From NCBI GenBank assembly GCA_963842945.1, contig CAWJIM010000024.1:160001-224000 (forward strand): a stretch of DNA of 64,000 bases, read 5' to 3'. Every line of letters starts with the position of its first letter. Positions within the stretch are counted from its first letter, which is position 1. Of the stretch, positions 1 to 64,000 are shown piece after piece. Position numbers and translations under genes: made by a program. The stretch comes from an uncultured Gemmatimonadales bacterium (GTDB lineage Bacteria; Gemmatimonadota; Gemmatimonadetes; Gemmatimonadales; GWC2-71-9). Below the pieces are notes generated by a model. It ran no database searches. It saw only the letters and a program-made list of their open reading frames with translations, and was not told where the DNA came from.

Positions 1-304
1 GGAATGGGTCGGCGCGCTATACGCCCGATCCAGCGCGGCTCGAATCTCATCAACGGGTGAGTGGGCGTGCTTGCCCGCCCCGTGGTAGTGTCTCGGGCAT
101 GAGGTTCTCCGGTGTTGAAAGGCAGAAACTTGCTTCGAACCAGTGGGCGGGTGTGCTCTTTAAAAGGGTCGAAAAGGATGGTAGGTCAGAGATAGGGAGT
201 GGTGCCGCCGCAGGCAAGCACTACCTTAGTGCAGGGTGAGGTAGCGATGCTGCCCCTACTGAAGTTTGGGGTTTCTTACTTAACGATCTTAGACGGAATA
301 AACC

Positions 305-818
305 ATGCGCACCGGCACAACGACCCTCGTTATCCCCTTCATTTTCGCAGTCGCTGCATGCAGGAATTCCCGTGACACTACAGCGGTCCGCGACACAGCA
401 GGCGCTGAACGCGTTGGTAGCGTGGATAAACAAGCCGAGGAACAGAAGATACCGCGGCCTGGAACAGCGCTGGCGTGAGGCCCTCGCAGCCAAAGACAGC
501 ACGGCCGTGGGGCGATTCTATGCTGAGGGAGGATTCTACTTGCCGCAGGGTAGCAACGGCTACAACGGACCGGACCGCATCCGGAGCCGTTGGGCCCGCG
601 AGTTCAGCGGCAGGAAATTCGATCTGGAACGAGAGCCTAGAAAGGTGGAGGTGGCTGACGCTGGCGACATAGCCTACGAAGTGGGCGCCTACAAGGTGAG
701 CTGGGACAAGCCACAGAAGGGTCAGGGCGCGGGCAATTACGTCACGGTTTGGAAGAAGGAGAATGGGGAATGGAAGACCGCTGCCTATATCTGGAATCGC
801 GGCGAGGAACGGCCGTGA
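305..818 (+). CDS. DUF4440/SnoaL-like (NTF2 fold) lipoprotein, frameshifted near the N-terminus
   Basis: ATG at 305 gives MRTGTTTLVIPFIFAVAAC (lipobox-like). The frame then switches to ORF 372..818, which has the typical GDIAYEVGAY...GNYVTVWKKENGEWK signature. Confidence 0.75.
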
Positions 819-903
819 GTTCGGGTTCAGCAACAGCCTTCTGAGCCGAAAGCCTGCCCGGATATCACTAAGCGGGCGCTTATTTGTGGACCCAACTAGT
901 AGT

Positions 904-1392
904 TTAAAATGTGTTTAGATCGAACGCAGCCGCAGCCTCGCTCTGCCGCAGCGCGCGATCGGCCTGCCGCAAACGCATGAACGCCCGCACCGTGGCCACC
1001 AGCACGACCGGCTCGACCGGGTGAGTCAGATACCCATCGGCTCCGGATTCTAAACCGTAGGCGATGTCTTTGGTGCCGGTGTAGGTCGCCGAAATATGGA
1101 GAACCGGTATGGGCCGCAGCGCCGGATCCGCCTTGAGACGCTTGCACGCCTCATACCCATCCATGACCGGCATGTGAATGTCGAGGATGATCAGATCCAG
1201 ATCTTCCGTTGCGAGGGCCAGACCCGCTACGCCGTTGTCCGCCTCTCGGACGTCGAAGCCTTCCTTCTGAAGAATACGAACGATGGTGTACCGGTTGGCT
1301 TCGGTGTCGTCCACCACCAGGATCCTACCACTCGAGCCTGCGTCAATCAGGCATGTTGCTTGCGAGTCCGCACATACCCTGTCGGTTTCCAC
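904..1392 (-). pseudogene. Response-regulator receiver domain, probably the truncated N-terminus of a hybrid sensor kinase
   Basis: ILVVDD...LIILDIHMPVMDG...GADGYLTHP receiver motifs. Ends just after the 'ALRQSE' helix that normally leads into a PAS/kinase region. Confidence 0.65.
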
Positions 1393-1459
1393 TCAGGTCA
1401 GACATTGACGATCCTTGTACGGCGCCTATGAGTCTCTAACCCACACTAGGAGACTGAGC

Positions 1460-1693
1460 ATGCCTCTGATCCGCGCAACGCTGGTGGAGAATGCGATTAC
1501 CGCAGAGCAGAAGCAGGAGCTTATCAGCCGCATCACTGACGCCGTGGTATCGGTGTACGGCGAGAACATGCGGCAGATCACGTGGGTGCTGATCGACGAG
1601 ATTAAGAGTGGGCAGTTCGGCGCGGGTGGCCACGGGTATACTACCGAGGAAATCCAGACACTAATGGCAGCAGAACCAGCCTTAAAAGGCTGA
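1460..1693 (+). CDS. 4-oxalocrotonate tautomerase family protein
   Basis: AGGAGA RBS, then M-PLIRATLVENAITAEQKQELISRITDA (catalytic Pro-1) ... TWVLIDEI...FGAGG. Confidence 0.85.
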   Translation: MPLIRATLVENAITAEQKQELISRITDAVVSVYGENMRQITWVLIDEIKSGQFGAGGHGYTTEEIQTLMAAEPALKG

Positions 1694-2232
1694 GCCACGC
1701 CGTTGGAAGACGAGCCTCGGTCAAAGGACGGGCGACCCTCATATGTGTATCCGCAAGTTTCCTCAACAGGGAGGTGAGCTCACGTCGGGATGGCTAGGTA
1801 AGCCGAGGAATCGTTTTGGCTGTTGTTTTGGCGTTCTCGGCGCGTTGCTGGTTTTCGCAACTCGCGGTGCCTCGGCGGAGATGAATGGGAAGCTCGATGC
1901 AACGATTTCATACGACGGCAAGGATTTTGCCGCACCGAAAGCACGGTCCTCACGAAGGACAATTCCGTCATCAATACAAAGCTCGCCCATGACACGCCAT
2001 AAGGCCCTGGTAGACAAGCATTCCTATACGCGCGCATTTGGCGGAAGTATAGCACAATAGCGCCTAAGAGCGACGATGGCGAGGTGTTGGGAAGCTCTTC
2101 AGGCGGCTTCTGAGCAAGAGCGGAAGAACGCTACGCTGTGCCGTGTTGTCGAACGCTTGGCCTGTGAGAATCTGGCGTGGAACGCCCTTCATTAGATACA
2201 TCAATAGATACATCGGAGTTTGAAGAGCCGGC

Positions 2233-3271
2233 TTACCGAGCCGGCGCTCCTGGTACGCCGAGACCGACGCGAATCACTCCTGGTGCGGCTTCCGGGCGGT
2301 CTTCGGGAAAGATCCCACTGTTAACCACGTAGACGCTCTTGTGATCTAGCGGCCCCCTGCCGAACGCCAGGCTGGTGGGAAAGTCGAACCGATCTGCCTG
2401 GTCGGTCGAGGAGACGATGTTACCCGTCTTCGAATTCACCGCGGGCAGGGGAGAGATGCCTAGCACATTCGCCAGCGGCATGACTGCGTGGAGATTGCCG
2501 CGCACGTCGGCGGCCAGTCCATCAATCACCAGCAGCTCGAAACCCTGAGCGGCGATGTTCGGCTCTCCCGGCGCGCCGTCGGTCTCGATAGGAACCCGGG
2601 CAATCAGCGCCTGGTCGGTGTTCGCGACGAAGAGAGGTCTGGGGGGAACGAACGCAATGCCGTTGGCGCCCAGAGCCGGTGATGCGGCCAGCAAGTCGTG
2701 CCGGAGCCAGAGTGCTCCCAATCCCGAGCGGGGAAAGCGCCAAATGGTCCCGTCGACCGCGTCGGTCACGTAAAGGTGGCCGCGTGCGTCGAAGGTCAGG
2801 CCGTCCGGCAGGACCATGCCTTCCGATCCCGCCAGACGCTCGGCGCGACCGTTCGGATGGATTCGTCAGACCCCGTGGGTGTCCGGATGACCGGTCGGGA
2901 GCGCGGTGTAGAGATCACCCTTGCTGTCGAATACAAGGCCGAGTGGGCCGGGACAGGATGTCGTTGGCGAGACCGTGGTCCAGAGTTACGAACACGGAGA
3001 CGCTGCCATCGAGCGGATCCGAAGGATCTGAGCAGTCCTGGTCTCGCCCTCGAGCCGCCGGTTGCTCACGAAGATGGTGCCCTGATGATCGATGGCTATC
3101 CCCTCGAGCATATCAGTGACGGGGGTGAGTTGAACAACGCTCTCGACCTGGCCCGGCGCCAGCGCGCGGCCCGTGACGTAACTGGGGGTGTCGGTACGGG
3201 CTGAGGGAGTCACTGGCGCAGGCGGTGAGGGTCGCGGCGAGGGCACACCACACGAGAGCGAAGAAGCGCAT
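2233..3271 (-). CDS. SMP-30/gluconolactonase-like beta-propeller lipoprotein (frameshifted)
   Basis: GGAGGA RBS and MRFFALVWCALAATLTAC signal. Propeller repeats EGIAIDHQGTIFVS, PDGLTFDARGHLYVTD, GANGIAF and DGLAAD are spread over ORFs 2986..3246 and 2233..2817. Confidence 0.75.
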
Positions 3272-3456
3272 ACGTCCTCCGGAGGGGGTGAGGAACGTGT
3301 TGCTTACCGGCTTTCTGCTCCGGCTCTGTAAGGCGAGACGATAACGTACGGCTGGGTACCGGGACTTCAAGCAACCAGCAAGCCGACCTGCACTCAGCTG
3401 GACTAGGCTTGCCGTCTGCCGGCTGCCCTGCCTGGAGCAGCTCGCCAAGATCCGAC

Positions 3457-3915
3457 CTAGTTACCAGGTCCGAAGTGGGACACCAGCCACAAGTCCGGTT
3501 CCAACCGATGAACGGCGCACACTAATCGTCGAGCATCGCCCGACATCGACACAAACCCGAAGCGGCACGCGACCGGCAGATGCGCCACCACCTCCTGATG
3601 GCGACCGTCGGATTCATCCGCCAGACGACGGGCAATGAGCTCGGCAGCTGGTTGAAGAGGTAAATCCAACCATCCGTCCGCCAGAGCAATGGAATGTTGT
3701 CGCCATCTGGTGTCGGCACAGCGACCCATCTAGATGCAGCAATGCCAGTCCGCCAGATCCTGAATCGGATCGGTCGCACGATGGTGTTCGACCGCGACTA
3801 CCTGACTTCCATCGGGAGAGAGAACTGCGGCGGTCCAAAAGTTGATCGAGTCGGGGTGGACACAATGAAATTGGTGTGCGTCAAGACTTGCGAGATGCCA
3901 CGATTCTTGGTGCAA
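3457..3915 (-). pseudogene. Fragment of a TolB/WD40-like propeller C-terminus
   Basis: Pieces in three frames: VLSPDGSQVVAV, PLLWRTDGWIYL, and terminal LVCAVHRLEPDLWLVSHF. No N-terminus is evident. Confidence 0.4.
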
Positions 3916-4087
3916 TCATCGCGTTTTGGGAACACTCCAGCTTGCCCGATGGTCGATCAAACTGTGCGGTTTCTACTGCCTTGACAACCTCGGTACCACA
4001 CCGTAAGTGAACACTCGGCTCTCCAGTAAATCCGTCCACGCACGCACTCGCGAAGTATGCAGGTGACTCACCACGCAGGGGCCTTTC

Positions 4088-5432
4088 ATGCGCCTGGTCA
4101 TCCTACCACTAGCAGTCGGGATTTTCATCGGGTGCAGTGGTGACGATAGCGCGTAGGCCCTGCCGCGCTGCAGCTCGTCTTTACGGTTCAGCCGAGCGGA
4201 GTCATCTCGGGTCAGGCCATCTCGCCCGCGGTTCAGGTCTCAGTCGAAGATCCTTCCGGTCATGTGATCACGAGTGATGACTCCCCGATCACTCTCGAGC
4301 TCAAATCCGGCTCCGCTGGGGCAACGCTCAGTGGAACCACGACCGCCGCCGCTAACAACGGGGTGGCTACCTTCGGTGACATCAAGATCAATCAACCGGG
4401 TGCTGACTATACCTTGAGCGCCTCCGCCCCCCGCTCGGCAACCGGCACCAGCTCAGCCTTCGAGGTAACGCCAGCTTCGGGTGTTGCAACGACGGTGGTG
4501 CCAGTGACGGTGCAGAGCCAGAGCGGCGTGGTTGGCCAGCCGATCGGCATCTCTCCAGCCGTCAGAGTTACGGATGGTGCAGGGGGTCCAGTAGCAAACG
4601 TCACCGTCACGTTCGAAGTAATCCGAGGTGGAGGGAGTGTAAGCACAGAGCAGCAGATTACCGGGACGGACGGGACCGCCAGCCTCAGTGGGTGGACGCT
4701 CGGTACGGTGGCAGGCTCCAACGCGCTGCGCGCAACGGCACTCAGGCTGCAAGGTAGTCCGGTATTGTTCACCGCCGATGCGATCGCGGGTCCGGCGGCG
4801 AAGTTGCAGTTGGATAGTGGTGACGGGCAGATCACCGTTGTGGGAACCGCCGTGGCGGAAGCGCCAGCCGTTCGGGCCAGGGATATTACCGGCAACCCTG
4901 TGATGCAGGTGCCGGTGAGCTTTCACGTCGGCTCGGAGGGGGAAACCTGGCGGGAGGAGTGCAGACGACCGACAGGGACGGGATCGCTCGGGTTGAGAGC
5001 TGGACCGTCGGAGCTCGGCCGGGGCCAAATACCCTTACCGGAAGTTCCGCCACTCGAGGGGTCACCTGTCAGTTTCAGTGCAACCGCGGCATCGGGTGCA
5101 GTAGTGGAAGTACGGAATAACTATTTCCGCAGTCTACAGAACGGCAGTGGTTCTCCCGTTGTCGAGGGTGGCGACATGTTCGGCAAGCCAGCCGTGGATA
5201 TCATCAGGCAGGGGGAGACTGTGACTTGGGTGTGGGTAGGCCACTCTCACAATGTTTCCCCGTTAATCCCTTCGACTACGACAACGAGCCGAGCGGCACC
5301 CACGACGCTCCCCACACCTTCTCGGTCACGTTTAAGTCTCCAGGCAGTTATAACTATTTGTGCACCAATCACAGTTTCGTATTGTAGGCCCTTGACCTTG
5401 CTGGCATGCGGGGCAGCATCGTGATACGCTAA
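4088..5432 (+). CDS. Ig-like (Big) repeat lipoprotein with C-terminal cupredoxin domain (frameshifted, possibly pseudogene)
   Basis: MRLVILPLAVGIFIGC signal; Big-type repeats (PAVRVTDGAGGPVANVTVTFEV; WTLGTVAGSNALRA); C-terminal GETVTWVW.GHSHNV ... GSYNYLCTNH ... GMRGSIVIR (type-1 Cu ligands H, C, H, M across frames). Confidence 0.7.
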
Positions 5433-5545
5433 AAAGCAACCCACTCATCCAGATGAGCGGCAGGGCCACTAAATAGCCTTCTCCCCACCGACTTAGCCGG
5501 TGGCCATGTTCTCTGAAGTTGTTTAATGGAAGTTACTTCGGTGAA

Positions 5546-5618
5546 TGGAGCGGACCGGGATCGAACCGGCGACCCCCTGCTTGCAAAGCAGGTGCTCTCC
5601 CAGCTGAGCTACCGCCCC
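5546..5618 (-). tRNA. tRNA-Ala (anticodon TGC), CCA end not encoded
   Basis: Reverse complement GGGGCGGTAGCTCAGCTGGGAGAGCACCTGCTTTGCAAGCAGGGGGTCGCCGGTTCGATCCCGGTCCGCTCCA: canonical cloverleaf, G3:U70 pair, TTCGA T-loop. Confidence 0.97.
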
Positions 5619-5668
5619 GATAGTACGATCGAGCCTAGAAGTTAGCCGCCACCGCACCGCTTCCCAAG

Positions 5669-6610
5669 CTACGACGCCACACGCAGCCGGAGTCCGGTAC
5701 CCCAGGGATCCCGGGTCACCAGATCCTCCTCCTCCCGCTCTGCGGCAAATCCTGCGCCCCTGAGGCTGGCCCCCGCCGCGGACAGGTCGGCCGGATCCGG
5801 CAGCTCGATGGTCCACTCGAGGAGCTGAGCGTCATCCGGGGCGGCAGGTGTGGCTCCGGCTCCCGCCCAGGTGTTGGTACCGAGATGATGGTGATAGCCT
5901 CCGCCGGCGAGGAACAGCGCGCCGGGGTAGTGCCAGACCATCCGATCGAAGCCCAGCCCCTCCGAGTAGAAGGCAGCAGCCCGCTCCAGGTTGCCCACGT
6001 GCAGGTGCAGGTGTCCCATCGTGGTGCCGGCCGGCATGCCGCTCCACCGTTCCTCTCCCGCTGCCTCGATCAACCCGGCAAAGTCCACCGGGTCCGTCGC
6101 CATCATCAGCTCCCGGCCAATGCGCCGCCAGGTGCTCCGCGGCCGGTCGGCGTAGACCTCGATCCCCAGATTGTCCGGATCCTGGAGATACAAGGATTCG
6201 CTCACCAGATGGTCGCCGGCACCGGCCTGGGCATTGATCTCACCCAGGTGACGAACGAATCGGCCCAGCGACGGGCGGTCCGGCAGCAGAATGGCAAAGT
6301 GATAGAGACCGAGTGCGCCCCGCTTCGGTATCGCACGCGCACCCCTTCGGGCCCGGAGATGCACCAGCGGAATCTCACTTTCGTGCGGAGCCAGAGACGC
6401 CTCGGTGGTGTCCCGGTCCAGCGGCCGGAGGCCGAGCACATCCTGGTAGAAGGCTAGCGATCGGGCAAGATCGCTTACCTGCAGCCTGACGGGTCCGAGG
6501 CGGACCTGTTCCGGCAGACGAAATCCGCTGGGCGGCTCTCCATAGGTTCCCGGCGTTGCCGGCGCAGCGGTGTCAGCCTGGCCGAAGATGTCTTGTGTGG
6601 TGGCTCCCAT
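5669..6610 (-). CDS. VOC-family protein, CatE-like (catechol 2,3-dioxygenase/glyoxalase)
   Basis: LGPVRLQVSDLARSLAFY, GLYHFAILLP, DHLVSESLYLQDPDNLGIEVYADRP, MGHLHLHV, GGYHHHLGTNTW. Confidence 0.88.
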   Translation of the reverse strand: MGATTQDIFGQADTAAPATPGTYGEPPSGFRLPEQVRLGPVRLQVSDLARSLAFYQDVLGLRPLDRDTTEASLAPHESEIPLVHLRARRGARAIPKRGALGLYHFAILLPDRPSLGRFVRHLGEINAQAGAGDHLVSESLYLQDPDNLGIEVYADRPRSTWRRIGRELMMATDPVDFAGLIEAAGEERWSGMPAGTTMGHLHLHVGNLERAAAFYSEGLGFDRMVWHYPGALFLAGGGYHHHLGTNTWAGAGATPAAPDDAQLLEWTIELPDPADLSAAGASLRGAGFAAEREEEDLVTRDPWGTGLRLRVAS

Positions 6611-6754
6611 CGGTTCCTCGCTCGCCTGGGTTCTGCTCGCAATGTCGGCCCCGGTTGGTGCGGTGGCAAGACTAATGACCAAACGGCCCCTGCTCTCAGC
6701 GATCGAGAACAGGGGCCGAAGGATTTTGGGTTGGGCCGCGAATGCGGCCGGCTG

Positions 6755-8077
6755 CTACTTGGGCGTGGCGTGGAGCCCGATAACCAGGTCGGTGAAGTCC
6801 GGCTCGCCCGGCTCACCCGACTCGGATCCATCCTCGAAGTGCATGGTCCAGTCCGGGAAAGTCCCCTCGAAGGTAGCGGCGGGGGTCACCAGCGTCGGGT
6901 GTTCGCTGGTGGCAAAGCCCTGGGCGAACCGGACGATGACCTGCGAGCCGGCCTCATAAACGATCAGCTCGTCCAGCGGACCGCCGAAGATGCCGATCGA
7001 GTTGCCCACCGCCTTGGAGCAGATGTCCAGGAACATCTGATCGCCGATCGGCGGCGGGGTCACGAACCGCTGTCCGGGGATGTCGCAGTTGAGGCCCAGG
7101 ATCGTGACCTTCATGGTGGACGCGACCGGGACGTTAAAGGCGCAGTCTATGAGATTTCGTGCCGGGTTCCCCTGGACCTTGTTGACGCAGCCCTCGGCGC
7201 CGGGCGGCGGCGGGGCCACGGAAACGGTCTGGGTTGTCGAGGCGGTAGCGCCCTCGTTATCCGTGACCGTAAGAGTCACGTCGAAGCTCTGGGGAGCGGT
7301 AATCACATAGACGTGCAGCGTATTGGCCAAGTTCGAGGTGCCGGCGTCACCGAAGTCCCAGGCATACGTCGTGATGGTGCCCGGGGCTGCGTCGGTGCTG
7401 GTGCTGGTGAAGCTGCAGTTGGCTCCATTGCAATTGAAGGTGAAGCTCGCCGTCGGCGGGGTGTTGACCCCAGGAGCAGCGATGGTGATGGTCTGGGTCT
7501 TGGTGTTGCTATTTCCGTCGGCGTCACCCACCGTCAGACTGACGTTGTAGTCGCCCGGGGCGGTATAGGTGAACGCGGCGTTGGCCGTGGTCGCGTCGGG
7601 AGTGGCGTCGCCGTTGAAGTCCCAGCTCCATGTGGTGACCGCGACATCGTCGGTGCTGCTGCTGACGAAGTCGCAGGCCACGTTGATGACGCAGGCCGGC
7701 AGCGCGAAATCGGCCACCGGCGCGCCACCGGCGACGACGGTGACGGTGGTGGTGACGTTATCGCTCAGGCCCCCGGCATCCCGGACAGTAAGGGTGACGG
7801 CGTAATCCCCGGCAGCGGCAAAGGTGTAGGAGGCCGTTGCCGTAGTAGCATCAGCGGTGCCGTCGCCATTGAAATCCCAGCTCCACTCGGTCACCGCGAC
7901 ATCATCGGTGCTGGTGCTGGTGAAGCTGCAGGCCGCGCCCGCCACGCAGGAGGGTATCGCGAAGCTGGCGTTAGGCGCCGCGTTGTCCGGTGGGGTGGTG
8001 CTGCCGCCGTCATCACTACAGGCTGAGGCCAGCACCAGCATTCCGGCTACGGCAGCACGCAGAGCGATCGATCGCAT
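6755..8077 (-). CDS. PKD-domain lipoprotein (three PKD repeats)
   Basis: MRSIALRAAVAGMLVLASAC lipobox; repeated WSWDFNGDG/YAWDFGD and GDYAVTLTVRD motifs. Confidence 0.85.
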   Translation of the reverse strand: MRSIALRAAVAGMLVLASACSDDGGSTTPPDNAAPNASFAIPSCVAGAACSFTSTSTDDVAVTEWSWDFNGDGTADATTATASYTFAAAGDYAVTLTVRDAGGLSDNVTTTVTVVAGGAPVADFALPACVINVACDFVSSSTDDVAVTTWSWDFNGDATPDATTANAAFTYTAPGDYNVSLTVGDADGNSNTKTQTITIAAPGVNTPPTASFTFNCNGANCSFTSTSTDAAPGTITTYAWDFGDAGTSNLANTLHVYVITAPQSFDVTLTVTDNEGATASTTQTVSVAPPPPGAEGCVNKVQGNPARNLIDCAFNVPVASTMKVTILGLNCDIPGQRFVTPPPIGDQMFLDICSKAVGNSIGIFGGPLDELIVYEAGSQVIVRFAQGFATSEHPTLVTPAATFEGTFPDWTMHFEDGSESGEPGEPDFTDLVIGLHATPK

Positions 8078-8317
8078 AGAGTTTTCCCAACCGAAGTTGC
8101 GCAAGAATTGTGAGTCAAGAATTGTAGGTCTGGAGTCCCGCCCGCATGAGCCAGAGCCGTGCCAGCGTCCGCCATCAGTTTGCCGGCTCCGGCTCTTTCG
8201 CGCAACAACTGATGGCACAAGAACCTAGCAGCTGATTCAGCGGAGCAGCATCCCTGTGCGCCTGACCCACACCTGTTGCGGGTCCGAGCGTGATTCCCAC
8301 AGGCCCGGTAGCTCCCG

Positions 8318-8911
8318 TCAGACCGGAGCCGGCTTCCGGCTGTCCCGCTTGTTCCACCCGTGGAAGGGCGACAGGTCTCCGGCGTCCCAGGCCGCGCGCA
8401 GGCCAGGCGCGCTCAGGTCCCAGTCCGGGCGGATCTCGCTCGACACCTCCCGCAGGTCGTGCCAGAGGTCGACTACCGAGGGGCGGCCCCAGAACCAGTA
8501 GCCGTTGTAGATCCGGTGGATCACCAGCCCGGGCTTGAGCACCAGGGTGTGCGGGATCATCGGATTGTTCTCGGGATCCGTGTACTCCTGGATGTCCAGG
8601 TCCCGCTGGACCATCCGCTCCGGGTCGGAGAGGAAGGTCCACTGGGCGCCGACCGATGCCCGGAACTCCTGGAGGGTGTGGTGGTCGTCCGTCGCGATCG
8701 TCACGATCTGGGTGTAGGCCACGGCGATCTTGGGGTAGAACGCGGCCAGCTCCAGATGCTGCTGGTGCTCCTTGGGGCAGTAGTGACCGCGGGCGAGGGT
8801 GAGGATCAGCGGGTCCTCGCCCTGGAGCTGGCTCAGCCGCCGGGGCGTACTGGTATGATCGGGCAGCTCGTAGTCCGGAAAGGTGGCTCCGGGCACCATG
8901 TCAGATCGCAT
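8318..8911 (-). CDS. Redoxin (AhpC/TSA, peroxiredoxin-like) domain protein
   Basis: PGATFPDYELPD, LARGHYCPKE, WTFLSDPER, YNGYWFWGRPS. Confidence 0.8.
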   Translation of the reverse strand: MRSDMVPGATFPDYELPDHTSTPRRLSQLQGEDPLILTLARGHYCPKEHQQHLELAAFYPKIAVAYTQIVTIATDDHHTLQEFRASVGAQWTFLSDPERMVQRDLDIQEYTDPENNPMIPHTLVLKPGLVIHRIYNGYWFWGRPSVVDLWHDLREVSSEIRPDWDLSAPGLRAAWDAGDLSPFHGWNKRDSRKPAPV

Positions 8912-8959
8912 TGCTCGACTCCTTCACTCAGAGCATTCCGCAGCTGGCTCAGTTATTTC

Positions 8960-9100
8960 GGCGCTGGTGCTGCTCCTCCGGGGCGCTGTAGCACTCGTCG
9001 GTCGGAGCCCGGGGATTCCTGGCAGTCTGAAGAAACCCAACGTCCGACCCCGGTCTCCTCCCCTCGTGCTAACGCGCCCCTCCGGAGCAGTCACCATCGC
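8960..9100 (-). repeat. Structured ~140-bp hairpin element, copy 1
   Basis: Imperfect inverted repeat. Core arms (minus strand) GGGCGCGTTAGCACGAGGGGAGGAGACCGGGG / CCCCGGGCTCCGACCGACGAGTGCTACAGCGCCC surround a 33-nt loop. Confidence 0.8.
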
Positions 9101-9163
9101 CGGATACTCATAACAGTACTTCAAATCGTGGTCGGCTACCCTGTCTCTGTTAGACGTCGTCCT

Positions 9164-9306
9164 GCGAGTGGCGATGGGCCGCGCAGGGCGCGTTAGCACG
9201 CGGGGAGGAGACCGGGGCTGTGTCCCTCGAAAGCAGTACGCATTTCATCCGCCCCGGGCTCCGACCTACGCGTGCTACAGCGCCCGGAGTGGCCCTCGCC
9301 ACTCGC
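9164..9306 (+). repeat. Structured ~140-bp hairpin element, copy 2 (inverted relative to copy 1)
   Basis: Core arms GGGCGCGTTAGCACGCGGGGAGGAGACCGGGG / CCCCGGGCTCCGACCTACGCGTGCTACAGCGCCC surround a different 34-nt loop. Outer stem GCGAGTGGCGA/TCGCCACTCGC. Confidence 0.8.
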
Positions 9307-9358
9307 TCACACCCGATGTGCTGCGACCGGCCTGGAATCCGTGCAGGCCTACAGTCGC

Positions 9359-10012
9359 TCAAACGGGCAGTTCGGTGCCGGCCTGCTCCGCTACCATGTA
9401 CGTGGCGTACCACGTCGGCCAGTCTGCGTCCCGCTGTCCGGTACGCTTCTCGTGCTCCCCGTGGGCGGCCTCCGCCCGCCGAAACGCGCTCGCCAGATCG
9501 CTCACCGAACCGAACGCCGTCTCCGCAGCGTCGATCCGACCCGGGAATCGGGTGGTGACCTCCTGCAGCACCCAGCCATTGCCGTCCGGGTCCTTGAACG
9601 TGGCGTACGAGCCGTAGCTCTGGTGATCGGGCGCGATGCCGCTGACCTGTCCCCCGAACGGGGCCGGACTGGCAGCGTAATGGAATACCTCGCTCACTTC
9701 GGCGCCGCGCCGCACCAGCTCGTCGCGCGCACCCTCGATGTCGGATACGACCAGGAACAATCCCTGGGCGGACCCAGGCTTGCCGTTCTTTCCGAAGTGA
9801 ATCGAGCACGGGGAGCCCGGGGGCGTGAATTGGATCGCACGGTCATTTCCGCTCCTGAAGTCGGCATCAAGCCGCCAGCCGAGCCCTCCATAAAACTCCT
9901 TCGAGCGGTCGAAATCCGAGACCGGGATGGTGATCACCTCGAGCTTGAGGTCGACCTGACCCACCTGAGCTCCGGTGGTCGAGTCCTCACGGCGGGTTGC
10001 GGTAGTGCTCAT
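9359..10012 (-). CDS. VOC family (glyoxalase/bleomycin resistance) protein
   Basis: LKLEVITIPVSDFDRSKEFY, QFTPPGSPCSIHFG, SYATFKDPDGNGWVLQE. Confidence 0.85.
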   Translation of the reverse strand: MSTTATRREDSTTGAQVGQVDLKLEVITIPVSDFDRSKEFYGGLGWRLDADFRSGNDRAIQFTPPGSPCSIHFGKNGKPGSAQGLFLVVSDIEGARDELVRRGAEVSEVFHYAASPAPFGGQVSGIAPDHQSYGSYATFKDPDGNGWVLQEVTTRFPGRIDAAETAFGSVSDLASAFRRAEAAHGEHEKRTGQRDADWPTWYATYMVAEQAGTELPV

Positions 10013-10133
10013 AGTGCCTCCTGGGGCCGATCGGTATCTGTGCACCTCTACGAGAGAGAGAACCGCTGATTCGCCATCGATAACTCCGTTGCAATCCGGG
10101 CGACATTAGACCTAGGTATTGATGCCGAGAATG

Positions 10134-13100
10134 TTACCCCGTGCCGCGGAGCGCGCCCAGCAGCTCCAGCATCGTGGGAAGGACGAGGAGGGTCACCGCG
10201 GTGGACACGGCGAGACCTCCGATGACGGCAATGGCTAACGGACGTTGCAGCTCGGCGCCGGAACCCAGTCCCAGCGCCAGCGGAATGAGACCGACCAGAG
10301 TACAGAGCGTGGTCATGAGAATGGGCCGAAGCCGAAGGCGACCGGCCTGAACCAGCGACTCCTCCTCGCTCAGTCCGTCATGCCGGGCGCGAACTGCCGC
10401 GTCCAGCAGGAGAATCCCGTTCTTCACGATCAGGCCCACCAGCAGAATCACGCCCATGAAGCTGGAGACGTTGAACTGCACTCCGGTGAGGGTAAGCATG
10501 ATGATTGCCCCGGTGAGTCCCAGCGGCACCACCAGCACGATCGCCAGTGGCCCGCGAAAGCCGCGGAACTGGGTGACCAGCACGGCCAGGACCGCTCCGA
10601 TGGCCAGCGCGAGCACCGCCAGGAGCTCTCGGAACGACTGCTGCTGGCTGGCGTACTGACCCCCGATTTCCAGGCGGACAGCCGCGGGCAGCGAGACCTT
10701 TTCCAGTGCGGAGCGCACGTCCCGCATCACCGATCCCAAGCTCCGTCCCTCCACTCGTCCCGTGACCGCAACCAGCGGCCGCAGATTCTCTCGAAGCAAT
10801 TCGCTCGCCGACGCTGTGTCGCGGACCGTGCCGAGCTGCGACAGCGGCGCCCATTCCTGGGGGCCGACCACCGGCACCAGGTCCGCCACATCGGGACGGC
10901 TTCGCACGCTGTCGGGAAAGCGAACCCGGATGGTGATCAGCCGGTCCTGCTCGCGAGCAGTGCCGGCCTCGGTGCCGAAGAGCGCGGCCCGCGCGTCGGC
11001 CTCCACCGCGTTCGGCGTGAGACCCAGCCGGGCCACCCGAACCGGATCCAACACGATCCTCAGCTCGGAGTCCTTCCCCGGTACGCCGTTGTAGAGGTCG
11101 ACCAATCCGGGAATAGGCTCGACCGCCTGGGACACCGCCAGCGCGGCGCGCTCAGCCGCAGCCTGATCGCTGCTGAAAAGCTTGAGCTCGACCGGGGCCG
11201 GGGCACCGGCAAGATCGCCGATGATGTCCTGCAGCAGCTGCATGAATTCCACCCGGACGGCCGGGGCCTCCTGTTCGGCGGCCACTCGAACCCGGTCGAT
11301 CACCTCATACACCGAGGAGCTGCGCTGATTCCGCGGCTTGAGCCGCACGGTGAAATCGCCGCTGTTCGGAAGGGTTGCGGCAAACCCCAGCTCCAGGCCC
11401 GTCCGCCGGGTGAAGGCGGCCACATCGGGATCGCGGGCGACGATTCGTTCGATCACCTGGACCTGACGGTTGGTCTCGGCCAGGGCCCCCCCGGGAGGAG
11501 CCCAGTAATCGAGAATGAATCCGCCCTCATCCATCTGGGGGAGAAAGCCGGTGCCCATGATCCGGATGAGCCCGAGGGATCCGACCAACAGAATGGCCAT
11601 GCCCAGCAGCACCAGGCGCCGGCGGGCGAGGGCCCACTCCATCACCCTGCCGTAGCCTCCTTGCAGCCGCTCAAGATGAACGTGAGGGAGCGACCGTTCG
11701 CCGGCCGCGGTTTTCCTGCGCTGAATCCAGTCGATCGCAATCGCCGGGATCACCGTCATCGCGACGATGAACGACAGCAGCACCGCGGTGGCCAGCGCCA
11801 GCGCAAAAGACCGAAAGAAGTCACCCACCACGCCTTGCAGCAGGCCGAGCGGAGCAAACACCACCACGGTGGTCAAGGTCGATCCGGCAACGGGGCCGAA
11901 GATCTCATCGGTGCCTGCCCGGATGACGGCGGCGGGAGGCTCGCCGGGATGCGCCGCCAGCCGCCGCTCGATGTTCTCGACCACCACTACGCCATCGTCG
12001 ATGATGAGCCCGATCGCCACGGCAAGTCCGCCGAGCGACATCAGGTTGAGGGTGTCACCGGCGATCCAGAGCCCGAGCAGCGTGATCGCGACGGTGATCG
12101 GCAGGGTCAGCGCGGCGGCAACCGTGGTGCGGATTCGCCCCAGCAGCAGGAACAACACCAGGACGGCCAACGCGCCGCCGATCAGCATGGCGTCGCGTAC
12201 GCTGCGCATGGAGTCGGCAACCAGCGCCGCCTGGTCGTACACCGGCTCGAGTCGGACACCGGAAGGCAGCAGCGGGCGGATGGAGTCGATCGCCGCCTGC
12301 ACGGCCTCCTTCACCCGAAGAGTGCTTCCATTGGGTTGCCGTGCCACGTTCACCAGAGCGGCCGGCTCCCCGTTTCCGGTGACGATCTGGAACTGATCTG
12401 CGGGAGCGTAACTCACCTTGCCCAGGTCGCCCACCCGGACGACGCGAGCGCCGGTGTGGCGCACCACGATCTGGGCCACCTGCTCCGGGGTGTTGGTGAG
12501 ATCGGATACGATGATGGCGAATTGCTTGTAAGCCCGATCCACCCGTCCCGCTGCGACCGCGACGTCGGTCGTCTGGATGGCTTGGGCCACCTGCGACAAG
12601 CTGACCCGGTTGCTGATCAGTCGAGCCGGATCGAGCTGCACGCTGAGCTCGCGAACCCGGCCACCCTGGACCTGGATTTCGCCCACGTCAGGGAGGCCGG
12701 CCAGACGAGGTCGCACGGTGAACTCCGCGAGATCGCGCAGCACCAGCGGGTCAGCACCCACCAGCTCGTACTGCAGGACGGGAAACACCGACGGCGTGAG
12801 CCGTTCAGCGCTGACCTCGATCTCGGGAGGCAGGGAGGGTTGCAGCGCGGCCAATCGAGCCTGCACCTGGCTCAGCGCCAGCTGCATATCGGCCTGGGGG
12901 CGAAAATCCAGACTCAGCTCGACGGAGCCTCGGACCGTTCGTGCCCGGATCTTTCGAAGATCGAGCAGGCCGCTCATGGCCTGTTCCAGCGGTCGGGTTG
13001 CCGCGACCACCATCTCCTGAGCCTCGAACGTCCCACCGCGTCCGAGCACCACGATGCGGGGATAGGCTACCTCGGGGTAGATGGCGGCAGGCAGCGTGTA

Positions 13101-13187
13101 GAGGGCGTACACCCCGCCGGCAGAGAGCAACGCCGCGATCAGGTAGATCGCGGCGCGATACCGCTCCACGACACCGGCAATGCTCAT
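10134..13187 (-). CDS. RND efflux permease (CusA/CzcA/AcrB family)
   Basis: 1017 aa; LNLMSLGGLAVAIGLIIDDGVVVVENI, RLRPILMTTL, QRPLAIAVIGGL. Confidence 0.93.
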   Translation of the reverse strand: MSIAGVVERYRAAIYLIAALLSAGGVYALYTLPAAIYPEVAYPRIVVLGRGGTFEAQEMVVAATRPLEQAMSGLLDLRKIRARTVRGSVELSLDFRPQADMQLALSQVQARLAALQPSLPPEIEVSAERLTPSVFPVLQYELVGADPLVLRDLAEFTVRPRLAGLPDVGEIQVQGGRVRELSVQLDPARLISNRVSLSQVAQAIQTTDVAVAAGRVDRAYKQFAIIVSDLTNTPEQVAQIVVRHTGARVVRVGDLGKVSYAPADQFQIVTGNGEPAALVNVARQPNGSTLRVKEAVQAAIDSIRPLLPSGVRLEPVYDQAALVADSMRSVRDAMLIGGALAVLVLFLLLGRIRTTVAAALTLPITVAITLLGLWIAGDTLNLMSLGGLAVAIGLIIDDGVVVVENIERRLAAHPGEPPAAVIRAGTDEIFGPVAGSTLTTVVVFAPLGLLQGVVGDFFRSFALALATAVLLSFIVAMTVIPAIAIDWIQRRKTAAGERSLPHVHLERLQGGYGRVMEWALARRRLVLLGMAILLVGSLGLIRIMGTGFLPQMDEGGFILDYWAPPGGALAETNRQVQVIERIVARDPDVAAFTRRTGLELGFAATLPNSGDFTVRLKPRNQRSSSVYEVIDRVRVAAEQEAPAVRVEFMQLLQDIIGDLAGAPAPVELKLFSSDQAAAERAALAVSQAVEPIPGLVDLYNGVPGKDSELRIVLDPVRVARLGLTPNAVEADARAALFGTEAGTAREQDRLITIRVRFPDSVRSRPDVADLVPVVGPQEWAPLSQLGTVRDTASASELLRENLRPLVAVTGRVEGRSLGSVMRDVRSALEKVSLPAAVRLEIGGQYASQQQSFRELLAVLALAIGAVLAVLVTQFRGFRGPLAIVLVVPLGLTGAIIMLTLTGVQFNVSSFMGVILLVGLIVKNGILLLDAAVRARHDGLSEEESLVQAGRLRLRPILMTTLCTLVGLIPLALGLGSGAELQRPLAIAVIGGLAVSTAVTLLVLPTMLELLGALRGTG

Positions 13188-14221
13188 CGCCCCGGCACCA
13201 CCCGCATCCCGTCCTGCAGCCCGAAGGCCCCAGTGGTCACCACTCGCTCACCCGGGCTCAGCTGGCCCTGAACCGCCACCCGCTGCCCCTGGCGCACGCC
13301 CGGAACTACGATGCGCTGGTGGACGACGGAGTCACGGCCTACCACGAAGACGGCGTTGCTGTCTCCGGCGAGTACCACCGCAGAGTCGGGGACGATGAGC
13401 GCCTGCGACTCCACGCCGATCAGCACGCGCGCAGTGGCGCCGGCCCCGGCCAGCAGCCTTCGGTCCGGATTGGGTACCCGGACGACGACTTCGCCGGCAT
13501 TGGTCAGGGAATCCACACCGGGTGCCACAGCCCAAATCTTGGCCGGGTGCGGCGTCGTGTCTCCCTCCTGGAAGACCGTCACCGATAGCCCGCTGTGCAG
13601 CCGGCTGAGCCGGCCGGCTGGGACCGCGACGTGGAGATCCAGCGTATCCACCTCGATGATCTCCGCCAGGGGGGTCCCAGCGTCCACCCGTTCACCCCGC
13701 TGGACTCGTACGGTCTGCACCAGACCCGAGAGTGGAGCGTGGATCCGGGTTCGCTCCACCAATGCCTTGGCCGCCTCCGCCGCGGAGCTGGCCTGGCGGG
13801 CCGTAGCCGCGGCTTCCTCGGCGGCGCGCTCAGAGGTGACGCCGTCGTTGAGCAGGCGAGCCTGACGGTCAGCCTCACGTTGCGCCTGGGCTGCCGCCGC
13901 CTCTTTCTGCCGCGCGTCGGCCGCCAGCTCCGGAACATCGAGATCCAGCAGGGCATCGCCCCGTCTGACCCGACTCCCCACCTGCACCCTCACCGCCGAC
14001 ACGATGCCGGCGGCAGGAGCAGTGAGCAGTGCCGACCCTCCAGGCTTCGGGCCCAGCCTGCCGGTGAGCGACAGCTCATCGCGTATACTGTCGCGGACGA
14101 CGGTGGCTACTCCGACGGGAACTCTGGTCTGCGAGAGTGAATTCGATTCGGCTGATCCGGCTTCCGATCGGCTACATCCGGTGAGCACAGCGAGGCAGCT
14201 GAGCCCGAGCAGACACCTCAT
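13184..14221 (-). CDS. RND periplasmic adaptor (membrane fusion protein)
   Basis: Lipoprotein signal LTGC, lipoyl half-motifs (APAAGIVSAVRVQVG; IHAPLSG), C-terminal GLSPGERVVT-like motif; overlaps both neighbours. Confidence 0.9.
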   Translation of the reverse strand: MRCLLGLSCLAVLTGCSRSEAGSAESNSLSQTRVPVGVATVVRDSIRDELSLTGRLGPKPGGSALLTAPAAGIVSAVRVQVGSRVRRGDALLDLDVPELAADARQKEAAAAQAQREADRQARLLNDGVTSERAAEEAAATARQASSAAEAAKALVERTRIHAPLSGLVQTVRVQRGERVDAGTPLAEIIEVDTLDLHVAVPAGRLSRLHSGLSVTVFQEGDTTPHPAKIWAVAPGVDSLTNAGEVVVRVPNPDRRLLAGAGATARVLIGVESQALIVPDSAVVLAGDSNAVFVVGRDSVVHQRIVVPGVRQGQRVAVQGQLSPGERVVTTGAFGLQDGMRVVPGR

Positions 14222-15399
14222 CGGCTAGCGCCGCCGAGTGTGCTCCAATCGGCCAACGCGGTTTGAAACGCGAGCAGGTCCTGAACTCCGGTCAGGGCGG
14301 CGTCGCGTTCGCTGCGCAGCGCGTCCAGCACCGGCAGGATGCCGGTCTCTCCCGCCTGATAGGCGTGCAAGGCGCGCTGCCGCAGCGCCTGGGCCGCCGG
14401 AAGCAAGCTGTCCCGGGCAAAGCGGGCCCGGATACCACTCTCGACGAGATGAATGCGGGTTGCCTCCACTCGCTGAGCCGCCGTCAATCGAGCCTCCCGG
14501 ACCCGGGCTGCCGCTTCGATGGCTCTTGCCTTTGCCTCGGCGGCGCTGCCCGAGCCGTGGTTCCAGAGCGGCACCGGAATCGAAACCCCGAACACCGCCA
14601 GCGCTCCGGCATTGGGCTCCGCCGGATCCTCCCACTCCGCGCCACCCTGCAGGGTGGGTAAGGGAACTCCCGCGATGCCGGCGCTCCGGGCCAGCGCGTC
14701 GGCCGAGCCGGAATCGGCAACGGCAGCGCGCACCGTCGGTATTCGCTCCAGAGACACCGGCTGGACCGCGAGGTTGTCGAGATCGGCATCGAGTCGGTCC
14801 ACCGGGAGCGGCGGCGCCGCGGGGTCGCGCCCCACGGCCCGGCCGAGGTCGCTGGCCGCAACCCGGGCACTCTCTCGAACCGACGAGAGAGTCTGCCGGG
14901 CGCGGGCTGCATCCGCCCGGGCCTGCTCCGCCTCGAGCAGGGAGATATCACCTGCCCGCAAACGGACATTGCTGATCCGGACCACGGAGTCAGAGAGCGC
15001 GGTCTGCGCGAGGCTGAGACTCTCGGCGATGATGGCCGCGCGTGCGGTGTAATACGCCACCCGAACCTCGCGATCCTGATCGGCGACGGTGAGGGAGGAA
15101 TCGGCCTCCGCGGATCCGATGCCGAAGCGGGCGGCCTCCCGGTCGCGGCCCCGGCGAAGCAGCCACTCGAGGGACTGGTCTACGAGAAGGTGATAACGGG
15201 GCGCGGATTCTGAGTGGCTGTAGCTCACGGTGGGATTGGGTACGGTGCCGGCTACCCGGAGAGCGGCCCGCGCCGCATCGACCCGGGCTGACGCCGCAGC
15301 CACAGCGCCACGGGCAGTATGCGCCTGAGCCAGAGCCTGCTGCAGGGTCAGCGTCTGAGACGGACCCTGCAGCAACAGAAGCGCACTGAGGAGTAGCAT
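14218..15399 (-). CDS. TolC-family outer membrane efflux protein
   Basis: LTLQQALAQA, PNPTVS, SIPVPLWN, AYQAGETGILPVLDA; first gene of the RND operon. Confidence 0.85.
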   Translation of the reverse strand: MLLLSALLLLQGPSQTLTLQQALAQAHTARGAVAAASARVDAARAALRVAGTVPNPTVSYSHSESAPRYHLLVDQSLEWLLRRGRDREAARFGIGSAEADSSLTVADQDREVRVAYYTARAAIIAESLSLAQTALSDSVVRISNVRLRAGDISLLEAEQARADAARARQTLSSVRESARVAASDLGRAVGRDPAAPPLPVDRLDADLDNLAVQPVSLERIPTVRAAVADSGSADALARSAGIAGVPLPTLQGGAEWEDPAEPNAGALAVFGVSIPVPLWNHGSGSAAEAKARAIEAAARVREARLTAAQRVEATRIHLVESGIRARFARDSLLPAAQALRQRALHAYQAGETGILPVLDALRSERDAALTGVQDLLAFQTALADWSTLGGASR

Positions 15400-15488
15400 G
15401 CGCGAACTCGGGGAAAGGGGACAGCCGCTCTGCTACGTCCCGGGACAGGGAGCTGCTAAATGGCCCGATGGAATTCGCGGTGGGACGA

Positions 15489-16037
15489 TCAATGGCCCGA
15501 CGAGTCTCCCCGTCTGTCCGACTCGAACAGGAACCAGGTCCGTCGCTCGGTCTCGTCGATCCACACCTCGATCAGGCTGGCAGTGGCCAGGTCGCGGTGC
15601 TCATCGCAGACGTTGTGCGCCTCGCGCAGCCGCTCGGCCAGACTCTTGTTGTCCTCCCTGAGCTCGGCCAGCATGTCCGACGGCTCCACGAAGTCCGCAT
15701 CATTGTCGCTCACCCGCTGCAGCTGGGCGATGTTTCCAATCGATTTGAGAGTGAGACCACCGATCTTGCGCACCCGCTCGGCGATCGGATCGGTCATGGC
15801 GTACAGCTGATCGGCCTGTTCGTCGAGCAGCAGATGATAGTCCCTGAAATGGGGACCACTCATATGCCAGTGGAAGTTCTTGGTCTTGAGATAGAGGGCG
15901 AAGACATCCGCCAGGATCGCATTCATCATGGCGGAGACTTCCTTGGTGGCCGCGGCGGTCAGGTCGGTCGGCGTCTGTAGCCGGGCATCCCGCCGCTGGG
16001 TCAGAACCTGTCGCTTGGTTGTTGTTGCTGTGCTCAT
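15489..16037 (-). CDS. dps: Dps DNA-protection/ferritin-like protein
   Basis: LYLKTKNFHWHMSGPHFRDYHLLLDEQ...DPIAERVRKIGG ferroxidase motifs. Confidence 0.92.
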   Translation of the reverse strand: MSTATTTKRQVLTQRRDARLQTPTDLTAAATKEVSAMMNAILADVFALYLKTKNFHWHMSGPHFRDYHLLLDEQADQLYAMTDPIAERVRKIGGLTLKSIGNIAQLQRVSDNDADFVEPSDMLAELREDNKSLAERLREAHNVCDEHRDLATASLIEVWIDETERRTWFLFESDRRGDSSGH

Positions 16038-16103
16038 CGGTCTGCCTCGTTCAGGGGGTGAGCTAGCGTCTCCTTGCGAAGCGTAACCCCCCGGCTGAGA
16101 CAA

Positions 16104-18224
16104 TCAAGCAGAAGGTGTTCCTCGCCCCCGGACGGCTTGATCGATCAGCACCCGCACCGCCCCGGCCAGGATCTCCAGCGTGAACGGCTTGCTCAGGAAG
16201 GGATGGTCCGGCTCGATCAGGCCCCGCCGGACCATCTCGTCATCGGTGTAGCCGGACATGAAGAGGACCGGAAGTCCCGGCCTCAGCTCGCGGAGGTGGG
16301 CGGCCAGCTCGCGGCCGTTCATGGATGGCATCGCCACGTCGGTAATGACCAGGTCCAGCCGTCCAATACCGGCCCGGATAGCCTCCAGAGCCTCTGCGCC
16401 GTCCCCCGCGCTGAGCACTCGGTATCCCTCGCTCTCCAGGAGCCGGGCAGTCATGCCAAGGACCGCCTGCTCGTCTTCCACCACCAGCACGACCTCACCT
16501 TCATTGGCGCCGACCAGCTCAGGCTCCTTCATCGGCGGTGCCGCACTCGCAGACACGTCCTTTGGCAGGTAGATCTTGAAGGTGGCGCCCTGGCCCGGCT
16601 CGCTGTATGCCCAGATGTATCCGTCGGATTGCTTCACGATGCCATAGACGGTCGACAGCCCCAGCCCGGTGCCCTGCCCCACCGGCTTGGTGGTGAAGAA
16701 CGGCTCGAACAGGTGGTTCAGGGTCTTGCGGTCGAAGCCGTGCCCGGTGTCGCTCAGGCTGATCAACACATAGGGGCCGGGCCGGATCGCCACATCGGAC
16801 CTGAAACCGGCGTACTCCTGATCCAGCTGGACCGAGCGGGTCTCGATGGTGAGCCGGCCGCCCTGCGGCATGGCATCGCGCGCGTTGAGGGCCAGGTTGA
16901 GCAGCACTTGCTCGATTTGCCCCAGATCGGCGCGTACCGACCCGATCGTCGGGTCGGGACGCAGCACCAGCGTAGTGTCTTCGCCCAGTGTTCGGCGGAG
17001 CACCGGAGCAAACTCCGCAATCACCTGGTTGAGATCGAGCACCTGAGGCCGCAGGATCTGTCGCCGCCCGAAGGCGAGGAGCTGGGCGGTGACCGCCGCA
17101 GTGCGCTGGGCCGCCCGCTGGATGCTCTCCACGTCGGCTCGCACTGGCGGGGGCACATCGCTGCGCTGCAGGATGAAAGAGGCCGCCGAGAGCACCACGC
17201 TCATCTGGTTATTGGTCTCGTGGGCCACTCCTCCGGCGAGCCTGCCCACCGCTTCCATCTGCTGCACCTGGCGAAGATGTTGTTCCACCCGGCGGCGGTG
17301 GGTGACGTCATGGAAGGTGCTCACCGCCGCCACGATGGTTCCGCCTGCGTCCAGAATCGGTGCGGCATTGACGCTCAAGATGGCGCGGATGCCGTCGTGC
17401 CGAATCACTTCAATCTCTTCGCCGTTCACGGTCTCGCCCCGGATTGCGCGAGCGAGCGGCCAATCGTCCGCTTCGTAGGTCCGGCCGTCGCTGTTAAGTC
17501 CGGTGAGTCCGGGTTGTCCGGCGAATTCGCTCGGCAGCTCCTCCGTGCCTCCTCTGAGCTGAGCGACCGTTCGGTTGCGGAAGGTGACCCGGCCTGACGG
17601 GGCCTCGGCCAGAACCACGCCCACCGGGATGTTGTCCAGCACCGTCGCCAGTCGCGCCCGCTCAGCCTCCAGCTCTGCGCGGGCGGCGCGCTCCGCCTGC
17701 CCGAGTCTGGCGTTTTCCGCCACCAGCCGGGCCTGGCGGACTTCCTCGGACAACCGGGCGATCTCGATGGGAGCGGCAGATTGATCGGCGACGGCGGCGA
17801 GCACCATCTCGTCTTCGTCTTCCCAAGGCTCGTTTGCCGGGCGGGTCACCGACAGGAGGCCGGTGACTTCTCCCTGCACGATCAGAGGGATGGCCATGAA
17901 GGAGCCCGGAGCTGAGCCCACGAGCACACTTTGCAGGCGGGTGATGAGGTTCTCGTCCAGCGTTCCCTTAAGGGTGTCGGCCACGCCGGCATCGACCCCT
18001 ACCGAGGCGCGGACGTGGGCCAGCCCATCATCGCCCACCAGCATGACAAGGGTCTGATCTGCATCGAGAATGGCTGCGGCGTGGTTGGCCGCAAGCTGGA
18101 GGATCTGGTCCAGAGACTCCGCCTGCGCCACCGCCCGGCTCAGGCGGGTGAGCTGCCGCAACAGGGTCAGCGCGGGGGGATCGGCCCTGATGCTGCCGCT
18201 GGTCCGGCCGGCGCTACTCGACAT
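16104..18224 (-). CDS. Hybrid sensor histidine kinase (GAF-PAS-HisKA-HATPase-REC)
   Basis: LAGGVAHETNNQ H-box, NLALNARDAM, DTGHG, FEPFFTTK, GTGLGLS, C-terminal receiver with ITDVAMP. Confidence 0.92.
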   Translation of the reverse strand: MSSSAGRTSGSIRADPPALTLLRQLTRLSRAVAQAESLDQILQLAANHAAAILDADQTLVMLVGDDGLAHVRASVGVDAGVADTLKGTLDENLITRLQSVLVGSAPGSFMAIPLIVQGEVTGLLSVTRPANEPWEDEDEMVLAAVADQSAAPIEIARLSEEVRQARLVAENARLGQAERAARAELEAERARLATVLDNIPVGVVLAEAPSGRVTFRNRTVAQLRGGTEELPSEFAGQPGLTGLNSDGRTYEADDWPLARAIRGETVNGEEIEVIRHDGIRAILSVNAAPILDAGGTIVAAVSTFHDVTHRRRVEQHLRQVQQMEAVGRLAGGVAHETNNQMSVVLSAASFILQRSDVPPPVRADVESIQRAAQRTAAVTAQLLAFGRRQILRPQVLDLNQVIAEFAPVLRRTLGEDTTLVLRPDPTIGSVRADLGQIEQVLLNLALNARDAMPQGGRLTIETRSVQLDQEYAGFRSDVAIRPGPYVLISLSDTGHGFDRKTLNHLFEPFFTTKPVGQGTGLGLSTVYGIVKQSDGYIWAYSEPGQGATFKIYLPKDVSASAAPPMKEPELVGANEGEVVLVVEDEQAVLGMTARLLESEGYRVLSAGDGAEALEAIRAGIGRLDLVITDVAMPSMNGRELAAHLRELRPGLPVLFMSGYTDDEMVRRGLIEPDHPFLSKPFTLEILAGAVRVLIDQAVRGRGTPSA

Positions 18225-19633
18225 GCACCCCGCTGCCGGTGATCCGGAGGGTGTGCACCTTGTCGTCGTGGTGGCTGGCTCGGGTCTTATAGATGCTGAT
18301 GTAGCGCCGGAGCCGCTTTCCCCGGTTCACCTCGAGAAGGATCAGGTTGTCGCAGAGGTAGCTCAGGCGTCCGAAGGCCGTCGCCGGAGCCGAGCTTCCC
18401 AGCGGGCCCTGGGCGGTGTCTTCCAGCATCAGCACCGCGGTTATCCCGCGCACCGTGAACCGCTGCACCAGGGCATACAGGTAGTCGTGAACCCGCTGCT
18501 GGTCGCTGGCCGCCATGGACAGGTCGCCCACCGCGTCGATCACCACCCGCCTGATTCCATGGGCCTTGATCAGCTGGAACATCTCGACGATGGTCCGGTC
18601 GATCTGCAGCTCCACGGCGCTGGTGTACAGGAAGTGAAGATCGGGCCGCCCATTGCCGGCCCCCGTGGGATCCAGGGTGTTGAGGATGCTCCCCAACTGC
18701 GTGGGGTTTTCCTGGAAATTCACGTAAAGGGTGGGCTCGCTGGCCGCAGCACCGGCCAGGGCGAATTGCAGTCCCAGGGTGGTTTTTCCCGAGCCGGTGG
18801 GCCCGATGACCAGCGAGGTGGTCCCGCGCCGGAGTCCTCCGCCCAACATGGCATCGAGCCCCTCGATGCCGGTCCCCACCCGCTCGTCGGATATCTGATA
18901 CTCCTTGGGGACAACGCGGACTGACGAGCCGGGGGTAGACCTGGACTCCCTCGGCGGTGATGTGAATGGCGTGGAGCCCCTCCAGGTACGAGCTTCCCCT
19001 GAGCTTACTCACCCGCATGAAGCGCTCGTCGGTGGTCGTCCGCTTCTGGCGGGCGAACTCCACGATCCCGTCTGCCACGGCAAACTCGGGGTAGCGCGCG
19101 ATGTCGTCGAGGCAGTACTCCCCCACCAGGACGGTCGTCGTGGCGTAGGCGCTGAGCAGGCCGCCCAGGGTGGAGATCAGCTCCCGGATTTCACGGGGAG
19201 AGCTCGACAGATCGTGGATGACCTTGAAGGAATCGATGACGATGAGCTTGGGGCCCAGCGTCTCGATTGCGGTGCGGATATGGCTGATGAGGGCACCCGG
19301 ACCCTCCTGCACCAGGGCCGCCCCGATATCCTCGTACACCACCGCTGTTCCCAGCTTGGCCTCGTCATAAAAATGGAACCGCTGGAGATAGGTGATCACC
19401 TTGCTCAACGGCTCCGACAGCGTGGTCAGGTAGAGCACCGGCCGCTCACCGTCTGCGTTGGCGAACAGCAACTGCTCGGCGAAGAGCGTCTTCCCGGTGC
19501 CGGGCTCACCCATCACGATATTGATCGAGCTGGGCAGAAACCCTCCGCCCAGGACTAGATCTGCCTCCCGGTTTCCGGTGGATATCCGGACGTCAGGCGC
19601 GGCTCCGGCAACCCTGTCAGGAGCGGCACTCAT
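18214..19633 (-). CDS. KaiC-like double RecA-fold ATPase (frameshift near 18905)
   Basis: Two domains: ISTGN...GEPGTGKT...VIDSF...KLRGS and GTGIEGLDAMLGGG...GPTGSGKT...VVIDAV...KTRAS. Confidence 0.85.
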
Positions 19634-20082
19634 GGGCGAGACTCCCTAGCTGCGGGGGATTTGCTGTCCTGCCTGGCGGACCGGGCGTTGAGCACGCTGC
19701 GAACCCGTTCTTTCAGCACTTGAGGCGAGAGTGGCTTGGGGAGGAACGCGTCGGCGCCGGCGTCTTTGGCCCGGCTCTCGGCTGACAGCAGGCTGAATAC
19801 GAGAATGGCGATGTCGCTGGTGGCCGGGTCGGACTTGAGCCGGCGGCAGAGCGCCAGACCGTCCAGCTTGGGAACCAGAATTTCGGTGATGATGACGTTG
19901 GGATGGAGCTGTTGGGCCAGCTCCAGCGCCTTCAATCCATCATCGGCAAAAGTGACGCTGAACCCGGCTTCGCTGAGGAAGAACGTCTCCAGCTCCCGCA
20001 CGTAGGGATCGCGTTCCACACACAAGATCACCGCGCGGCCGGGATCGACTGATCCGGACCGGGAAGAAGCCGAAGCGCTCAC
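19630..20082 (-). CDS. Atypical single-domain receiver (Glu at the phosphoacceptor position)
   Basis: ILCVERD...IITEILVPKLDGLALCRRLK...GADAFLPKP; start codon uncertain. Confidence 0.75.
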   Translation of the reverse strand: MSASASSRSGSVDPGRAVILCVERDPYVRELETFFLSEAGFSVTFADDGLKALELAQQLHPNVIITEILVPKLDGLALCRRLKSDPATSDIAILVFSLLSAESRAKDAGADAFLPKPLSPQVLKERVRSVLNARSARQDSKSPAARESRP

Positions 20083-20167
20083 AAAGACCTTAGACAGAAG
20101 ATTGGGGGGCCCGGATCCCAGCCATGAGCAAGTCAAAACTAGGCCTGCTGGTGGCGGAGGCAAGTTA

Positions 20168-21101
20168 TCAGCCGGACCAGTCCCGCGGCTCCAGCATGGC
20201 GAGCAACTCGAGCCTCAAAGGACCCCGCCGGGTACTCCGGCGAATACTCCCAGGCGGCCAACGGCGGCAGGCTCATCAACACGCTCTCGATCCGGGCGCC
20301 GGTCTGCAGGCCGAACAGGGTTCCCCGGTCGTGCACCAGGTTGAACTCGACGTAGCGTCCCCGGCGGGCCAGCTGAAACCGGCGCTCCCGCTCGCCATAG
20401 GCGGTGTCCCGGCGCCGCTCGACAATGGGAGCATAGGCCGACTCGAGGACGCCACCGACGTCGGTCACGAACCCCAGCAGGCGTTCGAGGCAGAGTCCGC
20501 CCTCTCCCGCCCGCAGGTTGTCGAAGAAGATCCCGCCGACCCCCCGCCGTTCGTCGTTCCGGTGCGTGTTTACGAAGTAGTGATCGCACCAGAGCTTGAA
20601 CCGGGGGTAGAAGGCCGGGTGGTGCCGGTCGCAGGCGGCCTTGAGCGTGCGGTGGAAGTGGGCGGCGTCTTCCGGATAGGGATACGTCGGAGTGAGATCG
20701 GTGCCTCCCCCGAACCAGGCATCCACCGGCTCCCCCTCGGCATCCCCGATCTCGAAGTACCGAACGTTGAGGTGAACCGTGGGAATCATCGGGCTCCGGG
20801 GATGGACCACCAGGCTCATTCCGGTCACGAAGAACGTGGCGGCCCGTGCCCCCTGAGCCCCGATTCGCTGCGCCAGGTCCGGCGCCAAAGTGCCTTCGAC
20901 CAGCGAGCGGTTGATGCCGGCTTTCTCGAAGGTGACGCCTTCAGTGAGCGCCCGGCTTACCCCGCCGCCCCCGCCCTCGCGCTCCCACCGGTCTTCCCGA
21001 AAGGCCCCGCCGCGATCCAGCCCGGTAAAGAGCTCGGTAGCCGCATCGTGGAGCTGAGTGATTCGCGCTGTGACCTCGCGGCGGAAGTCCGGCGGCATCA
21101 T
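20168..21101 (-). CDS. hemF: Oxygen-dependent coproporphyrinogen III oxidase
   Basis: FEKAGIN, VHPRSPMIPTVHLNVRYF, WFGGGTDLTP, RGVGGIFFD, RRGRYVEFNLVHDRGTLFGL. C-terminal frameshift (true end probably LEPRDWSG*). Confidence 0.92.
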
Positions 21102-22132
21102 GAGCTCGCGCCACTCGCGTACGGCATCGACGAAGGCCTTGGCGTGCGCGACCGGCGTGTCCGGGAGAATGCCATGTCCCAGGTTCGCGATGTGGGACCG
21201 TCCCCCGAAGGCCTCGAGCATGCGTTGAGTTCGCTTCCGCAGCAGTTCGGGCGGGGCATACAGCCAGCAGGGATCGAGGTTCCCCTGCAGCGTCACCTGG
21301 TCGGCCGGCAGCCTCCGCCGGGCTTCGGCGGCGTCAGTCTGCCAGTCGACTCCGATCACGTCCGCTCCGGTGGACCGGGCGATCTCCTCCAGCGCCCATC
21401 CCGAGCCGGGACAGAACGCAATGACCGGCGCTCCGGCCTTGCGAGCCACGCCGTACGGCCTCACTCATATAAGGAAGGGCAAACTCGCGGAAATCGCTGG
21501 GAGCCAGGGCCCCGGACCAGGAATCGAACAGCTGCAGCACCTGCGCTCCAGCGCTCACCTGGGCAGCCAGGAAGTCACCCACCAGTCGCGCCAGCCGCCC
21601 CAGCATGGCATGCGCCGTGGAGGGCGACTCCACCAGCAACCGCTTGGCGTAGCTGAACGACTTGGAGCCTGCCCCTTCAATCATATAGCTGAGCAGGGTC
21701 CACGGTGCGCCGGCAAACCCGATCAACGGCACCCGACCCTCCAGCTCTCGCCGAGCCAGCCGCAAGGCCGCGAGCACGTAGCCCAGACCTTCCTCCGGCG
21801 ACACGTCCCGCAGCCGTTCGAAATCCTGAGGCGAGCGCAAAGGTTGATGGAACCGCGGACCCACTCCTTCGTCGACCGACAACCGCATCCCCATGGCCTG
21901 GGGCACAACCAGGATGTCGCTGAAGATGATCGCCGCATCCACACCGACCAGATCCACCGGCTGAAGGGTGACCTCTACCGCCAGCTCTGGTGTTCTCACC
22001 ATGGTGAGAAAGTCGGCCCGCTCCCGAACAGCTCGATACTCCGGGCAGATAGCGGCCGGCCTGGCGCATCATCCAGACCGGCGGGCGCTCTACCGGCTCC
22101 TTGCGGCAGGCCCGCAGCAGCAGATCGTTCAC
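21098..22132 (-). CDS. hemE: Uroporphyrinogen decarboxylase (frameshifted)
   Basis: [46 protein letters not shown] across three frames. Confidence 0.92.
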
Positions 22133-22878
22133 GTTAGCGCGGCGACAGGAGCCCCGCGATCGCCGAAACGAGAGCCGGGGTGGAGGGAGCGGAGGGGATC
22201 GCGGCGGGTTGCCACCCGGCGGATCGCGCCGCAGCGGCAGTGGTGGGGCCGATGGCAATCAGAGCCGGCCGAGTGGAAGGAGGACAAGCTTCCACCACAA
22301 GCTGAACCACGCTGGGACTGGCGACGAGTACGATCGAGGCTCCAGATACGCGCAGCCCTTGCCTCTTCGGGGCTCGCCAGCACCATTCTGTAGCATATCA
22401 CCTCGTCAACGACCAGTCCGTTCGATCGCAAGATGGCGGGGAGCTCGTCACGACGGTTCTCGCCGCAGGGAAACAGCACCGGACCTGCCGCGCCGGCGGA
22501 CAGCATTACCCGGGCAAGCTGCTCGGCGGCGCCCAGGCCGGCATTCGGCTCGGGAAAGCTTCCCTGGACCGAGCCCAGGGTGCCCTGCAGTGCCTCCGCT
22601 GTGGCCGCTCCGACCACCCACACTCTGGGAGTGTGACCCACCCAGCTGATGGCGCACGCTCGAATCCGATTGGCGACCGCGGCTGCGGCGCGGGGCGAGG
22701 TGAGCGCGAGCGAACCGTAGCGGTCTCGGTGATTCAGCGCCTCATCCATCCGGGCCCAGTCTTCCGGCGGCTGGGAGCTGATCAGGGGACGCTCGATGGC
22801 CTGCACCGAAATCTTCTGCAGCTCGTCGGCCAGTCCGGAGAACGAGCCGGACGAGGCGGTGATGACCAGTTTCTCCAT
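22129..22878 (-). CDS. hemD: Uroporphyrinogen-III synthase (C-terminal frameshift)
   Basis: [34 protein letters not shown]...VICY; lies between hemC and hemE. Confidence 0.8.
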
Positions 22879-23852
22879 CAAGGCTCGCTGATGACTGGGA
22901 CTCCGGTTCGGGCGTGAGCGAGAATCTCTCCGGCCCCCTGCTCCAGCAGCTCGTCGGCCAGTACCGATCCCAGCTCCCGCGCATCCGCCTCACTGGTCAC
23001 CCCACGCCGCTGCCGCCCCTCGATCAGTGTCCTTCCGTCCGGAGCGACGACCCGCCCGTGCAGCTGGAGCACGTCGCCCCGCTCTCCCTGCCGTTCGGCA
23101 TATGCCGCTATGGGGACCTGGCATCCCCCCTCCAGCCGCGATAAGAACGCCCGCTCCGCCGAGATGGTGAGTGCGGTCCCAGCATCGTGCAGCGCGGAGC
23201 GGACCAGCGCGAGAACCGACTCATCGTCCGTCCGCACCGTTATGGCCAGAGCGCCCTGCCCCGGTGCCGGCAACAGCAGGTCGGGAGCGAGCCGCTCGCC
23301 AATCCGATTTTCCGCCCCGAGTCGCACCAGTCCAGCGGTGGCGAGAACGATAGCCGACCACTCCGCAGTGGCCGCGAGCTTGGCGAGACGGGTATCGACG
23401 TTGCCCCGAATATCCACGATCTGCAGATCGGGACGGTGATACAGCAGCTGCGCGCGGCGCCGGAGACTGCTGGTGGCCAGAATCGCGCCTCGAGGCAGGC
23501 CTTCCCAGCTGATGGCGCTCCGGCCGACCAGCGCGTCTCGCGGATCTTCGCGCTGGCCTACAGCTCCGATGACGATGCCGTCCGGCAGCCGGGTGGGGAG
23601 GTCCTTCAGGGAGTGGACTGCGAGGTCGATCCGGCCTGCGAGCAGCGCGTCGTCGATCTGCTTGGTAAACAGCGCCCGGCTTCCGATCCGGGAGAGAGGA
23701 ACGTCGGGCGTGAGGTCGCCCGTGGTCTTGATCTCGACCGGCTCCGCGCTGAATCCAGCCGCTGCCAGCAGCGATCGCACTCGTTCGGTTTGCCAGCGGG
23801 CGAGTGCACTGCCCCGGGTACCGATCCGGAGCGGTCGGTGCGGCAGACTCAA
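22878..23852 (-). CDS. hemC: Hydroxymethylbilane synthase
   Basis: [46 protein letters not shown]. Confidence 0.96.
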
Positions 23853-25255
23853 TGCAGCTCCGCCGTCGACACGCCTCCGGCGACGGGTTCCTTGCTCAGC
23901 ATCGTGTTCAGGCGATCGGCCGCTCTGATTCCCGAGCCGATCGCATCGTTGAGGGAGACACCGTCGCGATAGGTGCCGGCCAAAGCGAGCCCGGGATTGT
24001 TCTGCTCTACCTGGTCTGCGATGTCCTTGAACCGGCCATAGCCGAGGACGTACTGCGGAATGGCCTTGGGCCAGATTTGCACCGCTCGGTATGACGGCTC
24101 GCCCCGAGTGCCTAGAAGCATCCTGAGATCGTCGAGCACCCTGGCGGTGAGAGTCTGGGGATCGGCTTCGACGAAATCGGGATCGCGGGTGCCTCCGGCA
24201 AACACCGTCAGCAACACATGCCCTTCGGGTGCACGCTCCGGGAAAATCGTCGAGGAGAAGATGGCGCCGAGGATGCGGCGGCGCTCGGCCTCGGGCACCA
24301 GGAAGCCAAAGCCATCCAGCGCATGAGTCACCTGCTCGCGGGGGAAGCCCAGCGCCAGCACGGCGAGTGGCGGATGGACGATACTGGAAAGCGTTGACAG
24401 GCGCTCTCCACCGGTGAGATCCAGGTCAATGTCGTCCAGACCATGCGACGGCGCGGCATAGACCACCGCGTCATATGTCTCCGGGCCCTGGTACGCCGCC
24501 CCGACCGTCCATCCCCTGGGTCCACTGCGCAGCTGGGTAACCGGCGCCCGCAGTCGCAGCTCGGACTTGAGCTCGCGGGCAAGGGCGTCGACGATCTCCT
24601 GCAGCCCGCCACGGAAGGAGATCAAGGGGGCCGCGCCGGGTGCAGCGGCGCCGGGAGTCCGGTCGGCCTTGGCCGCCTTGAGAAACGCTTTCATGACTGA
24701 GCCGTGCGTTTGCTCCAGCGTATGGAGCTGGGGGAGCGCATGGCGGACCGACAGCTGCTCCGGATCGCCGGCGAAAGTCCCGGCGACGAACGGGTTCACG
24801 ATGTAATCCAGAACCTCCTGGTTGAACCGGCGGCGCACGAACGCGGCGACGCTCTCATCCAGTGGGGAGTCGCCTCGCTCGATCAGCGGCTCGCCAAATA
24901 CTGCGAGCTTGGCCGTGTTGGAAAGGAGCCGGGAGGTGAGCAGCTCGGCGGGCGTAAGCGGCAGGCGGACCAGCTTGCCCCGGCGAACGATGTACCGGTT
25001 GCGCGCCTCGGGAGAGGGAGAGATCCGCGAGGGATCCAGTCCCAGCTCGCGCAGCATTTCACCGACCGGAGGCGTGGGTGCGGACATCGAGTTGGGCCCC
25101 AGCTCCGCCAGGTAGCCGGCGCGGCGTTCAGTCAGCACCACTCCGCCGGCGCGATCGGCCGCCTCGTACACGACGACGCGATATCCCCGCTGCTTGAGGC
25201 TGTAGGCGGCGGCCAGGCCGGTGAGCCCGGCGCCGACGATCGCTATCGCTGCCAT
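23849..25255 (-). CDS. hemG: Protoporphyrinogen/coproporphyrinogen oxidase (HemY type)
   Basis: [18 protein letters not shown] motif, [21 protein letters not shown]. Confidence 0.88.
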
Positions 25256-26549
25256 GCTGTGCTGAGCGCGGAGTCGAGCAGCTCCAGCTCCCGGTCGCCA
25301 TGAACCACGGAGGTAAACGACGCCTCGAAGGCCGAGGGCGGCAGATAGATCCCGGCCTCGAGCATGGCGTGGAAGAATCGGCTGTACGCCTCGCGGTCGG
25401 TCTGCTTCACCTCGGCGAAGGTCCGCACCGGAGTAGGGCTGAAGAAAGGAGTGAACATGGTGCCGACTCGCTGGACGGTGATCGGAACCCCGGCCCGCTC
25501 GGCAGCGGCCGCGATCAGCGTCGCCGCCCGCTGAGCCCAGTCGGCGGCGCGCTGCCACAGCCCCGGCTGCCGCAGCTCCTCGAGCGTGGCCAGTCCCGCG
25601 GCCATCGCGACGGGATTGCCGGAGAGCGTCCCGGCCTGATACACCGGACCTGCCGGCGCGATCAGCTCCATCAGATCGCGCGCTTCCACCGTAGGCGGCA
25701 GCAGGAAGCCCGCCGCCGATCACCTTGCCGAGACAAGTGAGGTCGGGAGTGACACCATAGAGCACCTGAGCGCCCTGAGGATGGACCCGCCATCCAGTCA
25801 TCACTTCGTCAAAGACCAGCAGCGCATGGTACCGGTGGGTGATGTTCCTCAGACCCTGGAGAAAACCGGCCACCGGCGGCACCACCCCCATGTTCCCGGC
25901 CACCGGCTCCACCAGAACCGCAGCGATCTCATCGCCTCGCACGGAGAAGAGGGTCTCGACCGCGGCCAGATCGTTGTAGGCAACCACCAGCGTATCCGCC
26001 ACCGTTGCCGGCGTCACTCCAGGTGAGTCGGGCAGCCCCAGCGTGGCCACGCCGGAGCCCGCCGCAGCGAGTAGCGCGTCGGCATGGCCGTGATAGCAGC
26101 CGTCGAACTTCAGGATTACCCGCCGACCGGTAGCGGCTCGCGCCAGCCGGACGACGCTCATGACCGCCTCGGTGCCGGAGCTCACGAAGCGGACCATGTC
26201 GAGCCCGGGAAAGCTGGAGACCACCCGTTCGGCGAGTTGAACTTCGAGCTCGGTGGGAGTGCCGAAGGTGGTACCGTGGCGAGCTGTCTCGATCAGCGCG
26301 GCGAGCACTTTGGGATGAGCGTGACCCAGGATCAGTGGTCCCCAGGAGAGGACCAGGTCCACGTATTGGTTCCCGTCAGCATCGATCAGGCAGGGGCCCT
26401 CACCCCGGACCATGAATCGCGGAATGCCGCCCACGCCCTTGAAGGCCCGAACCGGGCTGTTGACTCCTCCGGGGAGCACGCGCTGCGCCGCCGCGAACAA
26501 CCGTTCCGACGCGGCGGTTGCCGCCCGGAGCAATCCGGAGATCGGTCAT
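25243..26549 (-). CDS. hemL: Glutamate-1-semialdehyde 2,1-aminomutase (frameshifted)
   Basis: [54 protein letters not shown]. Confidence 0.94.
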
Positions 26550-27538
26550 GCGGCTCCCCCGGACCTGAGCCATACGGCGGCGTCCTTGGCGTGATAGGAG
26601 ATGATCGCGTCCGCCCCCGCGCGACGCATCCCGGTCAATGCCTCCAGCACCACCCGGCACTCGTCGATCCAGCCGTGACGTGCGGCAGCCTTCACCATCG
26701 CATACTCGCCGCTGACGTTGTAAGCCAGCAGCGGTAACTGGGTTCGCTCCCGGACGGCCCGAACCACGTCGAGATATGCCAGAGCAGGCTTGACCATCAG
26801 GAGGTCGGCGCCTTCGGCCTCGTCCAGGGCGGCCTCCAGCAGCGCCTCCCGGAGATTGGCTGGATCCATCTGATACTGGCGCCGGTCGCCGAAGGCAGGA
26901 GCGCTGTCGGCCGCTTCGCGAAAAGGCCCGTAGAACGCGCTGGCGTATTTCACCGCATAGCTCAGAATGGCCGTCTCCTGATGGCCCGCAGCATCCAGGG
27001 ACGAGCGGATGGCGGCAACCATGCCGTCCATCATTCCACTTGGAGCCACGATGTCAGCGCCGGCCCGGGCATGACTGACCCCGACCCGGCCCAGGATCTC
27101 CAGCGTGGCGTCGTTGTCCACCGATCCGCGCTGAATGACACCGCAGTGCCCGTGACTGGTGTACTCGCAGCAGCATACATCGGTGATCAGGAGCAGGTCC
27201 GGGTGGCGTTCCCGAATGCGACGCAGCGCCCGCTGCACGATCCCGTCATCGGAGAAGTTCTCGCTGCCGATCTCATCTTTCGTGGCGGGGAGGCCGAAGA
27301 GAATCAGCGCCTCGATGCCGCGGCTCCGGATATCATCGATTTCCCGGTCCAGCTTCTCGTCGGCCGAGAGGTGAAACACGCCGGGCATGGAGCCGATCTC
27401 GCGCTCCACCCGGCTGCCATGAACCACGAACAGGGGCTGAATGAGGTCGGCAGGGGAAAGCTCGTGCTCGCGCACGAGGCGGCGCATGGCCGGCGTGAGC
27501 CGGCGGCGGCGGGGCCGACGCAGAGGGGGAAGGGGCAC
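26546..27538 (-). CDS. hemB: Porphobilinogen synthase (Zn-type)
   Basis: [52 protein letters not shown]. Confidence 0.96.
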
Positions 27539-27895
27539 AAGGGAAGACTAGAGAGCGGAAAGCCGCCTCGCAACCAGCGCGGCGTGCAATTGGTGGATCC
27601 TGGCACGTGCTTTGCCTTCTTTTGCCCCTGAACCTGTTTTCCTGCTTTCACGTTCTTATTGAGGAGGCCTTACACTGGGAAAGAGGTTGGCCACGCACCC
27701 GGCTGCATAGCGGATTCCGACCAAGCTGAACGGGTTAGCACCTCCCGGGCGTAGTGTTCCTGGTCACTGTCCAGGTATCGCCGGAAATCACGGCCAAACG
27801 CATTCTTTCCCCGCATCTTGAAGTGGGTCACGGTGGGTGCCGACCCCCAGCCGGCTGTCATGCCGCGCCGCCCGCCAGCGCCAGGAGCGCACGGT

Positions 27896-29335
27896 ATGCA
27901 GCTATTCCCCTCAGCGGGTTTCTCTGCTCTAACATTGACGCTGGTTTTGAGCGCCTGCGGCGGAAGTCCGCCCCCGCTCCGTGAAGCCCCGGCGCCCGAT
28001 CCCACGGTCGCCATTGTCCGGGCAACCCTGTGGGACGGCACCGGACGCGGCCCAGTCAGCAATGCGGTCACGCTGATCCGCGGCGATCGAATCCTCTGCG
28101 CCGGCTCGGCCGGAGAGTGCCCCGTTCCCCGTCGCGCGCGGATCATCGACGCCCACGGCCAGTGGCTCATCCCCGGCCTGATCGACAGTCACGTCCACCT
28201 GCTTGTTCCTCACGGCCGGCAGCGCCACTGAAGAGCTCTCGCTCGACTTGCGGGACCTTCTGGCCCAGGGCGTCACCACCGTCCGGGACATGGGCACCAA
28301 TCCGGCCGAGCTGCTGGCTCGGGTCACGGACCCTGGATGCTACGCCCCGGGTCTACGCCATGCAGCTGGTGGCGGGTCGGCGGTTCTTCTTCAACGGGTT
28401 CCAGGGTGCTCGAACCGCCCGGGGAGTAGTGTTCCGGCAGCCACCCGCCATGACGATGCAGTCGCTGGGCTGGACGCCCATCATGTACAATCGCACAGAC
28501 GATCCGGATTCTATCGTTGCGGTAGCCCGTGAAGCCGGAGCCATGGGGCTCAAGCTGTACGCCCAGCTGGACCGCGAGTCGGTCACCAAGCTGGTGGCTG
28601 CGGCCCACCGTGCCGGCATGCCGGTGTGGGGGCACGCCTGGGTGCAGCCGACCAGCGCGCTGGAGCAGGCGCTCGCGGGCCAGGACGGAGTGGTGCACGC
28701 GGCCGGCTTTGCCGGTGAGCTGTTTACCGCCGAGGAGCGGGATACTCTGGTCAACGACGGGACGCTACAGGTAGCTACGGCGGAAGTCGCCACCGTGGGC
28801 GCGGTTCACGATCCGCGGATCACCGATGCGCTGGACTCCATGGCTCGGCTCGGCACCTTCTTCGAGCCCACTCTGGACGCCACCAAGCACAGCGTGGCGT
28901 ACTTCAACGCCAAGCGCCGGCACATTCCCTTCGGAGCAGGAGGAATACGTCCGGGCGGCCTCCGGCTTCGGGATGGAGGTCACTCGTGAAGCGGTGCGCC
29001 GCGGGGTCCGGATCAGCGCCGGCAGTGATCACGTCGCCTACGGCCCATCCAACGAGCGGGCGTCGTTGTTCGGAGAGCTGCGCCTGCTGGTGGATTCCAT
29101 ATCCCTGACGCCCACCGCGGCCCTGCTTGCGGCCACCCGCGACGCGGCCCGCGCTATCGGCGGTGAAGCCGCCCAGCGGCTCGGCACCATCGAGGCCGGG
29201 CATTACGCCGATCTGGTGCTCCTCAGCAAGAATCCTTTGGCGGACATCGACAATCTGGATTCGGTCGAATGGATCATGAAGAGCGGACGGATCTGGCGCC
29301 CCGGTCAGCTCAGGAGTGGTATTGCGATGAACTAG
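27896..29335 (+). CDS. Amidohydrolase-family lipoprotein (frameshifted)
   Basis: LVLSAC lipobox, IIDAHGQWLIPGLIDSHVH, GVTTVRDMG, AGSD, LGTIEAGHYADLVLL. Confidence 0.85.
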
Positions 29336-29349
29336 ACGCAGCGGGGTTG

Positions 29350-30255
29350 CTACTGCCCCGCTGCCACTCTGCCCCGCTGCCCCACTTCAACCGGCAGCTC
29401 GACCCGCTCGGCCCACTCCGTCCACGATCCGACATAAATGCGTCACTCGCGGATAGCTCAGCAGATTCCGCAGAGTGAAGTGGACGTGGCTGGCTTCGGT
29501 GGTGCTGTTGCAATACACGATGATGTTGCGGTCGGGGGTGATGCCCTGTTTGGCGTAGGCAGCCTTCAGCTCCGCCGGCGACTTCCAGACGTGCCCAAAC
29601 CCTTCCTGCGTCAGATCGTCCTGCCAGTAGTGGTTGATGGCGCCCGGAATGTGGCCTCGCCGCATCTGGGCTCCGGCCTGTCCAGCATATTGATCCGGCG
29701 GCCGCGCATCAACCAGCGTCGCGCTGCGGTCAATGATCGCCCGCCGCACCTCGTCGAGTGAAGCGCGCTCCGGGCGAAATGTGCCGAGAGGAAAGTTTAC
29801 TGCGACGAATCCTCGGGTACTCTCGGGCGAGAGGTCGCTGTTCCAGCTTCCACTTGAAGTACCCGCCGTTGAGCAGATACACCCGAGGATGCCCGAATCC
29901 CGCCAGCAGCCAGGCCACGAAGGTGGCGTCGATGTTCCGGGTCTCTCCTGCGCTATAGATCACGACCGGCCGGTCGAAGCTCAGACCCAGGCGGGAAAAG
30001 AGCTCGCTGTAGGCTCGCGCGCTCAGGAGCTGCATCGGAATTCCGCCGTCACTGGCCCGCAGACTCTCGGGATTGAGATACACCGCGCCCGGGAGGTGGT
30101 CTTTCAGGTAAATGAACACATCGGTTCGAACGTCGACGATGTTCACCGGCCCTTTCTTCAGCCAGGCAGCCAGCTCCTCGGTAGAGACCAGCTGGGGCGC
30201 GGGCGCCGCGCGTCAACAGGGTCGAGATCAGCAGCAGTACCGAAACCCCGCTCAT
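29350..30255 (-). CDS. Tandem-domain sulfurtransferase (rhodanese), probably exported (frameshifted)
   Basis: MSGVSVLLLISTLL leader; IVDVR...HLPGA...LNGG; LVDARPPDQYAG...RGHIPGA...IVYCNSTTEAS...YVGSWTEW. Confidence 0.85.
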
Positions 30256-31205
30256 GGCACTGAATCCAGTCCCATATAGGCTCGCTCCTCTTCCAGATAC
30301 ACCCGAAGCGCGTTGCGGCGACGCCGAGAGTTCAGCGATACAGGGCGGGTCTGGTCGGCCGGAGGAAGGCTCTTGAAGCGCTCGTCCCATCGGAACTCCA
30401 TGCTCCAGGGCCGAGCGCATCTCGGCGCGAAGCCCGGTAATGTACTTTCTGGTCGTGGCCACCAGCTCGGACGGCTGCCGCGGAATCGCTCCGTGGCCGG
30501 GCACGACCACCCGCGGGTGGAGGCTGTCGATCGCAGCCAGTGCCTTGAGCAGCTCACCGGAATTTCCGTCTACCACCATCGTCACCCCATCTTCGATCAG
30601 CAGATCTCCGGCAAAGAGTACCCGCTCCTGAGGGAGCCACACCATGAGATCTCCAGCGGTGTGGGCGGCCCCGGGATGGCTGATGATGAGAGTGCGTTCT
30701 CCCAGCTGGAGCGTATCCACAGCAGTGACCGGACGATCGGGCGTATCGGCGAACTCAAATCCTCGCATGGCGTCGAGGCCGACCACTCGCACCCAATCCG
30801 CGATCAGCGCGTCCTCGCCCGCTTCGGATGCGAGGACCCGGCGATCGGGATGCGCGATGACTTTGGCGCCGAGCCGGCGGAACACGATCGCCCCGAAATG
30901 ATGGTCCGGGTGGTGGTGGGTCAGGACCAGCCAGGTGATGGGTGCCGGGCGTGACTCGCCGGATCGCGTCCACCAGCTGCTGCCCCTGCTGCGGGCTCGC
31001 CAGCGCGTCGATGACGACAACGCCTTCACTGGTGACCACGAAGCCGGCGTTGGGTCTTCCCTCGGAACCGCGGCCGGTATCCCCGATGGCTGCGTACACG
31101 CCGGGAGCAAGTCGCCGAAGCGATCGGCGTGCGGCGGCTCCAGGGAGGCTCGCGGTCCGATCAGCAGTCCGAGCGAGCAGGAGATATTGGCAGGGAACGG
31201 AAGGC
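30252..31205 (-). CDS. MBL-fold metallohydrolase (SoxH-like), frameshifted
   Basis: NAGFVVTSEGVVVIDA, LTHHHPDHHFG (HxHxDH), AHTAGD, VLFAGDL, VVPGHG; start uncertain. Confidence 0.82.
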
Positions 31206-31206
31206 G

Positions 31207-31548
31207 TCAGGCGGCGATGAAGCTGATGTTGACCGACTGTTTGAAGGAGGCGCCTTTGTTGTCGGACCACACCATGGTAAGCGGTGCTTCCTTGTCTGCC
31301 GTCAGGGTAAAGCTCACCACCGGGTCCCGGCTGATGCCGGAGGTCCACTCGAACCGGGCGACTTCCTGGGTGCCGTAGGTGGCCACTACGTCCTTGATGA
31401 AGTACGCCGGGATTGGATCGCCCTCGGCGGTTCGGAAGAAACCGGTGTCCATCGGATGGGAAACGATCGCATTGACGGTGATCAGATCGCCCCGTCTGAT
31501 CTGATCGGGAACCCGGATCCTGGCTTCGCCGATATCATTGATCATCAT
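31207..31548 (-). CDS. soxZ: SoxZ-like sulfur carrier subunit
   Basis: SHPMDTGFFRTAEGDPIPAYFI, GISRDPVVSF, WSDNKG; ATGA overlap with soxY. Confidence 0.88.
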   Translation of the reverse strand: MMINDIGEARIRVPDQIRRGDLITVNAIVSHPMDTGFFRTAEGDPIPAYFIKDVVATYGTQEVARFEWTSGISRDPVVSFTLTADKEAPLTMVWSDNKGASFKQSVNISFIAA

Positions 31549-32030
31549 CCACATCCGTTAAGAGTGACGAGCACCCGGGCGTACCCGGCCCAAACCTCAC
31601 CGTTACTGGTCTCCAGGATGGCACGCACCCAGGTGGTGCGCTTCATCTTGATGCGGGTAGAGATAGACACCGAGCCAATGGCCGGTGTCAGATGAAACGC
31701 GGCGAGATGCGGGTCGGGGTTGTGATCCACGATGAGGTGGACGCCTTTCACGTACCGATCATCGCTCATCGGCAGGTCGCTCTCGATGATGACCGGAACG
31801 ACCCGGCCATCCTCGGCCACGACAGGCATGTCCAACTGCACGTGTCCCCGGCGGATGGGACGATCCCCGAATAACTGCTTCAGGATACGGGCGACTTCCT
31901 GATTGGGTACTTCGGGGTCTTCGGGCCCGAGATCGAGCCCGGTTGCGGCCAGTAGCCGTTCGGTGCGCGAGGTCAGCAGGCCCGTAAGGGCCAACGCGCA
32001 GGAACGGAAGAAGGCTCGACGCTCACTCAT
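31545..32030 (-). CDS. soxY: SoxY-like sulfur carrier with Tat signal
   Basis: SERRAFF Tat motif, PVVAEDGRVVPV, DHNPDP, STRIKM, C-terminal VTLNGCG. Confidence 0.88.
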   Translation of the reverse strand: MSERRAFFRSCALALTGLLTSRTERLLAATGLDLGPEDPEVPNQEVARILKQLFGDRPIRRGHVQLDMPVVAEDGRVVPVIIESDLPMSDDRYVKGVHLIVDHNPDPHLAAFHLTPAIGSVSISTRIKMKRTTWVRAILETSNGEVWAGYARVLVTLNGCG

Positions 32031-32075
32031 GAATGCAAGGTCGGATGGGGTCCGGCCCAAGTCAAGCGAGTCTCG

Positions 32076-32480
32076 CTATGGCTTCAAGTCCAGGCGGTAG
32101 GAGGCCGGATCTCGCGCGACATACGTGGCGCGAGCAGCCACCTGGTTCACGCTGGCCGAGTACTGCGAGGCAAGCCGCTCGTCGGCAATGTGAAGCTGCG
32201 CCACGTTCCCGGAGCTCAGATCGCCGGTCAAGATCACCTGCAGCGTCGTGGCGTCCGGCCGGCTGGTGTAGATGGTGTACCCGGCTGCATCCACCGAGTC
32301 CACCCGTCCGCCCGTGACAGTGAAGAGCAAGCCGCCGTCGTCATTGAACGGAGTGGACAGAGAGACTTGAAGCGTCGCCGCGACCGGACCGGAGGGCTGT
32401 CCCGAACAGCCGCTGAGCATGGCCAGTGCGGCGGCCACCACGACAACCCAGTCCAGAGAGGGTATCGAGGCTCTGTTCAC
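32076..32480 (-). CDS. Hypothetical beta-rich lipoprotein
   Basis: VVVVAAALAMLSGC lipobox followed by ~110 aa of alternating beta-strand pattern; start abuts the end of the M6 protease. Confidence 0.6.
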   Translation of the reverse strand: MNRASIPSLDWVVVVAAALAMLSGCSGQPSGPVAATLQVSLSTPFNDDGGLLFTVTGGRVDSVDAAGYTIYTSRPDATTLQVILTGDLSSGNVAQLHIADERLASQYSASVNQVAARATYVARDPASYRLDLKP

Positions 32481-34699
32481 CGGTTGGTGCTCCCCGCTAT
32501 CTCCACGGACGGTGCCGACGACTGGGGAGCGATCCTCAGCCGCCAGAAAATCTCCCAGGTCGTACACTCCGTTTCGGTTCCCCGCAGCATCGAGAAATGC
32601 CGCCTCCTCCGGCCGCAGGTTCGCCGTGCCGAAGAGCGCGTCGGCGGCTCCGGTCAGCTGGACCTCCTGAACGGCGATGAAGTTCGCGGTGAGGTCGAAG
32701 GGGTGCCGCATGATCAGCGTCAGGGTGTCACTCGCCGCGGTGGTGTCGCCGCTCCAGCCCAGAAACACGGCCCCCGGTTGCGGAGTTCGCCCGGAGTGAC
32801 GCCTGCGAGCCCTCGGCCAGAAATACTCCGGTGCTGATATCTCCCCCGACCGGGGAGGTGATCGCGGCTCCGGTTGCACCCAGTACGCTGGTGCGCAGGC
32901 GATGAGCCGCTGCCACCTGAGCCACTACCGTGTCCGGCTCTTCCCCGATGGTGATGCTGTGGGTCCGCGCCCCTCCGTCACTCCAGGCCAGAAAATCGAA
33001 CTTGGTTCGGCCAGACTCATCGAGCTGGGTGGAGTCGACCGCGAGCTCGACCGTGCTTCCGGAACTGAAGAACTGGTCGATCCGCGACACCGCGGTGCCG
33101 TTGACTCGAATCTGGGCAGGAGGATGATCGGCAGCGAACACCGAGCGGTAAGCGATGTATCGGAACGCCATGCTTCCGCCCGGAGTGACCTGGGCAATAT
33201 GGTCGAGACAGAAGTGAGCGAAGACACCGTGGTTGTCGGTGACCGCGGGTCGGGTCGTGCGGCAGAGCGGATGTGTTCCCGGCCGAGCCGGGATAGCTAT
33301 CGCCGTTGTCTCCCCGATTCCCGCGACCGGCAAGCCCGAGATCGTTGCGGCCGTCGGCCTGCACCAGAGCCACACCATGCGTTGGCCCCGCGTTGACCCG
33401 GTTGTCCTGGTCGAACCCATGCTGGTCGATCTGGCCCTGATCGATATGCCAGACCAGCAATCCGGGCGACTTCTGGCGCAGCCCAAAGGCGGAGTTCATC
33501 TGCGCGGTATCGCTCTCCTGGGCCTGCCGGTTCTCCAGAAGGTAGAACTCATCGGTGCCGGGCACCGGGAAGTACAGGACGGTGTCGGAGCTCGCTACCG
33601 GTCCCAGCACCATGTCCCGGCCGGAAGCCAGCGTATCAACGGCAGACCCAGCCCATCTCGAACAGTGACCAGGCCTCGTACCGCGATGGGCTGTAGGGGC
33701 GAGCATAATTGCCGCTGCCCATCAGCCCCCACTCCCCGATTCCCTGGGTGGCGAGTGAGCTGTTCAGCTCGGTGTCGTACAGATCGGGCAGGCCGAAGGT
33801 GTGCCCGGTCTCGTGGGCTACCGTCCCGATTGGCATGGGTGCCAGCACGTCGCAGGCGGTGGTGCCTCCGAGCGCGCTCTGCATGATGTAGTCGTCAACC
33901 TTGAGAAACTCGCCCGGGTGGCCGGTCCACGGTGTGCGCGTGACATAAGGAGAGCCTCCGTTCCACGCCCGAATGATGAAACGGTGAGCCCAGATATGGG
34001 GAGAGCCGGGACAGGCTCCGTCCTGATCCGCTTGCAGGAAGGTGACGAAATCGACGAAGCCGTCGTCATCACCCGAGTTGGGCTGGCCGTCGGGTCCATC
34101 GTTATCGAACTGGCCCCACATGTTCGCGGTGCCGGTGGGGAGGGACACCTTGTCCAGCGCGCCGATCAGCAGTTCGCCATTCGGCTGACGGCTCGCGACG
34201 GACAGGGCGCGAGCACACCGATCCCGTTGCAGCCATCTTCATAGTACGTGTCCGTCGTGTCCGATATCACCCAGGGAAACACTCGGCCTTCCACGGTGAG
34301 GTTGCCGTTGGAGAGCTGTTCGTAGAAGGACTTGAGGCTGTAGGGACTGCCCGGGCGGAAGGGAGCTGAAGAACAGCTCCTCATACCGACTCGTTGGATA
34401 GGGCGCCGGTACGTTCTTGAAGGCAATCGGAATGACCGGGATGATGATCCGGCCACTGACTCGGGCGGCACCAAAGGCAGATGGGCGCGGCGAGATTCAG
34501 GGCGGCGATGGAGCCGGCGCGAAGCGAGCCGGTGACGGGCCGTACGGACAGCCGTCACCCGCTTCCGCCAGGCGCCATCCCGGCGAAAGTCAAAGCCGCG
34601 AACTTCGAACTGACCTCTCTGAGCACGAGGGAATTGCGCCTGAAGGGGACCCGGGGCGAGCAGCACCATCGCGCACGCCGCCGTCACCCAGCGAGACAC
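32477..34699 (-). CDS. M6-family (immune inhibitor A-like) secreted zinc metalloprotease (multiple frameshifts)
   Basis: Signal ...LQAQ, SLKSFYEQLSNG, FDNDGPDGQPNSGDDDGFVD, AHETGHTFGLPDLYD, WGLMGSG, YLLENRQ, GLLVWHID. Confidence 0.85.
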
Positions 34700-34905
34700 A
34701 CCGAGCAACAAGCTGCACCTGTGGTTGGGACCGGGCAAAAGTAACCTGGTGTACCGCCCGGATCACAGGCGCGCGCCTCCGTTGCGCGGCTGCGAACCGC
34801 CCTGATCGGGGCGGCTTGTGCCGTCCCCCCCGGCAGCACTAGTTTAAGCCTTTCCTGGACATAGTGATGTGGGGATTACTCGACCTCCACTTGTGCCGAG
34901 GTACT

Positions 34906-36113
34906 GTGGATACACAAGAACTTCAGCAGGTCGCGCTATTCGAGAAATGCCGTCAATTCACGAAAGCGCGTGAATTGCAGGCCGTCGGGCTGTATCCGTA
35001 CTTCAATCCGATTTCCGAATCGGAGGACACCGTCGTGGTTATTGACGGTCAGAAGCGGATCATGCTCGGGTCGAACAACTACCTCGGCCTTACCCACCAT
35101 CCCGAAGGTCCTCGAGGCCGCTTCCCGCGCGCTCAGTCGCTACGGCTCAGGGTGCACCGGCAGCCGTTTCCTCAACGGAACTCTCGATCTCCACGAGCAG
35201 CTGGAGGGCGCCCTGGCCGAGTTCTTCGGCAAGGAAGCCTGCCTGGTCTTCTCGACCGGATACTCCGCCAATCTCGGTCTGATCTCCGGACTGGTGGGAC
35301 GGGGTGACGTGGTCTATCTCGACAAGCTGGACCATGCCTCGATCGTGGACGGTGCCAAGCTCTCCTACGGAGAGACCGAGCGATTCAATCACGGCGATCT
35401 GGCCAACCTCGAGCGCCGGATGGAGCGGAACGGCACCGGACGCGGCGCCATGATCATCGTGGACGGCGTGTACTCCATGGAGGGCAACATCGCCGACGTT
35501 CCGGGGCTCTCGCGGATAGCGCGGAAGCATGGTGCCGCGCTGGCGCTGGACGATGCCCACGCGCTCGGCGTGCTCGGCCCCAACGGCGACGGCACCGCGG
35601 CGCACTTCGGGATGACCGAGGACGTGGATATCATCGCGGGGACGTTCTCCAAGTCACTGGCCTCGATCGGCGGCTTCGTCGCCGCCTCGGACAACGTCAT
35701 GCATTATCTCCGCCATCACAGCCGGCCGCTGATCTTCACCGCCTCGCTTCCCCCGGCCAATACCGCCGGTGTGCTGGCCGCCCTCGAGGTGCTCCAGCGG
35801 GAGCCCGAGCGGCGCGATCGGCTGTGGGCCAACACCCGGCGGCTGCAGGACGGGTTCCGGGAGCTCGGCTTCGACATCGGCCCCACCGAAACGCCGATCG
35901 TTCCGGTTCTCATCGGTCCGCTGGAGAGAGACCTTCCTCATGTGGCGCCGGCTGTTTGATGCGGGCGTGTTTACCAATCCGGTCGCGCCTCCCGCAGTAC
36001 CGCCGTCCCAGTGCCGGCTGCGTACCAGTCTCATGGCAACCCACACCTTCGAGCAGATCGACTTTGCCCTGGAGCAGTTCGCGGTGATCGGCAGGGACCT
36101 GGGGGTCATTTGA
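34906..36113 (+). CDS. spt: Alpha-oxoamine synthase, probable serine palmitoyltransferase (frameshifted)
   Basis: [61 protein letters not shown]; followed by GNAT and SDR genes. Confidence 0.78.
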
Positions 36114-37246
36114 CCGATCGCCTTCGCGTCCAAGCGGCGCGCGAAGGGCGGGATCTTCATCACTTCATCGATCTGCCATACCGACTGCACGCGCGGGACC
36201 CTCTCTGGGTCCCGCCTTTGCGTCGGGACGTCGCGACGCTCCTCTCCCGCACCAAGAATCCCTTCTTCGAGCACGCCGAAGCCGAGTACTTCATCGCGCT
36301 GCGGGGTAATGAGGTGGTGGGCCGTATTGCGGCCATCAGTAACCGTCTGCACAACGAGACCCATGGCGACCGGGTGGGCTTCTTCGGCTTCTTCGAGTGC
36401 ATCGATGATCAGGATGTCGCCAACGCACTCCTGAGCACTGCCGCGGACTGGTGCCGCGCAAGAGGCCATGACGTGATTCGAGGGCCTGCGTCGTTCTCGG
36501 TGAACGATGAGTGCGGTCTTCTGGTGGACGGGTTCGAGACCCCGCCTACCCTGATGATGCCCCACAACCCCCGCTATTACATCCGGCTGCTGGAACAGGC
36601 CGGCTTCGCCAAGGCGAAGGACCTGTGGGTATACCAGGGCGGAAGCATGGAGAGCTACGTGCCGGTACCGGAGCGGCTGACCCGGGCCACGGAGCTGATC
36701 CGGCAGCGGCACGGCATTACGCTGCGGCCACTGAACATGAAGGACTTCAAAGGCGAGGTGGAGCGGATCAAGGAGCTGTACAACGCCGCGTGGGAAAAGA
36801 ACTGGGGCTTCGTACCCATGACCGACCACGAGATCGACCACCTCGCCGAGCAGTTCAAGCCGGTGGTGATCCCGGAGCTGGTGCCGATGGCCGAGAAGGA
36901 TGGCAAGCTCATTGGTTTCGGAATCGCGCTTCCCGATCTCAACGTGGTCTTCCGCAACAACCGCTCGGGCCGGCTGTTCCCGATAATCTTTCGGCTGCTC
37001 TGGGCCCTCAAGATGAAGCGGATCCGGCGGGCGCGAATTCTCCTCCTCGGCGTGGCCCCGGCCCATCAGGGCAAGGGAATCGATGCGGTGCTGTACCATT
37101 GGATCTGGACCAAATCAGGAGAGCGGGGGATCTACTGGGGCGAAGCCGGCTGGATCCTGGAAGACAATCCGGCCATGAACGCCGGGTTGGAAAAGATGAC
37201 ATTCAGGGTTTACAAGACGTACCGGCTCTACGACCGCCGGCTATGA
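36110..37246 (+). CDS. GNAT-fold N-acyltransferase, probable bacterial ceramide synthase
   Basis: FIDLPYRLH..DPLWVPPL, VGRIAAI, GFFGFFEC, MMPHNPRYY, YNAAWEKNWGFVP, WILEDN, YKTYRLY; TTGA overlap with spt. Confidence 0.75.
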   Translation: MTDRLRVQAAREGRDLHHFIDLPYRLHARDPLWVPPLRRDVATLLSRTKNPFFEHAEAEYFIALRGNEVVGRIAAISNRLHNETHGDRVGFFGFFECIDDQDVANALLSTAADWCRARGHDVIRGPASFSVNDECGLLVDGFETPPTLMMPHNPRYYIRLLEQAGFAKAKDLWVYQGGSMESYVPVPERLTRATELIRQRHGITLRPLNMKDFKGEVERIKELYNAAWEKNWGFVPMTDHEIDHLAEQFKPVVIPELVPMAEKDGKLIGFGIALPDLNVVFRNNRSGRLFPIIFRLLWALKMKRIRRARILLLGVAPAHQGKGIDAVLYHWIWTKSGERGIYWGEAGWILEDNPAMNAGLEKMTFRVYKTYRLYDRRL

Positions 37247-38205
37247 GAGCGCTGGTTACCGGCGCCACCGGCTTCGTAGGGAGTCATCTGGTGGATGCCC
37301 TGCAGCGGCGTGGGGCAACAGTGACCGCTCTGGCCCGGTCTCCCGAAAAGGCGGCAGCCCTCGCCTCGCAGGGCGTTCGCGTCGCCGCCGGGCACCTCCA
37401 CGATGAGGCCGCCCTGGTTCAAGCCGCACGAGACCAGGATGTGGTGTATCATGTCGCCGGCATCGTGGCGGCCCGGAACGAGGCGGAGTTCCTCCGGGGC
37501 AATCGGGATGGCACCAGGCACATCGTTGCGGCCGCCGAATCGGCCGGGGCTCAGCGCTTCGTCTTCGTCTCGTCGCTGGCCGCGGGCGGCCCCTCGCCCC
37601 GCGGGTTGGCCCTGGACGGGAGCGAGCCTCCTCGGCCGGTGACCGCCTATGGCCGGAGCAAGTTGGCCAGCGAAGAGATTGTCCGATCCAGCCGGCTACA
37701 TTGGTCGATTGTCCGGCCTCCCATGGTCTACGGGCCAAGGGACCGAGAGGTGCTCAAGGTATTCCGCCTGGTGCGATATGGGATCGCTCCACTCTTCGGC
37801 GACGGAAGCCAGGAGCTCTCCGCGGTTCATGCCGCCGATCTTGCCAACGCCCTGGTTCTGGCTGCTGAGGCTCCGAAGGGCCGAACCTACGTGGCCTGCC
37901 ACCCCGAGGTTTTCACCAGCGCGGAGTTTGCTCGCGTGATCGCTCGCACCATGGAGCGATCGGTTACAACGCTGAGAGTCCCCCGGGTACTCGGGCGGGC
38001 GCTTCTCTCCGTTACCGAGGCATCGGCGCGGCTCACCGGCCAAACCACCATCCTGACGGCCGACAAGGCCAATGAGTTCTTTCAGGCGGCGTGGACCGGA
38101 AACCCAACACCGTTGATCAGCGACACTGGTTGGCAGCCGACGTATAACCTTCAGGCCGGCCTGGCCGACACCTACCGCTGGTATCGAAAGGCAGGATGGC
38201 TTTAG
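37243..38205 (+). CDS. Extended SDR/NAD-dependent epimerase family, probable ceramide reductase
   Basis: LVTGATGFVG, HVAG, VSSLAA, YGRSK, RPPMVYGP; ATGA overlap with the GNAT gene. Confidence 0.72.
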   Translation: MRALVTGATGFVGSHLVDALQRRGATVTALARSPEKAAALASQGVRVAAGHLHDEAALVQAARDQDVVYHVAGIVAARNEAEFLRGNRDGTRHIVAAAESAGAQRFVFVSSLAAGGPSPRGLALDGSEPPRPVTAYGRSKLASEEIVRSSRLHWSIVRPPMVYGPRDREVLKVFRLVRYGIAPLFGDGSQELSAVHAADLANALVLAAEAPKGRTYVACHPEVFTSAEFARVIARTMERSVTTLRVPRVLGRALLSVTEASARLTGQTTILTADKANEFFQAAWTGNPTPLISDTGWQPTYNLQAGLADTYRWYRKAGWL

Positions 38206-39083
38206 CTCCACCGATGACTGCAGCCGAGACGGTCCTTTCCCCCACCTCATTGCGAGCCATAGACTGGTTGCTGCTGGCGTACCTGGGGATCGTTTCAGTT
38301 GTCGCCGGTCTTCGCGCATCGACCCAGCCCGAATGCTGGTGGCTCCTGGTGGCGCACGTCCTGTTTGTCGTGTTCCTGGTCTTCCTGACCCGGCCGGGAC
38401 AGGGCGTTGTCGGGAGGAGCTTTCGCGAGTTGTACCCGCTGTTTCTGCTTCCGGCGCTATACAGCGAGCTCGGCATTCTCAACGCTCCTTCAGTTCTGGT
38501 GCATGATCGGCTGGTGCAGCACTGGGAGCTACTGGTCTTCGGAATGCAGGTGAGCCGGGAGTGGTGGCAACGCGCACCCAGCCGCTTCTGGTCAGCTGTG
38601 CTGCACACTGCCTACCTGTCTTACTACGTCATCATCGCTGCTCCGGCTCTGTACTTCGCCTGGAAGGGAGATCTCCCGGCGGTCCGCCGATTCGTGCTGG
38701 TGGTGATGACCACCTTTGTGCTCTGCTATCTGATCTTCATCTTCTTTCCTGTCGCAGGGCCTTACTACATGTTCCCCCGCCCTGCCGCCTGGTTCACCGA
38801 CAATCCACCGGCTCGGCTGGTCTATGACGCCCTGGCCAAGGGGAGCTCCTATGGGGCGGCGTTTCCCTCGTCTCATGTGGCGGCTTCCCTGGCGGCGACA
38901 CTCTCCGCCGGGCGCACCTCACGGAAACTCGGGTGGCTGCTCGCGGTGCCTACGCTGCTGCTGACCGTTGGAGTGGTCTACTGCCAGATGCATTACGGAG
39001 TAGATGCCCTGGCGGGTCTGGTGATGGGCGCCGTTATAACCGGAGCCGTCCTCCATAAAGCAGCGACCCTCCGGTTCCAATGA
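38196..39083 (+). CDS. PAP2-family membrane protein, Aur1/IPC-synthase-like
   Basis: Multi-TM; motifs FFPVAGP, AFPSSHV, HYGVD. Confidence 0.72.
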   Translation: MALAPPMTAAETVLSPTSLRAIDWLLLAYLGIVSVVAGLRASTQPECWWLLVAHVLFVVFLVFLTRPGQGVVGRSFRELYPLFLLPALYSELGILNAPSVLVHDRLVQHWELLVFGMQVSREWWQRAPSRFWSAVLHTAYLSYYVIIAAPALYFAWKGDLPAVRRFVLVVMTTFVLCYLIFIFFPVAGPYYMFPRPAAWFTDNPPARLVYDALAKGSSYGAAFPSSHVAASLAATLSAGRTSRKLGWLLAVPTLLLTVGVVYCQMHYGVDALAGLVMGAVITGAVLHKAATLRFQ

Positions 39084-39097
39084 ACCAGAGGGTCGCT
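39062..39097. terminator. Hairpin between convergent genes
   Basis: AGCGACCCTCCGGTTC...GAACCAGAGGGTCGCT inverted repeat spanning the PAP2 stop codon. Confidence 0.55.
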
Positions 39098-39124
39098 TAC
39101 GCCCTTCCGGGCCGCTGACAGTCC

Positions 39125-39634
39125 TTACTGAACGGTCAGCTTGGCCTTCATGCCCAAGGCAAGATGGGGCAGGCAGTAGAACTTGTACTCGCCCTTGGGT
39201 GCACCGGCAAAGTTGATTTCATACACCGCATCCACCTCGGTCTCGAGCGGACTCTGCAGGGGGGCCATCTGATTGGGCATGTTCTTCGTCAGGACGGCCG
39301 AAGCTCCGCTGGGAATGCTGTCGGGCCAAAAGGAAACGTTATGGGGCCCGCCGCTCTTGTTGTGGAACCGAACGACGTCGCCCGCCTTGATCGTCAGTGT
39401 TGCTGGATCGAACTTGTACGACGATCCCTCGAGCACCATGTTGACGTCGTGGGTCTTTCCGGTGCCGGCCGGAGCATTGGCTGCCGGGGCATTGGCTGCC
39501 GGCGCCGCCGAGCTGTCCGCCGGAGCAGACTGCTGCTCGGGAGCCGCCGTCGCCCCCTGATCTTCGGTCTTCTTTTCGCCGCCGCAGGCCGCCAAGACCA
39601 AAGTCAGCCCCGCCACCATCGAAGTAATCCGCAT
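39125..39634 (-). CDS. Plastocyanin/auracyanin-like blue copper lipoprotein
   Basis: VLAAC lipobox, Ala/Pro linker, FDPATLTIKAGD, GPHNV, YKFYCLPHLALGM (H, C, H, M ligands). Confidence 0.9.
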   Translation of the reverse strand: MRITSMVAGLTLVLAACGGEKKTEDQGATAAPEQQSAPADSSAAPAANAPAANAPAGTGKTHDVNMVLEGSSYKFDPATLTIKAGDVVRFHNKSGGPHNVSFWPDSIPSGASAVLTKNMPNQMAPLQSPLETEVDAVYEINFAGAPKGEYKFYCLPHLALGMKAKLTVQ

Positions 39635-39672
39635 GTTGCCGCTCCGCCTCCAGAACATTGAGTAAATCGACT

Positions 39673-39690
39673 TTGTGAACCCATTCACTA
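39673..39690. promoter_or_regulatory. Rex-like operator
   Basis: TTGTGAA-CCCA-TTCACTA; one mismatch to the TTGTGAA-N4-TTCACAA consensus; in the divergent promoter region. Confidence 0.6.
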
Positions 39691-39736
39691 TAAGCGGGGG
39701 CGGTGCAAACGGAAGTGGGTCAGGATAGCTTTTTGC

Positions 39737-40534
39737 ATGCCTCCCGCTCTCCCAACCCTGCAACACCGCCGCTCCGGCGCCCCCCCTCCTTGCCGGAGCC
39801 TCGGCTCCCAGTGCCGGGGAATCCCGGTCACCCTGCGGGTCGGTGCGCTGGAAGAGGGAAACCGGTCGCTCGATCATGAAGCCACCTGGCTGATCGGGCA
39901 CACCCAGCGCATCAGCTTTTACGACCTGTGGGAGGACGAAGGGGAGTTGTACGTCGACGCGATGCTCCACGTTCCCTGCCGCTACCTCCAAGCCGCCGGC
40001 AATAGCGCTCGCTGCGCGGCGCACGGCTTTGCCGGCCCGAACCCACGAGGGCCCCACAAGCCGAGCCAGCCTCGCCAGCTGGGCGGCGACGGGTTCGTGG
40101 TGGTGGAGAACCGTCGGGAGACGGCTCGCCGCCTGTCTGCCCCGCCCCGGCGGCTACCGGTGCTCACCAGCGGTAACCCCTGCGCTCTGGCCGCCTGCCG
40201 GACGGCAGACAACCTGCGGGGGGCGGCCTGCTGCCGGGACCTCCAGATCGAGATCATGTGCACCAAACGGCAGCACAAACTGGAGGCCCTGGTGCGGTCG
40301 CGCCGGTCGCCGTATCTCTGCAAGGTGGAACGTGCGGGCGACTACTCGATCGAGGCGGAGATGATCTCGGCCTGCGGGTATCTGGACGACGATGGAATCG
40401 GCTGTACCCTGCACGACCGCCGTCGAGCGGACGGCCGCCCGGCCAAGCCCGACCTGTGCAGCGAGTGGCCCCCGAAGAAACACACGCTGCACCCGGGCTG
40501 TGTTTTTGCCCGCCGCGGTATGCGCCCGGCATGA
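39737..40534 (+). CDS. Cys-rich protein, YkgJ/CxxCxxCC-like metal-binding domain
   Basis: PCRYL...CAAH; CALAAC...AACCRDL; CGYLDDDGIGCTLH; KPDLCSEWP...HPGC. Confidence 0.55.
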   Translation: MPPALPTLQHRRSGAPPPCRSLGSQCRGIPVTLRVGALEEGNRSLDHEATWLIGHTQRISFYDLWEDEGELYVDAMLHVPCRYLQAAGNSARCAAHGFAGPNPRGPHKPSQPRQLGGDGFVVVENRRETARRLSAPPRRLPVLTSGNPCALAACRTADNLRGAACCRDLQIEIMCTKRQHKLEALVRSRRSPYLCKVERAGDYSIEAEMISACGYLDDDGIGCTLHDRRRADGRPAKPDLCSEWPPKKHTLHPGCVFARRGMRPA

Positions 40535-40621
40535 CGATGTTGTGCAATTTCCCTCAAGTCGGCCGTCCTCATGGGCGACCCGGCGGAAGTAGCCCGGCCC
40601 GGTGTCCCTGGAGCGCCAGTC

Positions 40622-41137
40622 ATGGATGAGCTCGAGCAGCTGTACCAGACCACCTACACGGCGGTGGTGCGCTTCCTTTACCGAAAGGTGTGGGACGCGG
40701 AGCGAGCCGAGGATCTGGCACAGGAAGTGTTCGTGCGTGCGCTGGCTCACCGACCGGAGAAGCCTCGCGCATGGGTGTTTGCGGTGGCGGCCAACCTGGC
40801 CCGGGACGAGGCTCGGGCGGCCGTGCGGAGAAAGCGGCACCTGACACTGCTCAAGGCCGATCCGGTCGCCCAACCCACGATAGAGCCGGCGGCAGATACG
40901 ATGGTCGAGCATGACGAGAGGATGGCTGCGGTACAGGAGGCACTCAGCACCCTGACCCCGAGGGATCGGGAGATCCTGCTGCTGTGGGACGCGGGGCTCA
41001 GTTACCCGGAGATCGCGGGGCAGACGGGGCTGGCTCTAGGCGCGGTGGGCACAACACTGGCTCGGGCGCGGCGGCGTCTGGTGGAAGCACATGACCGGCA
41101 GCATGCAACCAAAGGCGGCCATGCGGCACATTCCTGA
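40622..41137 (+). CDS. ECF sigma-70 factor
   Basis: AEDLAQEVF, AWVFAVAANLARD, LSYPEIA...VGTTLARARRRL. Confidence 0.9.
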   Translation: MDELEQLYQTTYTAVVRFLYRKVWDAERAEDLAQEVFVRALAHRPEKPRAWVFAVAANLARDEARAAVRRKRHLTLLKADPVAQPTIEPAADTMVEHDERMAAVQEALSTLTPRDREILLLWDAGLSYPEIAGQTGLALGAVGTTLARARRRLVEAHDRQHATKGGHAAHS

Positions 41138-42138
41138 GGACGAGCTCCACGCCTATCTGGACCAGGGGCTCAGTCGTTCCCAGTGTGTGGAAATCGAAAG
41201 CCACCTGGCCGCTTGCCCCGCCTGCCAGGCAGAGCGCGACAGCATTGCCGCCCTCCGCGACCGCACCACCGCCTTGCTGGCCAAGCTGGCGCCACCCCGG
41301 GGCTTCCCCCCCGCGTTCGAGACCCTGCAGCGCCGGGCCCAGGCCCAAGCCTCCGCGCACCGCCGGCGGATGCAGATCGGCGCCTGGGCGGCAAGCCTGG
41401 TAGTTGCCGTTGGGCTCGGCTGGACCGCGAACTATTTGACTATGAAGCCTCAAACTCCGGTCCCAGTTTCTATTCCTGCCAGCAGCCCCTCCGTCGCTTC
41501 CGTACCCCGAACTCCTCTCCCCAGCACCCCCGTCGCCACCCGCGCTGTCCTCCGTCAGACTCGCAAGAGCCCGCTACGCTCGGGTGAGGCGGCCCAGGGG
41601 CGTCCGACGGCAAAGCCGGTGAGCCCGGTCGCGGTGGTCGAGTCGCTCCCGCCGGTGGTGCCGGCACCCACGCTGGAGCTGACCTCGGTCGACATCCCGC
41701 GGTCGCGAGCCCGAGCTGGATGGCATGTGGCGCACGCTGTCCTGGGATGGCGCCCAGGCCGAAGCCGGTGACCAGGTCCCCCACATCGACGGCCTGCCGG
41801 TGGTGCAGGTGCAGCTCCAGGCCGTGGAGCAGGGCAAGCAGCCGCTGATGGTGGTGGCTCAGCAGCTGTCCTCCGGAGAAGTCATTCGCACGATCGAAGG
41901 CCCCATGAGCGATGTGTCCCACCTGCTGGCGGGCCACAGCATATCCAACCCCGACTCGACGGCCCGATCGGTGATCGCCGGAGCGGACTCAAGCCGGCCC
42001 GCGCTGGGGCCAGATCACACCGACCGCACCATGGCCATGCAGCGGGGCGACCGCATGCTGGTGATCACGGGGGCGCTCCCGTCGGACAGCCTGCTGGCGA
42101 TGATTCGGAGGTTGAACGCGGAGATGCGTAGTAAATAA
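41121..42138 (+). CDS. Zinc-binding (zf-HC2) transmembrane anti-sigma factor (frameshift near 41710)
   Basis: LHAYLD, HLAACPAC (HxxxCxxC), TM WAASLVVAVGLGW; overlaps the sigma gene. Confidence 0.82.
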
Positions 42139-42141
42139 GAA

Positions 42142-42275
42142 AGCGTGAGCGGGAACAAGAACAGCGTGAGCGGTAAGCGGGAATTCCTCAAACAAAGACC
42201 CTCCGGTGTCAATGACGCCGGAGGGTCGCTATTGCGATCCCGCTCACCGCTCACGTTGGTCTTCCCGCTCACGCT
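42142..42275. terminator. Long nested inverted repeat, probable bidirectional terminator
   Basis: AGCGTGAGCGG repeats paired with CCGCTCACG repeats around a core hairpin GACCCTCCGGTGTC-AAT-GACGCCGGAGGGTC; between convergent genes. Confidence 0.65.
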
Positions 42276-42281
42276 GTTGAT

Positions 42282-43649
42282 TTACCGAGGCCTGCTCCTC
42301 CGCTCCAGCAGCTCATCCGGAACGTAGTCGCCGGGCCCTTCCTCGTGATCGAACTCAGCCGACACGATCGCGTGGCCTCGCTCGCGATCCAGCGTGATCT
42401 CCGCCAGCCTGGGCGATAGCATGGGGAACGTCCGGCCGAAGAGAGCGTAACAGACCAGGAACAGGCCGAGAAAGGTCAGGGTGGCACCCAGCTCGGGTTG
42501 CCCGAAGATCGGCGCGGGAGACGCCGTGACCGAAGGCATGACCAGCAGATAACGCTCCAGCCAGAGCGCGATGAGACTCACCGAGGCAAAGAAGCCCAAG
42601 GTGGCCCGCACCTTCTTGGGCCGGACGCCCAGGAGTCCGAAGAAGGGAATGATGAACACCCCCCAGCCCACAGCCACACCGATCGGCAGCCAGTGGCCCC
42701 AGAGACGGGCGAAGACGAACCCGGTCTCCTCCGGCAGGTTCCCGTACCAGATCACCAGGAACTGCGCCCACATCAGGTAGGTCCAGAATACGCTGAAACC
42801 GAAACAGAGCTTGCCCAGGTCGTGCCGCTGCTTGGGTGACACCAGGTCGGCCACGCCCAGGTGCTTGGCGCCGTAAATCATCAGCAGCGCAAGGAGCATG
42901 TGGGCCCCCAGAAACGCGCCCATGAAGATCCAGCCGCCGAGCAGGTTGGAGAACCAGTGCGGCTGCAGCGCCATGATCCCGTCGAATGCGACCAGGGTCA
43001 ACACGTAGGCGTAAAGCACCGCATAGGTGGGAGCCAGCCGGTAAATCCGGACATCGTGCGCCGCTATTGTGGCCGAGGCCGTATCGTACCCCTTGGCCCA
43101 CCGCTCGTAGCGGAACCGCCGATCCTCGGGCGCCGCGCGCTGCACTGCGTACATGTCGGGCTTCATGTCGGCCCAGACCAGCTTCCAGCCGACGATGGTG
43201 AGCGCAAGCAGGCCGAGCCCCAGCCGGGCGAACATGAAATCGTGGGACAGCCAGACCGCCTTCGAGTGCTGCAGCTCGTGCAGGGCGCCCTGCATCGGGC
43301 CGTAGATCGAGTCGTATCCAGCGGTAAAGATCAGCACCAGCCCGATCAGCGAGACCGGCAGGAAGGCGACCAAGGCCTCGGCGAACCGGATGATCATCCC
43401 GGACCACTTGGCGTTGGTGATCTTCTGCACCGCCGCAAAGGCGACGCCGCCGGCAGACAGTCCGGTGAAGTAGATCCAGTTGACGTGGAACAGATGCCAG
43501 GCTCGATCGGCCATGGCCGGTCCGGCGAGAAGTGCGCGGACGAACAGAATCAGCCCCAGGATGGCGAACCCGGCACCAATGGCCAGAAACATGTCGTATC
43601 TGCCGGCCACGGAGCGCTCGGCCAGACGTTCGTGCAGGGTCGGAGTCAT
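42282..43649 (-). CDS. actF: Alternative complex III subunit F
   Basis: Polytopic; D..MALQPHWFSNL, HDLGKLCFGFSVFWTYLMWAQFLVIWYGNLPEET. Confidence 0.88.
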   Translation of the reverse strand: MTPTLHERLAERSVAGRYDMFLAIGAGFAILGLILFVRALLAGPAMADRAWHLFHVNWIYFTGLSAGGVAFAAVQKITNAKWSGMIIRFAEALVAFLPVSLIGLVLIFTAGYDSIYGPMQGALHELQHSKAVWLSHDFMFARLGLGLLALTIVGWKLVWADMKPDMYAVQRAAPEDRRFRYERWAKGYDTASATIAAHDVRIYRLAPTYAVLYAYVLTLVAFDGIMALQPHWFSNLLGGWIFMGAFLGAHMLLALLMIYGAKHLGVADLVSPKQRHDLGKLCFGFSVFWTYLMWAQFLVIWYGNLPEETGFVFARLWGHWLPIGVAVGWGVFIIPFFGLLGVRPKKVRATLGFFASVSLIALWLERYLLVMPSVTASPAPIFGQPELGATLTFLGLFLVCYALFGRTFPMLSPRLAEITLDRERGHAIVSAEFDHEEGPGDYVPDELLERRSRPR

Positions 43650-44327
43650 GGCGCGGTTCCGGTTGATCCCGTGGCGCTGGGGCCAGGCGGAACCGGGGTG
43701 GCCGCGCCAGGAGCGGCCGGCGGGGCGGGCGACTGGCGCTGCAGCTTCCGCACGTGATTCACGATGGCCCACCGTTCCACCGGCGCGTACACCTTGTCCC
43801 CGTATCGGGGCATGACGCCTCGGCCATAGCGAATGATGCTGTAGATGTACCCATCGGTATATGCTCGTGCCCGTGCCGTGAGCAGCGAGGGAGCCCCGAT
43901 CTGGCTGGAAACCGTCCCATCGGCATTGCCGGTGGGACCATGACAGACGCTGCAGAAGTTTTGATAGAGGGTGTCACCCGCCGCCTCGACTTCCCGGGGG
44001 ATCACCGTCGCCCGAGGACCCGGTGGGCTCGGCTTGACCGCCGGTAGAAAACGGATTCCGGAGCGCGTTGGCGGTAGCGGGGTTTCCCGCCACCCATTCC
44101 GCCGACCAGTCGAGCTCACCCCCACTCACCGGCACCGTGCCCTCGGGCGTGTTCCTCGGCACGTTCTGCGTCTCATAGGGACGGATGTACCGGGCGTGGA
44201 TCATGTGGTCGAACCAGGGAATGATGTGCCAGAGATCGTCCGGAGATGGAATGCGGTAGTAGTAGTAATCACAGGCGCCGCACATCAGCGTCAGCAGGGT
44301 CAGCGCCAGGATTTCAAGCCGCTTCAT
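43646..44327 (-). CDS. actE: Alternative complex III monoheme cytochrome c subunit E (frameshifted)
   Basis: Lipoprotein signal ...MCGAC, RNTPEGTV, CSVCHG, MPRYG, ERWAIVNHVRKLQ. Confidence 0.85.
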
Positions 44328-44841
44328 GACGAACCTCGACGGCACCGGCGGACCGGAGCAGGTTCTCCGCCCGGCCTATGTCATCGGAGCCGGCAGGGAC
44401 GAAGATCCCGATCTGGTCGTCGCTGAAGCGGGGATCGTAGGCCACCCCTCGCTTGCCCAGGAGCACTGAAAAGAGTCCCACGGCCGCTACGGTGCTCAGC
44501 GCCCCCAAAAGGATGGTGAGCTCGAAGGCAATCACGACGTAGGGCGGGATCGAGGCGATCGGCTTTCCGCCCACCAGTACCGGCCAGTCATACGACATCC
44601 AGATCGTCATCCCGAATCCGGCGGCACAGCCGGTGAGTCCCCCGATCAACGTGAACAGCCGCACCGGGCTCACCCGGTGATTCAGCGCCTCCTCCAGCTC
44701 GTGATTCGGGGACGGGCTGTACACGACGAGGTTCCGGTAGCCCATGGCCCGCAGCCCTCGGATGGCGTCCACCGCAGCATCGATGTGGATGAAGGAGGCC
44801 AGGAGCCCGGGCATGCGCTTGGCGCGCTTGAGCAGACCCAT
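44314..44841 (-). CDS. actD: Alternative complex III subunit D (DUF3341)
   Basis: YSPSP.HELEEAL, WPVLVGGKP, IAFELTIL, YDPRFSDD. Confidence 0.87.
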   Translation of the reverse strand: MGLLKRAKRMPGLLASFIHIDAAVDAIRGLRAMGYRNLVVYSPSPNHELEEALNHRVSPVRLFTLIGGLTGCAAGFGMTIWMSYDWPVLVGGKPIASIPPYVVIAFELTILLGALSTVAAVGLFSVLLGKRGVAYDPRFSDDQIGIFVPAGSDDIGRAENLLRSAGAVEVRHEAA

Positions 44842-46205
44842 CAGTGGTGGCTCCCGCGGAGCCGCGGCATGGGGATCATTTCCTTGATCTCCTGGATAGC
44901 CACGATGGGAAACCCCTTGGCGAACAGCATGAACCACATCCCGAACCAGCCGAAGGAGCCGGCCAGAATGCCCCAGTCGGCCCAGGTGGGATTCAGGATG
45001 CCCCAGGCCCAGGGCACGTAGTCGTTGCTCAGCGACGAGACGATGATCACGTAGCGCTCGAACCACATCCCGATGTTGATGAAGATGGAGATGACGAACA
45101 GGGCGGTGATGTTGGTCCGGATCTTTCTGAACCAGAGCAGCTGGGACACGAACGCATTGCAGATGATCATGGTCCAGCCGGCCCACCACATGGGCCCGAA
45201 TGCTCGCCGGAAAAAGGTGGTCTGCTCGAAGGGGTTTCCACTGTACCAGGCGATGAAATACTCCATGCCATAGGCGTAGAGCAGGATCGATCCGGTCAGC
45301 AGCGTCAGCTTGGCCAGGTTGTCAAAATGGTACTCGGTGATCATGTGCTCGATCCTGAGTGCCCGCCGAAGCGGAATGATCAGGGTGAGCACCATGCCGA
45401 TGCCGGAGTAGATGGCCCCGGCCACGAAGTAGGGGGCGAAGATGGTGCCGTGCCAGCCGGGCACGATGCCGACGGCGAAGTCCCACGACACCACCGAATG
45501 CACCGACAGCACCAGCGGAGTCGCCAGAGCGGCCAGGTACAGATAGGCCCGGGAGTAGTGACGCCACTGATTGTCGGTGCCGCGCCAGCCGGCTGCGGTC
45601 AAGGTATAAACCGTCTTGCGCCAGCCGGACACCTTGTCGCGCACGGCGGCGATATCGGGGAGCAGACCAAACACCAGGAACGTGGTCGAGACCGTGAGGT
45701 AGGTCGAGATCGCGAACACGTCCCAGATCAGCGGCGACTTGAAGTTGGGCCAGAGGAAGCGCTGGTTCGGGTACGGCAGGAGCCAGTAGAAGATCCACTG
45801 CCGGCCGATGTGAATGATGGGAAACAGGCCCGCGGTCATGACGGCAAACACCGTCATGGCCTCGGTCGAGCGATACACCGCGGTGCGCCAGGGCGAGCGG
45901 AACAGAAAGAGAATGGCCGAAATCAGGGTGCCGGCGTGCCCGATACCCACCCAGAACACGAAGGTGGTGATGTACACGCTCCAGAAGATCGGCGGATTGT
46001 ATCCGGCGTGCCCCAGACCATCCTTGATCAGCATCAGGAAGGTCAGGATGCCGATCAGAAAGAGGGACACCGCCCCCAACAGGAGAAGCACGTACCCTCG
46101 GCTGGCCGGCCCGAGGGTGGCGACCACATCGCGGGTGACATCCGCGTGCGTTCCCGTCGGATGGCCTTCCGGGACGACTCGGGGAGCGGAAGTAGCGACA
46201 GCCAT
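44841..46205 (-). CDS. actC: Alternative complex III subunit C (NrfD/PsrC family)
   Basis: FVFWVGIGHAGTLISA, EAMTVFAV, NFKSPLIWDVFAISTY, LVLSVHSVVSWDF, GMWFER. Confidence 0.93.
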   Translation of the reverse strand: MAVATSAPRVVPEGHPTGTHADVTRDVVATLGPASRGYVLLLLGAVSLFLIGILTFLMLIKDGLGHAGYNPPIFWSVYITTFVFWVGIGHAGTLISAILFLFRSPWRTAVYRSTEAMTVFAVMTAGLFPIIHIGRQWIFYWLLPYPNQRFLWPNFKSPLIWDVFAISTYLTVSTTFLVFGLLPDIAAVRDKVSGWRKTVYTLTAAGWRGTDNQWRHYSRAYLYLAALATPLVLSVHSVVSWDFAVGIVPGWHGTIFAPYFVAGAIYSGIGMVLTLIIPLRRALRIEHMITEYHFDNLAKLTLLTGSILLYAYGMEYFIAWYSGNPFEQTTFFRRAFGPMWWAGWTMIICNAFVSQLLWFRKIRTNITALFVISIFINIGMWFERYVIIVSSLSNDYVPWAWGILNPTWADWGILAGSFGWFGMWFMLFAKGFPIVAIQEIKEMIPMPRLRGSHH

Positions 46206-46208
46206 GAT

Positions 46209-49200
46209 CTACGCCTCGTCCGGCAGGGTGACTTTGGCCAGGTAGGTGATTGCCGAACGGGTGTTGAGGTCGTCGAGCACGCGATACCCTCGATTATCCT
46301 GGCGCAGGCGAGCCACCCTGCTGGCGGAGTCGGTGAGATTTCCGAAGACGATGGCATCGGATGGGCAGGCCTGGGCGCAGGCGGTGGTGAATTCGCCGTC
46401 GCGGAGCGGCCGATTTTCCAGCCGGGCGTCGTTCTGGGCTCCCCGGATCCGCTGAATGCAGAAGGTGCACTTCTCCATGACCCCGCGGGCTCGCACGGTG
46501 ACGTCGGGGTTCAGTTGGAGATGCAGTGGGGCCGGCCAGGCCGACTCGTTGTACTTGTACCAGTTGAAGTACCGCACCTTGTAGGGACAGTTGTTGGCGC
46601 AGTACCGGGTGCCCACACAGCGGTTGTAGACCTGACCGTTCAAGCCGTCGGCCGTGTGATACGCGGCATAGACCGGGCAGACCGGCTCGCAGGGCGCGTT
46701 GGTGCAGTGCTGACAGAGCATCGGAACAAATCGCGCGGTGGCCCCGGCACCGGGCGCCTTGTCCTCCTCCCAGTAGCGCTCGATCCGGATCCAGGTCATC
46801 TCCCGGCCCTTGTAGATCTCGCTCTCGCCCACGGTCGGAATGTTGTTCTCCGCGTAGCACGCGGTGACGCAGGCCTGGCAGCCGGTGCACTTGGCCAGAT
46901 CGATGGCCATGCCCCAGCGAGGATTGGCGGCTGCGTAGTCCCCATGTTGCGTCGCCTCAGCCTGCTCCTGGCTCCATCCCTTGACCGCTTCGAGCTCCTG
47001 CTCGGTGTTGACCTCGTGCTTGCCTCGACCCTCGGCGATGTAGGCCTGCTCGATGGTGAGTCCCTTCCGCGCGGCGTCGAGGGAAATGCTCTCCGCAATG
47101 CCCCTGCCCAGCTGGCGCGGGGTTCCCTCGATGGTGGCGAGCCGCTTATAGTGGCCGGTCTTGGCGACCCCAACGCGGGTCGAGACGTAGGGCAGAAATG
47201 GTCCGGCCGGCGCGCCCAGCAAATCGAGCGCATTCACCCCGCGACCCTGAGCAAACTGTCCGTATTCGGTATGCCCGAAGCCGAGCGGCATGGCGACGAC
47301 GTTGGGATGGACACCGGCATAGATGTATGCCGGAGCCTCGATGGTGCCATGGGGCGAGGTGAGCCGCAGGACCTCTCCGTCCCGCACGTCCAGCCGCTGC
47401 GCGAGATCAGGATGGATCTCGACCCAGGAATGCCAGGTGATCTTGGTGACCGGGTCGGCATTTTCCAGTAGCCACGGCTTGTTGGCGCCGCGGCCGTCGT
47501 ACAGCATCCCGTGAGGATAGGCGACGAAGATCAGCTCGCCGTTTCCTTCAAAGCTGGGGCGGGTGTACTTGATCTGGCTGGCTCCCGAGGCGAGCGAGGC
47601 CGCTGGCGGCTTGGCTGGTGCCGGAGCAAAGAAACCGCCGCGCTGCAGTGCACCGTGCCAGAAGCCGGCGAGGTCTCGCTCGCCGTGCTCAGTGGCGAGC
47701 GCCTGCCAACGCGACTGCAGATGTGCCTCGTAGGACGCCGCGGTGAAGCGGGCCAGCGCTCCGCCCGCCTTCTTCGCGGTCCGGAGCAGAACGTCACCGG
47801 CCGGCAAAGTGTCGAAGACCGGCTGCATGACCGGCTGCATCAGGTTGTACACACCGGTCCGGGGGCGGAGGTCGTCCCACCGCTCCAGCGCATGGTGCTG
47901 TGGCAGGATCAGGTCACAGAGGGCGCTGGTCTCATCCAGGTACATCGAGGTGGAGACCTTGTAGCCACCTTCTGGAAGCGGGCAGCGAAGCGGGAGGCCT
48001 TGGGCAGGGCGTAGGCCGGATTGGCATCGTGAATCAGGGCGACCTTCACCTGGCCCGCGTCCATCGAGGTCAGCACGGCCTCCAGCGCAGCGTAGCCGTC
48101 GGCGCTGTCCACGTCGGTTCCAAAGCTGACGGTCTGGCCGACGTTGCCGGCGACGTAGTTGAGCAGGTTGACCGCCGCGCAGAGCTCGGTCGCTCCGCTG
48201 TGCTGGGTCCCGATTCCCCCTGCAACCGCGAGGCTCGGACGCTGCGCGGCGAATTCCCGGGCCAGGCGCTCGATGGTGGCGGCGGGAATTCCGGTTTCCT
48301 TCGCCGCCATCTCCGGGGTAAAGGCCGCCAGCGATGACCTGAGCTCCGCACTGCCCCGTTCGCCGGAGACCACGTTGGCCATGGCTAGACGCGAGCGCTG
48401 TCTCAGAGCCCGGTTGAACCGGGTACCACTCGTCGGCGTTGAGGCCGGTCAGATCCCGCCGGGGGGCCAGATACACGAACTTCGCCACCCCTGCCCCGCT
48501 GAACCCATGGGACTGGGCAAACCCGCGCTGGTGCTCGATGGCGCCGGGCCACGACTCCAGGAAGTCGGCGCCGAAGGAAACGATGTGCTTGGCCTTGGCG
48601 AAGTCATACGAGGCGAGCTGGTTCAGTCCGAAGACCTGGCGATTGGCCGCCCGCATTGCCTCGGCGGCGAACGGCTGGTAGCGAACCACCCGCCCCCCCA
48701 GGGCCCCGATCCAGTCGCCGAGAAGATCGGAGAAGGTCCCCCGCCCCGCGCCCGAGACGGCAACGATCTGCCCACCGCCGGCGGTCAGCTTGCCGGCAAG
48801 GCGGCCGATGGCATCGTCCCAGGTGATCTCCTGGAACTTCCCGTCGGCACCGCGGGCCATGGGGCCCTTGAGCCGTCCCGGGTTGTAGAGCCCCTGGAGC
48901 GCGGCCTGACCCCGGGAGCACAGCTTGCCCTGGTTGATCGGGATGCTCTGGATTGCCTTCCAGCTTGACGGCCCGCCCCTCACGGGTCCGCACGTGCAGG
49001 CCGCAGCCCGAAGCGCATTCGGTGCAGCTGCTGGCGTACTAGGTGGCCACGCCGGGCACCTGGTCTTCGGACTGGACCAGGTAGGGAATCAGCTTCTCGA
49101 CCCGCTCGGTGGAGCAGCCGGCGAGCGCCACCGCTCCCGCCGCCCGAAGCACCGAGTACGGTCAGGAACCGCCTGCGATCTAACGCGGGTGGCTCAGTCG

Positions 49201-49258
49201 CGAGTCGCGAGTCGCGAGTCGCGGGACTGGAGTTGTTGCCTTCTTTTTCGTGACTCAT
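46209..49258 (-). CDS. actB: Alternative complex III subunit B (molybdopterin-oxidoreductase-like plus Fe-S domain; frameshifted)
   Basis: Tat LDRRRFL, EGNPEHP, NKPWLLE..DPVTKITW, CTGCQACVTAC, CQHCTNAPCEPVCP, CVGTRYCANNCPY, EKCTFC. Confidence 0.9.
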
Positions 49259-49278
49259 GACTCGTGACTCGCGACTAG
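49196..49278. repeat. Inverted tandem heptamer repeats at the actA/actB junction
   Basis: (AGTCGCG)x4 at 49196-49223, and TCGTGAC-TCATGAC-TCGTGAC-TCGCGAC at 49248-49275. Confidence 0.8.
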
Positions 49279-49874
49279 TAGTGACATACCGAGCAGTCCC
49301 GCGACACCTTCCGCTCCGTATGGCAGGTAATGCAGAACCCCATCCGATCCACGTTGTTCACCTTGAAGACCTGCGGCATCCGCTGCACTTCGCCATGGCA
49401 GGTGCCGCAGGCGTTGGGTCCCAGCGCTTTGATGTGGCGCTGGTGCGGAAAGTGGGCGTGACGGGGCAGGTAATGGATGCGGACCCACTCGATCGGCTTC
49501 TTCTCGGTCCAGGCCTGGCGCACCTTCTTGATCTCCGCCTGGTGCGAGCTGTCACGGCCGCCGATCACCAGATGGCAGCCCATGCAGGTCTGGACCGAGG
49601 GAATCCCCGGTTCGGGCGATACCGTGACGGAGTAGTGGCAGTACTGGCACTGGATCTTGTACTGCCCGGCATGGATGTCGTGACGAAAGAAGATCGGCTG
49701 GCGGGGGCCTTGCAGACTTCCTGTATCGCCGGCGGCGAGAGTCGGTGCGAAGGTGGAATCCGCTTTGGATGGGGCCTGCTGGGCGCGGGGACCGGCACCG
49801 CCGAACGTGAGGAGAGCAGCCAAGCCTCCGGCTGCAACGCCACCGACGACGAAAGCCAGCTTACGCATCATCAT
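49275..49874 (-). CDS. actA: Alternative complex III pentaheme cytochrome c subunit A
   Basis: Five CxxCH motifs: CQYCH, CMGCH, CGTCH, CITCH, CSVCH; QPIFF.HDIHAG. Confidence 0.9.
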   Translation of the reverse strand: MMMRKLAFVVGGVAAGGLAALLTFGGAGPRAQQAPSKADSTFAPTLAAGDTGSLQGPRQPIFFRHDIHAGQYKIQCQYCHYSVTVSPEPGIPSVQTCMGCHLVIGGRDSSHQAEIKKVRQAWTEKKPIEWVRIHYLPRHAHFPHQRHIKALGPNACGTCHGEVQRMPQVFKVNNVDRMGFCITCHTERKVSRDCSVCHY

Positions 49875-49923
49875 CTCACTGCTGAAGAAGACCTGGGCCC
49901 CGCCTCGGGCAAATGCGCGCCGA

Positions 49924-49951
49924 AGTATAGTGCGGCCATTTCATTGCACAA
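49924..49951 (-). promoter_or_regulatory. Putative sigma70 promoter of the act operon
   Basis: Minus strand TTGTGC-16 nt-TATACT, about 50 nt upstream of actA. Confidence 0.4.
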
Positions 49952-49977
49952 CCCGAGCGGCACGTAATCCGACTGAT

Positions 49978-50496
49978 TCAGTCGGCTTCTGCCGCTTCTC
50001 CTCCTCGTCCGCCATGTAGTCGCGGAGCCCGCCGAGGCGCGGGCCGCTCGGCCAGCCACTCCACTTTTCGGCGGGCCAGATTGAGAAAGGCATCGATCGA
50101 ACGCCGGTCGCTCAGGCCCAGCCAGCACCACTTCACCGGGCCGGTGCGCTGTCCCTCCACCAGCGCCCGCGCGATGACCCCCGCCACCTTCGCTCCCTTG
50201 GTCAGCCGGCTCTCGTCGCTATCGGAAAGGGTGAAGGTGACGTCCAAGCTGTTCCTCATCAGATGAAGCCAGCACACCTTGCGATTTCCCACTCCGTATT
50301 CCCAGGCCCAATGCCAGGTCGGTCCCATGAAGCGAACCTGTTCGCCTACTCCCGGAAGCTTGAGCAGACCCTCGCGGACCACGCGAAAGCGCTCCGCCAG
50401 CGGCGGAGCGAGATCGGTCAGCGGGGCCGCGGGATCGGGCTCCACATCTTCGGAGAGATACAGGTTGGACTTCCAGTAGGCGCTCGAGCGACCCAT
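49978..50496 (-). CDS. Hypothetical protein (DUF3788-like)
   Basis: Intact 172-aa ORF coupled to the methyltransferase; FMGPTWHWAWEY...KVCWL. Confidence 0.55.
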   Translation of the reverse strand: MGRSSAYWKSNLYLSEDVEPDPAAPLTDLAPPLAERFRVVREGLLKLPGVGEQVRFMGPTWHWAWEYGVGNRKVCWLHLMRNSLDVTFTLSDSDESRLTKGAKVAGVIARALVEGQRTGPVKWCWLGLSDRRSIDAFLNLARRKVEWLAERPAPRRAPRLHGGRGGEAAEAD

Positions 50497-51242
50497 CAGG
50501 ATTCTCCTGAGTGTACCCGGTCCAGGAACCGCACGACTTCGATCCCCATAGCCCGGAGCAGTGAAGCTTCACGGCCATCGACCTCCGCCCGGAACACGAT
50601 CTCGCGAAAGGATCGCATCACGTTGTCCGGTTGTCTCGTCTTGAAAAAGTCGATAGCCCACAACGCGCGGGTCCAGTCGGCGAAGAGCTCCTCCAGCTGG
50701 TCCGAGGTTGCGGGCGCGGCCCGATTGCGCGGCGGCTTGATCGGCAGGCTCTCGCCCCCACGTGCGTTCCATGTCTCATAGGCCATGATCGCCACCGCCT
50801 GGGCCAGATTGAGCGAACGGTGCCCCGGATCAGTCGAGATGGTGACCAGCGCGTGACACAGGTCCAGCTCGGCGTTGGTGAGGCCGCTGTCCTCCCGCCC
50901 GGCGATCATTGCCACGGGTCCGCTGGCAGCCGCGTCGACCAGAGCCGTGGCGGCTTCGCGGGGCCGAAGCACCCGCCGCTTGGCTGCGCGCTCGCGCGCG
51001 GTCAACACCGCGGTGAAAACGCAATCCTCGAGGGCCTGCTCCAGCGAGTCGACGATCTCGATCCGGGCAACCAGGTCTGCAGTGTTGTGGGCAATGCCTT
51101 CGATACGGTAGGGGTCGAAGACCTCAGGGTTCACCAGCCTCATGCGGTCGATCCCGAAGTTCTTGGCGATCCGCACCGCGCTGGCGATGTTCACGATGTC
51201 CTGCGGGTTGACCAGAACGAGGATCGGCGGCGAAACGCTCAT
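50496..51242 (-). CDS. SPOUT RNA methyltransferase (TrmJ/TrmH family)
   Basis: VLVNPQDIVNIASAVRIAKNFG, GREDSGLTNAEL, SLNLAQAV. Confidence 0.88.
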   Translation of the reverse strand: MSVSPPILVLVNPQDIVNIASAVRIAKNFGIDRMRLVNPEVFDPYRIEGIAHNTADLVARIEIVDSLEQALEDCVFTAVLTARERAAKRRVLRPREAATALVDAAASGPVAMIAGREDSGLTNAELDLCHALVTISTDPGHRSLNLAQAVAIMAYETWNARGGESLPIKPPRNRAAPATSDQLEELFADWTRALWAIDFFKTRQPDNVMRSFREIVFRAEVDGREASLLRAMGIEVVRFLDRVHSGES

Positions 51243-52757
51243 TCTCCCAGAAACGATACGTCGTACCGCTTGGCCTTCAGCGCAGCGAGAATACCCTGCT
51301 TCTCGACCGACTTCATGTACGCTTCCTTCGGTTCCACCAGCTTGGCGTCGACCAGTTCCATCAGCGCGTCGTTCAACGTCACCATCCCACCCTTCCGGTT
51401 GGTCTGCATGATGGAGGGGATCTGGAAGGTCTTGCCCTCGCGGATCAGGTTGGAGACCGCCGGAATGGAGAGCAGAACCTCCCTCGCGGCTACCCGGCCG
51501 CCTCCGATTTTCTTGCACAGGGTCTGGGCGATGACCCCCCGGAGGGATTCGGACAGCATCACCCGCACCTGCGACTGCCGGTCGGGGGGAAACTGGTCGA
51601 TGATCCGGTCGATGGTGGAGGATGCGGTGGTGGTGTGGAGCGTGCCGAAGACGAGGTGCCCGGTTTCCGCGGTCTCGATTGCGATGGAGACGGTTTCCAG
51701 GTCCCGCATCTCGCCGACCAGAATGATGTCGGGATCCTCTCGCAGAGCCGCCCGGAGTGCATGCTTGAAAGACCGGGTATGCACGCCAACCTGGCGCTGC
51801 GTCACCAGGCATTTTTTGCTGGGATGAACGAACTCGATGGGATCCTCGATAGTGATGATGTGGTCCGTGCGAGTTCGATTGATCAGATCCACCAGGCCCG
51901 CGAGAGTGGTGCTCTTGCCCGAGCCGGTTGGTCCGGTCACCACCACCAGCCCCTTGGTGAGATAGCAAAGGTTCTGTACCTCCTGGCTCAGGCCCATCTC
52001 CTCTGCGGTGCGGATCTGGTTGGGGATGACCCGGAACACCCCTATAGCGCCGTAGCGGTCACGACCCGCGTTGCAGCGGAAGCGCGCCAGGCCGTCAATC
52101 TCGTACGCCCAGTCGGTGTCGCTGCCCTCGCGGAACTCCCCGATCTCCTTGGCCGTCATAATGCTGACGAGCATGGTCTCGAGCCGCTCGGCTGAAAGCG
52201 GTGGCTGGTCCTGCCGGGCTCAGCTCGCCGTGGACCCGCAGCATGGGCGGCTCGTTGCTCCGCAAATGAAGGTCGGAGGCGCCCGACTGGACCAGGGCGC
52301 GGAACAGGACGTCCATGGCCGCACGATGTTCCGACAAATCCTGGGTCGAGCGAGCGGCTGGTGAAGGTGTTGAGGAAGACGGTGAGAAGGGAGCCGAGGT
52401 CGGCGGTGCGGCAGCGGGAGGAGCGGAGCCGGCGGCCGGCGAGGCGGCTCCGGGTTGGGCTGATGCCGGCCGCAGCACCGCGAGGCCATTGGCACCGGCC
52501 TTGAGCTCCACCCGCACCTCACCGTACGGAGATCGATAGGCAAATGCCACCGGGTCGGCGGTGCCCAGCTGGGACGCCGCCTCCGGTGAGGCGATTTCCC
52601 GCACCAGGCCCTGGATCTGGGCATCACTCAGCGGCTCGCGGGTGATGGGGCGAAGCGATCCATTATACATGAGTGACGCTGGCTTGCCGACGGCGAGCTG
52701 GAGCGCTTCGGCCCGCTGCTCCTGCATCACCTGAATCAGTCTGTCGAGTCGTGCCAC
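51239..52757 (-). CDS. pilT: Type IV pilus retraction ATPase with duplicated N-terminal domain (frameshift near 52220)
   Basis: ASDLHL, GPTGSGKSTT, TIEDPIEF, ALREDPD, GEMRD, GHLVFGTLHT, SNLIREGK. Confidence 0.9.
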
Positions 52758-52766
52758 GGTTGCATC

Positions 52767-53228
52767 TCAGTCGAGTGGGCGGATCAGGCGTACCTGGGAC
52801 TTGTTGATGTATTGCATGATCCCGTCAGTGGCCAAGGTAAAGAACCGGCCCGGCGCATTGACGTAATCGAGAGCCCGGGCCCGGTTGGGTGGAAGCTCGA
52901 ACGAGCTGCGGCCCCGGTACTCCACTCCGTCGGTCAGCTCGACCGACAGCATGACCAGTTTGGCGGCGGACGCGCGATCAGGATCATCGCGCGGCTCCAG
53001 GTTCTGGCAGGACACCACCGTCACCTGGGCTTTGGAGACGAAGGCGACCCCGCCCACGCTCAAGGTCAGGGCAAAGAAAGGGTCGTCGCGATTCAGCATT
53101 TCCAGCGGGCTTTCGCTGTCAGACGGGTAGGTGGCCCGGGCCAGCAGGTGCAGCTCCCCCGCCAGCACGACACCCTCGGCAAGCCCCACCCGGGCGGCAA
53201 CCCGCTGTGTGGCGCCCCAATCGCTCAT
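52767..53228 (-). CDS. Hypothetical protein
   Basis: Intact 153-aa ORF with an internal two-fold repeat (LNRDDPFFAL / VNAPGRFFTL), directly upstream of pilT. Confidence 0.6.
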   Translation of the reverse strand: MSDWGATQRVAARVGLAEGVVLAGELHLLARATYPSDSESPLEMLNRDDPFFALTLSVGGVAFVSKAQVTVVSCQNLEPRDDPDRASAAKLVMLSVELTDGVEYRGRSSFELPPNRARALDYVNAPGRFFTLATDGIMQYINKSQVRLIRPLD

Positions 53229-53292
53229 TGGATTGTTCGGTGCATGGCGCCGGAAACTGAACGGACCGGCCTAGCGCGGGCAAGTGCCGGCG

Positions 53293-54184
53293 TCAGCCCC
53301 GGATCTCTACGGCGGCCCGTTCTTCGATCCACCTGATCGCCTCGAGGTAATCAGCCTCCTCACCTAGAGCAGTCCGAGCCTCGTCCAGCAGCTTCCCCGA
53401 AGTGGCGATGATGGCCCCGGCAACACCGGTGTCCTTCAGAAGGTCGCGGGCGATGCCCACATCCTTGTCCAGCAAGGCCAATCGGAAGGTGCGGGGCCAG
53501 GCTCCGGTCAGGACCCGCTCGGGGACGAGCGATTCGCTCACGAAGGAACGTCCGCTGGAGGCGTTCAGGACCTCGACCGCGGTCCGCGGCGGGGACGCCC
53601 GCCTTTGACCAAAGCCGCCAGACCTTCTCCGACAGCGAGGAGGTTGACCGCCAGAAGCGCATTGTTGACCGCCTTCATGGCGTGCCGGTTCCAACGGGCC
53701 CCATGTGCTCGATACGCTGTCCGAACGCCTCCAGGACCGGGCGGGCTCGCCGGTAGGCGCTCTCGTCGGCCCCGACCATCACGGTAAGCGTTCCCGCCTC
53801 GGCGCCGTTGGTCCCGCCGCTCACCGGGGCATCGGCAAACGCAATGTCCTTCTCGGCCAGCCGCTGGGCGATTCGCCGAGAGCTGGCCGGATCACCCGAG
53901 GTACAGTCGAGCAACATGGCCCCGCGCTTCAGACCGGCCAGCAATCCGTCGGATCCATCCAGTAGCGCCTCGACTTCACGGGAGGTAGGAAGACAGGTAA
54001 CCACGACATCGGCATCCGTCGGCCGCTTGCCTGGGTGTGTTAGCTACCCGGGCGGCGGTAGCGACGGGCAAAGTCGAGCGGCTCGCGCGATTGTCCGATT
54101 GTAAACGGTGAGCTCGTGCCGTTGGGCCAGGTGCATCGCCACGGGCCAGCCGATGGCTCCAAGACCGACAAAGGTGACACGCAT
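53293..54184 (-). CDS. 3-hydroxyisobutyrate dehydrogenase-family NAD(P)-dependent oxidoreductase (frameshifted)
   Basis: FVGLGAIG, YNRT, DAPVSGG...AGTLTVMVG, MKAVNN, FRLALLDKD. Confidence 0.85.
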
Positions 54185-54256
54185 GCGGCAAATTAGCCGC
54201 CGGTGGATCATGCTGGCAGCCCTCGACAAAGAGTCGGGTGAGCGCGACGATTGTGC

Positions 54257-55034
54257 ATGGACGTCCGTTGGTCACGTGTGTTACTGGCCGGCGCTCGGGG
54301 CCTGCCTGGTGCTCTTCGTGGTGGGGCCGCTCCTTCGGCTGCTCCTGGAATCGTCGCCCCGGAGTCTGGCCGAGGCCATTCGAGATCCAGAGCTTCGCGC
54401 CTCGATCGCCCTGACGGTTTTCACCGCGACGGCCGCCACCGTGCTGGGCGCGCTGCTCGGCATTCCTCTGGCGTATCTCCTGGCTCGCCGCAGCTTTCCC
54501 GGACGCAGAATCGTTCAGGGAATCATCGATCTGCCAGTGGTGATCCCACATCCCGTCGCCGGCATAGCCCTGTTGCTGTTTCTGGGCCGCCGATCCACCG
54601 TCGGGGGCATCCTGTCACAAATGGGACTGGAGTTCGTCAGCCATGTCCCCGGCATCGTGGCGGCAATGCTGTTTGTCTCCGCGCCGATTCTGGTCAGCGG
54701 AGCGCGAGAGGCATTTCGCGGAGTCGATCCGCAGCTCGAACGGGTCGCTCGCACCCTGGGCGATACGGCCTGGGGAGCCTTCCGCCGGGTGACGCTGCCG
54801 CTTGCGGGAAGAGGGATTCTCGCCGGCTCCATTCTCGCCTGGGCCCGCAGCGTCAGCGAGTTCGGCTCGATCGTCATTCTGACGTACAACCCGAAAGTGG
54901 CGAGCATCTTCATCTTCGATCGATTCACCGCGTTCGGGCTGCCGGCAGCCGTGCCCGCCGCCGTGATCCTGCTGGTGGTGGCTCTGGCGGTGTTCCTCGT
55001 GGTCCGAGTGCTGCAGCCCGAGGAACCGGCGTGA
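54257..55034 (+). CDS. Molybdate/tungstate-type ABC transporter permease
   Basis: GIPLAYLLAR, IDLPVVIPHPVAGIALL, LERVARTLG, WARSVSEFG. Confidence 0.82.
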
Positions 55035-56094
55035 TCCGACTGGTAGATCTGCAGGTCAGAGTGGGAAGTTTCCACCTGCGGGATATCTCCCTGGAAGTGC
55101 CGAGCGGCGGGTACGCCCTGATCATCGGTCCCACCGGTTCGGGAAAAACCACGCTGCTGGAGGCCATTGCTGGACACGCCAGGCTTCTGGGCGGCAGGGT
55201 CTTCATGCACAATGACGACGTCACCGACCTGCCGCCGGAGCGGCGCGGACTGGGGTTCGTGTATCAGCAGTATCATCTGTTTCCCCACCTCACCGTGCGG
55301 AACAACATCGGCTACGGCCTCACCGGCCGGGGAGGACAGAACGGCGCCGGCAGCCGGGCGGAAGAGCTGGCGGCCCTGCTGGGAATCACGCCGCTGCTCG
55401 ACCGGCCGGTGCGGGGGCTCAGCGGCGGCGAGCAGCAACGAGTGGCGCTGGCCCGGGCGCTGGCCCCCAAGCCATCGATCCTGCTGCTGGATGAGCCGTT
55501 CGCCGCCGTCGATCCAGCCACCCGACAGGTGCTCCGCCGCGAGCTGCGCCAGCTGCACGAGCGGGAGGGCATTACCACGCTGCAGGTCACCCATGACTTC
55601 GACGAGGCGCTCCGGTTGGGAGATCTGGTGGCGGTGCTATCCGAGGGGAGGATTGCCCAGAGCGGCACTCCGGAGCAGGTGTTTCGATACCCTAACTCGG
55701 CATTCGTAGCGCGGTTTGTCGGCAGCGGAAACGTCATTGCAGGAACCGTCCAGCGGAACGACGCCGCGGAACAGGGAGTGCCCTTTCGCGGACGGTTTCA
55801 GGGCAGAAAATCTCAGCCTCGATGTCGTGGCCGAGCGCGAGGGGCCGGCGCATGCCGTGATCCGGCCGGAAGACATCGTGCTGAGCCTGACTCCGCACCC
55901 GGACTCGGCCCGCAATCACAAGGAGGCTGTGGTGGTTCGGCTGGAGCGGCTGGGGCCGGTTACCCTGGTTCACCTCGATGTGGGCCGGCCGCTGATCGCC
56001 TCGGTGACCACCGCGTCGTCCGACGAAATGGCGCCTGCACCCGGGGCTCAGGGTCATCATCGCCTTCAAAGCAACCGCCATTCTCCTGGTGTAA
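55031..56094 (+). CDS. Molybdate/tungstate-type ABC ATP-binding protein with TOBE domain (frameshifted)
   Basis: GPTGSGKTT, LSGGEQQRVALARAL, LLLDEPF, VTHD, IRPEDI...SARN...FKATAI. Confidence 0.85.
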
Positions 56095-56102
56095 GCTCCA
56101 GT

Positions 56103-57300
56103 ATGCCCGCCCGACTCCTCCACGTCGACCTCGATGCCTTCTTCGTCGAGGTCTGCCGCCAATACCATCCCGAGCTCCGCAGACATCGAGCTGCTGGTGG
56201 TGGGCGGACGCCGGGATCAGCGGGGGGTGGTTCAGTCGGCCTCGCACGCGGCCCGCCGGTTCGGCATTCACGCCGGAATGCCGATTGCCGAAGCCGTTCG
56301 ACTCTGCCCTCAGGCCACGTTCTTTCAGGGCTCATTCGTGCACTATCGCGATGCATCCCACGCGGTACGGGCTGTTCTGGAAGATTTCTCCCCCACCGTG
56401 GTGATGGCGTCGCTGGACGAGGCGTACCTCGATTTCGCCGGCACGGAACGCCAGTACCCCACATCGCTGCTCCCGGTGGCGGAGCAGGTCCGCGATACGG
56501 TCAAACAGCGAACCGGTCTCGACGCCAGCGTCGGCATCGGGCCCAACCGCATGATCGCCAAGATGGCATCAGACTACGCCAAGCCCCGCGGCCTGATGGA
56601 AGTGCGGGCCGGATGGGAGAAAGGTTTCCTGGCCGGGCTTCCCCTCTCCGCCCTTCCCGGCGTGGGGCCCAAGACGGCCGAGCGATGGGCCGTGCTGGGA
56701 CTGGTGAACGTGCACCAGATTCAGGAGATGACGGAGCGAGAGCTGGAGCAGCTCATCGGAGCCGATGCCCGATCTCTCAAGCTGCGGGCGAATGGCCGGG
56801 GTGGGACGGTGCTCCGGCCGGACCGGCTACCCAAATCCGTGAGCCGGGAGACCACGCTCTCGCGCGATCTGCGGGATCCGGAGGAGCTCGAACGAATTCT
56901 GGCGCTGCTGACCGCCCGGGTGGCCGCTCAGCTCCGGGACGAGCAGATCCTGGCGCGGTCGGTAACTCTCAAGCTCCGGCACGACGATTTTCGAACGGTA
57001 ACCCGCCGGCGGACCCTGGAAACGGGGACCGATCTGGACCCCGAGATCTACCGCGCCGCCAGGGAGCTCTTTCGCTCGGCGTTTGAGGATGTGCGGGAGC
57101 GGGACCGTGGAGTTCGGCTGATCGGCGTGGCGGCGACGAACCTGGGCACCGCTGCCGAGGAGGACCTGTTCGAGGCTCCCGAGCGGGTTCGGCTGCGGCA
57201 CCTCACCGAAGCGGTGGACAAGGTGCGCAACAAGTATGGATTCGACGCAGTGACTCCGGGGTCAATCGTCGACCTCAGGCGGAAGCGGCCGCGTCCCTAA
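56103..57300 (+). CDS. dinB: DNA polymerase IV (Y family; frameshift near 56180)
   Basis: LHVDLDAFF, SASHAARRFGIHAGMP, SLDEAYLD, AKMASDYAKPRG, KSVSRETT, RLIGV. Confidence 0.92.
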
Positions 57301-57301
57301 C

Positions 57302-57985
57302 TCAGCGAAAGTCCTTGGCCTCGAATCGAAGGCCGATGGTGCCGTTGGCCGCAGTCACTCGAGGTCCGAGATCCCGGAAAGTGGCGGTTCGGCCGGTGCT
57401 GTCCCGGGCCCGCACCGTGCTGTTCTGGTAGAGCCGGTAATACCCTATGAAGACCCGGCTGGCCCCGGGTCTGATGGCGCAACCACAATCAACGGCACCC
57501 TCCAATCCGGCGTTGGTGGTGATCCGGAGCAGCTCCTGACTGGCGTTGGTGATCAAGGGAGCGAAGTACGCGGTACCACTCTCCCGGATCGTCGCACTCC
57601 GCCGAATGACTCCCCGTTTTTCCCGAATAACTGCGGAGCCCCGCAATTCCTCTCCCATCGGACGCTGATTGGCGGAGAGCGGGCGGGCCAGATTCCACTG
57701 TACCACGACCGACCCGGACGGAAGCTCCACCGTTTGAGCCGTCCCCGGTGCGAGAGTGACTGGAGCGCGCTGAGCCACGGCCAGCCAGATGGGAGCGGCC
57801 AGCTCGTTGCTGAATACCAGCCTGCGTCGCCCGGCGAAGTACCACGCCGCCAATGCCCCAACAATCAGGACCACAATCGCCAGGGCCGGCGCGATCCTGG
57901 GAGGATGCCGTCTCGGCCGGGTTACCGGAGATTCGATGGTGGGACCGGTCACGTGGGCTCGCCGGAAAGGGGTTCGACGGTACAA
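57302..57985 (-). CDS. Hypothetical membrane-anchored protein
   Basis: Single TM (ALAIVVLIVGALAAWYF) followed by a beta-rich domain with CGC; start uncertain. Confidence 0.55.
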   Translation of the reverse strand: MYRRTPFRRAHVTGPTIESPVTRPRRHPPRIAPALAIVVLIVGALAAWYFAGRRRLVFSNELAAPIWLAVAQRAPVTLAPGTAQTVELPSGSVVVQWNLARPLSANQRPMGEELRGSAVIREKRGVIRRSATIRESGTAYFAPLITNASQELLRITTNAGLEGAVDCGCAIRPGASRVFIGYYRLYQNSTVRARDSTGRTATFRDLGPRVTAANGTIGLRFEAKDFR

Positions 57986-58142
57986 GGATAATGGTGAGCG
58001 CTACTTGGGGCATGGCCGCCATCATGCGAGAGCCTGTACGCCATTCTTTGCACATTCTCCAGAATTTCTGCCTTAGACTCCATAATAGTGCCATAACTTT
58101 GCAGAAGCGTCCGGCATTTTCTGCAAAAGATGCACAAATGGC

Positions 58143-58171
58143 TTGACACGGTGCCGGGGAGATTCTATACT
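58143..58171 (+). promoter_or_regulatory. Sigma70 promoter of the glnA operon
   Basis: TTGACA-17 nt-TATACT. Confidence 0.75.
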
Positions 58172-58211
58172 CAGGCCAGGTGAGCATCTCAGGCCCCTGA
58201 AACGAGACACC

Positions 58212-58304
58212 ATGTTCCGCCCGATCTTTCTCAATCCCAATCCTGGTGGTCAGCGAAACCGGAGCCTGCCTTCGGTCGAACCGCCTGGACCTTGGCCTGA
58301 GTAG
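58212..58304 (+). CDS. Putative 30-aa leader peptide (MFRPIFLNPNPGGQRNRSLPSVEPPGPWPE)
   Basis: Small ORF between the promoter and the leader terminator, with weak RBS GAGA. Confidence 0.35.
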   Translation: MFRPIFLNPNPGGQRNRSLPSVEPPGPWPE

Positions 58305-58318
58305 TCTCTGTGCCGGCT

Positions 58319-58363
58319 GATGCCCCCGCGTTCGACGAACCCGCGCGGGGGCATCGTCTTTTT
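58319..58363 (+). terminator. Intrinsic terminator in the glnA leader
   Basis: 12-bp perfect stem GATGCCCCCGCG/CGCGGGGGCATC followed by GTCTTTTT, about 40 nt before the glnA ATG. Confidence 0.75.
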
Positions 58364-58404
58364 AGGGAACCCGACAACACCTGACCCCCAACTCCGAGAG
58401 ATCC

Positions 58405-59868
58405 ATGGCCACGACGGTTCGACCCGCAGCTGACCCCCAACCCTCCACCACCAGCGACGTCCAGCAGGTGATGGAGCTGATCAAGGAGAAGAAAATCCAG
58501 GTGGTGGACGTGAAGTTCTGCGACCTGCCCGGTACCTGGCAGCACTTTTCGATCCCGGCGGCCACTCTGGACGAGGCGATGATCCGGGAGGGGTTGGGCT
58601 TCGACGGGTCTTCTATCCGTGGCTTTCAGGCCATCAACGAGAGCGACATGCTGCTGCTGCCCGACGTGTCGACCGCTTTCATCGATCCGGTCCTCACGGT
58701 GCCGACGCTCTCGCTGACCTGCAACATCTACGATCCGCTGACCCTCGAGCCGTATACTCGCGATCCCCGGTTCGTCGCGTTCAAGGCTGAGGAGCACCTC
58801 AAGACCACCGGCATCGCGACCACCTCTTATTGGGGACCCGAAGCCGAGTTCTTCATCTTCAACTCGGTGCGATTCGATCAGAACGCGCACGAGGGGTACT
58901 ACCACATCGACTCCGAGGAGGGCGTGTGGAACTCGGGCCGGAATGGGGTTCCGAACCTGGGTCACCGCCCCCGCCATAAAGAGGGATACTTCCCGGTTCC
59001 TCCGGTCGACCGGCTGCAGGATGTGCGCTCCAAGATCATGGTGGCGCTGATCGAGGCCGGAGTTCCGGTGGAAGTTCAGCACCATGAGGTGGCCTCCGCC
59101 GGGCAGGCGGAGATCGACTTCCGGTTTGGCACGCTGGTCAAGACGGCCGACCGGCTGCTGGTGTACAAGTACATCGTCAAGAATGTGTGCCACAGCCTGG
59201 GGCTCACGGCCACCTTCATGCCCAAACCGCTCTTCGGGGACAACGGCTCGGGAATGCACGTGCACCAGTCGCTGTGGAAAGCGGACAAACCGCTGTTCTA
59301 CGACGAGAATGGTTACGCGCTCCTCTCGGAGACAGCTCGGCACTATATCGGCGGTTTGATCGAGCACGCTCCCGCGCTGCTGGCGCTCTGCGCCCCGACC
59401 ACCAACAGCTATCGCCGGCTGGTTCCCGGATTCGAGGCGCCGGTCAATCTGATGTACTCCGCCCGCAATCGCTCGGCGATCTGCCGGATCCCTTGTTACT
59501 CCAGCAACCCCAAAGCGCGGCGGATCGAGTTTCGGGCACCCGATCCCACGGCCAACCCGTACCTGGCCTTCTCGGCTCTCCTCATGGCGGGTCTGGACGG
59601 GATCAAGCGCAGGCTGGAGCCGCCGGCACCGATCGATGAGGACCTGTACGAACTGCACGACGAGCGGAAGCAGACGATCAAGACGGTTCCCGGCTCGCTG
59701 GATGAGGCGGTGTCGGCGCTGGAGCGGGACCACATGTTCCTGCTCGAAGGCGACGTCTTCACACCCGATGTGATCGAAACCTGGATCGCAATGAAGCGGA
59801 GCAAAGACATCGCTCCGGTCAATCTGCGGCCACATCCGTACGAGTTTTTCCTGTATTACGACGCGTGA
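58405..59868 (+). CDS. glnA: Glutamine synthetase type I (adenylylatable GSI-beta)
   Basis: FDGSSIRGFQ.INESDM, HHEVA, TFMPKPLFGDNGSGMH, NSYRRLVPGFEAP, RIEFR, DEDLYEL. Confidence 0.97.
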   Translation: MATTVRPAADPQPSTTSDVQQVMELIKEKKIQVVDVKFCDLPGTWQHFSIPAATLDEAMIREGLGFDGSSIRGFQAINESDMLLLPDVSTAFIDPVLTVPTLSLTCNIYDPLTLEPYTRDPRFVAFKAEEHLKTTGIATTSYWGPEAEFFIFNSVRFDQNAHEGYYHIDSEEGVWNSGRNGVPNLGHRPRHKEGYFPVPPVDRLQDVRSKIMVALIEAGVPVEVQHHEVASAGQAEIDFRFGTLVKTADRLLVYKYIVKNVCHSLGLTATFMPKPLFGDNGSGMHVHQSLWKADKPLFYDENGYALLSETARHYIGGLIEHAPALLALCAPTTNSYRRLVPGFEAPVNLMYSARNRSAICRIPCYSSNPKARRIEFRAPDPTANPYLAFSALLMAGLDGIKRRLEPPAPIDEDLYELHDERKQTIKTVPGSLDEAVSALERDHMFLLEGDVFTPDVIETWIAMKRSKDIAPVNLRPHPYEFFLYYDA

Positions 59869-59925
59869 TGAGTCGCGATTCGGGACTCGCGACTCCAGGC
59901 TCCTGACTCGAGGCTCCGACTCTCA
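59869..59925. repeat. GACTC/GAGTC heptamer-like repeats in the glnA-amtB spacer
   Basis: GAGTCGCGA...TCGCGACTC hairpin plus GGCTCC/GACTC units; same family as 49196-49278. Confidence 0.55.
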
Positions 59926-59931
59926 CTAGAA

Positions 59932-61242
59932 ATGGATCATCACGTGCAATCCATCAATCCCGCCGACACCGCCTGGATGCTGGTCTCGACCGCGCTGGTG
60001 CTGCTCATGACCCCGGCACTCGCCTTTTTCTATGGAGGGCTGGTGCGGAACAAGAACTCGCTCAACACCATGATGATGAGCTTCGTGGCGCTGGGCGTCG
60101 TCGGGGTTACCTGGGCCATTGCGGCATACAGTCTTGCCTTCAGCGATGGAGGACCGTTCCTCGGCGGTCTCGCCAACCTCGGCCTGCGCGGCGTCGGCAC
60201 CGAGGCAAAGGGCACCATCCCCCACGTGCTGTTCATGGCTTACCAGGCCACCTTCGCCATCATCACCGCGGCGCTGATCTCGGGTGCCGTGGTCGAGCGC
60301 ATGCGGTTCGGTCCCTATGTCGCCTTCATCACCCTGTGGACCCTGCTGGTGTACGCCCCGGTCGCGCACTGGGTCTGGGGCGGCGGATGGCTCATGAGCC
60401 GCGGGGCGCTGGACTTTGCCGGCGGGACCGTAGTGCACATCAACGCCGGAGTTTCGGCCCTGGTGGCGGCACTGGTACTCGGCTCCCGGAAGGACTACGG
60501 ACGCACGGCGGTCCTCCCTCACAACGTGCCGTTTGTGCTGCTGGGTGCCGGCCTGCTCTGGTTCGGCTGGTTCGGATTCAACGGGGGGAGCGCGCTCGCG
60601 GCCAACGGGCTTGCAGCCCTCGCGTTCACCAACACGTTCCTGGCCCCCTCAGCCGCGCTCGTCGCTTGGACCCTATTGGACTACTTCCGCACCGGTAAGG
60701 CTACTGCCGTCGGTGGGGCGACTGGTATTGTGGTTGGCCTGGTGGCGGTCACGCCGGCCGCGGGATTCATCAGTCCGCTGAGCGCCCTGATTCTCGGCGC
60801 TGTGGCGGCGTTCCCCAGCTATTTCATGATCCAGCTCCGCTCCCGTACCCGGATCGACGATTCACTCGACGTCTTCGCCGGCCATGGCGTGGGCGGACTG
60901 ACCGGTGCCCTGCTGACCGGCGTGCTGGCCCAAAAACTCTGGAACCCCGCCGGCAGCGACGGTCTGTTGTTCGGAAACCCGCATCAGCTCGCCGTTCAAG
61001 CGCTCGCCTGTTTGAGCGCTGCTGCGTACGCCGGAATCATGACGTTCGCGATCCTGAAGCTGTTGGGTCTGGTCACCTCACTCCGCGCGGTGTCCCGAAT
61101 CGAGGGCGTGGGCATGGACCTGAGCCAGCACGGCGAAGAGGCCTACGCCAGCGGCGAAGGCTCGATCCTGGTGCACCCGGACGTGCTCGTGGCCGAAGAG
61201 CTCTCCGGGGTATTGGTCCCGGCCACGGCCTCAGCCCGATAG
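59932..61242 (+). CDS. amtB: Ammonium transporter
   Basis: DTAWML, LAFFYGGLVR, DFAGGTVVH, LWFGWFGFNGGS, DDSLDVF..HG. Confidence 0.96.
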   Translation: MDHHVQSINPADTAWMLVSTALVLLMTPALAFFYGGLVRNKNSLNTMMMSFVALGVVGVTWAIAAYSLAFSDGGPFLGGLANLGLRGVGTEAKGTIPHVLFMAYQATFAIITAALISGAVVERMRFGPYVAFITLWTLLVYAPVAHWVWGGGWLMSRGALDFAGGTVVHINAGVSALVAALVLGSRKDYGRTAVLPHNVPFVLLGAGLLWFGWFGFNGGSALAANGLAALAFTNTFLAPSAALVAWTLLDYFRTGKATAVGGATGIVVGLVAVTPAAGFISPLSALILGAVAAFPSYFMIQLRSRTRIDDSLDVFAGHGVGGLTGALLTGVLAQKLWNPAGSDGLLFGNPHQLAVQALACLSAAAYAGIMTFAILKLLGLVTSLRAVSRIEGVGMDLSQHGEEAYASGEGSILVHPDVLVAEELSGVLVPATASAR

Positions 61243-61254
61243 GAGATACCGTTC

Positions 61255-61623
61255 ATGAAACTGATTGTCGCCATCATCCGGCCCGACCGCTTGAACGAGG
61301 TGCTGGAGGCGCTCTATCGAAGCGAGGTGCGAGGGCTCACCGTCTCCCGAGTGCTGGGCCACGGCGGTGAGACCGAGCGGGTGGAGACCTACCGGGGCAC
61401 GACAGTCAAGGTGGACCTGCAGGAAAAGGTGCGCCTGGAGATCGGCGTCTCCGAGCCGTTCGTCCTGCCGACGGTGAATGCCATTCTCAAGAGCGCGAGG
61501 ACCGGTGAAGTCGGAGACGGAAAGGTCTTTGTGCTGGATGTTGCCCAGGTCTTCCGAATCAGGACCGGGGAAGAAAACGAGGCTGCGGTTACGCCCGCCG
61601 AACCGGTGGGGGCAGGCGGGTAA
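61255..61623 (+). CDS. glnK: P-II nitrogen regulatory protein
   Basis: MKLIVAIIRP, ETYRG, ARTGEVGDGKVFV; linked to amtB. Confidence 0.9.
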   Translation: MKLIVAIIRPDRLNEVLEALYRSEVRGLTVSRVLGHGGETERVETYRGTTVKVDLQEKVRLEIGVSEPFVLPTVNAILKSARTGEVGDGKVFVLDVAQVFRIRTGEENEAAVTPAEPVGAGG

Positions 61624-61792
61624 GGGAGCAGCCCGCAGTTAAAGTGTCACCCTGTCCCTATCCTCGTCTGGGTAGCCTCGACTCGGGGCGATATCTCGGT
61701 TGGAAATCACGGCTTCGGGGTGGAGATACACCTTCTTGCCCTGCCCCTACACGTGCTGCATCAAGATGCGGCCTAATGTTAGGCTGCGCCGC

Positions 61793-62338
61793 TCACCGAG
61801 CGGTTCCCTTGAAGGTCATCGCGCAGTGTCGCTCAAGTCGCACCGAGTCAGCCGAGCTCGGGCGTTGGACGAGTCGCCGGAAGCATGGTTCAACCTCACC
61901 CTCAGCAAAAATGCCTACCACCGAGGCGGTGTCCCGTCCGGTGTTCTCTACGCCGGTCCAGGTGGCCGCCGGGATGTAAACCAACGTGCCCGCCTCGGCG
62001 ACCACCCGGCGAGCTCCGAGAGTTATTGTGACCCGCCCTCGATGGAGGAACAACGCCTCTTCGTGCCGTTCGTGCCGGTGCAGCGGGATGGCGGTCCCGG
62101 GCGGCATCTCCTCCGTGGCGATGAAGAGCTCCTGAGAGCTCGTGAGGCTCGGTCCGATCTTAAGCAGCATGGTGCGGCCATCTCGAAACGGCGGCACCCG
62201 TTCCCCGTCCGTGGGCCGGAGGATAACACCCGTGTCGGAGCGAGCCGGGTCCAATGACTGGCCAAGCGCTGGCGAACTGCTTCCGGCAAGTACAAGGAGG
62301 AGAATTAAGCCTCCGCCGAGCCTCAAGTGCATCCACAT
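61793..62338 (-). CDS. Secreted cupin-domain protein (probable gene cassette)
   Basis: Signal peptide; PPGTAIPLHRHERHEEALFLHRG...AGTLVYIP; flanked by attC-like ends. Confidence 0.78.
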   Translation of the reverse strand: MWMHLRLGGGLILLLVLAGSSSPALGQSLDPARSDTGVILRPTDGERVPPFRDGRTMLLKIGPSLTSSQELFIATEEMPPGTAIPLHRHERHEEALFLHRGRVTITLGARRVVAEAGTLVYIPAATWTGVENTGRDTASVVGIFAEGEVEPCFRRLVQRPSSADSVRLERHCAMTFKGTAR

Positions 62339-62371
62339 GGTGGCCTCTCCAACTGCGATCTATGTGGCGCG

Positions 62372-62472
62372 GGCTAACGGACCGCGCATCAGCTGCGGCG
62401 ACGACTTGACTGCATCGTTTTCTAACGCTCCCTAGAACTGAAGCGCCCGCCAGCTACAGGGGCTCATTAGGC
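62372..62472 (-). mobile_element. attC-like integron recombination site
   Basis: Minus strand GCCTAAT-GAGCC-CCTGTAGCTGGCGGGCG ... CGCCGCAGCTGATGC-GCGGTCC-GTTAGCC: R''/L''/L'/R' layout, 101 bp, with a degenerate R''. Confidence 0.7.
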
Positions 62473-62688
62473 GGCGCCGTGACGCGGTGCCCGCGCTAGT
62501 TAATTTCACGTCTACGGCGTCCTGTCCCGGCCAATCTGATGCGGTTACCGAGTTCAATGGGTACCTGGCGGTGATCGCGTCCGGCGATGGGCCCTTCAGT
62601 GCTGATCTAACCGAGTTGAGTGCACGAAGGACGACGGCGTAATAGAGAGCAGCTGGAACTTCAGAAGGCCATGAAGCTGCATGCATGA

Positions 62689-63204
62689 TTAAGCTGTAGG
62701 CCTACTGAGACCGTTTTGGTTGCCCTCGACGGTAGGTCGGCCTAACACAAAGATCAGAAGGACGGCCCCACAAGTGATCGCGATGTCTGCAACGTTGAAG
62801 ATATAGAACCGTGTCGCTCCGACCCCGACGTCTATAAAGTCCACCACTCCACGCGCTGATCGCAGCCGATCAAGCACATTGCCCAGTGCGCCTCCGGTCA
62901 CTAGGGCCAGTCCGATTGCTGGTAGGCCGACGCCCGGCGATAGGCGCCGGTAGAGTAGGCCGAGCAGCAGCAACGCTGCTCCCGCCAGAATGGAGAAGCC
63001 CACCCGGGAGTAGGGTCCCAGCGACAGGCTCATCGCGGCTCCCGGATTGTAGCTCAGCGTAAACCGAAGGAACTCGCCCAGAACTGGATGCGGCAAGTGT
63101 GCCGGTGCAAGGGCTGCTTCGGCAACGCGCTTGGTGGCGCAGTCGGTCAGAAGAATGCCAAGCGCCAAGGGGAAAAAGTAGCGCGCCTTGCGCGTCCACT
63201 GCAT
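62689..63204 (-). CDS. lspA: Lipoprotein signal peptidase II
   Basis: NPGAAMS, GGALGNVLDR, VVDFID, FNVAD catalytic motifs. Confidence 0.88.
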   Translation of the reverse strand: MQWTRKARYFFPLALGILLTDCATKRVAEAALAPAHLPHPVLGEFLRFTLSYNPGAAMSLSLGPYSRVGFSILAGAALLLLGLLYRRLSPGVGLPAIGLALVTGGALGNVLDRLRSARGVVDFIDVGVGATRFYIFNVADIAITCGAVLLIFVLGRPTVEGNQNGLSRPTA

Positions 63205-63262
63205 TCTCAAACCCTCCGATGTTTGGGTGGCAATTGAGATGTCCGTGCGTCCGCCGTCCTCC

Positions 63263-63754
63263 TCACTCTGGGGGTGCGGGGAACTGAACGAAAGGACCGC
63301 CAGGTTTCTGGTCGGGCGCCAGGTATTGTGGGGCGGGCTGCCCGGCTGGACCGAGATGCTTTGGATACGCGTAAATCGCCTTGACATCGCGATCGCTCAT
63401 GGTGCGCAGGTTATACCACGGCATCGGGGGTCGGAGCTGGCTGCGCGCCTGCGTCATGAACTGATCTGCCGTCAAGCTCTGTACCAGCAAACGCAGGTTG
63501 GATGCATAGGTTGTACCCCACGGGCCACGCCAGCCAAGCTGGTTACCGGTGAGCCACAGCGCCTCTTCAACCTCGCCGCCCGAGGTCGCATAGCCAGGCG
63601 TGTGGCAGTCGTTGCACCCTCCGATCTGCACCAGGTATTTCCCCTGGGCCGCGTCAGTCGAGAGCTTCTTATCGGCTTTCTCCTGCGCGACCACGGCGCG
63701 CGGAAGGATCGACAGGATCGCCACGGTTGCGACCGCCGACACGGGTTTATTCAT
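63263..63754 (-). CDS. Exported monoheme cytochrome c
   Basis: Signal ...AVVAQ, GKYLVQIGGCNDCHTPG, GPWGTTYASNL, PPMPW; GAGG RBS. Confidence 0.85.
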   Translation of the reverse strand: MNKPVSAVATVAILSILPRAVVAQEKADKKLSTDAAQGKYLVQIGGCNDCHTPGYATSGGEVEEALWLTGNQLGWRGPWGTTYASNLRLLVQSLTADQFMTQARSQLRPPMPWYNLRTMSDRDVKAIYAYPKHLGPAGQPAPQYLAPDQKPGGPFVQFPAPPE

Positions 63755-64000
63755 GGGGGATACCTCCTCGCCCGAAGTAAAAGGAGCCGCCGTCGCGGCA
63801 TGCGCTTGTTAGGCCGCTTGCGGGTACGGTATCAGTTGATGGGTGACAGAATGTTATCGGCTGCGTCGGTAAGCTTGCAATACGCGATGACGAGACTCAT
63901 GGGGGCGACACCGCAATCTGCCGAATCGATATGCTCTTGTACCACGCCTCGGCCGGCGGCCCGTCGTGGATCTGAAGGCAGACTTTGCCGCCAGGTGGAA

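Follow-up and report, generated by a model that had tools for sequence, protein, structure and literature searches.

An uncultured Gemmatimonadales bacterium carries a compact unit of four genes that, judged from its sequence, is best read as a periplasmic cysteine-carrier relay, as an earlier note on this DNA had proposed. We regard it as a form of the quinoprotein relay (otherwise built from SoxYZ-like, SoxH-like and rhodanese proteins) that is unfused and whose carrier resembles that of canonical Sox. A link between this unit and methanol oxidation is probable. Our more specific proposal is tentative: the exported carrier, together with the SoxH-like hydrolase and, where present, the rhodanese, may serve the lanthanide-type methanol dehydrogenase XoxF, possibly by clearing sulfur adducts. 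For the sulfur-adduct chemistry itself, our confidence falls somewhat below an even chance.

Composition and conservation of the unit

The unit lies in the window (the whole stretch of 64,000 nucleotides that was analysed) and consists of the following features.

31545..32030, minus strand: soxY (PF13501, E 1e-31), with the C-terminal end VTLNGCG before the stop
31548-31568, minus strand: the SoxY arm VTLNGCG, with the sole arm cysteine at codon 31551-31553
31207..31548, minus strand: soxZ (PF08770), a gene of its own, without signal peptide or cysteine, in ATGA overlap with soxY
~30255..31210 (start approximate), minus strand: SoxH-like MBL-fold hydrolase with a Sec-type leader and HHHPDH at 30901-30918
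29350..30258, minus strand: tandem-domain rhodanese, a predicted exported sulfurtransferase (PF00581 twice), with active loop CNSTTE at 29495-29512

The description of four packed, co-directional genes held in full, including the ATGA overlaps at both the soxY/soxZ and the hydrolase/rhodanese junctions. The four genes are conserved together in all 20 congeners examined, and all 80 loci listed for the unit are in Gemmatimonadota. Comparison of loci defines SoxY, SoxZ and the hydrolase as the core, with the rhodanese as an optional member. Within the host genus, the unit sits between lipid and hem genes, distant from xoxF.

In this assembly, the hydrolase and rhodanese genes are broken. Alignment with the closest congener (G011) revealed 12 insertions over 2,701 columns, 10 of them in-gene: seven single-base insertions in the hydrolase and three in the rhodanese. 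These 10 frameshifts could mark both genes as decaying pseudogenes, a reading that we consider very improbable. Every insertion is +1, housekeeping neighbours (hemL and the adjoining amidohydrolase) show the same kind of breakage, and both genes are intact in relatives. Further, the contigs of related strains, taken from public runs that are not this strain's own reads, have none of the 10 in-gene insertions. The insertions thus look like assembly errors.

A Sox-type carrier

The carrier resembles canonical SoxYZ (TIGR04488, TIGR04490; PDB 4uwq, 2oxg) in having split genes, a Tat-type SoxY, a signal-less SoxZ and a swinging-arm cysteine at the C-terminus. Its SoxZ scores 81.1 bits on TIGR04490 (SoxZ_true), above the cut-off of 76, and the SoxZ of a second genome (G025) scores 82.6. 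SoxY itself falls below the canonical cut-off, at 104.5 bits against 125 for TIGR04488. It also falls short on TIGR04557, the fused-carrier model (88.6 against 140), on which a second carrier score was 60.3; SoxY and SoxZ are separate genes. A SoxY-SoxZ fusion masked by a frameshift was considered and rejected, as the intervening stop is conserved in 20/20 congeners.

SoxY is a predicted Tat substrate, with a twin-arginine motif (RRxF/L) in all 38 sequences examined, of which 34 have exactly one cysteine in the mature part. In canonical SoxYZ, SoxZ is co-exported with the Tat-dependent SoxY. By analogy, we infer the same here.

The earlier note had described the arm as non-canonical, and this is true in part. 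An asparagine replaces glycine two residues before the cysteine, and this substitution is lineage-specific: N-G-C is invariant in 35/35 sequences and LNGCG in 20/20 congeners. The short tail, on the other hand, is ordinary. Since the canonical SoxY proteins of Thermus (4uwq_B), Allomeiothermus and Sulfurovum also end in GGCG, the tail is less unusual than claimed.

The ancestry of this carrier was explored with two SoxY trees, both quick searches over about 126-129 columns. The best trees place it among stand-alone SoxYs ending in GGCG(G), with weak support (82-85), and relatives of these sister SoxYs sit in soxXYZAB operons. An origin from canonical SoxY, independent of the fused carriers, is therefore favoured, with weak support; a grouping with the fused carriers remains acceptable under an AU test (p 0.494).

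Absence of a thiosulfate-oxidation set

Public annotations label many of at least 120 homologues as sulfur-oxidizing or thiosulfate carrier SoxY. These labels, together with a SoxZ that passes its cut-off, might suggest a part of canonical Sox thiosulfate oxidation whose remaining genes lie elsewhere in the genome. We give this next to no credence, and for the genomes searched it is refuted. Within the genus, no match exceeded the cut-off for SoxA (0/50 genomes), SoxB (0/80) or SoxC (0/50), while Thermus was positive for SoxA and one control genome exceeded the cut-off for both SoxB and SoxC. In genome G000, tblastn with true SoxA, X, D and F returned no match. There were weaker matches: those to the SoxB model, taken to be nucleotidase paralogues, peak at 134.5 bits where the cut-off is 550, those to the SoxC model peak at 232 (cut-off 420), and weak SoxA-model matches in five genomes of family f2 are TsdA-like. 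The suggestion that the unit is distinct from thiosulfate oxidation, and the search for a full sox set that was to check it, therefore came out in its favour. TsdA was also rejected as a partner: it occurs in 102/261 genomes of the phylum and in 0/17 of the host genus, and it does not follow the unit (16/46 carriers, 86/215 non-carriers).

Hydrolase and rhodanese

The hydrolase has a full HxHxDH metal site, lined by the invariant Arg24, Arg267 and Arg270, and an MBL fold in its model (pLDDT 89.6). A fold search with this model returned generic MBL matches only (8d2z, TM 0.81). The best families for intact orthologues are the relay hydrolases, all below cut-off: 157-163 bits on TIGR04559 (cut-off 280) and 130-141 on TIGR04558 (cut-off 300). 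In a tree of 20 rows, in which sox-cluster SoxH and relay hydrolases cannot be told apart, these hydrolases form their own long-branch clade. The MBL fold is known to support thioesterase activity.

The rhodanese is, by fold and catalytic cysteine loop, a putative sulfurtransferase. Its closest solved structure is Thermus 1uar (E 2.5e-53), and its model has a pLDDT of 88.1. C231 is invariant in 28/28 sequences and aligns with the catalytic cysteine of 1uar, in the C-terminal domain of the tandem fold. It thus resembles 1uar and the SseA/CysA tandem rhodaneses in having two domains with a catalytic cysteine in the second only. It differs from them in its predicted export, its CNS[A/T]TE loop and its occasional fusion to the hydrolase. 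Among 40 motif matches, the loop reads CNSATE in 21, CNSTTE in 13 and otherwise in 6; the CNSTTE loop and two-domain architecture described for this protein were borne out. A rough pattern search found a lipobox-like cysteine in about half of 31 rhodanese leaders; it is absent in this genome's closest relative. The protein has no TIGR03865 (PQQ_CXXCW) match at E 1e-12; a search with that model found 0/5 genomes in a run in which no positive control matched.

The rhodanese stands beside 28 of 30 loci whose SoxY ends in NGCG and beside one of the 26 NGCV units with room to see it. No orthologue was found in any of five genomes tested from a second family, where only paralogues of 29-36% identity occur. 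Its absence from 25/26 NGCV units and from these 5/5 genomes weakens both the idea that the rhodanese is the obligatory loader of the SoxY cysteine and the case for sulfur as the cargo. Hydrolase and rhodanese are fused in five loci, which points to one pathway.

Association with XoxF and C1 metabolism

The earlier note regarded the unit as an orphan that stood apart from quinoproteins. Neither description survives. Outside the unit, this genome encodes xoxF, xoxJG, pqqBCDE and H4MPT genes, and the recommended genome-wide check found three PQQ dehydrogenases above cut-off, all outside the window, in agreement with the remark that the window has none. Across the phylum, the unit follows XoxF and fae. 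In a single draw of 261 genomes, used for all markers alike, this SoxY type occurs in 46 (the arm was read directly in 39 and assigned from congeners in the other 7) and a XoxF orthologue of at least 73% identity in 50. Both are found in 42 genomes, SoxY only in 4, XoxF only in 8 and neither in 207, so that XoxF is present in 42/46 carriers of the unit and 8/215 non-carriers. In two of the four SoxY-only genomes, XoxF is split at contig ends, raising the count to 44/46; split copies were sought in five genomes, so the 207 may include further genomes that have XoxF without SoxY. Family f2 repeats the pattern, with both in 5/55 genomes and neither in 50. Similarly, fae is found in 45/46 carriers and 57/261 genomes overall. 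The association with PQQ alcohol dehydrogenases in general is much looser, as these occur in 45/48 SoxY-positive and in 90/213 SoxY-negative genomes.

Synteny is consistent with this association. Although the unit is not adjacent to xoxF in this genome, in several lineages it lies inside an island of xoxF and H4MPT genes. On one contig each in G173 and G203, soxY lies between fae and xoxF, and in G150 it adjoins pqqBCDE in the same island as XoxF. Of 80 further loci, 11 have C1 genes within 6 kb; xoxF is adjacent to the unit in L211, L213 and L214, at a distance of about 6 kb in L211 and L214. Every XoxF examined has the adjacent CC pair, and that of G000 also has the WDYDG aspartate. One genome (G128) has a classic fused relay beside its own XoxF-like gene.

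There are exceptions. G144 (97% complete, four contigs) has an intact unit but lacks a XoxF orthologue, and its sole counterpart of fae is a distant paralogue; in G062 (93% complete) the unit is present and XoxF was not found. Conversely, nine genomes with XoxF lack SoxY and the hydrolase orthologue as well, and XoxF can thus do without the unit. The trees of XoxF and of the unit agree in broad outline, so a small number of independent events may underlie the co-occurrence. Related genomes are not independent of one another, and Fisher tests on the 2x2 tables were for this reason not counted as evidence. Separately, one rhizosphere RNA run yielded contigs that partly cover soxY, the hydrolase and the rhodanese (shares of at most 0.15). 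As contigs are no proof of transcription, we draw no conclusion about expression or habitat from them.

Proposed function and its alternatives

In the mechanism we propose, sulfite, thiosulfate or persulfide would threaten the vicinal Cys-Cys ring of XoxF or its PQQ. Such sulfur would end on the SoxY arm cysteine as an S-sulfonate or persulfide, and the hydrolase, replacing SoxB, might release the sulfonate as sulfate. Where present, the rhodanese could shift sulfane sulfur onto or off the arm.

The same co-occurrence and synteny would also fit a maturation or redox relay, in which the SoxY cysteine, as a mixed disulfide or persulfide, builds or repairs the Cys-Cys ring of XoxF while hydrolase and rhodanese reset the arm. 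This role has been put forward for the fused type (PMC12997753), and the CC pair in all XoxFs examined suits it. We nevertheless consider it unlikely: 90 SoxY-negative genomes have PQQ dehydrogenases over the cut-off, with the CC pair in those examined, nine genomes have XoxF without the unit, and the unit showed no thioredoxin gene. For the fused type, protection and maturation have each been published as a hypothesis (PMC12997753; PMC11237559), and P. putida mutants of that type showed little phenotype when lanthanides were absent (PMC12997753). A little less likely again is the model of the earlier note, a stand-alone route for periplasmic sulfur detoxification or trafficking unrelated to C1 metabolism. 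The canonical look of the carrier, with its true-SoxZ score and weakly supported sisters from soxXYZAB lineages, speaks for it, as do the retention of the unit without a C1 island in G144 and a SfnG-like monooxygenase (242 against a cut-off of 383) upstream in one Gemmatimonadaceae subgroup. It is hard to reconcile with a unit that is almost exclusive to XoxF/fae genomes, is placed in C1 islands in several lineages and has no association with TsdA.

A carbon cargo seems more doubtful than either. The arm thiol would capture formaldehyde made by XoxF, and oxidation would turn the adduct into an S-formyl thioester, cleaved by a glyoxalase II-like hydrolase. Such a carrier would explain why the unit follows methanol and formaldehyde genes rather than PQQ dehydrogenases in general, why the rhodanese is dispensable and why formate dehydrogenase lies directly upstream in L233, and it would draw on the established thioesterase activity of MBL folds. 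However, a sulfurtransferase is apparently co-transcribed at those 28/30 NGCG loci, and five loci have it fused to the hydrolase, whose window fragment is weak on GloB (33.7 against 200.8).

Relation to known systems and significance

The quinoprotein relay comprises a fused SoxYZ-like carrier (TIGR04557) and zinc metallohydrolases (TIGR04558/TIGR04559), as in M. extorquens META1p1703-1705 (PMC12997753); PP_2666/PP_2677/PP_2678 of P. putida are another example. It shares with our unit an exported cysteine carrier, a SoxH-like hydrolase, a rhodanese-domain protein and a tie to a PQQ dehydrogenase with adjacent cysteines. Our unit departs from it in several ways: two genes encode SoxY and SoxZ, the cysteine sits on a free C-terminal arm, NGC[G/V], where the relay carriers have an internal KASGGCSAP, a single hydrolase is present, and the optional rhodanese is of the tandem SseA/TST-like kind. 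The unit is also usually distant from xoxF. From canonical SoxYZ it differs, besides its asparagine and SoxY score, in that the searched genomes have no SoxA, SoxX, SoxB or SoxC (for SoxX, G000 only). SoxYZ-S2 and SoxYZ-S4 of lucinid symbionts and Hyphomicrobium have soxH beside alcohol, methanol and formate dehydrogenases and are proposed to shield methanol dehydrogenase against thiosulfate (PMC11237559). In contrast to ours, which is unfused and its genomes' only SoxY, those carriers are fused, and their hosts are mostly sulfur oxidisers equipped with a complete Sox set.

The SoxYZ-like, SoxH-like and rhodanese proteins that accompany PQQ dehydrogenases as helpers have long been on record, with hypothetical roles (PMC12997753). 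Among the titles and abstract openings surveyed, we found none describing the unit in Gemmatimonadota. A bolder and rather doubtful extension of our proposal is that soil Gemmatimonadales methylotrophs possess an unfused minimal quinoprotein relay, with a true-Sox-type carrier, one SoxH-like enzyme for SoxB and a plug-in rhodanese. It would represent either a second independent recruitment of Sox carrier chemistry, for the protection of a lanthanide-dependent methanol dehydrogenase, or a surviving intermediate form that links SoxYZ with the fused carriers of the relay. If so, SoxH-like proteins would be carrier-S-sulfonate hydrolases, and sulfur poisoning of XoxF a general selective pressure. 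Gemmatimonadetes XoxF proteins have been detected in grassland soil proteomes (PMC5103831), and the system may therefore belong to a relevant soil methanol sink.

The unit is small: its three core proteins and free C-terminal cysteine arm suit intact-mass spectrometry, and natural variants with, without and fused to the rhodanese exist, which opens both its cargo and the reaction of SoxH to direct tests. The database labels call for caution, as many homologues named sulfur-oxidizing SoxY come from a group whose searched genomes are without SoxAB.

Conservation and integrity of the unit

The unit lies in a single compact stretch of the window:

29350-32030, minus strand: soxY, soxZ, MBL-fold (SoxH-like) hydrolase gene and tandem rhodanese gene (window sequence)

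The earlier description was borne out: the four genes are co-directional, and the soxY/soxZ and hydrolase/rhodanese junctions are both ATGA overlaps. The SoxY and SoxZ reading frames are intact in the window; those of the hydrolase and rhodanese are fragmented. Over 2,701 columns compared with the closest congener, G011, the window carries 12 single-base insertions: seven in the hydrolase gene, three in the rhodanese gene and two at gene edges. All ten in-gene insertions are missing from contigs of related strains, which are not the source strain's reads; those reads were searched for and none were found (largest share 0.15). Both hemL and the adjacent amidohydrolase gene are disrupted in the same way. 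We read the hydrolase and rhodanese insertions as probable assembly errors.

Frameshifts break many genes across the window (e.g. 23849-26533 and 27818-29335, including hemL and the amidohydrolase gene), and where the window was aligned with G011, each of the 12 indels is a +1 insertion. Reading frames that look split or fused in this assembly should be distrusted.

In a first draw, SoxY was present in 33 of 36 congeners and in none of 24 genomes from two other families. Its neighbourhood proved conserved: each of the 20 congener loci examined (of 33 SoxY-positive) has the complete set of four genes in one direction, and the LNGCG* terminus is invariant among them. The relatives' public names fall within Gemmatimonadales. 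A genome-collection scan gave 170 matches, of which 80 were kept, all from Gemmatimonadota (about 10 repeat loci found before). Where enough downstream sequence was available, soxZ came next after soxY in 78/78 loci and the hydrolase gene was present downstream in 63/64. A rhodanese gene came next in 28 of 30 such loci with an NGCG-type SoxY arm vs 1 of 26 with an NGCV-type arm, the latter being largely kin. The rhodanese orthologue is absent from five genomes of family f2, and in five loci (L033, L089, L211, L216, L233) hydrolase and rhodanese form a single reading frame. Because soxZ and the hydrolase are near-constant while the rhodanese varies among loci, we infer that the core of the unit is SoxY-SoxZ-hydrolase.

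Within its genus, the unit has a lipid gene cluster on one side and hem genes on the other. A conserved cluster at ~34864-39083 (class I/II aminotransferase-fold AONS/SPT-like, GNAT, NAD epimerase and PAP2_3 genes) flanks the unit across family f1, and may be akin to the bacterial ceramide pathway (Spt/bCerS/CerR) with an added head-group transferase. Just upstream of soxY, and co-directional, is a gene for an M6 (immune inhibitor A-like) peptidase, broken by frameshifts and followed by a small reading frame (32076-34738); similar-sized reading frames occupy this position in several relatives and are absent in others. Elsewhere, an IorAB-like molybdoenzyme pair (a 2Fe-2S subunit and a 720-aa subunit of Tat type) immediately follows the unit in three genera (L083, L084, L086, L089); the source genome, G000, has no match to it. 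NGCV-type units of one Gemmatimonadaceae subgroup (L251:3106-5153, L279 and kin) are preceded, in the same direction, by a gene for an SfnG-like flavin monooxygenase (score 242 vs cut-off 383) and a 331-aa gene.

Relationship to canonical Sox and to the quinoprotein relay

Judged by gene content, the unit does not belong to the canonical Sox system. The check for soxABX/CD agreed with this: none of the genus genomes searched reached the cut-off for SoxA (0/50), SoxC (0/50) or SoxB (0/80, a tally that alone includes the unpublished G065). In G000 (87% complete), which has one SoxY, tblastn gave no match when true SoxA, X, D and F and YeeE served as queries.

The arm had been called non-canonical. 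Its Asn two residues before the Cys is indeed distinctive (35/35), but the missing last glycine is ordinary, since canonical SoxYs of Thermus, Allomeiothermus and Sulfurovum end GGCG*. The corresponding motif of fused quinoprotein carriers is KASGGCSAP, at an internal position, whereas the unit's SoxY has a C-terminal NGC[G/V]. This SoxY scores 104.5 vs a cut-off of 125 with the true-SoxY model and 88.6 vs 140 with the fused model; SoxZ exceeds its true-SoxZ cut-off. A quick tree of 152 rows unites the NGC[G/V] proteins in a single clade (SH-aLRT 97) placed among stand-alone GGCG(G) SoxYs; its two sisters (support 85) have relatives in real soxXYZAB operons. An AU test did not reject grouping the clade with fused carriers (p 0.494). 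The carrier thus resembles canonical SoxY; it may have been recruited separately or may be an unfused relative of the relay carriers.

The hydrolase, confidently predicted to have an MBL fold, keeps HHHPDH, His155, Asp174 and His211, with invariant Arg24, Arg267 and Arg270. Its best families are relay hydrolases, with scores below cut-off, as are its best annotated plasmid matches (33-37%). The rhodanese belongs with tandem enzymes of the Thermus/SseA type.

Genes for rhodanese, SoxH-like and fused SoxYZ-like proteins adjoining PQQ dehydrogenases are described as of unknown function, with disulfide formation or PQQ protection proposed (PMC12997753). Fused SoxYZ-S2/S4 with soxH occurs beside xoxF and fdh, with protection from thiosulfate proposed (PMC11237559), and the fused set is noted in Hyphomicrobium (PMC11582611). 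XoxF is reported in Gemmatimonadetes (PMC5103831, PMC10875860), where the terms searched did not return the unit; the portions seen of PMC13500833, PMC5934484 and 10.1101/683490 held nothing decisive on it. The literature searched, supplements apart, yielded no description of the unfused unit. The classic relay has a fused carrier, whereas the unit has separate soxY and soxZ; it probably works like that relay, while falling below the relay model cut-offs and lacking the fusion.

In L082 (G128:C1:11000-29000; Gemmatimonadales), a classic fused SoxYZ and two relay-type hydrolases adjoin a gene of XoxF5-like type; a single family therefore contains both types of relay. L092 (G259:C175) carries a SoxY paralogue with an AACLE arm, a third SoxY type in the phylum, plus soxZ beside a cytochrome-like gene. 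On a plasmid of Methylosinus trichosporium OB3b (L124), soxY-soxZ-soxB accompany two DsrE genes; an IS6 element adjoins the start of soxY, and soxAX are absent within the 14 kb examined. Many Gemmatimonadales encode a TsdA-like thiosulfate dehydrogenase (L293-L297; 102/261 genomes, and 47/55 in family f2); its neighbours in L295 and L296 are a putative MBL-fold gene and a putative membrane gene of TauE-like type.

Association with methanol oxidation

The earlier label of orphan does not hold: the unit tracks XoxF and fae across the phylum, and G000 itself encodes these functions. No PQQ dehydrogenase lies in the window, as claimed, but three over cut-off lie elsewhere in G000. One, at C3:149677, has CC and WDYDG, whose second Asp marks lanthanide-type XoxF. 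Downstream are xoxJ- and xoxG-like genes, with fae, mtd, fhcA and ftr within 26 kb; pqqBCDE are on contig C19.

All markers were scored in the same 261 phylum genomes (including the unpublished G238, used in tallies only). SoxY occurs in 48, or 46 after setting aside G128 (fused type) and G259 (AACLE type); the arm was read in 39 of these and assigned by congeners in seven. An XoxF orthologue of at least 73% identity occurs in 50, three further XoxF at 57-62% being excluded.

Co-occurrence of SoxY and XoxF in 261 genomes
Both: 42
SoxY only: 4
XoxF only: 8
Neither: 207

A second look, limited to five genomes, found XoxF split at contig ends in carriers G130 and G244 and non-carrier G091. XoxF is present in all 14 carrier genera, and in family f2 the same 5/55 genomes have both. 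fae occurs in 45/46 carriers and 12 non-carriers. As controls, PQQ dehydrogenases of any kind were found in 90/213 genomes negative for SoxY, and TsdA in 16/46 carriers against 86/215 of the remaining genomes.

Gene order points the same way, with C1 genes within 6 kb in 11/80 loci. In G173 and G203, soxY is flanked by xoxF and fae; in G150 it adjoins pqqBCDE, and xoxF lies ~6 kb downstream of the unit in L211 and L214. Other results count against the link. G144 (97% complete, 4 contigs) retains an intact unit, with both XoxF and the main fae missing, and nine XoxF genomes lack both SoxY and the hydrolase orthologue. Apart from G150 and G136, the XoxF tree and that of the unit broadly agree, so independent co-occurrence events may be few. 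The G150 unit (L087, on C12) falls with genus g19 in the unit tree, whereas G150's XoxF does not group with that genus; at the edge of the pqq/C1 island, it was possibly re-acquired next to xoxF.

Possible functions

All parts appear to be exported, SoxZ presumably together with SoxY. This suggests that the client is periplasmic, and XoxF is the periplasmic enzyme that tracks the unit. We favour scavenging of sulfur adducts as the candidate role, because the carrier's arm is still Sox-like and the unit includes a sulfurtransferase, either co-transcribed or fused. Rival proposals are that the unit may mature the XoxF disulfide, may carry formyl groups, or may serve detoxification independently of C1 metabolism.
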